A stretch of DNA of 63,476 nt, the filler included, from Hyphochytrium catenoides (lineage: Eukaryota; Protista; Hyphochytriomycota): assembly GCA_900088475.1 (NCBI GenBank). It is 5 parts of 5 records of this genome, joined end to end, with 100 filler letters (N's around TTAATTAATTAA, not from the genome) between each part and the next. Parts side by side here need not be neighbours in the genome. Positions count along the whole stretch, not along the records: positions 19,380 to 43,756 come from FLMG01003846.1; 4 more parts are not named here. One strand, given 5' to 3'. The notes under the pieces are model-generated. The model saw nothing but the letters and a program-made list of their open reading frames with translations, had not been told where the DNA came from and did not search any database. Both the position numbers and the translations under genes were made by a program. Within the stretch, counting starts at the first letter, position 1. The number at the start of each line of letters is the position of its first letter. This document shows, one piece after another, positions 1 to 63,476 of this stretch.

Positions 1-1848
1 GGGAGGGAGCAAGAGGCAGAGAGAGAGAGGAGGAGAGAGAGAAGTGACAACGAGAAAGAAAAAGAGACCTTTGAGCGACAAGTTCGAGGTTAATGAAAGG
101 GAGCCGTCAAAGGAGAAGGGATAAATGATCGAAAAAGAGACTTTAGAAAGAGGGAAACAGGATGAAGAAAAGAGAAAGAAAGACCTGGCAGACAAAGACA
201 GTTCCTTACCTTAATTCTCTTTTCTCTCTCTTCCTTTCTCCTCTCACTCCCGCCCTCTCTCTCTTTCTCTCTGTCCTAGGTGATGGCATTCACAGGCCAG
301 TTCTCAATGGCTTTTGTTCAAAAGCTAAAGTCCATGCCTCTCCTTGTTCTCTGCTGTCGTCTTTGCCCCGAGGGAGTAGAAGGAACAATCTTTGCTCTCT
401 TGATGTCTCTCTCCTAGTTCTCTCTCTCTCCCTCTTCTTTCTCAGGTGCTCTCTTAGGAGAGTATCTCGGTGTAAGGAGAGAAAGTATGAGAACCTCTGG
501 GTAGGATATCTCCTTCGCACTGTGGGCAAGCTTCTTCCCGTTGCCCTTCTCTTTCTTCTTCCGAAGAGAGATCCTCAGTTCTTGGTGAGGAGCAGAGAAG
601 GAGAGAGAAGGCCAGAAGCAGAAGAGGAGAAAGATGGAAAAGAAAGAGATAAAGAGATGATGATGAACGCCAGAGAGGTCGATTGAGAAGCCCCTTCTCC
701 TTCCAGCGTGGGGCTTCTCCCTAATCTTTCGCACCTCAGCAGCCGAAATGAGCTTCCTCCCGCATCTTTCTGCATTGACCACCGGCAACGACAACAGTCG
801 CAGGGAAGAAAAAGAAAGAACTGAAAATCAAGAATCTCTCTTCTTCGGGCTTTCCCCCTTCTAAAGATCAAGAAACTATCGGGAGCCATATTACGGACAA
901 GAAAGAACTGCGTATAAAAAGAGAGAGAGAATGTGCCTGTGTGAGCTCCTGCGCGTTGAGAGAAGAGGGAAAGAAAGAGAGGATAGCGCTGAAATGGAGG
1001 TCATGACTTACGCATTACAACTAGAACCTAAGGCCTCCACATTATGCTAAGCCCTAGAAGTATTTCTCTTTCTTTCTCCATGACGACCACCCTCTGCGGG
1101 TATTATCTCTCTCGCCACTGTCCTTTCATTAACCCATACACTTGTCTCCTTGGCCGCAAATATCTGGCTAAGAATCTATACATAGCGGTTCAAGCCCATC
1201 AGCTTCCAACTGTCCCCTTCTCCATGGTCATGGCCCCTTCAGGTGTAGATCCATACTTTGAAGCGCTACCTCTGATATCATAATAAACGCCTGTGCAAAC
1301 TGCAGGGCGCCTCACCCTGCCGGAGAATGACACACACAGTTATACTTAGTAGAAGAAAGATACGTGGTTGCTTAGCTTCAATTCTTGTCATTGGGGCATC
1401 ATGGAACCTCTTTGAAGACACACGAAGAGACGCGAGAGGCGAGAGCGATTCCCAGACTAAAGAGAGAAATCTGCAGATTCAGGAAGTGAAGATCGCGGCA
1501 GCTTGGGCCTTTCCTTCCCTAGCTCTCCTTAGTAGTACCCACCGTACTGTAGTATAAAAGCGAGGCTTTTGCGGGTTGTATTCGAAATTAATAATACGAA
1601 GAGGATAGGGGCCGTTTCCGGATGGAAGAAGTTTGAATTTCCCACAACTGGGCGGCGGGTAACGGCCATGAGAAGGAAAGGAATCTTCATCCGAATATCT
1701 ATCTTGATACTCTGTCTACCTATTATCTATGCTTTCTTAATTAAATTGGCCGTAGATCTCCTTCATTCTGTCTCATTCTTGCAGTCTCTGTCTTCAACGC
1801 TGCCTTCGTCGCACGGGAACCCGATGAACCTCTTCTCTCTCTCGTCTT

Positions 1849-1882
<34 letters not shown>

Positions 1883-2146
1883 TTCTCTCTCGGTTGCTCA
1901 TCATCTCATTCCATCGCCCATCTCTCTGCTCTGTATCACTTAGAGATTAGCAGACAGAGGCTCCACGGCAGCTCAGAAGTAGGAGAACAGAGAGTCGTTA
2001 GTCACTTCGTGCTTGCCTGACGTGCCACTCTCCCTGGAGGCGATCCTGCGGTTGTCCACTTCGTTTTGTCTCTCTTCATCTTCTACTCGATTTCTTCTCT
2101 TCAGTCTCTTAGTCTCTCTCTCGGTTACCTGCCCCACAAGCACACG

Positions 2147-2805
2147 ATGACTGCTGTCTTCCGCCGGCTGCCGCCTGCTGGCGATCTGTCGACCTTCAAC
2201 ATCCAGGACGGGTTTGTTGAAGCTCTTGTCCGAGGCTTCCGGTAAGAGGAATAAAGAAAGAGAACAGTCTAGCGGTTATGATCCTCTCCCTCTTTCTGTC
2301 ACTCACTCTTCTCCCTCTTCTCTCTCTTTGCCCCTCTCGCGCTTTTGGTCTCTTCATGCTTTGCTCTCTCTGGCAGTCGCTGCATGTTACCTCTTTGCTA
2401 TCGATTCTGAGGGTTTCTACTCGGTTCACTCTCTCTCTCTGCCTCTCTCTCTCTGCCTCTCTCTCTCTTCTCAAGACTTTTCTCTCTTCTACGTCTTACT
2501 CGCTCGTCGTTTGTTTCCTTCCTTTTCCGTGTTGGCTGACTCTGGGCTGCAGATCTGGCTTCCTGACGGAGGTTGACTATCATCATTTGACACAGTGCGA
2601 GTCTCTTGAAGGTACGTGCAGCCTTCCTCTCACGTGTCTCCCCTCCATCGACGTCCCCTTCCGCTTTTCTCTTATCCTTCTCTTTCCTTCTCTTTCTCGC
2701 GCACTTCCTCCTTCCGCCCCAGACATATGCGCAGGAGAAGATCTTTCTCCCTCTCTTCCTCCCTTAACCCGTGCACATGTATGGGCGGATTCCTTCTTTT
2801 CCCTG

Positions 2806-2840
<35 letters not shown>

Positions 2841-3097
2841 CTACTTTCTCCACTGCCATCTTTATATGCATTCTTACAGGTGGCGCTTTTTTGAAACCTC
2901 TCAAAGGTGCTGACTCGTGCTGCTCGTCGGCCGTATACTTGCGTCTCTTTCCATATCCCTCTCTTTCTCTTCCCACGCAGACGTAAGATTGAACCTTCAA
3001 GAGACAGACTATGATCAGTTTCTCTCCGACGAGGTACCAGGGCACTTCTTCTTTTTCAGTCTTTTGCCATGTCTTTCTCCTTTCTCTCTCTGTCTCT

Positions 3098-3131
<34 letters not shown>

Positions 3132-4086
3132 AGTTTTCTCTACTCGCGGCAACGCTATGAAAGGCGCCTGCCACCTTAGGTCCGTCTTTCTCTTCGGTCT
3201 CCTGTCTTTCCTGGACCATACCGCACTCTCTCTCTTCTCTTCGCTTCAGGTCCAATAATGCTCTACCCTCCTCTTTATACGCTTCCTGGTCATTTTCCTC
3301 GCCTTCTCTCCATTTCTTAGCCGTTTGGTCTCTCTCTTCTCTCTTTCTTCTCCCTCTCTCTCTCTCTCTCTCTCACTCTCTCTCTCTCTTTTTCTGTGCA
3401 GACCGGCAACCTCGCCCCCACGACAATTCAGCAAGCTTGCCTCAAAAAGCTGGTGGCGGAGTTCAAGTACATCCAAGCTCAGGCAGTAGAGCCTCTCGCC
3501 ACCTTTCTGGAATATATTACGTAAATTCTTTTCTTCTCACTTCTCTCTATCTCTCTTTCTCTATCTCTTTTTAGTTCCTGGCTATTGGCCACGTAACACC
3601 GTTCTGAGCATTCTAACGGCGGCGTCCTTGTCTTATCTCACACGCTCGCCTTTGCTTTGGTTGTGAAGACAAAGAGCTCTCGCATGTTATCTCTCTTCAT
3701 TGTTCTCTCGCCCTCCACTCTTCTCAACTAGTTGTCTGGCTTCCTCCCTTCTCCGTCTCTCTCACTCCCTTTGTCTCTCACCCCTTTCTCACGCTCTTGC
3801 TCTCTTTTGCTCTCTTCCTCCCTGACCGTCTATCAGATACGAGTATATGATCGACAACATTATGCTCCTGCTGAAGGGCACACTCAATGGCCGTTCGGCC
3901 AACGAGCTCATGACGCAGGTAAGAGATCTGTTGTCCCTCTTTTATGCCGTGCCTGTCTCTGATTCTACCTCGATGGCATTCGCCTAGTCTCTTGACAGTT
4001 CTTTTCCGTCGTTTATCATCATGTTACATTGGCTGAAACCTGCTCCTCCTTCCTTTTATCCTGTTCTCTCCTCCTGCCTTCAACTA

Positions 4087-4130
<44 letters not shown>

Positions 4131-6111
4131 CACTCCTTCTCTTTCTCGCGCGCTCTGTTTCCCTGCAGCTTCACCCTCTGGGTATGTTTAAGGAGTCTAC
4201 AATGCGTTCAATCACTACCTTCGAGAGCTCGGTGAAGGGGTACAGTGATCTGTACCACACGGTCCTCATCGATACTCCCATCGGGCCATACTTCTCCCAG
4301 TTCCTAGAGGAAACCTCAGAGAGTAGACTGGAAGAAGTATCCGAGGTAAGGGCCCAATTAGAGAGAGAAAAACAACAGAGAAAGAGAGAAACGAAAGAGA
4401 AGTTAAAACCCAAGACAGAAGGGAAGCTTCGCCACAGGATGGGGAACCTCGACAGCCAGTATGCTACACCCTCAATCTCATCTGTCCCGTGGGCCAAGAA
4501 GTTACCGTCACCTCTTACCTCCGCCATATTTTGCTCCTCTCTCTCTCTCTCTTCAATAGGTCCGCAACGTGTTGGAGGAAGTTCAGATTGAGGTCATCAA
4601 AAATCATCTAATGAAGCTCTGGCTCGAGGACTTCTACAACCTCGTCCAGGTGAACCTATGAGCCTTACGTCTTCCTGCTCTCTCTCTCTCTCTCTTTCTC
4701 TTTCTCTCTCTTGCGCATATTGAAACACTCTGTGTGTCGCCTACCTGTGATCCCATCTTGTTCTTCGTATATCCACTCGATCTCACCTTAATAAGCAGCG
4801 TACTTCTCACAGCCACTCTTACCTCTCTCTGTTACCCCTTTTATCTTCCCTTATCTCGTCAACAGCGCATTGGTGGTGAGACGGCTGATATTATGGGGAT
4901 GATCTTAAAGGCGAGAGCAGATCGCGCCGCAATCAACATCACTCTCAACTCTTTTGGCACTGCCCTCAACGAGGTTTGCTACTATCTCTCTGTCTTCTTC
5001 TCTCCTGTCTCTACCAAGAATCCATGTTCCTTGCAACAGCCCGTTAGTTGAGAAAACATGTATCCGTTTGCCTATTGGCCTTTACGCTGATGCGAGACCC
5101 AACTCCTAGTCATGTCGCCTCTCGTACCCATTCACATCCTCTTCTTCTGTGCTGGTCTCTCTCTTTGTATAAATGTTGCGTTGTACTTACCTGCTCTCGC
5201 GCTTTCTCACCGTGCGGAACGTCTTGCTTCCTCTAAAGCCGAGCATGCGGTCAGACCGCCGTGCGCTATATCCGTCCGTGGGGTTTCTTTACCCTGAGGG
5301 AACCGAGGCGCTAGCAGAAGTCTCAGATGAGATGGGTCTGGGCTCCGCACTGGATCCTTTTGTGACGTATAAGAAGATTTGGGCAGTGCACGCGGTATGA
5401 AACCCTAGCCTTCGTTACTTCGTTGGCTCTAGCTCTTTTCCTCCGTGTCTGGACTTCTTTCCTCCCTTTCGTCTCAGTGATTGAACGTGGCTCTACTCTT
5501 ACTAAGCCCTCATGAAGCTTTATCATTGGAGATGAAGCTGTGTAGTTCATTCCCCTCTTTCCTGTTTTATGTGGCCTTACTCTCTCTTTTTCTGCTCTCT
5601 CTCTTCTTTCACTATTTGTTCTTCCTTATCTTATCTTGCTTCTTTGAACAGGGCGAGGATGCCTCTGCACACAAGTCCATTGACGATGCTTTCTACGAGA
5701 GAGACGTCCAGATGTTTGAGCTCGCATTCGAAAGCCAAATGCACTATGGTAACTCTTTTACTACCTTCCACTTTCTCTGTTCCTTGTCTCTCTTGTCGCG
5801 CTTGTGCTCGCAGATGGCGCTCTGCGCCTCTCTCAACTTCTCAAATTTCTCTACCTGGCAGGCCCATTGGGTCTCTCTTTCTCTATTGCATTTACCCTCT
5901 CCCTCGCGGTGCTTGTTCTCGGTGTCTTTGTACCACTCCGTAACTCTCTTTGACTCGTGCAGGCTGTTTCTATGCGTACGTGAAACTGAAGGAGCAAGAG
6001 ATAAGGAATTTGGTCTGGATTGCAGAGTGCATCGTCCAAAACCAGAGAGACGCGATCAACAACTTCATCCCCATCTTCGCCCCTCAAGCACCATGGAGAT
6101 CGAAGAGGTAG
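2147..6111 (+). CDS. ATP6V0D: V-type H+-ATPase V0 subunit d (multi-exon)
   Basis: Spliced GT-AG exons read [32 protein letters not shown]|[19 protein letters not shown]|[11 protein letters not shown]...[16 protein letters not shown]...LHPLGMF...[10 protein letters not shown]...[17 protein letters not shown]...FESQMHYG|[27 protein letters not shown]...APWRSKR*. These are hallmark Vma6/subunit d motifs. ATG 2147, TAG 6109-6111. Confidence 0.96.
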
Positions 6112-6897
6112 AGGGTGGGAAAGCACAGCTTTCTCCTCTTTCCCTGTCTTTTCCTTTCAACTCTCTTCTCTGTCCCTCTAATTCCTTCCGGAAACAGCAA
6201 CGTTGGCCTTGAGAGACTTGGGATGACGTGCAGCCTAAAGAGCAGAAGGCTCTTGGGCAAGGCTCTTCTCTCTCCTTAGCAGCCATAAGCTAGTCAGCTT
6301 TTCCTCAAACTTAGCTTTGACTGATAACAGATAACTGATACGCTTCCATCGTCGTACCCTTTCTGGCGTGAGGAGAGTGAGATCCTGATGATGTTGGTCT
6401 GTTCCTTATCCATCTGCTCTCTCTCTCTCTCTCTTTCTTTGTCGTCTGTTTGTCATCATTTACTTCCTTAGGCACTGTTTCACAATCTATCTTCTCTTGC
6501 ATTTCTCTCTCTCCTCTTGATATCTCTAAGCTTGGTGGAAGAGGGAGCCTTTGCTTTCCCTTGTGGGACACTTAACTGAGATTCTTATTTACATATTGAC
6601 ATCACTTTAGCAGACCAAATGGCGCTAGTCCTTCTCATGCGGCGTACTGCTGCTGCTTTCTCTCTCTTTCTCTGCTCTCAGCATCGTTCGTCCCTATCTC
6701 ATACTCCAGCCAGACAAGAATAGAACGGTCTTTGCCATCTCTCTTGCCCCAGAGAGTCTTAAATAGAAATGTACAGACGGGGTGAAACGTAAGAACAAAG
6801 GAAGAGTAGAAGTCTCTCAGCAGTGCAGACCGACGGGCCTTGACTTCTCCCAAGGGAGCGCTGCACGTCAGAGAAGCAAAAGAAAAAGGATATTTGC

Positions 6898-8312
6898 CTA
6901 CACCTGTGGCTGCTGAAGCTGCAGGGGCTGCATCGTATAGATCGGTGTCCCCATCTGGTCATACATCTGCTGCTCCTGGGCCTGACGTGCCATTCTCTCG
7001 GCCCTTCTCTTTCTCCTCATCCCAGCCCTAGCGACATATATTATCAAGGAGAGAACGACCAGACTCGCGACCACTATCCCTCCATAGAACAGCACGTCTT
7101 TCCAAAGAGGATCTGCGTTGCCTTGTAACATCGCACTGGCTGATTGCCCCGTGGTGGACGTGCACGAGGCAGTACAAGCGATAGAAACGACGGGGACATT
7201 CCCGCTAGCATCATACTTCACATAGGGGAAAGCCCGAAGAAAGGTGAGCCCCAAGATCCAGAGGTCACTGCTGCCGGAGTTATCTATGAGGACCGTGTAC
7301 TGGCCAGCGGCGTAGGCTGCCGTGTATGCAGAAGGCGTGAGAGTGAATGAGGTTGTCCCCGTGGTTGTTGCTAGCGTTATCACTAGGTTCCGCAGGTTGG
7401 AGAGACTTCTGCAGACGTAGAGGCCCTGACTCGTCGTCTCACAGCTAGAGGTAACGCCTAGACCAGAAAGCAGAGAAGAGAGAGAGGCACGAGGAACAGC
7501 AAGGAGAGACGTGCCACTGTCTGCTAATACACTGATAGAAGAGCTAACGATCGTCTCTCCCCCCGCCTGTACGCCTGTCATCACCACTGACCAGTGGCCA
7601 TAGACACTACCTTGATCTCTAACCACGGGACAAGCTGCCAGGTGAGATCCGAGGAGAGAGCGACGTCTGCATCTTCTCCTATGAGAAGATTATTCCCTGT
7701 ACGGGCCAGCGGATCAGCGTTGAATTGAAAGGTGAAGGTCTTCAGCGTATCGACCACTAGAGGAGAGGTGAAGATGGAAACCCCAGCAAAGGCCAGCCCC
7801 ATGATAGAAGAGAGAGAGTTCGGTGCTTGAGAGGCTAGCCCTGCCTGTATCGGGTTTATACTAGGGCCGTTCGTCCCAAGAGAGAGAGAGGTTCTCCCCA
7901 CCGTCCCAGAAGCGTTCCCAGAGCCATAGACAATGTTGAAAGCACAGGCGGAAGTGTCCACGTATTGCTTGGCGCAGGTGTTGCTCTTGCAGCACTGGGA
8001 CGCACAGCAATCTGCCCCAAGAGAAGAGAAGAGATTGGCCTTTCCTGCGCCCTCCAAGATCCAGATGTCAGCGCTGCCAGTATCTAAGAGGAAGTTGAAC
8101 TTCTGTCCGCCAAGAGAGAAGCTGGTGCTCGAGTAGTAAGCCGCGTCACTGTTTGTTAGAGGCTGAGAGTCCAAGCGCCGCCCGCGGATGTCGTTTGGAG
8201 GGTAAAATCTATGCGTCCGGACCATGGTGATGGGATGGATGGAAGCGTAAGAGGAGGAGAGAAGGAGGGAGAGAGAGAGAGAAGAACAGATGAAATAGAG
8301 AGACGAGGCCAT
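6898..8312 (-). CDS. Pepsin-family (A1) aspartic protease with signal peptide and C-terminal transmembrane anchor; 1-nt frameshift near 7627
   Basis: ORF 7581-8312 has a signal peptide, FLLDTGSADIW and the flap IVYGSG. Overlapping ORF 6898-7626 has LADSGTSLL, WILGLTFLR, a TM segment VLFYGGIVVASLVVLSLIIYVA and a basic stop-transfer RRKRR. The two lobes lie in different frames. Confidence 0.85.
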
Positions 8313-8736
8313 CGGGATTGCGCTGTCCAGCAGCAGTTCTTCCGCGTCGCAGCTGCTTTGCTATAGAGAAAGAGAGGAAGAGAGAGAGTGGGAGAAGAAG
8401 AAAGAGGACGGTGGTTGGCGGGAGAGAGAGAGAGAAAGAATCTGTCGTTTGGCTGCTACCGGTAAACTTACTTTCCACCGCTGCCTGGGATGGTGCTGCT
8501 GGTGCTAGGTAAACTTTTTGTTTGAGAGTGCGCGTGTTGACGGCTTGTGATGTTAGAGAAAGGAAAGAATGTGACGACCAAGGGAGGGCAGAGTTGGTCA
8601 GGCAGGGAGGGGCGAGAGAGAGAGGGAGAGAAAGAAGATGCCGCTTTCTGTCCCTTCAACATTGAAGATTGACGGATTGATGGCAGGCGGATGATGTGCT
8701 GCACCTTGGGACTGTAGCATGATCGAACCCTCGAGC

Positions 8737-8807
<71 letters not shown>

Positions 8808-9687
8808 AAGGAACAGAGGGGGTGTCAAAAGAGAGACTGAGAGAATTGGGAGAGATGGTTTTGTGTCTATAGTCCATAGTAAGGTTAGTAATAGCGCGCC
8901 TTGTGCGGTCCCCACTCATGGCCAAATAATACGCTAGGGCTTGCGCTGAGGAAGTAATAATAACACACAAAGCTTTGGACATTGCTACAATTGTCAGAAA
9001 CAGGCTATCCAGGATAACAGCTACATTAGGCGTGGTATTGGTGATAAGGTATTCAGTGATTGCGAATCTGAAGAGTAAGTGACTTCACAAAGACCCGGTT
9101 GTGGTTGTGGTTGTGTTGCTGTGACCTTTGGTATCCACTTGGGCGGCGAAGGAAAGGGTAATTTGAAGGCACAGGCGCTGTCAGTGTCTTATTGTTACGG
9201 CTAATGTTTGGTTAACTCGATCTTACTAGATCTATTCCGAAACTAATAATTTCGGAAGCGTCAGACTCAGCCCAAAAGAGCTTGTCCATTTTCCTCTCTC
9301 TGTCTGTCTCTCTCTCTGTCTCTCACGCTCTCTCACACTCTCTTCTCTCTTTTTCTGTCTCTCCGCTCTCTTACTCTGTTCTCTCTCTCTCCTGGTCTCC
9401 TGCCTCCTCTCTCTTCCCTCGCCCATGTCCCATGTCTCTCTTTTCAAATCACTATCTTTTTGGACATTATTATTCCTCTCTTGTTGCATCTTTCTCTCCC
9501 GCTTCAAGCGCTAGCAGGCCTTGCAGCCAGTCCGTCGCTTCTTACATTCCCTGGACAACAATGTAGTACTCTTCTCCACTGTCTCTTCCTACTGCACGCG
9601 ACCAGAATAGGAACGGAGAGAAGAGAGAAGAGAGAAGAGGAAGGAGGCGTTGGGCGAGAGAGGAGGAAAAGAGAGAGCTCCCGAGAG

Positions 9688-10367
9688 ATGGCGGCACCGC
9701 TGCCCAATCTTCGTGGGCGACTCGACCGTCTAATGGACACGTCAGACTTTGTTGTTCAGCTGAAGAAAGAAGCGGACAGGATCCACGGCGAGGGCGTGGA
9801 GTCCTTCCAGAGACTCTGCCGCATACTTTCGGCGGATATCACATTGAAGAGAGAGGATGAGAAGGCCTCAGGAATAGAGAACAACGGCACGAAAAAGAAA
9901 GAGGAGGCCAGTGATGTGTCGAAGGGGTCTTTCTCTCTCTCGCAGGAACAACTTGGCAGAGACAACCCGACTGAAGAAAGCTCGGACAGCGCTTCTTCTC
10001 CGTCTTGCTTTCAATCCAGGGGAGAGAGGCATCCCATGCGGGAGGATGCCGGAAGAGAGAGAGAGAAAGAGAGGGAGGACGAAGAGAGAGAGGACGACGT
10101 TTCTTTCTCTTTCCCGAGGCGAGATGGACTCAGACATCTTCCTGCTCGGCTGTCAATCATGCGAGAGTCATCGAAGGTACTTTCTCTCTGAATTTATCTC
10201 TCCTTCTCGTGCTCTCAAGGATCTCTTCACCATTGTCTCTGTCTTCCACGGTCCTCTTCTCTCTCCTCTACGCTTGATCTCTCTCTGCTGTGAGTCTAAG
10301 TCGCTCGTAGGTTCAGCGTCTGGCGGGTCTCGCTCGAACGGTAAGGAGCATGTCCACTCGTGGCTAA
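9688..10367 (+). CDS. Hypothetical protein (probably 2 exons)
   Basis: ATG 9688 opens MAAPLPNLRGRLDRLMDTSDFVVQLKKEADRIHGEG... in non-microsatellite sequence. A plausible AAG|gtac...gtag|GTT intron gives ...RESSK|VQRLAGLARTVRSMSTRG*. No recognisable domain. Confidence 0.4.
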
Positions 10368-10676
10368 AGATAAAGGAGACAAACTTTGAAGGGAAAGAGA
10401 GGGAGAGACAGAGAGAGAGCACGCCTGGGGCAGCCCGACATATCAGCGGGTCATGATATATACAGTAGCACAAGGTAGCGTGGTCTGCCCAAATTTTCTT
10501 TCCTTTGCCTCTTCTCCCGGGTAAATTCTCTCGTACTTTAATTTTTTCTTTCTTACTTTCCTTTTCTTTCTCTCTCTCTCTCTCTCATCTCGCTCTCTCT
10601 CTCTTCTCTCTCTCTCTTTCTCTCGCTCTCTCTCCACTCTGTCACTTTTAAATCTCTTTACAGTTGCTTCGCTTCT

Positions 10677-11092
10677 TTATCCTTGCTTTAGCTTCTTCCA
10701 CAGCTTCTCAAAGTCTTTCTGTCTGTCCGCCTTGACGATCTTCTTGATCTCAGGAAAGAGATAGTCTGGATCTGTCTCCCACTCGCTCTTCAAGGAACTA
10801 GAGGAGCAGACTTCTCTCTCTCTCAACTTCTGGGAAAGAGACAGCTGCTCGGTCCCGTACTTCTTCTTAAAGATTGAGACGGGTTTCTCTTTCAAAAGAG
10901 GGAGAAGGAGAGCCGCCCAAGAAGAAAGAACTTTGCCCTCCAAGAGAAGACGGGCAAAGTAGCGGTACATCTCTCTTTCTCTCTCCTCGGACTCTTCCCC
11001 TCCGGAATCTTGGAAGGGAATACGTAGAGTTGGAAGCTCCCAGTCCTGAGCCCCAAACCTGCGGAAAAAAGAGACAGAGACAGAGAGAGTGC

Positions 11093-11136
<44 letters not shown>

Positions 11137-14100
11137 ATCCTAGTCGTACCGTGGTGTCACATAGCACATAACACAGTCCAGCTTCTTGTCAAACTCTGGG
11201 GGCGGGTTCTCCAATGGTCTGACGAGTGGTGAAGCACGTAAGAAAATGATACACGGGGAACAGAGAGACTGATACAAACAGAAAGGAAGATGGGTGAAAA
11301 CGCTGAAGAGAGCGTGAGAGTGAGAAAGAGGGAGGATAAGAGAGAGAAGTGAAAGGTATTTCTAGACCACTTGGCGGCATGGAAGTTGTAAGAAAACCCA
11401 CAGGAACCTAGAGAGAAAAGAGAGAAAGAAAGCTAGCGATGGAAAAGCGAGACCAAGAGCTGATAAAGGGTGATCCTTACTTCGACAAGCGGCAGAGAGA
11501 GGATCCCTGCGTGACTATGGGCAGCCACTCTGCCTTGATGGCAGTGACTCCTTTCATATATAAGAGGTTCTTAGTCTTTACCGCTGTCTGAAAGACCAGA
11601 AACTCGGGAAGACTGTGCGGGTTATCAGAGAAGAGGAAGGAGTGTGGGTGGATGTAGAGGAACTCTCTAATGTTGGGGTTGGAGGACTGGTAGGCGCAAT
11701 GACGAGCAAACTTTGATCCTTCTTTGATGGTGCCTACAGAGAGAGAGAGAAAGGAAAGAAAGAGAGAGAGAGAGAGAGTGAAATATGGAGGATGAGTAAC
11801 ACATTAACATGTTTTAGTATGATGCCAGCCCGATGGCTCTAGGGCTGTGGACGACAAGAGAGGAGAGCAGGATCTACTTAGAAAGCTTTGGATGAGACAC
11901 GAGAGCGGAGAGGCAGAGAGAGAGAGAGAGAAGATATGGCAAGACTTAGGAAGGGAGACTAGCCGAACCTGGCGGCACTTTTCGGGCCACTTGGTCTACT
12001 AGTCCTGCGGCCACTATCTGGCGGAGAAGATACTCCTCTTCTCTCGACGGAGGAGCCATGTTCGTTTCTACTTTCAAAGAAGTGAAGCCTTCGTCTCCTT
12101 CGTACACACGGTTGGCTATTCGCGTTAGCTGTTCGAATGAAAGAAGAGGACAGAGACATGTCAGCTAGTTCTGCGAGAGAGGCGGTCAGGGCAAAAGGGA
12201 ATCAAGGCGCTGAAGTTCATCAGCCCCAGCAGTGGCAGCGAGGGAGCAAGACAACTTCCTTGGAGTAAGCAACGAAAGCCACGTGAGGCAGGGTCTTTTG
12301 GGTTTAGCAGAGAGAGAGAGCAAAGGGAGGCAGAATAGAATAAGCTAAGAGTAAGAATCGACTCCTATCTCTCTCTCTCGCTTGCCTGCTCCCTCAGCTG
12401 GTGGTTCTGATCCATAGTCTTCTCATGAAGAAGATGTGTCCTGCAGAAGTCTGGATCTCCCGAAGAGAAAGCATAAGCTCCCATAGCGCGCAGGAGAGAG
12501 AGGGCATCACTCTCCGGATGTCTCCAGAGCTGGAGAATAGGGTGATCTCTCTCTTTCGCCTTGCTCTGCTGTCCATCATCTTCTTTCTCTTTCTCTTCTT
12601 CGGGGTCTTGCTCTTGATTATTCGAGGGCCTTAAGAAAGGAGGAAGAGAAGAAAGAGCGGCAACAAGAGCGATAGTATACTGAAGACAGCTGTTCTCCTT
12701 CCCTAGAAGCAGCATTTTTCCATAGCGAGCAGAGAGAGGAAACTGCGCTACAGCCCGCCCGATATTTGTCAGTCTCTCTTGGGGATCCAAGGCTCCAAGG
12801 TACTGGGCGAGGAGAAACGAGTGAGGTGAATGATTGCACAAGAGGACAGAGAGAAGCACCAAGATGTAATAGAACGACCCACATCACTTTGAAGACAGAG
12901 TAAAACACGTTCAACAACAGAGAGAGAGAGAGAGCCGAGAGGACGTTTCTCTCTTCCAGCAGATGGCAATGAGGAAAGGAAGCGATGGTCTGGAAGAGAC
13001 CTGGGATACCTAAAACAGTGACAGAGAGAAGGAAGGGCTTGACCTTACCTTGAGCAGCTGGACTGCCGTTCTAACCGCCGAGGGTTCGGGAGGGGTTGGG
13101 AAAGGGAAACGCAAGACATTCTGGATGCCCAGAGACTTCATTTGCAGCACCACATCCTAGCAGAAAGAGAAAGGGTTGGAGCGAAGAAGAGAGAGAAAGA
13201 GTGAGTGACAGAAAAGAGGGAGGGAGAGAGCGACACACGAGAGACGTGCAGCAGAACGGGCAAAAATGAGAGAGAGAAAGAGAGGCAGAGAGAGGGCAGA
13301 GGTTATCTGATGTGCGTGTGGGAAAGAGAAGAGAGAAAAGAGAAAAAGAGAGAGAGAGGGAAAGGCAGGGAGAACTGGGATATATGAGAGGTGTGCAGAA
13401 CTAGGAGGCATATGTCCTTCCTTACCTCGACCGGTAGACAGAGGATCTCTGGGTCTGAGAACTTCTTGAATTGGTCGTTGAACACCGCGGTAGAGAACAG
13501 GCGATAGCAGTGGCCAGGTCCTACGCGGCCAGCTCGGCCCGCCCTGAATGAGCAAGGTGGTCAAAAGGGAGAGACATGGATCAATCAGTGACCGACAGAG
13601 CGTAGAGCAAACGAAAGAAAGAGAGAGGGAAGAGTAAGAGTATGCCACAGAGTGAGAGAGATAACCATTTTCCACTGAGAAGTCTCTGACGGTTGGACAC
13701 CAGAGCTGATGACTCACATAATCCAGGTGCAGAAACAAAGGACGACTCTCTCTCCCTCTCTCTCTCTTCTTACCTTTGATCCGCGCTGGCCTTACTGATC
13801 CAACGGACCTCAAACCTGCTGACACCAGAAGAGACATCAAAAACTCTCTCTTTCACTCTCCCGCAGTCCACCACGTAGCTAATATTAGGAAGAGTGACAG
13901 ATGTCTCCGCCACATTGGTAGCCACGACGATGAGGCGAGAGCCCTCGGGAGGAGGAGAGAAGACTCGGAGCTGGGACGGAGTGTCCAGGAGAGAGTAGAG
14001 AGGAAGAATGTGCGCTGGAGGCAATGATCTCTCTTCTTCTTCTTCGTCCTCCTCCCCTTCAGAAGCCGAACCGGAGTCACTGTCCGACTCTTCATCAGTT

Positions 14101-16109
14101 TGCTATAAGGCAATGATTCGTGTCATCACGACAACAGAGACGGCGACAAGAGGATAAGAGAACGATGTTGAAGAGAACCGAGGAAAAAGTAGACAAGAGA
14201 GATATAAGAAGGACTTACAAGCCAGTATAAGAGAGGAAACAGAAGAAAACCTTATGTAGAAGAGAGAGGGACAACGAACCCAAAGAGAGAGATCAGTGAA
14301 AGAGAAAGAGACATAAAGAGAGACATCGATACGTATATATATGTATAGAGAGAGGAGAGATGCATAGAAAGATAATGGACGGCCATTGAAGCGGCAAAAA
14401 GAGATGAGAAGATGTGTTATTCTTACCGCCGCGTCATCCAAGTCTGCTTCCTCTTCATCATCATCATGTTCTCGGACCTCAATCTCTTTCTGGTCGCCCT
14501 CTCTCTTCTCACTCTTTCTCTTGATAGCTCGAAGCTTTTCTCTTCCGCCTTCAGGCTGATCTTTGCAGTATCTCTTCCTCAGCCTGTTGCAGAGGTGAAG
14601 GATCTCATTCTGACCAGTCAGAAATACGAGGATACCGCCTGCGGGAGAAAGAGAGAGGAGGTGGACAAGTTGGTGGAGAGAGGCGGAGGGAAGAAAAGAG
14701 GGAGAGAGTGTGAGAAGAGGTCTATGTCGCCTTCTTTGTCTCTTCATCACTCATGCCTGACTATTCCTCTTACCTTCAGGTAGCTTCTCGTGTATCTTGC
14801 ACACTTTCTTATAGGCTTCTCCCACATAGTCATTCAGCTCCGTTCTCTTATTGAAATGGACCGTCACGGGATACTGGCGCGCGTCCACCCGGAGCACCGG
14901 AGGAGGATGAGGAAAGAGAGAGGAGTTCTCTGTAAAGTCCTCCACGCGCAGTGTGGCTGAGGGGGAAAGAGAAAGAGGCGACGGGGAGAGAAAGACCAGG
15001 ATAAGCTACAGAGAAAGAGAGAGAGAAGAGAGGGGGGGAGAGAGAGAGAGAGAGAGCACTTCCCGCCCAGGTTCTTCTTACCGGACATTATCACAAGCTT
15101 CAGCGGCTTCAGCTGCTCTTCTTCCTCATTCTTCCGCTCCACATTCTCCGGTCCATCTGGCGTCGTTGTGCTTTCCGTCACAGCCTGCTCCTCTTTCTCT
15201 TTTCTCTGTTTCTTTGCCAGCTCGTTCCGCAGCCTCACCGCTCTAGAGAGAAGTCCAATAAGGATGTCAGTGTTTAGGTTGCGCTCGTGAGCTTCATCCA
15301 GAAGGATGGCTGAGTAGTCCCGAAGCAGAAAGTCGCTCTTCAGCTCCTGAAGCAGGGGAGAAGTGCAGCCTTAGCAGAAAATTTGCGGAGCGTAAGGAAG
15401 AAGAGAGGTATAAAATAGCCTGAGAAGGTGGAGTCAAGTATTGGGAGCAGATGCACAGGATATCATAGAAAGAAAGGGAGAGGAAGAGACGGAGTGGGAG
15501 AGAGAAAAGAGAGAAGAGGCACAGAGAAAGAGAAAGGGAAAGGGGAGGTCACAAGGAGGGGGGCCGAGAGCCGAAAGCATGTTTAGATCCTAGCACTTCT
15601 CAACAAAGATCTCTCTTAGCGTTCCTCTTTTCCCATCCCTTTTCTCTCTCTTTCTCTCTATACTGTCTCTTACTCGGAGCAAGATCCCGTCTGTCATGAA
15701 CTTGATCCTGGTCTTCGCGCCGCAGTTCTGCGTGTCATGTCTGATCTGATAGCCCACGGGCCCCTCACGGCCCAGCGGGACATTCAGCTCCTCTGCCACT
15801 CGCTTCGCCGTGCTCACTGCCGCCACACGCCTGAATAAGCCAGCGAGAGTGCGGCGAACAGGGTGGCAAAGAGACAAGAAAGAGATTCAAAACGGAGAAT
15901 GCAAGATAGAGGAAAGACCTCGAGGACTCGCAAGGAAAGAACACGTAATGGAACAGACACGCAAGAGTGAGAACGCGAAAACGAAGAGATAGAAAAGAGA
16001 GAGAGAGAAAGACTATACACCACGGTTTTGAGGCGGGGTTTTAAGAAAGCCAGACCGGGGACATCTTATCCTCTTGCTCTCGTGGAAAGATACCGCACTC
16101 TTTCCTCCA

Positions 16110-16145
<36 letters not shown>

Positions 16146-18963
16146 ATATCACCCCTTCCTGCTGCTCTTGCTAGCTCTCCTTTCACTTTCTCCTCTCTCT
16201 CTTTTTCCTCGCTTAGTACCTGGGCTGCGTGACCCCAATCCTTCCTGGATTTCTACTGCCTGGTGCTCCAAATCCTGCTTCGTAGAGAAACTGCGGCACC
16301 TGTGTCGTCTTTCCCGAGCCAGTCTCTCCGCAAAGGATTAGGACGTCGTTCTGTGAAATGGACTCCATCACCTGATAAGGAAAGAGAGAGAGAAAGACCA
16401 AGAGGAATTGGGGAGAAAGAGAGAGAAACGGGAATAGAGGATGTTTCACAGCCAGGATTAGCCAACTTAGGGGAGGAAGCACTAGAAAAAGGAGAGAGAG
16501 AGAAAAAAAATGAGAGAGAGAGAGAAAGGGAAAGAAAGAGAGAGGGAGAGAGAGTGGTGGAAAGGGACGGGGGGGGGGGAAGAAAGAGAGAGAGAGAGAA
16601 CAAGCAAGCGAGAGAGAGAGAGAAAGAGCAAGAAGAGAGAGACTGAGATGCTGTTGGTTACTCTGTGTCTTACCTCCTGCTCGCTTTGACAGATGGGCAG
16701 GAGCATTCTTGCAACTTGAATATGCGGCAGGCGGCGGATCACCTGAAGGTCGGGATTGCCCCTCACGGCGGGAGTTTCTCTCTCTCTCTCTTTCCCGTTC
16801 GGCTTTAAAATGCTATGCACATCTATCGGCTTGGGAACATAGGCTGGTTGCTCTTTTCTCCCCAACTTATCTCTTTCTTCCTCTTTCTCTTCTCTTCTCT
16901 CTTCTTCCTTCTCCATGAGGTCGCCTTCTAGGCTCGAGAGCGACGTTTCCGCCTTCTCTGTCCTCTTTCGTCTGTTCTTCTCCTGAAGCTCTCGAAGGCG
17001 ACGAAGGCCACTGTTTTCTTGTTCAATCCGCGGCTCTGGGAGAGACAGAGAGTCTTTCTCTTCGCTCTGAGCCTCTCTCTTCTGCCTGGAGACGGCTCTC
17101 TCCTGGACTGTCTCTTTCTTCCTTTCCTCTTGCATGGCGGTATTCGTCTCTCCTGCCAATTTCCTTTCTCTCTTGCGCTGGTTCTTCCGTCGAAGCTCTT
17201 CTAATCTGTTAAGTGCTTCTCTTCCTCCTTCGATTTCAGCTGCGCTTTCGTTGGGCGGAAGTGAAGGGAGAAGAGACGTGAGAGGAGAGAGACCTGCAGC
17301 CTCTCTCTCTTCCTTTTGTGAGGTCGTAGGCTGAAGATGGGCAGTAGGCGGCTGGGGCTCTTGGGAAGAGCTAAGTAACGAGCTCTTGTTTTTCTTTTTT
17401 CTCTTCCTCTTAGCCTTGGATAACACTGGGGCTTCTTCCTCGTTCTGGTCTTCCTCTTTCTTGTCTTCCTCTTTCTTTTTACTCTCAGGTGCTTGAATTG
17501 GTTCCCTTCTCTCCTCCTTCATCATCCACTGGTCGCCGTCGTCTGAGCCCACACATAAGGAGAGAGAGAGAACAGGAACATAGAAAAAGAGAGTGTCAGT
17601 GAGCGAGCGAGCGAGGGAGAGAGAGAGAGAGAGAGAGAGGAGTGAGAGAGAAAAAGAGTGAGAGAGAGAGACTGACGGTGAATGATGGAGTTACTCAGGT
17701 TGAGTGCTAAGAGGATAGAGGCGAGAACCTAGGAACGGAAAGGGAAAGACGTGGAATGGGAGATAGAGAGATAGAGATAGATAGAGAGAGAGAGAGAGAG
17801 AGGCCAGCAACTTTGACAATACCAAGAGAGAGGAACAGGTGTCCCCTCGCTGACAAGATTAGCCAGAAAGAAGAGACAAGCTTAGACATAGAAGAAAAGG
17901 ATGTGAACGCAGGTCCAGGGCAGGCACGGAGGAAAAGAAGGAAAGAGAGAATGGAAGAGGGGATGCGAATGAAAGAGACAGAGAGAGTGAGAGAAAAGGA
18001 GGGGAAAAGCCCAAGAATGAGAAGCAAGGATTAGGAGTAGACAGGACGGGTAAAGCGGAGCAAGAATAAGCGATCCCAAAAGAAAGAGCGAAGAAGGGGA
18101 GAGAGAGAGAGAAATGCGGAGAGAGATAGAGCTCAAAATGAATGCAGAGAACCGAGTAGAGAGAGAGAGAATGAGGGAGACTTAAAGAGAGAGAGAGAGA
18201 GAGAGAGAGACAGGGAGAGAAAGGGGAAGAAGCTAGACATAAAGAGAGGAGAAGAGAGAGAGAGACACAGAGAGAGAAAGATGAATAAGGGAGGGAGGGC
18301 AAAAAGAGAGAGAGTGAGAGAGACAGACGGAGAGAGGCACCGGCAGTGACAGAAAGAGAGAAAGTGCCAGAACTATAATAGTACTTGTCCAACCTTCTTC
18401 TCTCTCCCTAACTCTGTGGAGCTTCTCTTTCGTCTCTTCATCCACTTGCAGCCCCGCTCTCTCTCTCTCCAACGCCATCTTCAGTCTCTGCTTCAGCGTT
18501 TGCTTTTGTCCTAAAGCCTTGGAGGAAGAAAGAAGGAGCTGCTGCGGCGCAGAGAGAGCGTGAGCCTGGAGGGAGGAGTAGAACTTGTCTCTCTGAAGGG
18601 AGAGAAGTTTTCTCTCTTCCAGCAGCTTTAACTTTTTTTGTTTGGACTTTGAGAGAGCCCTCGCCTCTTCTAGCACTTCTTCTCTCTCTCTCTTCTTCTC
18701 TCCCTGTTCTCCCTTCTTCTTCTTCTTCGGGAGGAGGATAACAGACTCGTTGCCTCCCAGCTCCGCCAGGAGCTCAGGAGAGATGAGAGACGCCGCATCC
18801 TTCGCGTCCTACGCGGAAGAATATAGGTGAGAAGAGTTGCCCAGTGGAGAGAAAGAGAGAGAAAGTAAACAGAGAGAGAGAGAGAGAGTGAGAGAGAGTG
18901 AGAGAGAGAGAAGGGAACAGGATATCATTAACACGCCGTGTCTACCTGGGGAATCTCCGACAT
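10677..18963 (-). CDS. DHX37: DEAH-box RNA helicase DHX37/Dhr1 (Ecm16), multi-exon
   Basis: Motifs [23 protein letters not shown]|RVAA, DEAHER, MS|[30 protein letters not shown]|[15 protein letters not shown], followed by HA2/OB regions. DHX37-type features include [17 protein letters not shown] and the N-terminal SKSKQKKLK. Start MSEIPQ|DAKD at 18963; last exon ends KLWKKLKQG* at 10677. Confidence 0.93.
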
Positions 18964-19279
18964 CCCTCCTGACCCTTCGCAAGTCGCTCTGGCAGACGGG
19001 AGGGGGTGAAAGAGAAGAGAGGAGATAAGAATGTGGCGAGAGGTCACGTCTGCTCTGTCCTTCCTGCCCCAGCGTGCACTGCAGAGCGCCTGCGTGTGCT
19101 ATGGAAGCCCGACAGTTCTCTTTCCCTCTCTTGCTTTCCCCTCTTCTCAAGCCTCTGTTGCCCCTCTCCGTGCCTGCTTACCATTGTTTCTTCCTGCTGG
19201 TCCTATGTCTCCTGCTGTTTTCATGGTCTCTCTCTCTTTCTCTCTCTCTCCCTCCCTCTCTCCCTCTCTCCCTCTCTCT

Positions 19280-19379
19280 NNNNNNNNNNNNNNNNNNNNN
19301 NNNNNNNNNNNNNNNNNNNNNNNTTAATTAATTAANNNNNNNNNNNNNNNNNNNNNNNNNNNNNNNNNNNNNNNNNNNN
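19280..19379. other. Artificial contig linker N44-TTAATTAATTAA-N44
   Basis: 100-nt spacer with stop codons in all six frames; an identical spacer occurs four times in the window. Confidence 0.97.
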
Positions 19380-20825
19380 AGGGAATAGAGAGACAGCGAC
19401 ACAGAGAGAGAGACACAGAGAGAGAGAAACGAAGGAAAGCAATCCGCTGTGTAGGAGCATGAAAGATCTGTCTCGAAAAGCCATTGCCTTTTGCTGTCGC
19501 CTACTATAGGAGTAAACAACTCCGAAATCCTGTCGCGTAACCCCTGACACTGCGGCTCCTTCCTCCCACCGAGTCTCCAAATAGCCAATATCGGACTTCA
19601 GTGTCAGCGTAGTAGTATCGCTTGATAACCTCCTATAAGCAGTATAAAGGCCTAGTAATAAGCCCGTGATGGTGTTGCTTCTGAAGAGGTACATTGTTCA
19701 TAGATACAGCGCAGGGTGAAAACTGCACCAACATGGGAAAGCTCGAGGACGTCTGAAGTGTCTGAAGAAGGCGTAAAGCTCGACAATTTATCAGCAAGAG
19801 CAGGAGGACAAGCAGCAGCAGCGAGCAGCGAAGAATGCGCGCAGCAGGAGGACTATCAAGCCGCTCCAAAGAAGGGAATCGCTGGCGTCGGAGAGCGTCG
19901 GAGTGACATTGACTAGAAGGTTGAATCAGCGCAGATACAGCAGTCCATTTTCTTGGTCCGTCCCTTGAACATTATGGCATCATACATACTGCCGACTGAT
20001 AAGGTGGAATCTTTAACGACTTGAATTTGTTGATGCGGCCGTTGGCCCAGGTCCTGGGTGTCAAAGGTTTGGCTACCTTTGGCAACACCTTTTTTCTTTC
20101 CTCTTCAGTACGGAGCAAGAGTTACACTATAAGCACTCTATACCCTTAGGGGACTACTCTGTCACGTGGTGGCGCCGATGCAACTTTAATTTATTGCAGG
20201 CAAGCAGCCAAGCAAAAGGCCCGCCGTATCTCCTGGGTCAAGCGGTGTTTGAAGGATTTTTTCCGGCTCCATGTGCTGATCCCAAGCAGCTTCTTGACGC
20301 CAGGCTGTTCTCCTTGTCTTCCTTCTTAGCCTGCATGGCTCCCGACTAAGTTCATCTGTCACTTTTATAATAAACTTTATTATAATAAAGCCCCTATTCT
20401 ATCCTCCCTGCCGGCCACACATCATCTCCTCTTGGGCAGCCCTGGCTGCTGGCTGCGCTTCGCTTGACGCCTCAATCCTCAAGAGGAATTCCCAGCATCT
20501 CCTAGGATTGTGCTTGATGGGATGGAGTTATCAACTCTCTGAACATTAACCGTGTCTACAGCCAGATGTGCGATTATTAACGTTAAATCCTTTGACCCAC
20601 TACTCGAAGATTCTCCGCTCCTTTCATCCGTTATCGATGATCGTCGTTTGTCCAACACTTCTGTCCTTTGATCATCGCCCCAGCTCCAGACTTCAGATCT
20701 GCGCCAGATGCCTGCCTAGCAAATCGTGCCTGGTAAGTCCGCCCGTGCGCTAGCCCGTCTCAGCGCTTGAGATCCGCTTCGGCTTCAAAGGTGTTCCGGC
20801 AGGAGCAGTGGAACGCTAGGGAAGA

Positions 20826-23800
20826 ATGGAGATCGTTGAATATCAACGCTGGTTTCCCATGCTGGTGAGTTGTCGCTTACAGACTCGATCTGTCTCTTTC
20901 AGTTTCACTCTTTCTCTTATCTGTCGCAGTCTGTCTCCTTCCCTTTCCCATTGGGCCACTGTTCCTCCACTTGCCTAGTTGTAGAGAAGATCTTCTTCCT
21001 GGTTTTGTGCACGGTGCTACGGTCTTGACTGCTCATCCATTGGGGCAATCCCCTCTTCGCCGTCTCCACTAGGGATGGTCCAGTCGTCTTCTCCTGACGG
21101 ACCCTGTCCAGCCATGGACAGATGCAAAGACGGGTACTCGTGCCCGCCTTTCAGATATCGACATCTCCATCATGCAGATCAGAGCAGGCGTCACAGAAGA
21201 TCCAGAGGGATGGGAATATGCTTTTGATTTCCGGTCTCCATTCGGTGGGCGGACCGCCTCGTCGATGGTTCGAAGGCGGCACTGGGTCGAGGGACAGCCT
21301 GCCGTAGCTGTGTCGGAAACGACAATGACTAGCACGGTTGCCTTCTTGCCACAGAACAACTCTACCATGCAGGTCGCATCTAACCGTTTGCAATAATTCT
21401 CTATGAATTGGCTCACAGACTTCTCCTCCTACCATTTATGGCTCTTGCCACCGCTTATCCTCCACGACTGACCGACTCTCTCTTGCGAAAGTATCGATAT
21501 TCAGCCTCAACTTTGATCCTTTCTGTCGTGAGTTGTTGCTGGTGCCCGTGTCTCATCACTCTAACGCTGATTATACCGCGATGTTGCTTTTCCTCTTTGT
21601 TATTCTCCCTCCAGAAAGAGGAGAGTGTGGTTGCAAGCGTCACGAGTGCAGAGGTGGTCATTGAAGCTGAGAAGAAAGGTGCTAAGGCAGGCGTGTCTGG
21701 TAAGTGGTCAGGAGCGAAAGCCCTAGAACTCTTCCAAGGCCCTCACCGAATTCACCACCTCGTTCAAGCAGCGAATTCCCTCATCCAGTCGGCTCTATCA
21801 GGATCCACAAACTCTTCGTCTTCCAGTGTACTGTCCCTCTCTCGCTTCAGCTTCTCGAAAAAGCGCCAGGAAACAAGGGAAACTGAAGGCAATGAAGGAG
21901 TTGAAGAGGACGGGTCACCGGCGATAGTGACTATTGCAGAGTCGCACACTGTAACAACTACAGAAGAAGCCACTACAGGTGTGAGAGGGTTTAGAAAGTG
22001 TCCAGAAGAACTTCTTGAACATCAGCTAACCGTGACGATCTCCAGTTGCATATCCTTCGTTTCAGCTATCCTGTTCCCTCTTTTCCTCACTAGTCTATGC
22101 TTCTATCTCCTGAGGGATACCTCTCCTTCAATCGTTTTGCTTATCTTTTCGTCCAATGACTATCAAGACTCGTAAACAAAGCTCGTCGGCCTAAATGTAA
22201 TTACCCCTTGACCGATTTTATTTCGTAGGAAGCGGTTGGACACCCCGCACCAAAGCCGGGAAGTCTCTCGTGCAGCTTGCTTCCAAGAGCACAAAGAGTG
22301 TCTCCAGTATACTCATCGGAGCCAAGGGTGCAGCCAGTCACGCAGCTAAGGTGGCCGTGGAGGCCGGTCACTTTGCGCGGATTCGGATGGAAGAAAGAGC
22401 GATGTCCGCGATAAGCAAAGGATCAACGGTACAAGGCTTCTCTACCGGCTATACCACTATTTCTGCTTTGTTGAGGAGAAACTCATGCGGTTGTTCCCTT
22501 ATCCTAGATTGTCATTCACCCTTGGGGCATAGCCTCGTATTTCTGCCGTACCTTATTCCTCCACCCCATACGGCCTGATCTGTCTACATCCCTAGATCGA
22601 TGGGAAGATTTTTCTTGCTTAGACCAGCTTGTCCTAGTTTTGTCTGCTAGATAACGAGTTTCTCCTTCCACCAGATGCGTATTCCGCTATCTGCCATCGC
22701 CGACCATGCAGATGCGGAGATTCTTCGCTCGCTAGGAAGAGGGAAGTTTCTGAACCTGACCCCGTACGAGCGACATCTTGTTAGCGTCTGTAAACCCTTT
22801 ATAGCGGACAACAGCGGTGCCTTCAAGGATGTTCTGGTCCCGCTGAAGGGAGTCGAATCTATGGCTTGTAGGGTCAGTGCACAAGAGACTGAGATTAGAT
22901 AATGAAGGGATGGACTGAGACTCTAGAGGTTGGGGATGGCAACCAACGGGAACGGTTTAGCACTTGCAGTATGCCCCATGTTTATGAACCAGTCCTTGTC
23001 AGCTCCCGGAAAGCAATGTATGAGCATTTATCCCTTTGTCAAAGGGTTGGCGTCCGTTAGACAGTGAGGTTGAGTCTGAGAATGTGAAAGGGAGTAGGAC
23101 TGTCAGAAACCATGGGAACGCCACCTAAAGGAAACTCTATTAACCGTCCTCCTTTACAGGAATGTTCCAAGCCCTTCGCAATGAGAAGCCTCGCTGTCCA
23201 TTGCGCTCACTGTGGCGAGAGCTTCTGCCACAAGCACTGCGACGCGAAGTTTATTATAAGAAAGTATGGGTATTCAGCTCCCTTGGCTGTATGCGGAGAC
23301 TGTAAGGTAAAGACTCCAGCACCCGATCCCGTTCTTTCGATGGTTTTGATTTGGACCTTGATTGTGGTCATGTCCTCTAAGGCACGGCTCCTCTGCTAGC
23401 GCATCCTTCTTTGCCATGTCCGAATCCTTCTTTCCCGCAGCTTTCTCAGTCTCCGTTCTCCGCGTATTGCTCACCACATGGAAGTACAGTCTGCTTTGTG
23501 CGAGATTGAAAGAATTGAACGCATTGACTGGCGTGTCGAGCGATGTCGTGACTATTTTACTGGTTGCCTCGTGCCCTACTACGATGATTCGACGGACACC
23601 ACGGTACAGCCACCACTTCAACGTTGTAGATCTGCGGTTCTCTACAGTGACTACTGACACTCTTACTGTCTCTCCATGGACGGCCACTGAAAAGAAAAGG
23701 AGCCAACTCATGTATCTCCTGCGTGTCTTGTCGATTCTTTTCTTTGCTAACTCTGACATGCATTTGTGTGGTCGTGCAGTTTGACAAGTCAGTCCGTGTG

Positions 23801-26800
23801 GCCGATGGGGTGCTAACGGCAGCCCGGAAGCTTCCTCTCACCAAAGCTGGCAGTATTGTAGTCTCCGGGGCTTCAGCGCTGAGGAAATACGGACCGTACG
23901 GGCTTGCAGGTGTCATACTCAAAGAGCAGCTAGTTGAAGCGGGCGAGATTCTTAAGGTAGTATGCACATATTTTACCCATTCCGTCTCAGCTGTCCGCTC
24001 CTAGCCTTGTCGTTGGTCATTTTCAACAAAATGTCTCCTGACTTTCCTATATCCATTTTGGGATGTCCGTCCTCTAAGACCCTTGGTCTCTTATGTATGC
24101 TCACGTTTTCTTACTAGGAGCTAGTTGGGGAGGCCGACATTCAGGATATTCCGATGCAGGATTTGTCTATGGGTCTCTTTTACCTCATGGCAATCCGAAG
24201 AGGCCTGAGAGGGTCTCTGCCTACCAAAGAGGCAGAGGAGCATCAGCATTGCCCTAACGCTCCAGAAGAGCTCATGGATGACTTCATCAGATTCGGACCG
24301 CTGGCACTGGCTGCAGGTAGCTTCGAAGTTCGCTGTATTGTTGTCTTGCGATTGTCCCGCACCATCCGCTGTTCGTTTTGTTAAGGTATACCTTTGTCTC
24401 CTACTGTGCCCTTCCTGTGTACTTGTGTTCGTCTTCAAGAGATCGTCTCCTGGCAGTCCCGATACGTTGTTATCTCGTTTGATCTATTGTTGCTGATAAA
24501 GCGGTTCCCGCCGGTCAGCAATCTCAGCTTCGCTATTAATTTACCTCTTTTTCTCACCTTCAGTGTATGAGCATACACTATGCGATGTGCAGCGAATAGC
24601 AAAGTTTGCAGGCTTCTCGATGGTTTTCGGAGATTGCACAAACTATTTGCATCGTCCTGCATTTGGCCTGTTTGCACAAACGGGGGTGGAAGAGAGAGAA
24701 GAGAAAGATCAACCTGAAGCTAATCCAAAGAGGAGAGCAAACAAGGTGGCGGTCCTGGCTGTGAGGGGTTCGCAATCTATCCATGATGCTCTAACGGATC
24801 TGAGGGCCAAGGCTCAGTCCTATCCAGGATTTGAAGGTATGAAACAAGGAAGACATACCATCGTTAAAGCTTTTCTAGTGGTTGTGGGCAGGCATATGGC
24901 ATATGCCAGGTTTTTTTAACCAGGTGGACAAAACACTCTGCGCTCTCTTTCAGTCACCCCCATTGCGCCCTCTTCCCGAAGTAGTTTTTATAACAATCCT
25001 TTACAGTAGCTAACGTACTCTTCAGGTGACGATATCCTCTTCGCCCACAGCGGCATTGCTGCATCGGCGCTCGCAGTTAGAGAGGAAGTAGAGCCAGCCT
25101 TGCAAGAGTTCCATGCCCAGGGCTACGATCTTATTATCACAGGCCACTCTTTAGGTCAGGTACTTCTTCTGGTTGGGGTATCCTGTCTCTATCATCTGAC
25201 TGCCTAGTTGTGTTGCGGTCGACCTTGACGAACCTCATTCACTTTCTCCCCACTGATCCCATGCTGGTTTATGCCCTATGTATCCTGCTTGCTCTGTGTT
25301 TCGTACAAGCACCACTGCTACACTCTATCTAACCTAACTGGCAGGAGCTGGAGTTGCCTCCCTATTGTCATTGATGTTCAAGCCCATGTTTCCTTCAGTC
25401 AAGTGCTATGCGTATGCCACACCTGCGTGTCTTGACCTAGCGCACTCCTCCCGATGCCGAGACTTCGTTTTTTCTTGTGTGTTACGAGACGATATCGTAC
25501 CTCGAATGAAGCCTACTAATGCGAATAAGGTGGTCTCGGAAGTGACACTCTACAAGGAGGACTGGACACAGTTTGCCAAGGTACGTGGTAAAGCCCGAAA
25601 GCGTTGCAGCTACGGCACCTTAGGATAGAGTATAGGAGCAGAGGACCGGCTGTAGGGATGATTTACAATGTGAGTGGAGTCGTGAGTGCTAAGAAGAGAG
25701 AAAGGTAGCCAAACTATCCCTGGTGAATGTGAGCGCTTGAAGGATAAATGGAGTGAATGACGCGTGCTCTATCACTGAGTGGTCCTATGTGCCTCCGCTT
25801 ATCCGCCTCTAATATAGGAGGATGTCTCCGGAGTGATGGAAAGAATGAAGACGGTCTGGGCTCCACGTCGCCGAGGAGAAGCCGCGATTCACAAAGGTAA
25901 CTCTTCGCGGTGCTTAGGCAGTCGGCCCTCTAGACGTATCTATCTTGCACCCACCTAACCGAGGAGGTGATTTTACGCTCTTTTAACGCGGTACCCTTAG
26001 CTGATAATGGGACTAGTTCTGAAGAAGGAAGATTACCCAGTTCCACTCTCAGTCCCAAGGCTCGGGAGCCGACTGTTCTAATCGATATGAGTGAAGAGTC
26101 TGCACCCGACCAGGCAAAAAGAAAGGTCCTCCCATTCAAGGGCCCTTACTATGAGTTGATTGAAGCAGCTGAACATTGCTCTCTGCAGGAGGAGTTGTAC
26201 GTTCCGGGCACCATCGTTCATCTATATTTTCAACATGGGTTATATCACGCCGCCATCGTCGAACAGAGCTACCCCAGCCTTAACAGAGTAGAGTTATATC
26301 AAAGTCCGCAAAACTTCCTTAGATGATCCTCGGCCTATCTAAACTTATCGACTGCTAGAGCGCTGCTTCATCTATCTTACTCCTTTCCATGTTCTTTCCC
26401 TGTTTAATCTTCCTTATTCGTCCTCTTCATTTGTCTCTAACTACATGGACAGGTACTCTGATGCACATATGCTAAAGCTCTGAGCTCCGTCTCTGTCCAC
26501 TCTAATGAAAGCTCAATGCCTCCTATTCTTGTGGCTGCCTGTCTGCTGATCGGCCCCGCGACATTACCTTGCAGACATGCTGGAAGACCACAAGGGTGCA
26601 AGCTATGCACGAGCTCTATCAATAGTCCGCGACAGTAGGACTGCTTCAAAAAAGCCTCGGCCATGGATGCCTTATGGTGCGGCAGAAGCATGCCTGCGTT
26701 GTGACTGCAGATTCACGTGGGCGGCCATTTCAGACAGCAGCGCCCAATCATTCTTAGAGCAGAAGAACTGCAGGTCGGTCTACTTCTCTCCGATCTTTCG

Positions 26801-27093
26801 TGCTAAATTTATCGTTTGTCTCGCTTCACTTTTGCCTGGCAAATCGTCCTCCTTCTCCTCCGTACTTGGCTACATCTCTTTAAATCTATCTCCTTCATGG
26901 GCTCGCTTTCCCTTCACGGCTTTGTCTATTCCTTTAATTATGAGCTTTGGTCCAGCAGCTGACGCAGAATCTTATCAGGAAATGCGGCGAACTCGTCTGT
27001 GGAAAGTGTTCGGACAATAAAATGACTCTGCCAGAGTATGGAATCAACCACCCGGTTAGGGTGTGCGATAGATGCTTCTTAATCAAGACCTAG
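20826..27093 (+). CDS. DysF-like domain + FYVE-like zinc finger + class 3 lipase (DAG-lipase-like) + C-terminal FYVE finger, multi-exon
   Basis: DysF-type MEIVEYQRWFPML|GWSSRLLLTDP..WTD and EGWEYAFDF...VRRRHW. Finger CSKPF...HCAHCGESFCHKHC...VCGDC. Lipase VLAVRGSQSIHDALTDL, FAHSGI, ITGHSLG|AGVA, YAYATPAC, DDIVPR. C-terminal finger WMPYGAAEACLRC..F...CR|KCGELVCGKCS...VRVCDRCF; TAG 27091-27093. Confidence 0.88.
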
Positions 27094-27787
27094 GACCAAA
27101 AGGTATTAACGACTAGGTTGGACTTTATGCAGCTATGTGCCAACAGAGAACATCTATCTCGTACAACGCCTTATCTTCAGCACCCCACCTTGGGCGCTAG
27201 CTGAGGATGCCATGTCTCTTTATTCCCATCATTGACAAAGAAGCGAACACCTAGTCATTCTAATTGTCTCTTTTAGGTTGAAAGGATCTACAATGAGTTA
27301 GCTCGGAAGCTGAAATGGGTCCAACAAGGCATATACCAGCTCCAATGTACTGACACACGGGACACGCATTCTATATTATATTTTCCCTAAAAATACCCTA
27401 CAGCTCTGTCTCCTAGCCTTGTAACCCTACGTCCTACGATTTAAAAACTAACTGTCTATCTTAGCTACCAGCTAACCTATGTAAAAGCCACCTTTGTCTA
27501 TTCAGCTAGAGATCCTAATATTTGCCTACGCTTTGGTTGAAAAATGGGTGTGGAAGAACGGAAGAGAAGCGAACTTATACGACGGAATGGTTTGTGGTAA
27601 ACAGAGCACTTAGAGGACACTCATCTTCAGGCATGGGACCTACTGTGGAGGTCTGACACGCTGGTGCGCACGTAGATATAGGCTTTGTAGCGTCTGCTAC
27701 AAAGCCACTTGTGAGCTATCCTTCGAACTGCAGTTTCGAAGCCGGATGCTGCAACATTGACTCCCCAAGGTGGGGTAAGCCTCGTTT

Positions 27788-28636
27788 TTAGAAGGCCTCG
27801 GCAGCTCCAGGTGCCTTTGGCCGAGGACTATGCTGAAATTCGTCGACTACTTGTTTAAGCGCAGCAATATCCATTAGATCAATCTCCTTGGGATAATGGA
27901 CCTGTCTGGATTGTGTGGGTTTAGAAGACTGAAGTGGCGGTGGCCTGTTGGCGTCGTTCCGAGTAGCGGTTGATATTTGCGCTTGAGGCCGGGTGACAGC
28001 TTTCTGAGGGTTAGGGACAACGCGTCGCACCGTCGCAAGGTCCATTAGGTCTATCTCCTTGGACGCACATCTCTCCCGGTTCTGTGCAGAAGCATCTTGA
28101 GCCATTGATCCATTTGCTCTGGAAGCTCTTATACCAGGCGCATGATAGTAGGTTTGTTCCTGTCTTGGACGCCGATCTATTTGATGGGCCACGTGAGGTC
28201 TAGCCGGATGCCTTGTAGCTCTTGGGGATTGTGCACTGAGGCTCGGAGCTTTGGAAGTATAGGGATGCGGCACCTGAGAACTCCTACTGGCTGTCCTTGA
28301 GGGCATCGAGGTATAAGAATGCCTTCTAGGCTCAAAGTAAGCTTCATCAGACGGAAGAAACTCGTCTGAAATGTCGCGCTCATAGTATTGAGAGCCGCTG
28401 GAATAGCGAGACTCTATGTTGCTGTGACCACAATGGCCATTTGACTGCAAATATTGTTCATATTCCTCTGGAGGAAGGATGACAGGTCGTTCCACACTTT
28501 GGGAAGGTCGGTAGTTCCGTGGGTGATAGTCATATTGGTTGAAAGGCGTCTGTGTGTGCGTTGATTGTGGTCGATATTTGTCCTGGTGACTCCTGATGGT
28601 ACCTGCTGTCATCAAGTCAATCTCCTTTCCACTCAT
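27788..28636 (-). CDS. Hypothetical disordered protein with three KEIDLM motifs
   Basis: 282-aa ATG-initiated ORF, S/P/R/Q/Y-rich, with KEIDLM repeated three times using different synonymous codons. Confidence 0.7.
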   Translation of the reverse strand: MSGKEIDLMTAGTIRSHQDKYRPQSTHTQTPFNQYDYHPRNYRPSQSVERPVILPPEEYEQYLQSNGHCGHSNIESRYSSGSQYYERDISDEFLPSDEAYFEPRRHSYTSMPSRTASRSSQVPHPYTSKAPSLSAQSPRATRHPARPHVAHQIDRRPRQEQTYYHAPGIRASRANGSMAQDASAQNRERCASKEIDLMDLATVRRVVPNPQKAVTRPQAQISTATRNDANRPPPLQSSKPTQSRQVHYPKEIDLMDIAALKQVVDEFQHSPRPKAPGAAEAF

Positions 28637-29668
28637 TCTAGGATTAGCGCAGCTTTGGCTTCGGTTCCCTAGGGTTGTAGAGATCGGCAGAATCTCCGAA
28701 TGGCAGCCCGTGAAGCGAGCTTTGGCCGGACATACAGTCTCCCCGTCAGACGAAGTTTCCTCGCCTTCCTTTCCCCCTTCCTACAAACCTTTCTCCCACA
28801 GCTTATAGTACAAAGAATATCTCTTTGTACCTTGTCGAGGTTCTGTACCTACTCTGTCACTGAACATGTCATAGAATAATACTGGGGAGGCTGTATCTCT
28901 TCCACTCTTCTTTTTCCTCTGTAACTCTTTGTCTCGCTCTCGTCTTATTCTTCCTTTTGGTACGGTAGGTCTTTTAACAGTGGAACGCTCTCACCAGCTG
29001 CCACCCTCAAATCCATCAAAATCACGAGCCCCGCATAGTGCAAGTATCTGCCTTGCTAACTCTGTCTCTCACAGCTAATACCTCTTATAATACCTTCCCT
29101 CTATCTCTGAGCAACTCTGTCTATTCGAACTGCAGGCAAAGTTGACCACAAACCACAACGTGCGGATTATTATGATGACAGCTGTAAGTGTTCTAGAATC
29201 ATAGAGACAACGTTGAGTCTATAGACAGTTCCTGACGCCACACTTGACATGGGTCGCAGCAGGGCAGCTCCCATTTTGTTACTTGGTAAGTTATGTAAGC
29301 TGACTTGCTTTACCTGATACTTGTCTACTTGGTTATGACCTTCTCAGATATTCTCCAGGAGCTGTGGTGGTGATGTGTCCTGTCACTGATCTGGAAGAAG
29401 ACAAAGAGGCTAAGAATCCTGAGAGACCTGACAGCCTTTTCTGGTATCGTCAGTCGCCGTCTGCCTCTTCAGTTCTTAGCGATAATACCTGGGCACCGTC
29501 CTTCTTTATCATGACAATCCAGCTCCTCCTTCGAGCTAGACGGTATATGCCTTTAACTCCTCCGTGGCGGGCATCCTGACCGTACATCACTCGGTTCGCT
29601 GCTGAAGGCAGGACTGTGTATAGCTTGTCAGTATAGGTGGTCGCTGTGTTTGATTGACGACACGGAAT

Positions 29669-31081
29669 ATGGCTAGAAACCAAGCAGGAGGACTTGGAAC
29701 TAGGTTCAGCAAGAAAAGCAGCATTCTGGTATATCTACTACTTGGATGGTATGTGACAACGGCATCAACCCTTGTAGATGCCATTGATGGCGCGGAGGAC
29801 AACCCAGTGGACGACACTGCCGTGAATGAGAGGAAAGAGGCAGAGGGAAGACTGAATAAGCTGCGAAACAGTGCGACCTCCTACCGAGGTAAGATATCCG
29901 AGATACATTATCTACGATGGTATGCCTTTACTCAATAGAGTGAAACAGAGCTCGGGAAGTTCAAGGAGATGTCGCAGGATCTGCAAGAGGCAAAAACCCT
30001 TGCCCGAAGCTTGTATGGGGAAAAATCCTCTATGTACGCCCAGACTTTAGGAGAAATGGGTGACGGCTATGCAGCATTCAAAATGTTTGACAAAGCCGCT
30101 CCAGCTCTCAGAGAAGCCATGGATATATACCAGTCGGCTCAAGGAGTGGATGTAAGGCATTCCGGAACAACACTAGCTCCGATATCTAACCTCATGTTGT
30201 CAGAGCGCACTTTTCGTCATCACGTCAGAGAAGCTTGCTGAGGTCTACACAATTCAGAAGAAATACAAGGAGGCACTAAAACTTTACAAGAAGCAGCTTG
30301 AACTCATACGGAGTAACCTCGGGGACCGCCACGTGGCTTATGTTATGGTAAGAACCGCGCAACTGGAGCATTCACCCAGACTTCCGATTGACGTCTGCTT
30401 ATAGTGCCTGAAGAACATTGCGAAGCAGTACGCATACCTGAAGAAATACAAGTCAGCACTCAAAGCCATCGATAAACTCAACAAACAATTAGAAGATCCC
30501 GACGGAGGCTTTACTTTGGAAACCGCCCGATTTGTCACTGGTAATGACCCGTATTGAGCAACAACTGAACCCACAACATAATGTACCATTTTGCGTTGTG
30601 GACAGGGTTACACGCGGATAACGAAAAACGACGCGAAGAGTTACACGCTATGGTGTTTGAGGATCGCGCTGACATCCTTACAAAATTGGAGAGATTTGAT
30701 GAAGCTTTGGCGGCTCAAGAGGTAAGCAGCTGCGATCGTGATATGTAACTCATTCTCTTACAATGATCAATCCTCTGGTAGCGTGGTGTCAAGTACCAGA
30801 AGCTTGCCTTTGGAGATAATAGTATGGCTGTGGCCTTCAGTCTCAATCGTGTCGCGGGAATTTATCACGCACAGGGCAAATTGGAGCTGAGTATACCATA
30901 CTTGGAAGGAGCTGTTGAGATTGCAAAGAAGGTGCACGGGAAAGACCACAACCTCGTCGTGCAGGGTCAGGACATGATAGCAAGACTGAAAAGGGATGTG
31001 ACTCAGCGTACGGCAGCAGGCAATTCTGATGACTTTGAAACCGGTGATAAAACTCATGGCACAGTCAAGGAAGATTTATAG
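29669..31081 (+). CDS. Signal-peptide TPR-repeat protein (kinesin-light-chain-like TPRs) ending in KEDL
   Basis: N-terminal hydrophobic stretch ILVYLLLGWYVTTAS. About 50-70-nt GT-AG introns join TPR-like units (YAQTLGEMGDGYAAFKMFDKAAPALREAMDIY; KLAEVYTIQKKYKEALKLYKKQLEL; VAFSLNRVAGIYHAQGKLELSIPYLEGAVEIAKKVHGKDH). C-terminus TVKEDL*. Confidence 0.82.
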
Positions 31082-31368
31082 TCGAAGATAGGGTCATAAA
31101 CCGCGGTAAGGGCCTGCTTTCCTATTCTTCCTATCGCCGCTTCAGATCTTCCTCGGGTTTGATCGAAGATAGGACACACTATGTCCATGTTTGTGCTCCT
31201 CATAGGTGCTCCTCGTACGCTCTGAAGCCTCAAATTAGATTCTATAGATGAATCATTAAGGGCTGGTGCTTGACTCACGAGAAGTCAAACAGCACTAATA
31301 AATATATATACAATCTTTGCTCTTACATTAGCTTTATGATCAATACTGATATCTAGTAGGAGACGATA

Positions 31369-32076
31369 TTATACTATTGGCTGAGCCTTCATCTGGAAGT
31401 TCTCGGTGCTGCGCTGAGGAAACTCATCTGGACATACCACCCAGAAAAATAAGGCAGCTAGAGCTCCACCCATAAATGGACCAAAGATGTAGAGATGGAG
31501 GTGATCCCACCCTCCGTGAACGCATGTAAGACCGAAGCCAACTGCGGGGTTGAAGGCACCACCACTAATCGGGCCACAGGAGTAGGCGCTGAATAGAACG
31601 GTCAAACCTATTGCTGCGCCAAAGAAACCGTTGCCTTCCTGAGACTTAGTGGTAGCAGTATGCAAGACAACAGCCACGAGGAAGAAGGTAGAAATGAGCT
31701 CGGCCATGAAGGCCTGGCCGTTGGTGGCTTCATTGCTTGGGTTGATTGGTACAGTACGACCGGTAATTGCGGCTCCCATGGCAGCACCGACAACGCCCCC
31801 TAGACACTGAACGAGGCAGTAGATAAGAGCCGCCACCACGTTCAGCTTCCCGCGGAGCACGATACCAAGGGTCACGGCAGGATTATAGTGAGCGCCGGAA
31901 ACATGGCCTCCCATCCAAATCATCACCATAAGACATATTCCAATTGCGAAAGGGGCATAATTTCCAGCTGTTGCCACCGACGTCTCAACGGTGAAAACTA
32001 GAGCAAAGGTACCGACAAACTCTGTCAAGTACCTGGCTACAAACTTCCTCCAGAGATGAGGCACTTCTTGGCTCAT
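31369..32076 (-). CDS. Aquaporin / MIP-family channel, intronless
   Basis: 235 aa with EFVGTF, SGAHYNPAVT, AELISTF and SGGAFNPAVG; six hydrophobic segments. Confidence 0.95.
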   Translation of the reverse strand: MSQEVPHLWRKFVARYLTEFVGTFALVFTVETSVATAGNYAPFAIGICLMVMIWMGGHVSGAHYNPAVTLGIVLRGKLNVVAALIYCLVQCLGGVVGAAMGAAITGRTVPINPSNEATNGQAFMAELISTFFLVAVVLHTATTKSQEGNGFFGAAIGLTVLFSAYSCGPISGGAFNPAVGFGLTCVHGGWDHLHLYIFGPFMGGALAALFFWVVCPDEFPQRSTENFQMKAQPIV

Positions 32077-35000
32077 ATTGGCAGAGATGGCTCTCGCAAT
32101 AGTTTATCTTGATACCTGGTCTATCTATACAGCGGCAGCGGCACTCTGTTTGCGAGGGCGATGGAATTTTATGATCTGGTTGACCTGGAGCTTTACGGTG
32201 CCTTTGACTCCACTATCATCTGCCTCAGGCTACGACTACATTGAGGGGAAGGTGCATTGCTGCACTAAAAATACGCACGGACGATGAGGATGTCTTTGAA
32301 CCCTTCTCCTTGATAGAGGGGAGACAACCTACCAAGAGCGTGTGGCTTGCTGGGGCTAAAGCGGGGTATGAAGGCAGGCATTGGCTGCTTCGTCAAAAAG
32401 AAAAGGCTGTCAGCCCATCAGCATTCTTCGCACTCTTGTAAACTCTGAAGCTGTTGGAAGCCTTACTTTCGGAGGATGAAATGAAACTTCTCGCAGATCG
32501 CAGGAATTGTATTCTGAAATTGTGAGCAGGACAATGGAGGGGATATGGGATACTACCGTACTGATCTGAAATACCAATCTTGTGCATCCTCACAGGAAAA
32601 CACAGAGATAATCAAGGGAGGACCGTTACAACATCGTCCCTGCCAAAGGAAGCTGTTGTGAGTACTGAAAGGACAGGATTGACACCGTGCCTCGAGGTCA
32701 GGACAGTGTAGTCGAGGAACGTCCTACAGTCTAGTTCGAAGTAATGTTCCTGATCCTAGAAATGCAAACAGAACTGTTTGTAAATAGACCCAGCCATGCT
32801 AGGTAGGTGTTGGTCTTGACTGCTGTAGCTCATCGTTTGCCTCTGTTTCCCCGCTCTTGCTCAGCACAGTGGCTTTCCTTTTTGTTCGGGGTTAGCTTTA
32901 TTAGAGAAAGATAGGGCTAAAAAAAGCACATCCTGGGAACTGCAACGAAAAAACAATAGGTTGTTGAACAGGATGACACAAGGACGACAAAGTGCGCCAC
33001 CGGTAGACTGATAGAGCAGTCCAACAGGGCTTGCCTTCTCATTTCTGAAGCTGCCGTTGAAGGAGCAAATGTAGGAAGAACTGTTCAACGGACAAGGTAA
33101 GACACAGATCCGATAGAAGAAGAACAAACTGATACTGAGCACGAGTTGACTTTTTTAGTAGAAAACATATATCCAATCGCATAAAAACGAGGTGCCGAGC
33201 ACGAGGTCAATAACATAACGCTATTCTGATGCGTCTTATCTTTGACCCAAGATTACCCTACGCTCGCCGCTACCCTACCCTCACCACTACCCTATGCTGA
33301 CTGCCACTGGAACTACACGGATCTTTTGAAGACACATACATGCCGTTGGATCTGACTTTAGGTTGGATGCCGTTAACTGGGTATGTAGCCACTTGTACCA
33401 ACGGACACACCTGGCACTTAGTTATTAGTTATTATGCCAGATTCTTCACTAGAAAACGCAGCAATACTAATGAAGCTCACAATTCCATCTCCGCGTTGCT
33501 TGACGGCAAACTTCTTTTGAGTTCACTGACGACTACTTCAATAGCCCACACGTGTTGGGTTGGCTTGGAAAACGAAAGACGACTGCTGCTGACGAGCCAA
33601 AGCGGTAGGCTCTAATAACCATAGTCATCGACCATCAATTGAGGGAAAGTAGTCAAGTGGAGGTGACTTGTCGTCCACAGCGCGGCCTTCCCCTTATAGC
33701 GCGGCCCAAAAAGCAACAAGTCTCCTAAGCATTTGGAAGTTTCTTTAGTGACAGCATTATCAATCATATATGATACGAAGAGTGGACCTTAGACGACGTT
33801 TTTTCCGTGGGTCTATCTCATCTTCCTAGTTCTGAACGTAGAGAGTTACGTGGACCTTTGTCTTAGCATCTATGTCTTCTTCGGAGGGGAGAAACAACAA
33901 CAACGTGGCTCGTAGTAGTGATGCAAACCTTACCTCTTCAATGACGAGACGTGACTGGAGGTTGCACGTGGGGCAGGATTCCTGGTGAGCATATGCAGGA
34001 TTTGATTTTTTGTATCCATATCCCATAGGATTTCACCTCTGGCAAGGTGCCTGAAAAGGCGCATAGTAAGGTAGAAATGAACCCCTAATTCTTGCGGAAG
34101 TACATCAGTAGAAAGTGCCATTCATTGACCTTCTATATGACAAGTCAAGTCGCTATTCAGGCTTGGCTCGTTATGTTATGGCCTCTGCGTCACGAAGTTT
34201 AATAGTGGCCGTAATAGCACATTGCCTTGCTACGGTTTCCAGACCCGTGTATGAGCAAAGTCCGAACGTGAAGGCATAAAACAAACAACTAATAAGGACA
34301 GCAGGATGGCGGAAAGCAAAACAAGGCATGACATCATGGTCAAGGCTAGGCGCCAAGGTCAACTCCAGGCTTTTGGCTCTGTTTCTTTTGCAACTTTAAG
34401 TATGCACCCTTAATGAGCGTACTTGTGGAGAAAGACACACTCTAAGTCATCATAGTTGTTAGTAACCTTCTTCGCAATAGAGACTCTGACCGTCCTGGTG
34501 GAAGGACACAGACGGATCTGCACCACATATTGTATCCCTTACACCGCCACCAGTGTCTTCAAACTCACCTGAAGTGCATGAAGTAACAAGCCTTTTGTCT
34601 ATTAGCTCTTTAAAAAGTTTACGCCACTTTACTCTGATTGTTCCTGTTACAGGGGTTCCCGATTGTTGGTGTGCACGAATCAAAAGTTATCATTCTCCTT
34701 TCGGTATGCAATAGGGCCACTAATAGAAAAATAGCCTTTCTCTTGTTGTGTCTTCCAGTCTCTAGCCTCATTACGTCGATGATTGCCATGTGGATGGGCA
34801 ATGGGAAGGAGCTTTGCAGAGAAGGAAGTCTGTGAATGACCTCATCTCAATCGATTGCTATCGCCGCTTTGAACCAGCACTATCCAGGCGCTGGCCTCGT
34901 TAACTATTGGTTCCTAGCCCTAACTAGCGACCTAAGGCCATAATGGATTGATGAGGCTAAGATGAATAGTTCTATGGAGATTTATCGTATTGTAAATTAC

Positions 35001-35467
35001 TGCACCACTTTCCTGTCAGGTCAATGAAACTACCAGTTACTATTCGGGACACATAAGTCAATTATCAAGGATCGGAATGTTCGTTACAAACGCTCTCCAG
35101 CCCAATGATGAGCCTTCAAAAGCCACGCCTCCTCCTTAGTCCTTTTGAATAACAGAGCAGGCGAAGAAAGCTTCTCTAACGAAGGCAGCGCGGATGGAAA
35201 CGTGACCCAGGATTAATAGCCCTCAATAGGTACCATCATTGGCTCCAACTCGTGACGGAAAGGCTAAAGGACCGACTTGCCTGGAGGTGCAAGCTCAGTC
35301 TTGGATTGATATTTGGCCATTCCAACATCCTATAGATCCCACTTAAACAAAGGAATGCGCTCACAAGGCTGCCTGCGCTCCTACCGGATGAAGGTATGGT
35401 CAAAGTGGGTGGATTAAGTTGTGAAGACTACATGCCCGCCTAGGAGAAGAGTGCTACCCGTGTGAGC

Positions 35468-37468
35468 ATGATGGCCAAGGCGGCGGTAACACCATTCGCG
35501 AAGAGGACTGGTGGACGAAGGCAAGCCAAGGCCCACCTTCACGCTGACCAGTTGACACGTCTTGGGAGGCTTCGTATAAAACTTCAAGGCTATTTGCGGG
35601 GAGTGCAAGCGGAGGTCTTCTTTGGTGGTTTGACAGCAATTTATGGGATTGTGGTTCTTCTAGAACTATTACTGACAGAATCATCGGCCCCCGACGATGT
35701 GGCAAGGTATTTAAAGGAAAGGGTATTCCCGCCACTCAACGTGGTGCTTGTTACGGTGCTCCTAGCCGAAGTCTGCCTCAAAGTTTTCGCCTACGGTCAC
35801 GTTTACTTGGTAAAGGCATGGAACGCCTTTGATGCCATGGTAGTGGTGGCTTCTTTCATCCTTACTTACCTCCAACAGTTCAACCTCATATCCGGGGCCG
35901 GTGTGTTCGTGATTATTCTTAGACTGTTACGGCTTTTCCGCCTCGTCGTTGTCTTTGAAAGAATCAAGTCGAGGGCAAGGATAGTGGCAAACATTGCGGG
36001 AGATGAGGGCATTGGTACCCCTCTCGAGAAGGTTCTGGCTTACCTAAGTGAGATGTCAGATATGCAAGGCTTGCACCCAAAATATCATGACAACATCTTC
36101 TATATTATGGAAGTCATCAAGTCCAATCGTCTCTACCAGACATCTGAAGATGCTCTGGATAAACAAGATTTGGATGACGAGACCAGAATGTGGCTGAAAG
36201 GTACAATGGCGCCTGCACCTCAAATGCTAAACCCTAAGACCGCAAAGCTGCTAGGGATCGAGATGCCAGAAGGAAGTGGAGGGGACGCTAACAAGAGCAT
36301 AAAGAAAAGCATGCCAAAAGCTCTAATCAAGAAGGCGCTTAGCCTGAAAAATATTCCTGAGCTTGTGGTTGAAAACGAAGCGGAGCTCACAGAAATTCTG
36401 AAACTCAGTGCGTCCTGGGACTTCAATGTTCTCGCCTTACAGAAAGTAACGAAGGGCAACACCATACGGCACCTTGGTGTATTCCTTTTCAAAAAGCATA
36501 ACCTCTTAGAGGAGGTGAAATGTGGCATGGAGGTGCTAATGTGCTTCTTTAAGGGCATTCAGGATGGATACAAGGCAAACCCTTACCATAATGCGATCCA
36601 TGGAGCAGATGTGATGCAGACGATGAACTATTTCGTCTGTCTACCAGACATCGCGAGATGTCTCACCCCAATGGACAAAATGATTGCCCTAGTGGCCGGT
36701 GCTATCCATGACTACAAACACGATGGCGTTAACAATTTATTTCACGTCAACTCACAAAGCGAGCTGGCGCTGCGATACAACGATGTTGCTCCCTTGGAAA
36801 GCATGCACGTTGCTGAAGCATTTGCACTGATGAGGTCAGGACAAGGGGAAGCTAACATTCTGCGCAACCTTCCACCCGACCAAGCGAAATACTGCAGGAC
36901 GTTGATGATAGAGATGGTCCTTTCAACTGATATGTCCGTTCACTTTGAGAAGACTGCTCTATTTAAGACCAAGATCGTGCTATCGGAGCAAAATGAAGAT
37001 GATCAAGGACGCTTCAAGCTGCCAGAGGAACAGGACAAACGGCTTTTGCTAAAGTATGCTCTGCATACTGCCGATGTATCTAACCCTGCCAAGAATTTGT
37101 TCCTGATGCTGTCATGGACCCAACGCGTGGTGGAAGAGTTTTTCCAGCAGGGAGAGAAAGAAAAGGCACTCGGTCTTCCAATCTCTCCGTTTATGGACAG
37201 AGCTAATCCGAATCTGATCAAGCAGCAGTGCGGTTTCATCGACTTTATCGTAAAGCCAATGTATGAACTCTGGGGAGAGATCCTGACAGAAGTGAAAAAG
37301 GGGCCATTAGCGAATGTAGAGAAAAACAAGGAATTCTGGAAGAGCTTGCCGGACACGACAAAGCCATCAGACTTCCCTTCTTTACTAGAAAAGTATTGCC
37401 CTGCTGAAAGTGCCCAGTCCGGCATTTATAGTGTGGACGAGCGACCACAAGATCCAGCTAACGGCTAA
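35468..37468 (+). CDS. Voltage-sensor domain (S1-S4) fused to a class I 3',5'-cyclic-nucleotide phosphodiesterase
   Basis: One uninterrupted frame (aa numbered on the 668-aa ORF from 35462). aa ~51-167 form four TM helices: S2 LAEVCLK, S3 WNAFDAMVVVASF, S4 ILRLLRLFRLV. aa ~319-630 are the PDE domain: WDFNV, YHNAIHGADV, AIHDYKHDGVNNLF, LESMH, STDMSVH, LHTADVSNPAK, EEFFQQGEKEK, QQCGFIDFIVKP. The true N-terminus may include upstream exons. Confidence 0.93.
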   Translation: MMAKAAVTPFAKRTGGRRQAKAHLHADQLTRLGRLRIKLQGYLRGVQAEVFFGGLTAIYGIVVLLELLLTESSAPDDVARYLKERVFPPLNVVLVTVLLAEVCLKVFAYGHVYLVKAWNAFDAMVVVASFILTYLQQFNLISGAGVFVIILRLLRLFRLVVVFERIKSRARIVANIAGDEGIGTPLEKVLAYLSEMSDMQGLHPKYHDNIFYIMEVIKSNRLYQTSEDALDKQDLDDETRMWLKGTMAPAPQMLNPKTAKLLGIEMPEGSGGDANKSIKKSMPKALIKKALSLKNIPELVVENEAELTEILKLSASWDFNVLALQKVTKGNTIRHLGVFLFKKHNLLEEVKCGMEVLMCFFKGIQDGYKANPYHNAIHGADVMQTMNYFVCLPDIARCLTPMDKMIALVAGAIHDYKHDGVNNLFHVNSQSELALRYNDVAPLESMHVAEAFALMRSGQGEANILRNLPPDQAKYCRTLMIEMVLSTDMSVHFEKTALFKTKIVLSEQNEDDQGRFKLPEEQDKRLLLKYALHTADVSNPAKNLFLMLSWTQRVVEEFFQQGEKEKALGLPISPFMDRANPNLIKQQCGFIDFIVKPMYELWGEILTEVKKGPLANVEKNKEFWKSLPDTTKPSDFPSLLEKYCPAESAQSGIYSVDERPQDPANG

Positions 37469-37772
37469 GGCTGTGAGCCCATCCACTGCTGAGTGGAAGT
37501 AGCCATCAGGCCTCTCCTTGTTGGCCATGATAGATCTTTTTAACAAGGAAAGTGCTTGTAATAATACATGGACCATCGCAACCTCCTAGACGCAACCAGA
37601 GTTTTCGATGACCTCATGGCCCGGCGAATTCTGTTGGTCGGTGTACTTACACTAACGGACATAATATGCTCTGCCATGGCCATTGGGGCTCGTTCTCTGC
37701 CTTCTTTAGCCAGATCTACTGATGCTGCTTGCCGGCCCGATGAGCTTCATCTATGGAGAATCGTCAAGAGTC

Positions 37773-38815
37773 TCAATCACTCCAAATCCACCCTCGAAGG
37801 GCGGTTAAGAGAGAGAAGAAGAGATTGATGATGTCCAGGTAGAGGCTAATGGCCCCATAGATATAGTCATCCTCCCCTACGATTGTGTCACATGTGCGGC
37901 AGTGCATCTGATAAGCAAACGATTGTAAAGTCATATCTTGGCCATGCTCTTACCTGAGCGATTGATAATAGCCCATGTGTCGTAAATAATATAAGCAGAG
38001 AAGAGCAACGAGCCCAAAATTCCGTACCACATCCCTGTTTGCCATCCCAGCAAGGAGTAGACGAGGCCCCAGCCAACCAAAAGAAAGAGGGAGCAAGAGA
38101 GCCCCATGCCCAGAAAGGAGAAGTCACGTCTTGAGGTAAGAGTGTACGCTGTAAGACTCTGGAGCAAGAGCATTCAGCTAATCGGACGAACAGCAGCGTA
38201 AACCACTTCACCTACCACAAAGACTATGAGTGTGATTCCTGCAGCTTCCGCCAACAAAGCTATCATCCCTGCCGAGGCATAAGCAGCGCCAATGGTTCCT
38301 ATAGTGTACGCCTCAAGGAACGTCCAGGCACACAACAAGTAGGCGTTGTATGGGTAGGTTTGACTGTAGAAGAACATAGCTATCAACAGCAAGAGACTCA
38401 ACACCATCCCTTGGCGTGGAGTTGAGAAGGTTAAGTCAGACTCTAAGGATCAGAGTTGGCCATCATGAAAGCAAGACCTACCTAGAATCGCGAAGCTGGG
38501 GTGCTGAAGAACGAAATGTCTCGCTGGTTCGACGATAACGAAGAAGGCACATACTCCCGCTGTAAGAAGAAGCTGGTGGTACGGAAAGGGGTCAGCTCGT
38601 AAAGAAACAGAATGTGACTAAGGAATCGCCGCTACCTGGAGGCTAAGTATGCTATATAGCTTCCTAAGATACGCTTTTAAAGACATTTGCTCTGTCAACC
38701 GCCAGTATTCTTGAGGCAAGAAGAACGAGTTCTGGTTGTCCCCGCTTTCCCGACCATAGCCATCCTCAATGCTGCCGTACTTGACGTCATCTCTGCGCTT
38801 CACTGGGTCATCCAT
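37773..38815 (-). CDS. Bax inhibitor-1 / TMBIM (LFG/GAAP-like) membrane protein, multi-exon
   Basis: YLRKLYSILSLQ|LLLTAGV, YPYNAYLLCAWTFLEAYTIG, DFSFLG, FSAYIIYDT, DYIYGAISLYLDIINLF. Both aspartates of the TMBIM di-Asp motif are present; short GT-AG introns. Confidence 0.92.
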
Positions 38816-38954
38816 AGCTGCAGTTGAGCCGCAAAGCTTTGGCTGGCGACAGCTGCCACCGTAATCAGTGCCTGGCCTCTCTACGAAATGCGCCAAGTCT
38901 CGTTCGCGCTGCAACGAAAAGCTTCCCACCTATCCTCGACTACCGGACAGAGCC

Positions 38955-39053
38955 ATGGTCTTTCATTGGGAGTGGATTGTGTTCCTTTCCATCTTCTGCG
39001 CGTTCTGCGCGTCCATCTACCTGAAGCAGGAAGCTGGCTACACATTGAGCTAA
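38955..39053 (+). CDS. Possible 32-aa single-pass membrane microprotein
   Basis: gccATGG context, MVFHWEWIVFLSIFCAFCASIYLKQEAGYTLS*, divergent from the TMBIM gene. No homology recognised. Confidence 0.25.
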   Translation: MVFHWEWIVFLSIFCAFCASIYLKQEAGYTLS

Positions 39054-39720
39054 GGCCCTACTACGATGCCTTCTTTGGTAACCTAAAGAAATCTTCCATA
39101 ACCAAAAACCTCTTGGACATTTGAAGGCAAATCACCGCTCCACTACACTATTTCTCTGTCTCTTCCATTTTATCTCTCGTGTCGCGCTCTGTCACGTCGG
39201 TGTGAGGGACATCACTGTATATATGTACTAAATTGAGAAGCAATGCTTAGATCTTCCCTCACTCTTTCGAACAACAAAATATCTAGCGGATGAGTTAGGG
39301 GTGTCTGCCTTTCCTTTGTAGAAAGACTTCCTGAGACAAGAACACGCTCAACTGCACTGGAATCTTCTCTCTCCCTTCCTACTTGCTCTAGTAGTTGCGC
39401 CCAATACCTCTTCACGTGATCGTGACCTCAACATCACCAGCCTCTCTTACTGCCTTCATATCATAATCTCCTTCCTGCTTCCAAGTTGAACCTTCATCAG
39501 TGCTCTATATCATCTCGCTACCTTTACGGGCTGCCTAGGACCGTTCTGTCATACTGCTTTGAGACGGAGCCGTGTTTCTTATACGTGGCTCCAAACCCAA
39601 GAAGCACCGTTTTTCTTTCCGTCATCAGACAGTCCTGCTTGCATTGTTACGCTGAAGTCAGCCCTCACAGGCGTGCTAAGTGCCAGTCCATCCCTGAGGG
39701 TTCTCTTTACGGAGGAGTTT

Positions 39721-40578
39721 ATGTAAGTGGCCGCGGATGATTTACTTCTGCATGCAAGAACTAAGAGCACCTGCCGTAGGGAGAGCAAGTTCAGCTACTT
39801 GCTGGAGGTAAGATTCCCTCAGCTTAACTCTCACCTACGGAGGATACTAAGCTCGCTTGGTAGAATTGCAATGTCGTTGTTAAGCAAGAGCAGACGGAGC
39901 AGGGCGCTGTTCTAACTTATACGGTTCCCCAAGTTCCCCGAACGGTACTCTAGGTCCTCTGTTCGCCTCATTCTCAGCATCAGCATCAAACCCTTCTCCG
40001 TCACTCAACTGCAGCCTCCGCTGCGGCATGACTTCACCGTCGAGCGCAAGCTAGTAAGAAGCCACCAAGACGGATTGAACGTGGCGCCCGTCAACCAAGG
40101 GCCGGTAAGGCAACAGTTGCCTGAGTCGTCGGGATCATGTCAGGTAGTGTGATATCCCTTACAATGGGTAATAAGGAGAACTGCAGAAGCTCAATACCTT
40201 TCCAAGGTTCTGAGACGAGGGCTGAGCGCGGTAGAAGACGATATGCGTCAAGCTATCGAGAACTCACTCAGAGAGGAAGATCCCTCTCTAAGGTAGGTTG
40301 GCTTACATTTAGCTACACTTTCGTGTTCTATCCTTGCAATGAAACACCCAAGCTAACCTTAGACCAACCTATATGAGCAGAGATAGCTTTGAGACCAAGG
40401 TCCAAAGCCTTACAGACATGGGCTTTATGAGGGTAAGGCAGCTCCCCCACAATGTTAATCATTTTTGGTAGTTAACCTCAGCGGGCTAACTCTATCCCAG
40501 GATGACAGCGAGAAAGCTTTATGCAAGAACAAGAACAATATTGAAGCCGCGGTACAGGCATTACTGGGTGCATCCTAG
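39721..40578 (+). CDS. Small ubiquitin-binding protein: UMA-like N-terminus, UIM-like helix, C-terminal UBA (UBAP1-like)
   Basis: Exons read (M)ESKFSYLLE|NCNVVVKQE...VPQVPRT|PPLRHDFTVERKLV...VEDDMRQAIENSLREED...FETKVQSLTDMGFMR|DDSEKALCKNKNNIEAAVQALLGAS*. MGF and NNIEAAV mark the UBA domain. Confidence 0.7.
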
Positions 40579-40999
40579 AGGTCGGCGCAGCCGATGTTGC
40601 CACGCACTCTTTCATCGAAGCATGACCTCCATCGAACTCTCCGTTGCATGGCACTGCTCGGAGTCTCGCCGATTTCTGTGACGGCGATGACTTCGTAAGG
40701 TTTTATTGTTAGCAACAGAGAAGCTGAAAATCCCTGCGGGCTAGTTCTGGGTTGCCTATATTTAACTTCTGTAGTGGGCTATGTACCAGCCGGGTGGTGG
40801 GGCAGGCCTTCCGAATTGTTCCCTCTTGCTCTTGGGCTGATGGAGGCATTGAACTTCAAGCTATTTTCCAATATTCATCTGTCTTCACGGCTGGCTTACC
40901 GGGGTGATGAAAGCCAACACCCTTGAACTAGTACTAAGGCGATGCTAACTGAAGCACAGTGACAGCAGCCGGACGATGGGAGAGCACTCAGAGATGCAA

Positions 41000-42329
41000 T
41001 GACAGAGTACATCCACCGCCACTGAGCGGCAAAGGAATGATAATATATTGTTCGACATTGACGATGAGGCTCTTCCGCGAAGCAGGGATCATCTGCATTC
41101 CCACCCTAGTCGCTGTCTAGACCAAGGCAACATCAAAAGAGTAGAGTCTAAATCCTTGATCCCGCGTGCCTGGCGTTACAAGCTGGACCAGGTCAAGAAC
41201 CAGATATCCTTTTACGGATGGTTCTCTACTGCCGTCTGTAGTAGGAACTAGTACGTGGGAAAGAGAAGTAGTGGTGTCCTTCTCTAGTTCCTATTGCTGG
41301 CTGTACCAGAGGTCGGTAGATCTACAAAAGCAACCGCTGTCTCTTCACTTGGTCAACACCACAACACCACAGTAACTTAAGAACAGCACATCCAAAGCTT
41401 CCCCAGGAGCTGAGTCTTCGTCCGTACTGTACAGCAAGAGACGAGTAAGAGACAGATCACAAGGTTGTGGGATGCGTGGCGGTGCTTGATGAGAAAGTCA
41501 AGAAACGATGCGTAGAATGACAAGAGAGCTTCCTTTGCTTGCCTGAACAGGTCAAACTACTAGCTGCAGAAGAAGGCGTCCGTCCTCTGTTCCATTGACA
41601 CCGTCATTAAGCCCTGGTAAGCGATTCCAGATATCTGACAGTCATCATTCGACTAAGGACACAGACTAGTGAGGTGTACTGCTCCTGCTATACTGTTGGC
41701 CGTTTATCGCAGTGGGCGCTAATAGTGCGTGACGGTAGAGTCAAGAACAATAAGTCGGAAAGAGGTGGAAGGGCTTGCGTTGAGTCATTTGAAGCCGAAT
41801 GTAAGAGGCCGTATCTGATCACAGAGAACTGGCAACTTAGCTGACAATAGCTAAATCCAGGTCATCAGGGGAGTTTATGAAACAAGTGCTGCAGGTGCGT
41901 AACCTAGTTGGCAGTCTGCCTCACGGTGACCTCTACCTCTACTCAGGATATAGAAGTAGATCTTACACTGTCTTTATGCATAGAGTTGTAAGGTGAAGCT
42001 TGGAGCAGGCCTTGGTGCTGCAACCTTCGAGCTCCCAGCGTCGGTGAACGTGCCATCCACGGTACACTTCTAGTGGCACAATAGACTAACCGAGCTAGAG
42101 TCTGACGATCCTACATGTGGTGGCTAGCCCTCTCTGAACTACAACTTTGTGGTAGAGAGACGGGTTCTGCAGGAAGCTAAAGTTGAGAAGAAGCCCAACT
42201 CTGGCAGCCCCGCCTCTTTCCGCCAGCAGGAATCTGCTGCGAACCTTTTTGGCTCTGGACCCCTTCCTGTCGCACAGCCTGTGGACCAGAGGTTTGTCAA
42301 AATCCAGATTCGACCTGGATTCATATAAC
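41000..42329 (+). CDS. Probable multi-exon hypothetical gene (structure unresolved)
   Basis: Several short GT-AG intron-like segments and a plausible last exon EAKVEKKPNSGSPASFRQQESAANLFGSGPLPVAQPVDQRFVKIQIRPGFI*. Confidence 0.3.
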
Positions 42330-42840
42330 TAATTGCTGCTTTGCAGGAGCCGTGGGCCGGAATGGGAGGCGAAGCTTCGTCAACTGAGTGACATGGGATT
42401 CTATCCAAGGGTACGGAAGAGTTGTAACAGCTTTTTGGCCATCCCTTTCTTCAGTCGCTTTCCCCCAGCTTTACATCTGTTAGGCTCACATGTATAAAAT
42501 GTGCGCGCCTTCCTCAGTTCATGCCCCTCACGCTTGGTCAGCGTTCACTACCACCTGCCTTCATTTCGCTTTGTTTGCGCTGAGGCGTGTCTTCATGTTA
42601 TCTTTTAGCTTCATCTTCTCTTCCGTCATCTATAAAACATCACTGATACTTTCCTGTTATCTGTGTGTTCTACTAGAGTTCCTGCGAGGCTGCCCTCATA
42701 AAGACGGGCGGAAATGTTGAACAAGCTGTAGACGTGTTATCCAAGAGCTAGTAGTCTCCTACTTTATATATACATGGACACACTGTTGGACGAGCGCATG
42801 GGGGCCCTGGGCAATTCTTTGTGGTCCTGTGGGCTGCCCA

Positions 42841-43206
42841 CTACATTGCTTGGCTTTGATAGTACACTGCAACAATGAGACCTGAGAAGATTGTGGTCAA
42901 TAGTAAACCTATAGTGATCAAGGCCTGAAAGATCATTGACTCTGGTTCCTGAAACTTCTTTCGCTCTCGAGAAAAGAGCTTGGGCTCTACGGTGACCCAT
43001 GGTGTTCCTGCATAAAAGGCTTAGATTGGAAAGGGCGGAGATAAATAACTCTACCTACCAACTCCTATGCTAACTGCCTCCTCTTCGCTCTCTAAAAGTG
43101 GTGCTGAAAGATAGTCATCCTCCTCCAATTCCCCTATCCGCCGGTATCCCGTGACGTCAGCTATCCGTTCCAGGAGCGTCCGAGACTTCTTTCGTTGCCG
43201 CCCCAT
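42841..43206 (-). CDS. Small tail-anchored membrane protein (2 exons)
   Basis: MGRQRKKSRTLLERIADVTGYRRIGELEEDDYLSAPLL...GV|GTPWVTVEPKLF...MIFQALITIGLLLTTIFSGLIVAVYYQSQAM*. The GTAGGT...ATGCAG intron keeps the frame; there is one C-terminal TM helix. Confidence 0.6.
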
Positions 43207-43756
43207 GACGCTGTTTTCTCGCAGTCTAAAAGTTTGTCCGGCTCGTAGATCGCCCACCCAGGCACTGCAATGACGGTAATCGCGTGATACTGTCACGAAC
43301 GGCAAGAAGATCAGCCAGTCCCTTCTGCGTTCCAATAAGTTTGGCTTAAGTCAAGCAGAAGGCGCGTACTAGAAGAGAGATTATGTCTGAAAGGGTCTAT
43401 TTCTCGTTTTCCCGAGGCCCGTCATAATAGGAGAGCTTCAACCAGTGTTCGTCGCTGCGTAACCCATATCAAGCTGCCGCCTGTACGCTTCAGTCGGACT
43501 GTCCGTAACTAGTGCTCCAAAGCATCCACAACTGAAGGTCGCACGGAGAGTATTCAAAGCTTAGGTTCTAGTCGGGTCTACGGGAATCGATGTTAGCCTG
43601 GTAATGGTACTCCTTGGGCCTGTCTGAGAAAGCTGGAGGCAGCGATGGATCGAGAAGAATGTTGTTGATGCGAGAACAGGCACCAGCGCGACCTTCAATG
43701 CCAAGCTCCTCCTGGAAGCTTCTTCATCGGGCATCACACTCTGCAGCAGGAGTTTT

Positions 43757-43856
43757 NNNNNNNNNNNNNNNNNNNNNNNNNNNNNNNNNNNNNNNNNNNN
43801 TTAATTAATTAANNNNNNNNNNNNNNNNNNNNNNNNNNNNNNNNNNNNNNNNNNNN
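43757..43856. other. Artificial contig linker
   Basis: N44-TTAATTAATTAA-N44. Confidence 0.97.
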
Positions 43857-44859
43857 CTTTGATGTCTCTCTTTTTCTCTCTTTCTTTTTTCTTCTATGCT
43901 TATGCATGCTTGCATTTCTTTTCTCGCCGGGATAGAAATAGTTAGCGCTGTAAATAAACCTACCTGCTGATATTTCAGGGCTAGCCCACGCGATGGCGTC
44001 ATGATTCACAAACGCCCAACACTCCTGTCAACGGCTATAAATAAGCTCATCAGTGCGAGCGAATAAGCACTTTCCGGAGGTTGAAGCGCAGATGGATTCA
44101 AGGGTCGTACCTCTAAAAGATGTATCTTTCGTAAGCTCGTAAACAAAATGCATGTTGAGTTTCTTTTATATCTAATGCCCAAAGAAAGTCCCCCAAACTA
44201 CACTGAGCATGTCAATCTATGACTCTATAGAACTATGACTGCTCTTCTTTGAGACCCACGATCGCGCATTAGCACCAGAGAAAAGTTGACCTCACAATTC
44301 AGCTGCTGACATTACAGCGGAGCCGCACGGCAGAACTTGGCACGTGGCTGGCTTGTAAATTGTCTGGGAATTATTAGACTGGCCCAGGATCATGGGATAC
44401 CTCAAAGTGCTAAGTTTGGAGCTCAAAATGTACTGATAGGCCTCTCTTTATTAACCAGTATCCCTTCCTTCGGCCTCTCAGTACTAAAATTGGATTTTGA
44501 GAAGCTTCGGATTCAATTCCGCCGCCTCTTCTACTTTCTAAATTGCCCTTCCTCGCCCCAACCTGATTGAGCAGGTCGAAACTTCGGAATTCATCTTAAT
44601 TCCTGTCGCTAGAACTCTACTTCTTACTCTTTCTAATATTTTCTATCTAAATGCTAGAAGAAGAAGAAAGAAGAGGAAGAAAGGAGGAGACGAGAAGAGG
44701 TCAAGGGCTATGAGGTCTTGGTCTCTTCATCAACACGCTCCCGTTCACCACCACAATCATTATTGTCACAGAAGGAAGAAGCATAAATAGTAGATTTGGA
44801 AGAGATGAAACGTGCATCTTCATCACTCTAAACCAGACAACTTAGCGAAGGGTCCAGAC

Positions 44860-45170
44860 GCTGAAGTGGAATACGCTTCACAATCTGAAGCGCAGTTTCT
44901 TCACGGAATATAGCCAACGAGACTCTGGTATGAAGGCGTAAAGCCATTGCCAGGCAGGACCAATGACCATGATGCCGAGAAGCACCAGGAGCAGAGCAAT
45001 CACATTGAAGCTTCACAAGTAGTTCCACACCAACAGTCAGTCAAGGACACAAGGCATACCTCCTCCCATGGACTTGCTAACTAGCGGGACAAACTGCCGC
45101 CCTACAGCCTGCCAAGGAACCTCGTACTTCTTCAACTTCGTTTTTTCACCAGCGGCCTTGATAGCCGGCA
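44860..45170 (-). mobile_element. 3' fragment of a non-LTR retrotransposon with restriction-like endonuclease (CRE-like), degenerate
   Basis: AIKAAGEKTKLKKYEVPWQAVGRQFVPLVSKSMGG followed by LHTRVSLAIFRETALQI matches the RLE C-terminal pattern E..K..KY...G..F.PL..E..G...R+S.A+.R.NA..I. Confidence 0.6.
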
Positions 45171-46402
45171 TGGACTGCTGCATAATAAAAAGAAGGGTTC
45201 TGATTGCAGATAGATTTCTTAGCCAGTCCATAGTGCTTACAGGTACAGAGTACAGTGCGGTGAGCTGAAAGGACATCCGTGTTGCTGTTGCTGTTGCCTG
45301 TGTCCGTCTCGGCCATCCGCTCCCTCTTTTTGCAATCAGTTGCAGGTATCTTCCACTCTAACACGCTCTGTTTATCTGCTTTCAGCAGAAGTGTCATTGA
45401 GTCCTCCTTATAGACGTATATCTCTTGACTTCTCTGTCTTTGACCAAGCCATCAACGTTTTTCCTCCTTTCTCTATCTTCAGAACAAACTCGTCCCAGAG
45501 GGGTGGGTAGCCCCATGATCTTTTCGTTGGGTGGGGGGCAAAAGGCTTGAGATCAAGTCTTGTGTAAAAAACTGGACCTTTGATCCTCCCTCACCCATTC
45601 GTATTTACCCTTGCCCAGGAATGTCATTCTTCTTTCAAAAGGAAACCCTGAACGTAATCCGCAACATCTGAACAGAGGTCGTGATTCGTTCCACTTTCTC
45701 TCAATGCCGACGTCAAATTCCGAATAGGACAACACCTAACCGCAGACTCCGAATATAGTGCGCTTCTATGAAGTAGGTTACAGAAAATAGTAGTTTGTGC
45801 TTTGAAGTGAAAGGCCCTTTACAAGTACTCTTCAAAACCGCAACCGGTTATAAGAGAACTGTCCAAGTCAAGGATACTCAGAGACCTGTGCCAATTTGGG
45901 GTTGGCTTGCGACGTGTCTCGAAGAAGAACCGGTAAGAGTTAGGTTTTCGGTTGTTATCAACGACAATGGGGCGGCAACTACCTAAAGAAGCGCCTCCTA
46001 CTGTCCTAGCCTTCCATCTTCAAACACTTGACAGAGAAGAGGACGAGAAAAAGGAGGGAACAAGAGATACAGCATAGGCACGATACAGAGTGAAGGAAAC
46101 CCGCAGACAGAGACCCCTAGTATGGGGTATGGAGTAGGGATTCTGGATCCCTCGAGGTGTACTTTTCCGGGTGAGAGAGACATACAACGAGACAGGACAT
46201 TGAGAGACAGAGAGAGAGACAGCCGAGAGTCAGAAGGTTTGAAAGCAACAGAGAGACAGCCAGAATAGAATAGGAGACAGGGATTGAAACAGAGAGAAAG
46301 ACAGAGAGAGAGAGTGTGTGAAAGAGAAAGAGAGAGGGAGGGAATGATAGCAAGAGAAGCAGGAGGAGATAGAGAGAGAAGAGGGAGAGAGAGAGAGAGA
46401 GA

Positions 46403-46502
46403 NNNNNNNNNNNNNNNNNNNNNNNNNNNNNNNNNNNNNNNNNNNNTTAATTAATTAANNNNNNNNNNNNNNNNNNNNNNNNNNNNNNNNNNNNNNNNNN
46501 NN
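46403..46502. other. Artificial contig linker
   Basis: N44-TTAATTAATTAA-N44. Confidence 0.97.
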
Positions 46503-48309
46503 CGGGGCGGGGCGGCGCTGGGAGTGTGAGAAGGGAGGAGAGGAGGGAGAGGTTACGTTGGGCGGCCTGTATCATGCAATGCTGGCTGCCCTTGACCTGA
46601 AAGTAACCCCGAAATGTTTCATATTTCAGGGGCCCAATGTCTGTAGTACTTACTGTCTCGGAATATTTCCATAGCTTCACGTCACCGGAACCTTATCCTG
46701 GGATACGCCGCACGGCCCTCGAACAGCACACCTACGACAACAGCAGCAGATTGCTGGAGGAGAGTAGAGGAGTGAGGATGGAGGCTGCTGGTGCTCCTCC
46801 TTCTTCTTCTTCCTTTCCTCCTGCCTCCTCCTCCTCCTGCAGTTCGTTGTTTACTAGTCTTCTTCTCTGTCCTCCTGACCTGCTGCTCCCTCCTCCTGCG
46901 CCTGTTCGCGGCAGCAGCAGCAGCAAGCGTCCTCTTCCTCCTGCTCCTCCTCCTCCAGCAGCCAGCAGCACGCTTATTGATGACTTGCCACCTCCTCCCC
47001 ACTCCGTCCTCCTCCCTGGCTGGTCATTAGTAGTACCCCCACCATCTTTCCACCTCCTTCACTTCTTTCTGGGATGATCCATCATCATCATCATCGAGCA
47101 TCATTATTGCAGCAGCAGCATCAGTGGCATGCAGCAGCAGTAGGAGGAGGTCCTCCTGGCTCATCAGTTATTAAAGCCATGATGCTAAAGTATCTATCTG
47201 CTCCTGTCAGTACTACACGTTCGTCGCAGGCAGCAGCATCCTCACCACTGCCGTCGTCTCATAATAAGTCGGGCTAATGTCTTTCCTTCCCATCATCATG
47301 ATCCTCTAAAAGGAGTTCGTTCTCAGGAGTTCACATTTTTACTTCAAAAATAATACTACCCTTATCTAGATTGATATCTCATCTCTCTGCTTTCGCACAC
47401 AGCAGGGAGGTGAGGAGGAGGAGGAGGAGGAGGAGTGGTAGCGGCAGCAGCGTTGCATTACCTACTACTACGTCGTCCGCGCATGCCAACTGCCTCCTTC
47501 TTCGCAATCATCCATCCTCTTTCTTCTTTACTTCAACCTCTTCTCGTCGTACGTCGTCTTCTGTTCTATCTTCTCTCTTCTCTATCATAGTCGTTCGATG
47601 ATGCGCGCGGGGGGCCCACTAAGATGATAATATTAGTACAGACCCAAAAAACGAGTGGTACTAGTGCTAGTGCTCTCTCTGGTTGGCGTCAACAAGATAG
47701 AATGGTCCACGTCACTACTTTCACCACCACCATCACTAGAGGATAGACAGCGGAGGGTCGACTACTATAATGATCTCCTCCAGAAGGTTTCGTGCCGCGA
47801 CGGAACTCGGTCGCTCCTTACTTTCTCAAGAAGAAGTGTAAGGTTCCACCTAACACGCCGGTCCTCTACAGGCGACAACGGAGTCGCATTCTAGCATCTC
47901 GGGGCAAAAATGCAGCCGCTCAAAAGGGAGGCGAGAAATATGGAACTCCTAAGCTAATAGCCCTAGGAACTAAAGAAGTCTAGAGCTACTACTAGTCCAT
48001 CTGAAGAAGAAGAAAGGAACAGAAACATATAATCTAGACCGCCAAAGTCCCAGAGCGCCGTACCGCACAATAGTCGGAAGGGGGAGCAGAGGCCAGACGT
48101 TACAACGGGCGGAGCGGATGAGAGGCAACAATAATGCGAGCGAGAGGCTCGATTGATCATCTGGCAATTGAACCGTCGTTTTTGCAAACCAAGGTCAGCA
48201 GTAGTAGCCAGTAATCAAAGATTTTTTGGCTATCATTCTCTTTTAAGTCTAAACGTGCAAAACCGGCACATGCTATGTTGCGGTGACCTCGCACTCCATA
48301 AATTTTCAT

Positions 48310-48425
48310 CAGTAGCTTTTCTAACTAGGCTTCGTCGCCTAGCTTAGGGCTCGCCACCAGAAGTAAATAGTGCGCAATCCAGCCTTCGGCTGCATTATTA
48401 GTCGAAGATGCTTGGATCATTCAGT
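48310..48425 (-). repeat. Diverged 3'-end copy of the hairpin-rich non-autonomous repeat family
   Basis: agcttttctaactaggcttcg...agggctcgcc...aatccagccttcggctgcattattagtcgaagatgcttggatca matches 59268-59365. Confidence 0.75.
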
Positions 48426-49140
48426 AGTGGCGTCTGTTATTAAACAGGATTTCTTCTGTCGTTACTATTAGACACAACACTAGAACTACTATCTCTACCA
48501 CCACTCAATCATTCGCCCTTCTTCCTGCAATAGTAGCTAAGAGTTCGTTCGCCCCAACCTACCTACTGCTCAAGAAAGAAAAAATATACAGACACACCGC
48601 GCTGTTCCCACAAGTATGGCAAAAGCTATGAGAACGAAATATGCCAAAACAAATAGAGACTGACCAAAAAAGCTCGGGCCAATATCACAAAGAAGAAATT
48701 TTACTTGAGAGAAAAGAGAACTAACAGCAGTAGGCAGGTAGGAAGTATTATTAGCAACAAGCAGCAGCAGCAGCAGCAGGCAAGCAGCAGTAGTCAGTAG
48801 TGGTGGTGGTGATGGTGGTGATGAAGAAGAATCAATCATCGGGATTTATTAGCTCTAACTTTGTCCCTGCTACTCATAGAAGAAGACCGCTCCGTCCCTA
48901 GACTTCCTGCTTTGAAGCTGCAAGCCTCCTTCTTCCTCGCTGCTCACTTACCCCACCCAGCGCCATCATCGATCCCACCATTCGGCTGCCGCGGCGCACA
49001 GCAGCAGCAGCGTCCAATTCCCCACAATTCCTCCACATGATGTAGGCCCTTTAGACCATCTCTGTCTCTGCCTCTCTCTCTCTTGCTCGCTCTTTCTTTC
49101 TTTCTTTCTTTCTTCCTTTCCTCATAGGCGTCTACCCAGC

Positions 49141-49766
49141 TCGCACCAAGAAGAAGAAGTGGCAGAAGGCTACGTCGTGCAACACCTTGTTCAAGTTCCC
49201 AACTTTTGCCAAAATTGCCAACTTCGAGCTTTTCAAACTTTGGCATGTACGTCCTAATGAGCAGCCTGTATTTCCACCTCTTCCTCCACAAGGCTACGTA
49301 CTGCTACCTCCAGCAAAGCATAACATTGAAGTGAAGGTTAGCGAACGACAGCACGGCTTCAACTTAGCCATCTTCCAGCACCTTATCACAAGAGTTGCCT
49401 TTGCCTCTCCTAAGGTCGCCAGCTACGACCGCTACCTAGGTTGCTCCATGAAGTTTTTCGGGAGTAAGGGCAACAGCAGGATTGATGACGTGCTGGAAGA
49501 TGGTTATTTTGAAGGCTTGCTGCCGTTCGCTTGGCAAAAGCAGGACTGATAACGTGCTGGAAGATGGCTATTTTGAAGGCGTGCTGTCTTTCGCTTAGCT
49601 TCACTTCAATGTTATCCTTCTTTATGGAGGTAGCAGTACGTAGCCCTGTGGAAGAGGTGGAAGTACAGGCTTCAGGACGTACATCGCAAAGTTTGTCAAG
49701 CACGAAGTTGGGAACTTTGGCAAGATGTTGCACGACGTAGCCTTTTGCCACTTCTTCTTGGTGCGA
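49141..49766. repeat. Imperfect inverted repeat (~250-bp arms)
   Basis: tcgcaccaagaagaagaagtggcagaaggctacgtcgtgcaac (49141...) is the reverse complement of gttgcacgacgtagccttttgccacttcttcttggtgcga (...49766). Similarity continues inward to about 49390/49545. Confidence 0.88.
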
Positions 49767-49899
49767 CCCGATTCTGCTTGGTTTCTGAGGACGCCTACAT
49801 GATGCTCTTTATTTGTCCCCATTCCCAACTCCTAGGGTGTCACGGTAGATGTTGGAGACTTATCATCTTAATTGGCATGCCTGTTGATCTCTTTATGAG

Positions 49900-50100
49900 A
49901 AGAAGTGATTGGAGGTATTTTCTTCCTTTCTCGTACCTGAAAAGACTTTCAAGGAAAGGCTCGTTCGGTCGCATAGTCGGGTAGGTGACTAAGAGATGAT
50001 ATCGAGTACTCTCCCCTCGTAGACCTGATCTCTGCTCCCATTGAAAGACTTGGGGTCTTCTGGTAGGCGGGGTCTGGTGAATGACATAGCGACCGAGCTG
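49900..50100 (-). mobile_element. Possible Ty3/gypsy gag remnant
   Basis: Minus frame RPRLPEDPKSFNGSRSGLRG resembles the P..P..F.G.R motif at the start of retrotransposon gag. Confidence 0.35.
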
Positions 50101-51051
50101 GAAATCGATTGCCCATCGAAGCTTGCAAGTGGCAAGAGTTAGTACAGGTGATGAAGTCCTCTCATTGTCTGTTTAGCGATGTTGCCCTATTTAGTCCGAT
50201 GGCAATGGGAGAAATAGCGGCTTTCCTGGATTGCTTCTTATCAGTTGGTCCGGGTCGACTCTTCTTGATTTTAGATATTTCAAACTCTCTTGACAATGGT
50301 GTCAAGCTTAGTGAGAGAGTGGGCCCATTCAGGGTTGCCTCTGCATCAAATGTTTTCTTCCAGGAAGAGCGCCGTGTCTATAGCCATGTAAACCTTATGT
50401 CTTTTTCTTCCAGGAAGAGCGCCGGTAGCATCTAACCGGGGCGCTTCAAACAGTGTGTTCTTGCCTGAGGACAAGGAAGTTGCTTAAAGTCCCCTCTGAA
50501 GAGAACGTGGTGGCCGAAGAGATATTTCTTGTAGACACCAGCAAAGGTTCTTCTCGCTTCTTAAGTAGGAATGGTGGTACCTTGGAGATTTCTTCATCGA
50601 CGACATGGAGTACACAAGCAGCTTGGGCCTGCTTATGAGCCACAGCAGAGTTAACTGTAAGCATGCGGTGACTGAAAGTGTGGAGATTGTAAAGAGTACT
50701 GGAAGTTACTGCTGACGTTCGGACTCTGCACCGGAAGTCTCTCGCGCACTGTCTCTGCACTAGACCGTGCTGGTCTTCTGCGTTAGACNNNNNNNNNNNN
50801 NNNNNNNNNNNNNNNNNNNNNNNNNNNNNNNNNNNNNNNNNNTCTTTGCATGTGTTGCTTTTTCATCGTAGAACTTGGATATAGGAAGTAGTTCAGTAGT
50901 AAGTTACCGACTTACATACGTAGTTTAGCTAGTTAGCTCTAGAAGAATCACTAGACAAGAGCTTGATGAGCACTTGGTCACTTTGATCAACTAACTCATT
51001 CATCAATCTCCTACGAAGAGCACAAGTCCAACACTACCTCTCAACGAGCAC

Positions 51052-54000
51052 TCAGCTAAAGGGATTCCTTGCCGCATGCAACGTGGTTTCCCCAACATTG
51101 AGAGCAACAGTGTTGAAGTAAGCAACTATTTCTATGGCATCCGGGCGTTCCCATTTTTCTGTCAGTGTTTCCCGTGCTCTGACCACTGCCGATTTATCTC
51201 TCCCTGGACCCCTCCTAAGAATATGGCGCCTGACTGCTCGCTTTTTTACAGCTCGCTCCGATAAGTGGCTGTCCACTTCTTGGGCGGAGCTGAGGTTGCA
51301 GAGAATTCGTTAGCCTACCGCTTGTATAGGATCTCATGCTGCAGTGCATTCATCCTGAAGGCTCTGGAGATGTTCCCGATAGTTGGGTACAACTGTATTG
51401 TCTGCGGTGAGTCTGGTGGGGTCGGTCGTGGAGGTTCCCATGGCTGTGAGTCGAGGTAGCGTCTGATGATGAGGCGTGTGGGGCGAAATGTTTGTCTCCC
51501 ATGTTGATGCTGTGGTGACATTGTAAGTGATTGTAGCCACTGGATATATTCAACGGGCGTAGGTACATGAAAGTTCGGGGTGGGCTGAGAGCAGTATGAG
51601 CGCGCCATCATTTTGAACGTTTCTAGTGGTGGGATAGTGATAGAAGAGGAGATTCGCGGTGTAGGCATTATGAGCTNNNNNNNNNNNNNNNNNNNNNNNN
51701 NNNNNNNNNNNNNNNNNNNNNNNNNNNNNNNNNNNNNNNNNNNNNNNNNNNNNNNNNNNNNNNNNNNNNNNNNNNNNNNNNNNNNNNNNNNNNNNGCTGA
51801 TTGATAAAAGGATGTTCTCGATTGACTTGATCCTCCGCATTCAGCATTTCCTTCACGTGCTAGACGACGACTCGCATGGAAATCTTTGTGCTGGTTAATA
51901 TAGTCCAGAGCTTCTGGGGTCTGCTCCCATACATCCCAAGCTTCCATCCACGAGCTACCTGGGGTGTGTAGTGATGGGGTTGGAAGAGAAATAGCATGAT
52001 GGAATAAAACACTTCGAGGTCATCCGCTGGGCAGTTCTGAGCTTCCGTATCCGATAATTCTTTCCCGACTAAGCTGCTGAGAACTCTCGGAGAGGCATTG
52101 GGTGCAATATTGTTTCCTCTGCATGGGTGGCCCTCTTCTTGGAAACGCATCATTGTTGGACGTCTGGTAGAACCTTTTACTACATGATAATCCTCGACGA
52201 ACTGTGCAAAAGAGATATCTTTAAGAGGTCCTTCTGTCGGCCGGTACCAGTGGTCAATAACGCTAGAATGAAGGTCGACTGTGGGAACAAGAATCGTCGT
52301 AAGGTACATGCACTTCCAGGACTTCTTCAGGCTCGCTCTCGTCCTGCCTTCTAAAGTGAAAGATAATCTGATAGGTAGAGACTCTCACGAAACCGTGAGA
52401 GAAGAGAAAGAAGTTGACTGGGACAGATACCAAGCTGCCATTGGACTATAAACTCTTGTTTGTTAGTGAGCCCGTAGCAATCCCTCTTGCAGGATATTTG
52501 TACTAATTGTGTCCACTTGCAAAGCTAAATGTGTGGGCGGCAGCTTGTAACTCAAGTGATTATAGCCGTCTTGTCGAGCTAGCCAGTCAATCAGCACTAG
52601 AGCACATTGGTGGTGCTCGCTACTAAAAGGACCGTGCGAGAGCCTTAACACATGAGAACCCACGCTTTAAAGGAAATAGGGTGACTGCGGCGTTCATCTG
52701 GTCCCCCTCTTCCCCACCACGGCAGTAGGGTTGGAAAGGCATTTGCCACTACTTTTTCGTCAGAATGGAGAAAGAGGAGATTAGACCTCCTGAAGACATA
52801 TATATATTCCTCCAGCCGATTCTTCTGAACTTGAACGAGACGTTATCAGAGAAGTAAAAATCTCTTCAGATGTGTGATGACCATCATTGTTGTCAGCCCT
52901 AACATCGCCATAAGTGGCTTTGGTGCAGTCCCTCAACAATGCTGGGGGGAGAGGATTCGGCTATCATTAGTGTAGTCATTGATAGTTCTACAAGAGAAGG
53001 ACGGTTGATTACGACAGAGGGGTGGTTACTGCTCTCCATAACAAAAGGTTATTACCTTCAAGACTGTATACTGATTGCGCAGCCCTAAGCGTGCATTAGG
53101 GTTAGGGTTAGGATTCGAGGATTGTTCAGCACACACAACACCGCTGTCTCTGTCTTGCTCTTTCAAATAGTGTAAGCATCCATTACTGCCTGCATCCCAG
53201 CGACATAAGGCTGCTTGGCTGCCAGCTTCTGCTCTCTTCTTTATATATAGGTATAGCTCCAGCAAGAACTACACCAATGTTTCCAACGGCACTTCCAGGT
53301 AACATTGTAGCCATGGGCCCTTTGGTGGTGTTCGTCACAACATAGCAGTCGGACCTCAATGCTTTTTCCAGTCCTGTTTCAGAACTGTTATTCGTGATCT
53401 TGTTCTTTATGGGAAAGAAGCGCCCATTCACTCATCAAAGCGCACCGTAGATATAAACACGGCTGGGGAGACTATAGACACGAGCTCTTCGTCAGTGCGG
53501 GTGAGCTCTGGTAAATCTCCTGGCCACTCTCCTATTGTCGTCAATCCATTGGCAATGGCGAGCTTCAGAGGATCATTATTATGGCTGAACATCTGTCCTG
53601 TAGATAGTGATAGCATGGATGGCACACCATGGCCTTAGTTTACCGAATTCCATCATCTCCCTCCGTTGTAAAACGCTAACAACGCATTTTCTGATTATTT
53701 TCTTGTTTCTTCAAAGCTAGGAGATATTTTAGTGATACCTCTCTTTCGATAACAAGAAGGGCTGAAGCGTGGGGTCAACCTCCGAGACGTCGTACTGGAC
53801 CAGCAATCCTTGCGGTAAATCTGATGTTGGTCGGAGGCTTTCGAACATCTGCAAGCAGTACAATGGCACTCAAACTCTTGCCTCCTGGTTAAAAGAGATT
53901 GCTTAGGCTACGTCGACTACCTGTAGTAGTTCTATATCCAAGTTGTATGCCTGACAATCTTCTGACATGCCTCTCAGACACAGAGTATCACACACTGCAC

Positions 54001-56274
54001 AACAAAGGTCTCGCAAGAGTGCCGTAAGATCCATTCTCTCTGCAATCCTATCTATATTTTGTTGGTGCTGGTCTGAGAGTGAAGACTGGCTCTTCTCCGG
54101 CAACTCCGTTACTTTCTTCCAGGTTATACCCAGCACTAATGTCAGCGTTGCTGAGGTGGCGAACGAACCCATTTACCATAATTGAACCCAATCGACAGTG
54201 TGGTCCTTCCTACCATGTGTCTTCTTCTTCGTCTTCTTCGGATGCAGAAGAGCAGACCATGCCATTTGTGTTGGATTATATGGGATGATTGGACAATGTC
54301 ATTAGATGAGAGTGCTCTACTTATAAGCCCAACTGGGGGCCCATAATCCTGAGCTATTCTGACTATGCCAACTATTCCTAATATAGTCTAAGATATGGAG
54401 TTAGAGAGATATCCCTGTCTAGAATAGTCAGTCCTGGAGGTATCCTGGGGTACTGACCATAAGCCATAGATATAAACAGGGACATTTTCCGTTACTTCAT
54501 ATCTCGGCTTCTACTGGGAGTTTAGAGCTGAAACTTGGGTAGTTAAGCTTGCCAGCTTGTAGTCCACATAGCTGTGCCCTCAGACTCCAACAATTTGATC
54601 GATGCTGTCTTCTTTGGGCACAATCACGAACTCTCTCCTGCTCTCGGTACGCTGGGTCATTGGCCCGCCGAAGCTGTCTTCTCTGGCGATCAATTTCTCT
54701 CTCTTCCTCCCACATTGTTCGTCATCAGCTCGTCAACTTTACAACCTTATCCGGTGCCGCTCTACTTCCGCTTCTTGGAATTCTCGCTCGTAGCCCTTCG
54801 ACGCTGTGTCCTTTCTCGGTTACTTTCTCGCTCTCGCTCCATAAAAACAGTATTTCTACTACGTAGACCTCCTCCTTCTTCTGGGGCGGCCAGAGACAGC
54901 AAGGTCGTCGCTGTAGTGCCCCCAGAAATTCTTCAAGACTTCATCTGCATGTGTGAGCATATATATAATCAGGCTCCCAAGACGCGTCGTGGTAAGCAAG
55001 ACCAAGCCCTCCTAAAGCTAACAAGCGTCGTAGAGAAGTCCTCTTCAGTACAGACGACCTGGTATTAGTGAAAACCACAGCACTAACTTCCCATTATGGA
55101 AAGGCCAGGCCAAGAAATAGTTGGGACAGGTATTCCTAGGGCCGTTTCCGGTCGAACGTGTACTGTCTCTCAGCTGAAACAGTACATCCCGCCCACGGAC
55201 CATCGGCAAGAACCTACCCCACCACCACCTGACATCATTGATGGTCACGAAGAATACGAGGTGGAAAGAATCCACAACACTCGTTTGCATAGACGCCGCA
55301 GACAATACTTAGTTAACTGGAAAGGTTATCTGACCAGGACGCGTCTTGGGAGCCTGATACTATGCTTACACACGCAGATGAAGTCTTGAAGGATTCCTGG
55401 GGGCACTACAGCGACCTGCTGTCTCTGGCCGCTTCAAAAGGAGGAGGTCTACGTAGAGAAGGGAAAGAGTGTAAGGAATACCTTCTGAGTTGTCCTCATA
55501 AACAGTGGGGACTCTATGATATTATGCGTCGTTAGTAAAGTTTCCCTGTGAACGCCAAGCTTTACCCTTAATTTGTCTGCTCCAGGAAGACGTCGACGCT
55601 CCATTCTCTCTCGGTTACTTTCTCTCTCCCGCTGAATATAAGCAGCATTATCTGCCCGAAGACGTGGCATTTCTTCACAATCTTGCTCTCTCTGCCAAAT
55701 TATCTCCCTCTGCTCCTCCTCATCCACTCTGCGGGGCTGTTATTCTTGGTTCATTTTTGCCCTACCGCCACCTTCGGCGACATATTTCTTCTAGCTGTTG
55801 TTATGATGAATGAGCACCACCGCCCCCTTCTTCTTCGCCGCTCTCTCAGCTGTTTCCTCCCTTCTTTGGCCCCTTCTACATTATCCATTATCCACAACAC
55901 AGTCGTTTCTTTCTGCTTCCTCATCTTCTCTCCTCTCGCCTCCCTCCACAAAGCACGGAAGTTGCTAGTCTTGCTCTTCTCTGCAAGGAAATTTCGCTGC
56001 ACACACAGACGGTCCAGACAGACACGAAACAATTGTTTTCAGGCTCCCTTTCGCCTCTTCTACTTCTCTTCTTTATCTGCCTCTTTTCCCTTCTATCTCC
56101 TCCAGCGCTTACGACGCATCTCGTCTCGCTTCGAAATGATTTAAGGGCGAGCTAACCTTACCAAGCAAAGGGCTCTTCGCTTCACCCAGCGAACAGACAC
56201 ACAAAATACGAAAAAGCCCATCTGTGCTGAAGGCCCCTCGGGGTTAAAAGTGAGGTCGCCCTTGGGATTCGCAA
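51052..56274 (-). mobile_element. Decayed autonomous Helitron/Helentron (RepHel pseudogene)
   Basis: Motifs in RepHel order on the minus strand: R/E-rich N-terminal repeats (54497-56100); CCAVCD; LAIANG..GEWPGDLPELTRTDEELVS (~53500); AFPTLLPWWGRGGPDERR..ISFKAW (~52700); PMAAWYL...SHGF (~52420); YRP..LKDISFAQFVEDY and FYSIMLFLFQP (51960-52260); degenerate Pif1 motifs GPGRDKS / AYFNTVALNVGETTLH (51052-51276). Many stops and frameshifts. Confidence 0.8.
54859..55456 (+). mobile_element. Chromovirus (Ty3/gypsy) integrase chromodomain end with PPT, partly duplicated in inverted orientation, nested in the Helitron
   Basis: PPPPDIIDGHEEYEVERIHNTRLHRRRRQYLVNWKGY..DASWEP then AAAAGGAGGAGG. 54859-54961 is the reverse complement of 55361-55456. 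Confidence 0.8.
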
Positions 56275-56508
56275 TAAATATATTCTGAAGGTTCGAAGAT
56301 GGTATAGAAGAGGTTGTCACCTTTGGGAAAAAGATTCGATTGAAAAGGGTTTTTGGTGAGATTTCTATGAAGGATGAAGAAGTAGTAGTATCTTGAAGAT
56401 TTCTACAGAGGTGGATGTCGATATCTAAAGCTTCGGTTAATGCAGATGGGTAGATGATTAGATAGGAAGAAGGACTTGGCCATGGTAAGATGAGATTTCT
56501 CCGAATGA

Positions 56509-56935
56509 TTGCGAGCCCGAAGGGCGAGCCTCAATTTCAACCCACAGGGGCTTCAGCACAAATGGACTTTTTCGTGTTGTCTGTGTGTCTGTCTGTGTGT
56601 GTGTGTGTGTGTGTTTGTGATCAAACATGTCACGCGACTCCTACAGCAGTCAAGAGTTGAGAAAGTTTCGCCATTCACTCACTCACTACTCTGCTGTAGG
56701 AAGCGTGGGTGAACGAGTAGGGAAATCCTTTAGAGAGTCTACGTAGGAAATACAGATAGAACTAGTTCTCAGTTCTAGTTCTACATGTAGAAGGAATGAA
56801 GAGTTCTTGGTGTTATTATTTGTGCAACTAAATCAGTGATCCAAGCATCTTCCACTAAAGAATAATACAGCCGAAGGCTGGATTACGCACTAATAACGTC
56901 GGGCGAGCCCTAGGCGAAGCCTAAAGCTATTGATA
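56509..56935 (+). mobile_element. Internally deleted copy of the non-autonomous hairpin-rich element (Helitron/Helentron-derived)
   Basis: Starts TTGCGAGCCCGAAGGGCGAGCC, contains (TG)n, ends GGGCGAGCCCTAGGCGAAGCCTAAAGCTATTGAT. Homologous to 58741-59243 and 59268-59993. Confidence 0.75.
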
Positions 56936-58235
56936 TAGGATAGATCTGTGTGTCATCTCCGGATCTTGGCCACGCCACGAAGCCCTCCTCACACACTCTC
57001 TGTTATCTAACGTTCAGGAGGATCAGTTCATGGAATTCTCCTCACATTCTCTTCATCATAATAAAACAACAATCGTCGTACAGGTAACGTCTAAGTCAGT
57101 GAAAGCTAGGTGTGTATTACAGAGTGACTACTGAATACGGACACTATAATAGCATTCAGTACATCCTACAAGATAAACTTCCCGCTATGGTCCTGCTGCT
57201 CTGGTGCCTGCGGCTGCGGCTGAACCTACCTATCTAGTGGGCAGAGGAAGACGCCGGAGCTACTGGTTATCACCGTCTTCAAATTTGCTACATACCTTTC
57301 TTTACCCCAAGCAGACTTACGAACAGTAACTTTGACCGTAGCCTAGGGCCTGCTCAATGATAATATTAATAGTATGTAATAATCCAGCCTTCGGCCGCAC
57401 TATTAGTTCGACGAGTGCTAGCACTAGGAAAGGTAGGGGCTGAACTAATGGCCATGATGCCCTGAGTGAGGCCCAGCTTCCCTCATCATCTCTCTCTCCT
57501 CTGCTGCTCCTGTGTTCTTCTGGAAATTCTTCTCACATCCTCTTTCCCATGTGTACCCGTAACTTCTATGTCCCTGAGAGCTAGGTGTGTATAGAGAGTG
57601 ACTACTGTACTACTGACAACGAACATTGTAGCACTCAACACTCCCCCTCCTCTGTCACTCCGAAGTTTCTTCAGTCGTAAATCAGTTTGAAGTCGCTTTA
57701 GGCGTAGACCAGTCTGTGTTTCAGCCATCTGGACGAACGTTCGCAGCGCTGCCATAACTTCACCTTTCGTCTTCAAACAGTACAAGAAGACTCTGCGAGA
57801 GTAGTCATCGACAAACACAACATAGTAGCGATAACCTTCCAAGCTGGGCACGTTGACAACCCCAACGTCGGTGTGTACAAGCTCCAGTAGTGGTTGAGTA
57901 GTTTGTCCACTAGCCTTCTTCGGAAAACGCTGTCTGGTAAGTTTTCCGATCGCACAGTTGACAGAAGTCCATTTGAGAGTTGCTTGAGAGTCGAATGCCC
58001 TTGCGGACTTAGCCAGTAGACGGACATCCGGCACGTTAGGATGTCCTCAGCGTCTGTGCCATAGAGTCATGGACTTCTGGGAGACTCCTTTTGAGGGCTG
58101 AGCGGTTGAAGTGGTGCATAAGGAGTGGTCATCCTTCTGGTGCACAGGCTCTATGGTAGTGCCAGTGGCATAGAAGAGGTTGCCAACAATCTGTGTACAC
58201 CGATGTGTGTAAAAGGCGGGTCGCTGGAGTACTTC

Positions 58236-58490
58236 TGTTAAACTGTGATCAACGTTAAAACCAAAAGTGTACAGCGGACGACGCAGAGGGGAAGAACCCC
58301 TGGTATGTAAACAAAAACGGAGATTAGTCAAAGAGTACGTTTGGTGTATGGTGCATACTGGCTAGGGTGTCGGCATCAAAGACAGAGGTCCTGGGTTCGA
58401 ATCCCGGAGCGTACAAAACTTTTCTCCGGTATATCCAGACACCCCCCAATATTAATTTAAGTGCTCACCATCCAATGATAAAATCTAACA
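58236..58490. mobile_element. Solo LTR (255 bp) inserted in the copia pol
   Basis: TGTTA...TAACA termini flanked by a 4-bp CTTC duplication (58232-58235 / 58491-58494). Removing it restores the frame DRQDWWK|YSSDPPFTHIG. Confidence 0.8.
58335..58415 (+). pseudogene. tRNA-like sequence (A/B-box Pol III cassette) inside the solo LTR
   Basis: Acceptor stem GTACGTT/AGCGTAC, A-box-like TGGTGTATGG, T-arm CTGGG-TTCGAAT-CCCGG. The anticodon arm is irregular. Confidence 0.7.
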
Positions 58491-58740
58491 CTTCCACCAA
58501 TCCTGTCGGTCCTCCGGAGCAAGATAGTAGACTTTCCCTTCGTCTTGAAAAAGGATATGACCACCCTTCTTGACTTCTTGAGAGATCGAGAGCAAATGTT
58601 TAGGGAAGCCGGGAACATAAAGTACGTCCGTAAATGCTAAGACGTTCCCACTTTGTAGCCGGAGATCGATCCGGCCTTTACCGACAGCACACAAAGGCCG
58701 TTTGTCCGCAGTATAGAGCGTGAGTGGTGCGATATCTTGA

Positions 58741-59993
58741 TTGCGAGCCCGAAGGGTGAGCCTCAACTTCAACCCACAGGGGCTTCAGCACAAATGGACT
58801 TTTTGGTGTTTTGTGTGCCTGTGTGTGTGTGTGTGTGTTTGTGATCAAAATTTCACTATTTGCTTTTTCACTAATCACTGTTTGGGCTTTTTCTTTGGGT
58901 TTGGGTCTTTGTTTGTGTATTTTGGAGATATAAAAGGGATCAGAGAAGAAGCGAAAGGGTTTGTATGAACATAAGTCGAATTTGTAACGCGAGACGTATC
59001 ACTATAAACCGAGACACTTCGCGTGAGTCCAGGCGAAATTGTGCTGTAGCCTCATTTTACCTGAGACGCATCACCTGCTATCCTGTCTTTTTAGCGGTAG
59101 GAGCGAGCTGAGGGTGGAGGTGACAGGTCACGCGACTCCTGCAGCAGTCGAGAGTTGAGAAAGTTTCGTCATTAACTCACTCACTCACTCACTATTCTCC
59201 TGTAGAGAGCGTGGGTGAACGAGTAGGGAGATACTTCTTTAGAGAGTGGGCCTGGCCTATCTAAATCAATAGCTTTAGGCTTCGCCGGCCTAGGGCTCGC
59301 CCGACGTTACTAGTGCGTAATCCAGCCTTCGGCTGTATTATTAGTGGAAGATGCTTGGATCACTCCTTTACTTGTAATACCAGGAGCTCTTCATTCATTC
59401 TACTACATGTAGAACTAGAACTGAGAATGACCTGGGAGTTCTATCTGTATTTCTTCCTAGGTAGACTTTCTAAAGGATCTCCCTACTCGTTCACCCACGC
59501 TTCCTACAGCAGCGTAGTGAGTGAGTGCGTGAGTAAGTGAGTGAGTGAGTGAGTGAGCGAGTGAGTGATGAGTGAATGAGTGAGTCTCAGCTCTTGACTG
59601 CTACAGGAGTCGCGTGACATGTCACCGCCACCCTCAGCTCCTACAGCGAGCTAAACATACAGGATTGTAGGTGATGCGTCTCAGCAGGTAAAGTGAGGGT
59701 ACAACATTCGCGTGGACGCACGCGATGTGTCTCTGTTTATGGTGATACGTCTCGCGTTACAAATTCGAGTTATGTTCATAAAAGCCCTTTCGCTTTATCT
59801 CTGTCCCCTTTCATATCACCAAAGTACACAAAGAGCCAACCCAAAGAAAAAGCCCAAACAGTGATTAGTGAAAAACCAAATAGTGAAATTCTGATCACAA
59901 ACACACAGACAGACACACAGACAACACGAAAAAGTCCATTTGTGCTGAAGCCCCTGTGGGTTGAAATTGAGGCTCGCCCTTCGGGCTCGCAAT
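58741..59993. mobile_element. Two inverted copies of the non-autonomous element (truncated 58741-59243 on +; near full-length 59268-59993 on -) forming a ~1.25-kb foldback
   Basis: ttgcgagcccgaagggtgagcctcaacttcaacccacagggg... versus ...cccctgtgggttgaaattgaggctcgcccttcgggctcgcaa. Internal (TG)n and (GAGT)n tracts. A further 3'-end copy lies at 60060-60157. Confidence 0.85.
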
Positions 59994-60415
59994 AATATCG
60001 ATAGAAGAAATGACCCTACAAGTTAGTAGTGTTACGAGTACAAGAACTTGTACGACTAAATCAGTGGCCCAACAAGCATCTTACACTATTAATGCCCAAG
60101 GCTGGATTACGCACTATTAACGTCGGGCGAGCCCTAGGCGGAGCCTAAAGCTATTGATACTCGCGGAACCAGCTCTTTCCACCAGTGACGTGATCAGACG
60201 CGCCACTATCAAATAATCCATTGTTGCGTTCGCGAGCAGTTGAGAATAGTATGATGAACTTTACAGAGCTGGGTGGCAATGCCTGAAGCTTCTGTATGAG
60301 CACAATCTAGATGAAACGATAACAAAGGGACTTGGTATTGATGTGTGATGGAGATTTCTCTGAATGATCACACAGTCCTGAGAGCCTGCTGGTCGGGACT
60401 CGAGATCTTTTGCTC

Positions 60416-61288
60416 GGCCCAGCTTCTTCCCTCATCATCTCTCTCTCCTCCTGTGCTGCTCCTGTGTTCTTCTGGAAATTCTTCTCACATCCCTCTTTCC
60501 CATAACACAGGTGTACCCGTAACGTCTATGTCCCTGAGAGCTAGGTGTGTATAGAGTGTGACTACTGTACTACTGACAACGAACATTGTAGCACTCAATA
60601 CTCCCCCTCATTCCTAGCTTCTCTGGATCATCAGTGGTGAGGGTCGAATTAACTCACCCAATTGTCGGTCTCACTCACTCTCTCCCCCTCAGACGAAGCT
60701 AGGTGGGTAGTGGCAAGGGTACTGACACTAGGAGGGAGAACTCCAAGGTGAGGAGGCAGTGTCCGAAAGAGAGGTGCGGGTAAAGGCTTGGTGAGGCAAT
60801 CGGCCACCATAGCTGTAGAGGGAGTATAGGCCAGCTTAATTTTCCCATTGGCGACCTTCTTCTTCTCTTGCAGGACACAGTGCTTGACATCTAGAGTCTT
60901 TGACTTTGGTCGTGAGGAGGAGCAGAGGACAATTGCGCTTTGGTTGTCCTTATTTATATGGATGGGCAGCTGGTTGGAGAAGCCAAGCTCGCCAAGGAAC
61001 ACACCGAAGTGCTCTGCGACCTGGCTTGCGGACCAAAGAGAGACGCACTCCGCTTCCGTGGTTGACGACGCTCTGAGAGATTGTTTCTTTGACTTCCATG
61101 CAAAAGCACCTCCGTTGAGGCTCAAGAAATAGCCGGTGATAGACTTGCGGTCAGTTGGGTCACTAGCCCAATCAGCATCAGCCTGGACAGAGGGTTGAAT
61201 AGGGGTATCTCCCCCTAGACACAAGGAGTAGTCTTGGTGGGTGGCCTTCAGGTAGGTGAAGATACGTTTGACAGCCTCCCAGTGAACG
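60416..61288 (-). mobile_element. Ty1/copia RT end / RNase H remnant with PPT and 3' LTR fragment
   Basis: HWEAVKRIFTYLK; ADADWASDPTDRKSITGY; WKSKKQ; SSTTEAE; DNQSAI; MVADCLTKPL. LTR 60416-60600 is a direct repeat of 57470-57640. Confidence 0.92.
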
Positions 61289-61388
61289 NNNNNNNNNNNN
61301 NNNNNNNNNNNNNNNNNNNNNNNNNNNNNNNNTTAATTAATTAANNNNNNNNNNNNNNNNNNNNNNNNNNNNNNNNNNNNNNNNNNNN
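61289..61388. other. Artificial contig linker
   Basis: N44-TTAATTAATTAA-N44. Confidence 0.97.
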
Positions 61389-61471
61389 TTCTTGTGGCAA
61401 TGATCATCTAAGGCAGCTGGCAAGCTATGCTTTTTGAGCCGCCCCTCTGGCACGTAGGCTACTAGACAAGA

Positions 61472-62868
61472 ATGGAGGGCCAAAAGCATCAAGAGAGCAT
61501 GCCAACTGTTGGACCCGAAGTCGTATCGCCCTCTAGCATGATCGCTGTGAGAGAGGTAGCAGCAGGGCCGAGTTCCAGTGGCAGCATGAAGCTGTCCCTT
61601 CCCTCCATTGAGGAGGAAGATCTGCGATGTGCCGTTTGTCTGGAGATTCTGACGTCTCCCGTCTCGCTTCCTTGTGGCCACTGTTTCGACAGGTGAGTTT
61701 GGTCGTGATGAGGTTCTTGACTTTGACTCCCGGGGAGAGCAACCCTTGCCTGCGCTCGGACACTTATCTGGTAAAACCAGGCTGTCCGCTCTGTCTCCGT
61801 CTTTACTTTCCTCGATTGCTTAAACCCAGAGTCTGTCTACCGTCGCGCCTTCCGTCTTCATCTCCGGATGGGTCTCCAACTTCACCGACTCCTTGTTGTC
61901 CTCTCGGTATCATGGCTTGTTGAGGACTTGCTCTCAAGCTAACCCAGTTGCTCTCTTGTTTGGCCCCTTCCAACGCCGCAGAGAGTGCCTGGTTCCTTTG
62001 TTCCAGACTGTGAAACGACTGGATTCCAACAGCCCTTCCCTCTGTTGCGAGTGTCCGCTGTGTCGGGCAACGTTTGACAGCGCAAACATCAGCCTGATGG
62101 CTTCGAACGCAGTCTTAATGAAGATTTTAAGACAAACTTACAACCTAGACAGCCGCTGGAGCGAGCGAAGCCGTAGCCATCAGCTCCTTCTGTCTCATAG
62201 ATTAGCAAGCGCGGATAGGGAGAGAGAAAAGCGCGAGATGGGTGCCAGAAGGAGACAGAGACCTCGACAACATCGAATGAGCTACTTCCACGCTGTCTAC
62301 GGTGGGAGAGGGGTGGATCCAGATGAAGAGATTCCTCAGGACACAACTTTTGGCTGCTATGCCGCCGCCGTGATAATCCTCTTTATGCTCTTCTCGTTCG
62401 TGCTTGATCAGGTGAGAGCTTTGACCTCTGGTTCTGTGGGGGGTGGATGCACGACTACCTGCTCATTTTGCTCTCTCTGATTGTCTTATCTTGCTCTGCC
62501 TGTGAAAGAGGCAGCGGCTCATGTTTATCTTTCCCACCTCCTCGTCCTTCTTCATCTCCATGCCCAGCTGCCCTCACTGCGCTTTGTGCTCTCTCTGCCC
62601 TTGAGGTAGGATGTGCGACAGTCTTCCCCTCTCATGGTTTTCTCCCCTACGATGCAAAATCCTGCTGATGGGCCTTATCACGTTTCACTTGCCTTTATGA
62701 TAGGTCATTGCTCGGGCACGGTATGACATCATCGTGGCTGGCTCTGGCCCAGAGGGCGGCGCTAGCGTTGCCCAGCACCGGGTGGCTCTGCTACCAGTAG
62801 ATACGATTATGCATGGGCTACATAGCATCCTCCGCGGACTGACTCGACGAGCCGCCGCGGAAGACTGA
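61472..62868 (+). CDS. RING-finger protein with C-terminal transmembrane helix (putative membrane E3 ligase), 3 exons
   Basis: LRCAVCLEILTSPVSLPCGHCFDR|ECL...CPLCR; TM YAAAVIILFMLFSFVL; last exon VIARARYDII...RAAAED* (TGA 62866-62868). Confidence 0.82.
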
Positions 62869-63476
62869 ATATTGCTGCTTTCTTGAACTCTGTGCGCCCT
62901 TCTTGCCACCTTGCCACTTTTAGTGGCCCTGGCTCCTCTTTCTCCTTTTAAACTTCAGCTCTTGACCGCTTTACACCTTGGAGGCGCTCGGGAGTCCTTT
63001 GCTCTCCTTTCGTATAGCTTCAGACTGCTTCTTATCATCTGAGCGCTAGAGCTTAAAAAAGCACCTGCTTGAGAGCTTCAGGGACTATTGTTTTTCAGTG
63101 CCGAGGACGGCTTGCTGCACAGATGTTCAGTTGCGGAGGTTGCGGAGTACGTCGGTAAGGTGTAATAAAAAGATTCTCACGGTAAACCCGCTCAGCCCCA
63201 TCCATCTGTGGCGGCAGGTAAGCTTGCCTTAGGGGTGCCATCCCTTAGTCCTTCGCCGCAGACGATATTATCTGCTTTCTATCCTGCCAAGAAAGTCAGT
63301 TGGATGATGGACCATAAGCTCTAACGCCTTAGCTTGCCCTATTCTTGGCGCGCATCGCCAGATCGTTTTGCATCTTTCACTCTCTCTCTCTCTCTGAGTT
63401 TCATTGGATGAGTAGCCTCATCGTAGCTGGAGGCTGAGGCTGAAGCGGTCTGGTCTAGGGACTCCGTCCTCGGTCT

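What the first reader, a model, noticed from the sequence alone, without database searches (positions are those of the whole stretch)
35468..37468. Candidate voltage-sensing phosphodiesterase: pore-less S1-S4 voltage sensor fused to a class I cyclic-nucleotide PDE
Seen: a single uninterrupted reading frame, so the fusion does not depend on splice prediction or a contig join. It encodes four TM helices with voltage-sensor signatures (S2 Glu/Lys LAEVCLK, S3 WNAFD, S4 RLLRLFR with Arg every third residue from 35921) and no S5-P-S6 pore. A linker then leads to a complete PDEase_I domain with all metal ligands (HNAIH, HD, TAD) and the invariant Gln (QCGF). Established: stand-alone VSDs control an enzyme in voltage-sensing phosphatases (Ci-VSP/TPTE); membrane sensors control class I PDEs in rhodopsin-PDEs; ciliate and apicomplexan adenylyl cyclases carry channel-like domains. 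Inference: this protein would couple membrane potential directly to cAMP/cGMP breakdown. I know of no characterised enzyme with this architecture, though it may exist as an automated annotation. It would also be a possible voltage-to-cNMP engineering tool.
Basis: partly seen in the sequence, partly recalled or inferred. Interest (0 to 1): 0.95.

Follow-up and report, generated by a model that had tools for sequence, protein, structure and literature searches.

The report
Voltage-sensor domain fused to cyclic-nucleotide phosphodiesterase
A single intact gene joins a four-helix membrane voltage sensor (no ion pore) to a complete cAMP/cGMP-degrading enzyme; the same fusion is conserved across oomycetes, ciliates, dinoflagellates and relatives but has never been tested, so it may be a second kind of voltage-controlled enzyme after the voltage-sensing phosphatases.

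Summary
Window 35468-37468 (+) is one uninterrupted 666-codon frame. Pfam finds Ion_trans over only the S1-S4 half of its model, and a full PDEase_I domain. Hydropathy shows four hydrophobic segments and none after S4.

A profile of the N-terminal half matches solved voltage sensors. The AlphaFold model of that half is closest to the Ci-VSP sensor. All catalytic PDE residues are present.

Independent contigs span the whole gene with no indels. Of 32 listed allelic differences, 28 are synonymous.

The fusion is not unique to this genome. The two-domain architecture recurs in oomycetes, Platysulcus, dinoflagellates, Chromera, a mainly ciliate Atlas cluster and many metagenomic proteins. The gene tree roughly follows the species tree. 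Across 27 relatives at 22-38% identity, the only invariant N-terminal residues are the S2 Glu, the S3 Asp, two S4 Arg and one linker Leu.

A conserved post-S4 helical module weakly resembles the PDE1 N-terminal regulatory region. A variable, probably disordered spacer follows it.

No paper in the searched library characterises such an enzyme. Two note the domain pair in passing.

Voltage control of activity is inferred, not shown. I rate it a new variant of a known kind, with high interest.

The parts
35468..37468 (+). Complete single-exon gene, 666 aa plus stop; VSD-PDE fusion protein
   Evidence: ORF list. In-frame TAG at 35441-35443 upstream. Orthologues align over 90-97% of its length. 28 synonymous versus 4 nonsynonymous differences to other contigs of the same organism.
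35522..35599 (+). Cytoplasmic pre-S1 helix (S0), aa 19-44
   Evidence: AlphaFold2 helix H19-44. Partly conserved basic stretch in A1.
35603..35680 (+). S1 transmembrane helix, aa 46-71, with near-invariant acidic E49 at its inner end
   Evidence: AF2 helix. Hydropathy peak centred at 55-63. E49 conserved in at least 90% of A1.
35696..35794 (+). S2, aa 77-109: N91 (Asp in most relatives), invariant E101, K105 (Lys/Arg in most relatives)
   Evidence: E101 is invariant in A1 and A3. It aligns with the S2 Glu/Lys of the Cav1.2 sensors.
35816..35878 (+). S3, aa 117-137: W118-N-x-F-D122, D122 invariant
   Evidence: Aligns with the WNxxD of Cav1.2 S3.
35900..35998 (+). S4, aa 145-177: R152, R155, R158 at every third position; R155 and R158 invariant in the family; followed by the basic stretch ERIKSRAR
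   Evidence: Aligns with the S4 arginines of Cav1.2 repeat I.
36020..36202 (+). Conserved post-S4 cytoplasmic module, aa 185-245: two helices, the NRLY motif and a D-x-(D/E)-T-x-x-W-L motif. Candidate coupling or autoinhibitory element.
   Evidence: Invariant E187, L193, L222 and Y223 in A1. L222 is invariant in A3. AF2 helices 185-197 and 204-218. Weak profile match to the PDE1 N-terminal region: hhalign E 8.5e-4, probability 24%. The same register appears.
36203..36358 (+). Variable spacer, aa 246-297, low confidence and probably disordered
   Evidence: pLDDT below 50 for residues 245-297. Length and sequence vary among orthologues, with insertions of up to about 70 aa in Phytophthora.
36359..37402 (+). 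Class I PDE catalytic domain, aa 298-645 (Pfam core 373-610 = nt 36584-37297). Carries H374, H378, H414, D415, D536 and Q587.
   Evidence: Pfam E 3.8e-79. PDE1B and PDE4D structures at about E 1e-61. hhalign to PDE1 3.8e-83 and to PDE4 1.8e-71. pLDDT mostly above 90.

Best explanation
The gene encodes an integral membrane class I cyclic-nucleotide phosphodiesterase. Its N-terminus is a stand-alone four-helix voltage-sensor domain (S1-S4, no pore).

Proposed mechanism (inferred):
1. Changes in membrane potential move the S4 arginines (R152, R155, R158) past the S2 Glu and S3 Asp countercharges.
2. This displaces the conserved cytoplasmic post-S4 module (aa 185-245), which starts eight residues after the modelled S4 helix (aa 145-177).
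3. That module acts on the catalytic domain, most likely as a removable autoinhibitory or docking element. The spacer between it and the catalytic domain is long, variable and probably disordered, so it is unlikely to act as a rigid lever.
4. The rate of cAMP and/or cGMP hydrolysis near the membrane therefore depends on voltage.

Shown here: the architecture, the VSD homology and predicted fold, the catalytic completeness, conservation under purifying selection, and the wide distribution in stramenopiles and alveolates.

Inferred: voltage dependence, its polarity, the role of the post-S4 module, the substrate, and the oligomeric state.
For: Both Pfam domains score above their thresholds, and Ion_trans is matched over its sensor half only.

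A family N-terminal profile hits solved voltage sensors:
- Hv1 chimera 3wkv, 5e-16
- Ci-VSP 4g7v, 6.4e-15
- TPTE2 9c49, 3.6e-14
- Hv1 5oqk, 1e-13
- each Cav1.2 repeat, down to 1.5e-11

The AF2 N-terminal model has pLDDT 80.7. Its best Foldseek match is the Ci-VSP sensor, with TM 0.71 by target and rmsd 3.5 A over 141 columns. All 50 listed hits are VSD proteins.

There are four hydrophobic segments and none after S4.

Across 27 family members at 22-38% identity, the only invariant residues are E101 (S2), D122 (S3), R155 and R158 (S4) and L222 in the linker. Several of these sequences are N-terminal fragments, so no catalytic-domain column could count as invariant.

The catalytic His/Asp metal ligands and the invariant Gln are conserved.

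The two-domain architecture recurs in oomycetes, Platysulcus, Oxyrrhis, another dinoflagellate and Chromera, and in a 248-member Atlas cluster that is commonly ciliate. Several of these come from transcriptome assemblies, so the fusion is one mRNA there.

The gene tree roughly follows the stramenopile/alveolate split.

There are 28 synonymous versus 4 nonsynonymous allelic differences and no indels in the ORF.

The post-S4 module is conserved together with the sensor. Exhaustive HMM hits span profile positions about 10-205 in one stretch. The module aligns weakly with the PDE1 N-terminal regulatory region.
Against: There is no functional data of any kind, and no RNA run was listed for this organism.

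Only three S4 arginines are in register. In most relatives only two consecutive ones are invariant, so the sensing charge may be small.

The residue three positions before the S2 Glu is Leu98, where many voltage sensors have an aromatic gating-charge plug.

The sensor module and the catalytic domain are separated by a poorly conserved spacer of about 50 to over 100 residues that is probably disordered. This argues against simple mechanical coupling.

The full-length model has pTM 0.57, so the relative domain arrangement is not defined.

The PDE1-like reading of the post-S4 module is weak: probability 24%, and no Pfam PF08499 hit.
Confidence: 0.6

Rival explanations
1. The four-helix domain is a voltage-sensor relic. 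It serves only as a membrane anchor, or as a targeting or oligomerisation module (for example ciliary or flagellar localisation). PDE activity would then be constitutive or controlled by other inputs.
For: A long disordered spacer separates it from the catalytic domain. S4 carries few charges. Many protist PDEs simply carry N-terminal TM helices; the Toxoplasma paper lists varied architectures.
Against: A mere anchor would not keep the S2 Glu, the S3 Asp and two S4 Arg invariant across lineages that share only 22-38% identity. It would also not keep a conserved post-S4 module.
Confidence: 0.2
2. The sensor domain responds mainly to a stimulus other than voltage, such as a pH gradient, divalent cations, lipids or membrane stretch. 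Such sensitivities have been described for Hv1 and TMEM266. It relays that signal to the PDE.
For: By single-domain profile score, its closest solved relatives are the pore-less sensors Hv1, VSP and TPTE2. Papers listed describe Zn2+ and mechanical sensitivity for Hv1 and TMEM266 (titles and abstracts only).
Against: There is no specific evidence for such a site. The conserved residues are the canonical charge pairs.
Confidence: 0.12
3. The sensor itself conducts protons or ions, as Hv1 does, and the PDE is a passenger or a regulator of that conductance.
For: It has three S4 arginines, like Hv1, and matches Hv1 structures.
Against: No conserved acidic residue lies in the middle of S1. The conserved E49 sits at the inner end, and E66 is Gln in many relatives. 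S4 lacks the Trp of the Hv1 R-x-W-R-x-x-R motif. These Hv1 features are taken from established knowledge, not tested structurally here.
Confidence: 0.05
4. The reading frame is an artefact: an assembly join, a pseudogene, contamination or an unspliced intron.
For: It is the only long ORF in a 24-kb piece whose neighbouring gene has a short intron.
Against: Independent contigs span it without indels. The 28:4 synonymous to nonsynonymous ratio points to purifying selection. Orthologues of the same length and architecture exist, including transcriptome-derived ones.
Confidence: 0.02

Closest known systems
Voltage-sensing phosphatases (Ci-VSP, TPTE/TPTE2)
   Same: A pore-less S1-S4 sensor sits N-terminal to a cytoplasmic enzyme on one polypeptide, with a basic stretch right after S4. 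The Ci-VSP sensor is the best structural match to the model, and VSP/TPTE2 are among the best profile hits.
   Different: The effector is an HD-type class I PDE acting on a soluble second messenger, not a PTEN-like lipid phosphatase with a C2 domain. The linker is much longer and contains a conserved helical module plus a disordered spacer. S4 carries fewer charges.
Rhodopsin-phosphodiesterase (Rh-PDE of choanoflagellates)
   Same: A membrane sensor domain is fused N-terminally to a class I PDE catalytic domain, giving direct stimulus-to-cNMP-breakdown signalling. This is established knowledge and was not tested here.
   Different: The sensor here is a four-helix voltage-sensor domain, not a retinal-binding rhodopsin. 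Pfam finds no rhodopsin domain.
Ca2+/calmodulin-dependent PDE1
   Same: PDE1B gives the best catalytic-domain matches, and hhalign to PDE1 gives E 3.8e-83. The post-S4 module aligns in a reproducible register with the PDE1 N-terminal regulatory region.
   Different: There is no Pfam PDEase_I_N hit. No counterpart of the PDE1 segment that follows the aligned region was seen. The N-terminus is a membrane voltage sensor rather than a calmodulin-binding helix. The regulatory-region homology is weak (probability 24%).
Voltage-gated proton channel Hv1 and TMEM266
   Same: These are stand-alone voltage-sensor proteins without a pore domain, and Hv1 has three S4 arginines. Hv1 structures are among the top single-domain hits.
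   Different: There is no mid-S1 acidic selectivity residue, no S4 Trp motif and no C-terminal coiled coil. It carries a large enzymatic domain instead.
Ion-channel-like adenylyl cyclases of ciliates and apicomplexans
   Same: They occur in the same group of organisms and follow the same logic, coupling an Ion_trans-type membrane module to cNMP metabolism. This is established knowledge and was not tested here.
   Different: Those proteins make cAMP and include a pore-like region. This one degrades cNMP and has the sensor only.
Uncharacterised database entries: oomycete 'Phosphodiesterase' proteins (e.g. SDRG_09416, SPRG_07987), Chromera velia A0A0G4HX23, and Toxoplasma TgPDE4/TgPDE16 as described in PMC8809380
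   Same: They have the same PF00520+PF00233 architecture. The oomycete and Chromera proteins belong to the same family and tree.
   Different: They are named only by automatic annotation. None has been tested for voltage dependence. I did not check whether TgPDE4 and TgPDE16 belong to this exact family.

Membership tests
Class I cyclic-nucleotide phosphodiesterase (PDEase_I, PF00233) | Pfam model matched above the gathering score over its full length | tested here: met
   266.2 bits against a cutoff of 24.8; profile positions 1-232 of 238.
Class I cyclic-nucleotide phosphodiesterase (PDEase_I, PF00233) | Metal-binding and catalytic His/Asp (H-N-x-x-H, H-D, a later Asp) and the invariant substrate-clamping Gln | tested here: met
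   H374, H378, H414, D415, D488, D536 and Q587 are invariant in A1. They align with the PDE1B and PDE4 motifs.
Class I cyclic-nucleotide phosphodiesterase (PDEase_I, PF00233) | Hydrolysis of cAMP and/or cGMP | not testable with these tools
   Needs an enzyme assay.
Voltage-sensor domain (S1-S4 of the Ion_trans superfamily) | Four transmembrane helices homologous to S1-S4 | tested here: met
   Pfam Ion_trans positions 32-118 of 241. Profile hits to solved sensors from 5e-16 to 1e-11. Four hydropathy peaks. AF2 helices.
Voltage-sensor domain (S1-S4 of the Ion_trans superfamily) | S4 with basic residues at every third position | tested here: met
   R152, R155 and R158 in the window. R155 and R158 are invariant across 27 relatives.
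Voltage-sensor domain (S1-S4 of the Ion_trans superfamily) | Acidic countercharges in S2 and S3 (charge-transfer centre) | tested here: met
   E101 and D122 are invariant. They align with the Cav1.2 S2 Glu and S3 Asp.
Voltage-sensor domain (S1-S4 of the Ion_trans superfamily) | Aromatic hydrophobic plug three residues before the S2 Glu | tested here: not met
   The position is Leu98, and Leu in the family consensus. It is hydrophobic but not aromatic. This feature is common but not universal among functional sensors (my knowledge).
Voltage-sensor domain (S1-S4 of the Ion_trans superfamily) | Fold similarity to solved sensors | tested here: met
   The top Foldseek hit is the Ci-VSP sensor 4g7v, with TM 0.71 by target and rmsd 3.5 A. 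All 50 listed hits are VSD proteins. The query is a predicted model.
Voltage-sensor domain (S1-S4 of the Ion_trans superfamily) | Gating-charge movement in response to voltage | not testable with these tools
   Needs electrophysiology.
Voltage-gated cation channel (full Ion_trans) | S5-P-loop-S6 pore domain | tested here: not met
   The Ion_trans match stops at profile position 118 of 241. There is no hydrophobic segment after S4. The same holds in relatives.
Voltage-sensing phosphatase (VSP/TPTE) | PTEN-like phosphatase plus C2 domain after the sensor | tested here: not met
   Only PDEase_I is found after the sensor.
Hv1 proton channel | Mid-S1 Asp selectivity filter and R-x-W-R-x-x-R in S4 | tested here: not met
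   The S1 acidic residue is at the inner end (E49). S4 reads R-L-L-R-L-F-R with no Trp.
PDE1 (calmodulin-dependent PDE) | PDEase_I_N regulatory region (PF08499) with calmodulin-binding helices | tested here: inconclusive
   No Pfam hit even at E up to 10. The isolated linker against the PDE1 N-terminus gives hhalign E 8.5e-4 and probability 24% over 65 columns, in a register that recurs.
Rhodopsin-PDE | Microbial rhodopsin domain with a retinal-binding Lys | tested here: not met
   Pfam finds no rhodopsin family. The membrane part is a voltage-sensor domain.

The most novel reading that the evidence does not exclude
This family would be a second, ancient class of voltage-controlled enzymes. 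It would date back at least to the common ancestor of stramenopiles and alveolates. In it, an S1-S4 sensor has taken the place of calmodulin as the input that lifts a PDE1-type N-terminal autoinhibition. Membrane potential would then directly set cAMP/cGMP breakdown in excitable flagellated and ciliated protists such as oomycete zoospores, ciliates and dinoflagellates.
Probability: 0.45. Interest if true: 0.9.

Novelty: new variant of a known kind. Interest (0 to 1): 0.8.

Why it matters
To my knowledge, voltage-sensing phosphatases are the only established enzymes directly driven by a voltage-sensor domain. A voltage-sensing PDE would show that the sensor module has been coupled to a second, unrelated catalytic chemistry.

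It would also link electrical excitability directly to cyclic-nucleotide signalling, without Ca2+ or channels in between.

The family sits in organisms whose swimming and taxis depend on both membrane potential and cNMPs. These include ciliates, dinoflagellates and the zoospores of oomycete plant and fish pathogens, so it gives a concrete candidate for that coupling. In Phytophthora infestans, cNMP genes including PDEs as a class are expressed mostly in spore stages (PMC5322657). That result is not specific to this orthologue.

A compact single-chain voltage-to-cNMP converter could also be useful as a research tool. The claim is directly testable with standard oocyte or HEK electrophysiology plus cNMP reporters.

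Tried and rejected
- **Region-limited homologue search.** A search on residues 1-300 returned nothing. This was a limit of the word index, because the whole-protein search and the exhaustive HMM search found the family.
- **RNA runs.** None was listed, so the single-transcript question could be answered only through transcriptome-derived relatives.
- **Literature phrases.** Searches for voltage-sensing, -sensitive, -dependent, -gated, -activated and -regulated phosphodiesterase and for VSD-PDE gave zero papers. Combined voltage-sensor and PDE term searches found nothing relevant.
- **PDE4 UCR homology of the linker.** Rejected. The hhalign alignment to PDE4 starts only at the catalytic domain, at profile position 307.
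- **Variant genetic code.** I considered this because an in-frame TGA splits the neighbouring Bax1-I match. I rejected it because the TGA lies in a 57-nt GT...AG intron, and the PDE ORF has no internal stops.
- **Assembly join or pseudogene.** Rejected.
- **Hv1-like channel.** Considered unlikely.
- **Exhaustive search query.** I submitted the N-terminal alignment (A2) rather than the full-length one. It still separated family members, which give a single stretch spanning the sensor plus linker, from four-repeat channels.
- **Organism names for AlphaFold DB hits.** They were not shown, so I did not use them.
Full report
**1. Observation**

The stretch 35462/35468-37468 (+) is one uninterrupted frame of 668 codons from a GTG, or 666 from the first ATG at 35468. 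An in-frame TAG at 35441-35443 closes the frame upstream.

It is the only ORF longer than 300 codons in the 24-kb piece.

Pfam finds two domains above their curated thresholds:
- PDEase_I at aa 373-610, E 3.8e-79.
- Ion_trans at aa 83-172, E 8e-10, 38.8 bits against a cutoff of 25. The match covers only profile positions 32-118 of 241, which is the S1-S4 half.

Kyte-Doolittle hydropathy gives peaks only at S1 to S4 and nothing after residue about 157, so there is no S5-P-S6.

The R152 codon starts at 35921.

**2. The gene is real**

Logan contigs from three runs of the same organism label cover the gene. One 3094-nt contig spans 35200-37700, and a 1580-nt contig from another run spans 35927-37506. 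These cover the sensor-to-PDE junction. No insertions or deletions fall inside the ORF; the only indel is at 37537, after the stop.

Of the 32 listed substitutions inside the ORF, 27 are at third codon positions. 28 are synonymous and 4 are nonsynonymous. That is the signature of a coding sequence under purifying selection.

No RNA run was listed for this organism, so transcription here was not shown.

**3. The N-terminal half is a voltage-sensor domain**

A profile of the N-terminal 210 positions from 19 family members (A2) was run against all PDB sequences. The hits were:

| Target | E-value | Bits |
|---|---|---|
| Mouse Hv1 chimera 3wkv | 5e-16 | 62 |
| Ci-VSP sensor 4g7v | 6.4e-15 | 58.5 |
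| Human TPTE2 9c49 | 3.6e-14 | 56 |
| Hv1 5oqk | 1.1e-13 | 54.4 |
| Nav1.7-NavAb chimeras | 4e-12 to 3e-10 | |
| NavMs | about 7e-10 | |
| Cav1.2, best single repeat | 1.5e-11 | 47.5 |

All four repeats of other Cav and Nav channels were also hit.

The printed alignments place the family's S2 Glu/Lys on the Cav1.2 S2 E-x-x-x-K. They place W-N-x-x-D on the Cav S3 motif, and the S4 arginines on the Cav1.2 repeat I S4 arginines.

An AlphaFold2 model of this half has mean pLDDT 80.7. Its best PDB match is the crystal structure of the Ci-VSP sensor, with TM 0.71 normalised by the target and rmsd 3.5 A over 141 columns. All 50 listed matches are sensor-containing proteins: NavMs, SLC9C1, NavPaS, TPC1, CatSper, CavAb, Nav1.7 and Cav.

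The highest single-domain profile scores go to the pore-less sensors (Hv1, VSP). This hints at kinship with that group. Part of the difference is due to longer coverage, so I treat it as weak.

**4. The C-terminal half is a complete class I PDE**

phmmer against the PDB gives PDE1B (8.6e-62) and PDE4D (1.7e-61) catalytic domains. Profile-profile comparison gives E 3.8e-83 to PDE1 and 1.8e-71 to PDE4.

H374, N375 and H378, H414 and D415, D488, D536 and Q587 are invariant in the family. They align with the corresponding PDE1B and PDE4 residues.

The full-length model has pLDDT mostly above 90 in this domain. I could not infer substrate preference.

**5. Anatomy between the two domains**

In the full-length model (pLDDT 76, pTM 0.57), S4 is modelled as a long helix (aa 145-177) that ends in a basic stretch.

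Two short helices follow, at aa 185-197 and 204-218, together with conserved motifs. In A1 these are P185, E187, L193, N220, L222, Y223, D236 and L243.

A segment with pLDDT below 50 follows at aa 245-297. Its length and sequence vary greatly between orthologues.

The sensor and the post-S4 module are conserved as one unit. In the exhaustive HMM search of 1.84 billion representatives, the family members are the single-stretch hits spanning profile positions about 10-205. The other top hits are four-repeat channels that match only positions about 12-137.

A full-length profile comparison with PDE1 extends upstream of the catalytic domain, to query residue 190. It aligns the post-S4 module with the PDE1 N-terminal regulatory region. 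I ran two controls:
- The truncated N-terminal alignment alone finds the same register, but not significantly (E 0.24).
- The isolated linker alignment (A6) against isolated PDE1 N-termini (A7) gives E 8.5e-4 and probability 24% over 65 columns.

Pfam PF08499 is not hit. I therefore report the PDE1-like origin of this module as a lead, not a result. There is no such extension towards the PDE4 UCR regions.

**6. Distribution**

The whole-protein search returns proteins with the same PF00233+PF00520 pair, at 36-43% identity and 83-97% coverage. They come from Saprolegnia, Achlya, Aphanomyces, Pythium, Globisporangium, Lagenidium, Phytophthora, Plasmopara, Peronospora and others, and include unnamed metagenomic proteins.

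The closest (P0001, 42%) lies as a single ORF on a 52-kb metagenomic eukaryotic scaffold.

More distant members were named by cluster look-up:
- Oxyrrhis marina (MMETSP transcriptome).
- An unnamed dinoflagellate transcriptome.
- Platysulcus tardus (transcript with a complete ORF).
- Chromera velia A0A0G4HX23.
- Colponema vietnamica, which kept the sensor and linker but gave no PDEase_I hit.

Except for the Colponema protein, all the full-length ones tested have Ion_trans over profile positions about 2-125 followed by PDEase_I.

The ESM Atlas holds a 248-member cluster in which 100% carry PDEase_I and 73% carry Ion_trans. Its commonest phylum is Ciliophora.

A maximum-likelihood tree puts the window protein in a 100/99-supported clade. 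That clade also contains the oomycetes and the P0001-P0004 group. P0125 and then Platysulcus branch next. The alveolate sequences lie on the other side of the midpoint root.

This fits vertical inheritance in stramenopiles and alveolates. It also suggests that the source organism is a stramenopile outside the sampled oomycetes. Both points are inferences from one gene tree with some long branches.

**7. Conservation of the sensor's functional residues**

In the alignment of 27 family members at 22-38% identity to the window protein (mean column identity 19%), the only invariant columns are E101 (S2), D122 (S3), R155 and R158 (S4) and L222 in the post-S4 module. Several members are N-terminal fragments, so no catalytic-domain column could count as invariant. 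The column print-out confirms this.

It also shows other features common to most members:
- An acidic residue at the inner end of S1 (E49).
- An Asp at the outer part of S2 (Asn91 in the window).
- A Lys or Arg four residues after the S2 Glu.
- One or two further basic residues flanking the invariant R-x-x-R.

The window protein has a three-residue deletion relative to its closest relatives. This leaves three arginines in perfect register.

The position three residues before the S2 Glu is Leu, not an aromatic residue. These are exactly the residues that define charge transfer in voltage sensors. That is the main argument that the domain is used as a sensor and not merely as an anchor.

**8. 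Mechanism**

My best reading, at confidence about 0.6, is a voltage-regulated PDE. S4 movement repositions the post-S4 module, which controls the catalytic domain.

A disordered, variable spacer separates that module from the catalytic domain. I therefore favour a docking or autoinhibition mechanism, analogous to the regulatory N-termini of PDE1 and PDE4 (established knowledge), over a rigid mechanical link.

Polarity, substrate, oligomeric state and the strength of regulation are unknown.

The rivals are listed with probabilities in the report sections: an anchor only, another stimulus, an Hv1-like conductance, and an artefact.

**9. What is known**

Phrase searches for a voltage-sensing, -sensitive, -dependent, -gated, -activated or -regulated phosphodiesterase, and for VSD-PDE, gave zero papers. 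The library holds 8.1 million PMC papers and 0.36 million bioRxiv preprints. Combined term searches gave nothing relevant.

Two papers touch on the architecture:
- A Euplotes genomics paper notes that PDEase_I and Ion_trans are 'always adjacent' in syntenic regions (PMC8670190).

Neither recognises a voltage sensor or tests function. Subscription-only literature was not searched.

The domain pair is therefore visible in databases and has been noted in passing. I found no recognition of a voltage-sensor-PDE family and no characterisation of one.

**10. Verdict**

The structural interpretation is confirmed by prediction and homology. The functional interpretation is plausible but untested.

It is not a member of the VSP, Hv1, Rh-PDE or channel families. 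It is a class I PDE with a voltage-sensor domain. I rate it a new variant of a known kind (sensor-coupled enzyme, or sensor-coupled PDE), with high interest (0.8).

Noticed in passing
window 37931-38407 (-): The downstream neighbour is a Bax inhibitor-1/TMBIM-type gene. It matches Pfam Bax1-I profile positions 47-109 and 109-178 in two adjacent ORFs. An in-frame TGA at 38174-38176 splits them, and it lies inside a 57-nt GT...AG intron (38215 down to 38159 on the minus strand). Neighbouring genes therefore have short introns, while the VSD-PDE gene has none.
   Followed up: partly
window 31369-32076 (-): A 235-aa ORF encodes a major intrinsic protein (aquaporin). Pfam MIP gives E 1.8e-38 and covers nearly the whole profile.
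   Followed up: no
window 35200-37700: Contigs from other runs of the same organism label differ from the window by about 1.2% (30 substitutions in 2.5 kb for one contig). This suggests divergent alleles or strains. A 263-nt contig from an unrelated metagenome run matches with one mismatch. Soil and rhizosphere metagenomes also hold a few of its words, so the organism probably lives in soil.
   Followed up: partly
P0253 (Colponema vietnamica transcript, 734 aa): It carries the family's sensor plus post-S4 module at residues 379-569. It gave no PDEase_I hit, and an unannotated region of about 370 aa precedes the sensor. It is either a truncated transcript or a different partner for the same sensor module.
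   Followed up: no
window 27788-28636 (-): A 282-aa ORF has only a sub-threshold ECT2_PH match (E 0.003). It is possibly an exon of a RhoGEF-like gene.
   Followed up: no
L001 (metagenomic scaffold carrying P0001): The closest relative (42% identity) is also a single ORF. It sits in a compact, intron-poor eukaryotic scaffold between an aldehyde dehydrogenase gene and a SNF2 helicase gene. There is no synteny with the window.
   Followed up: no
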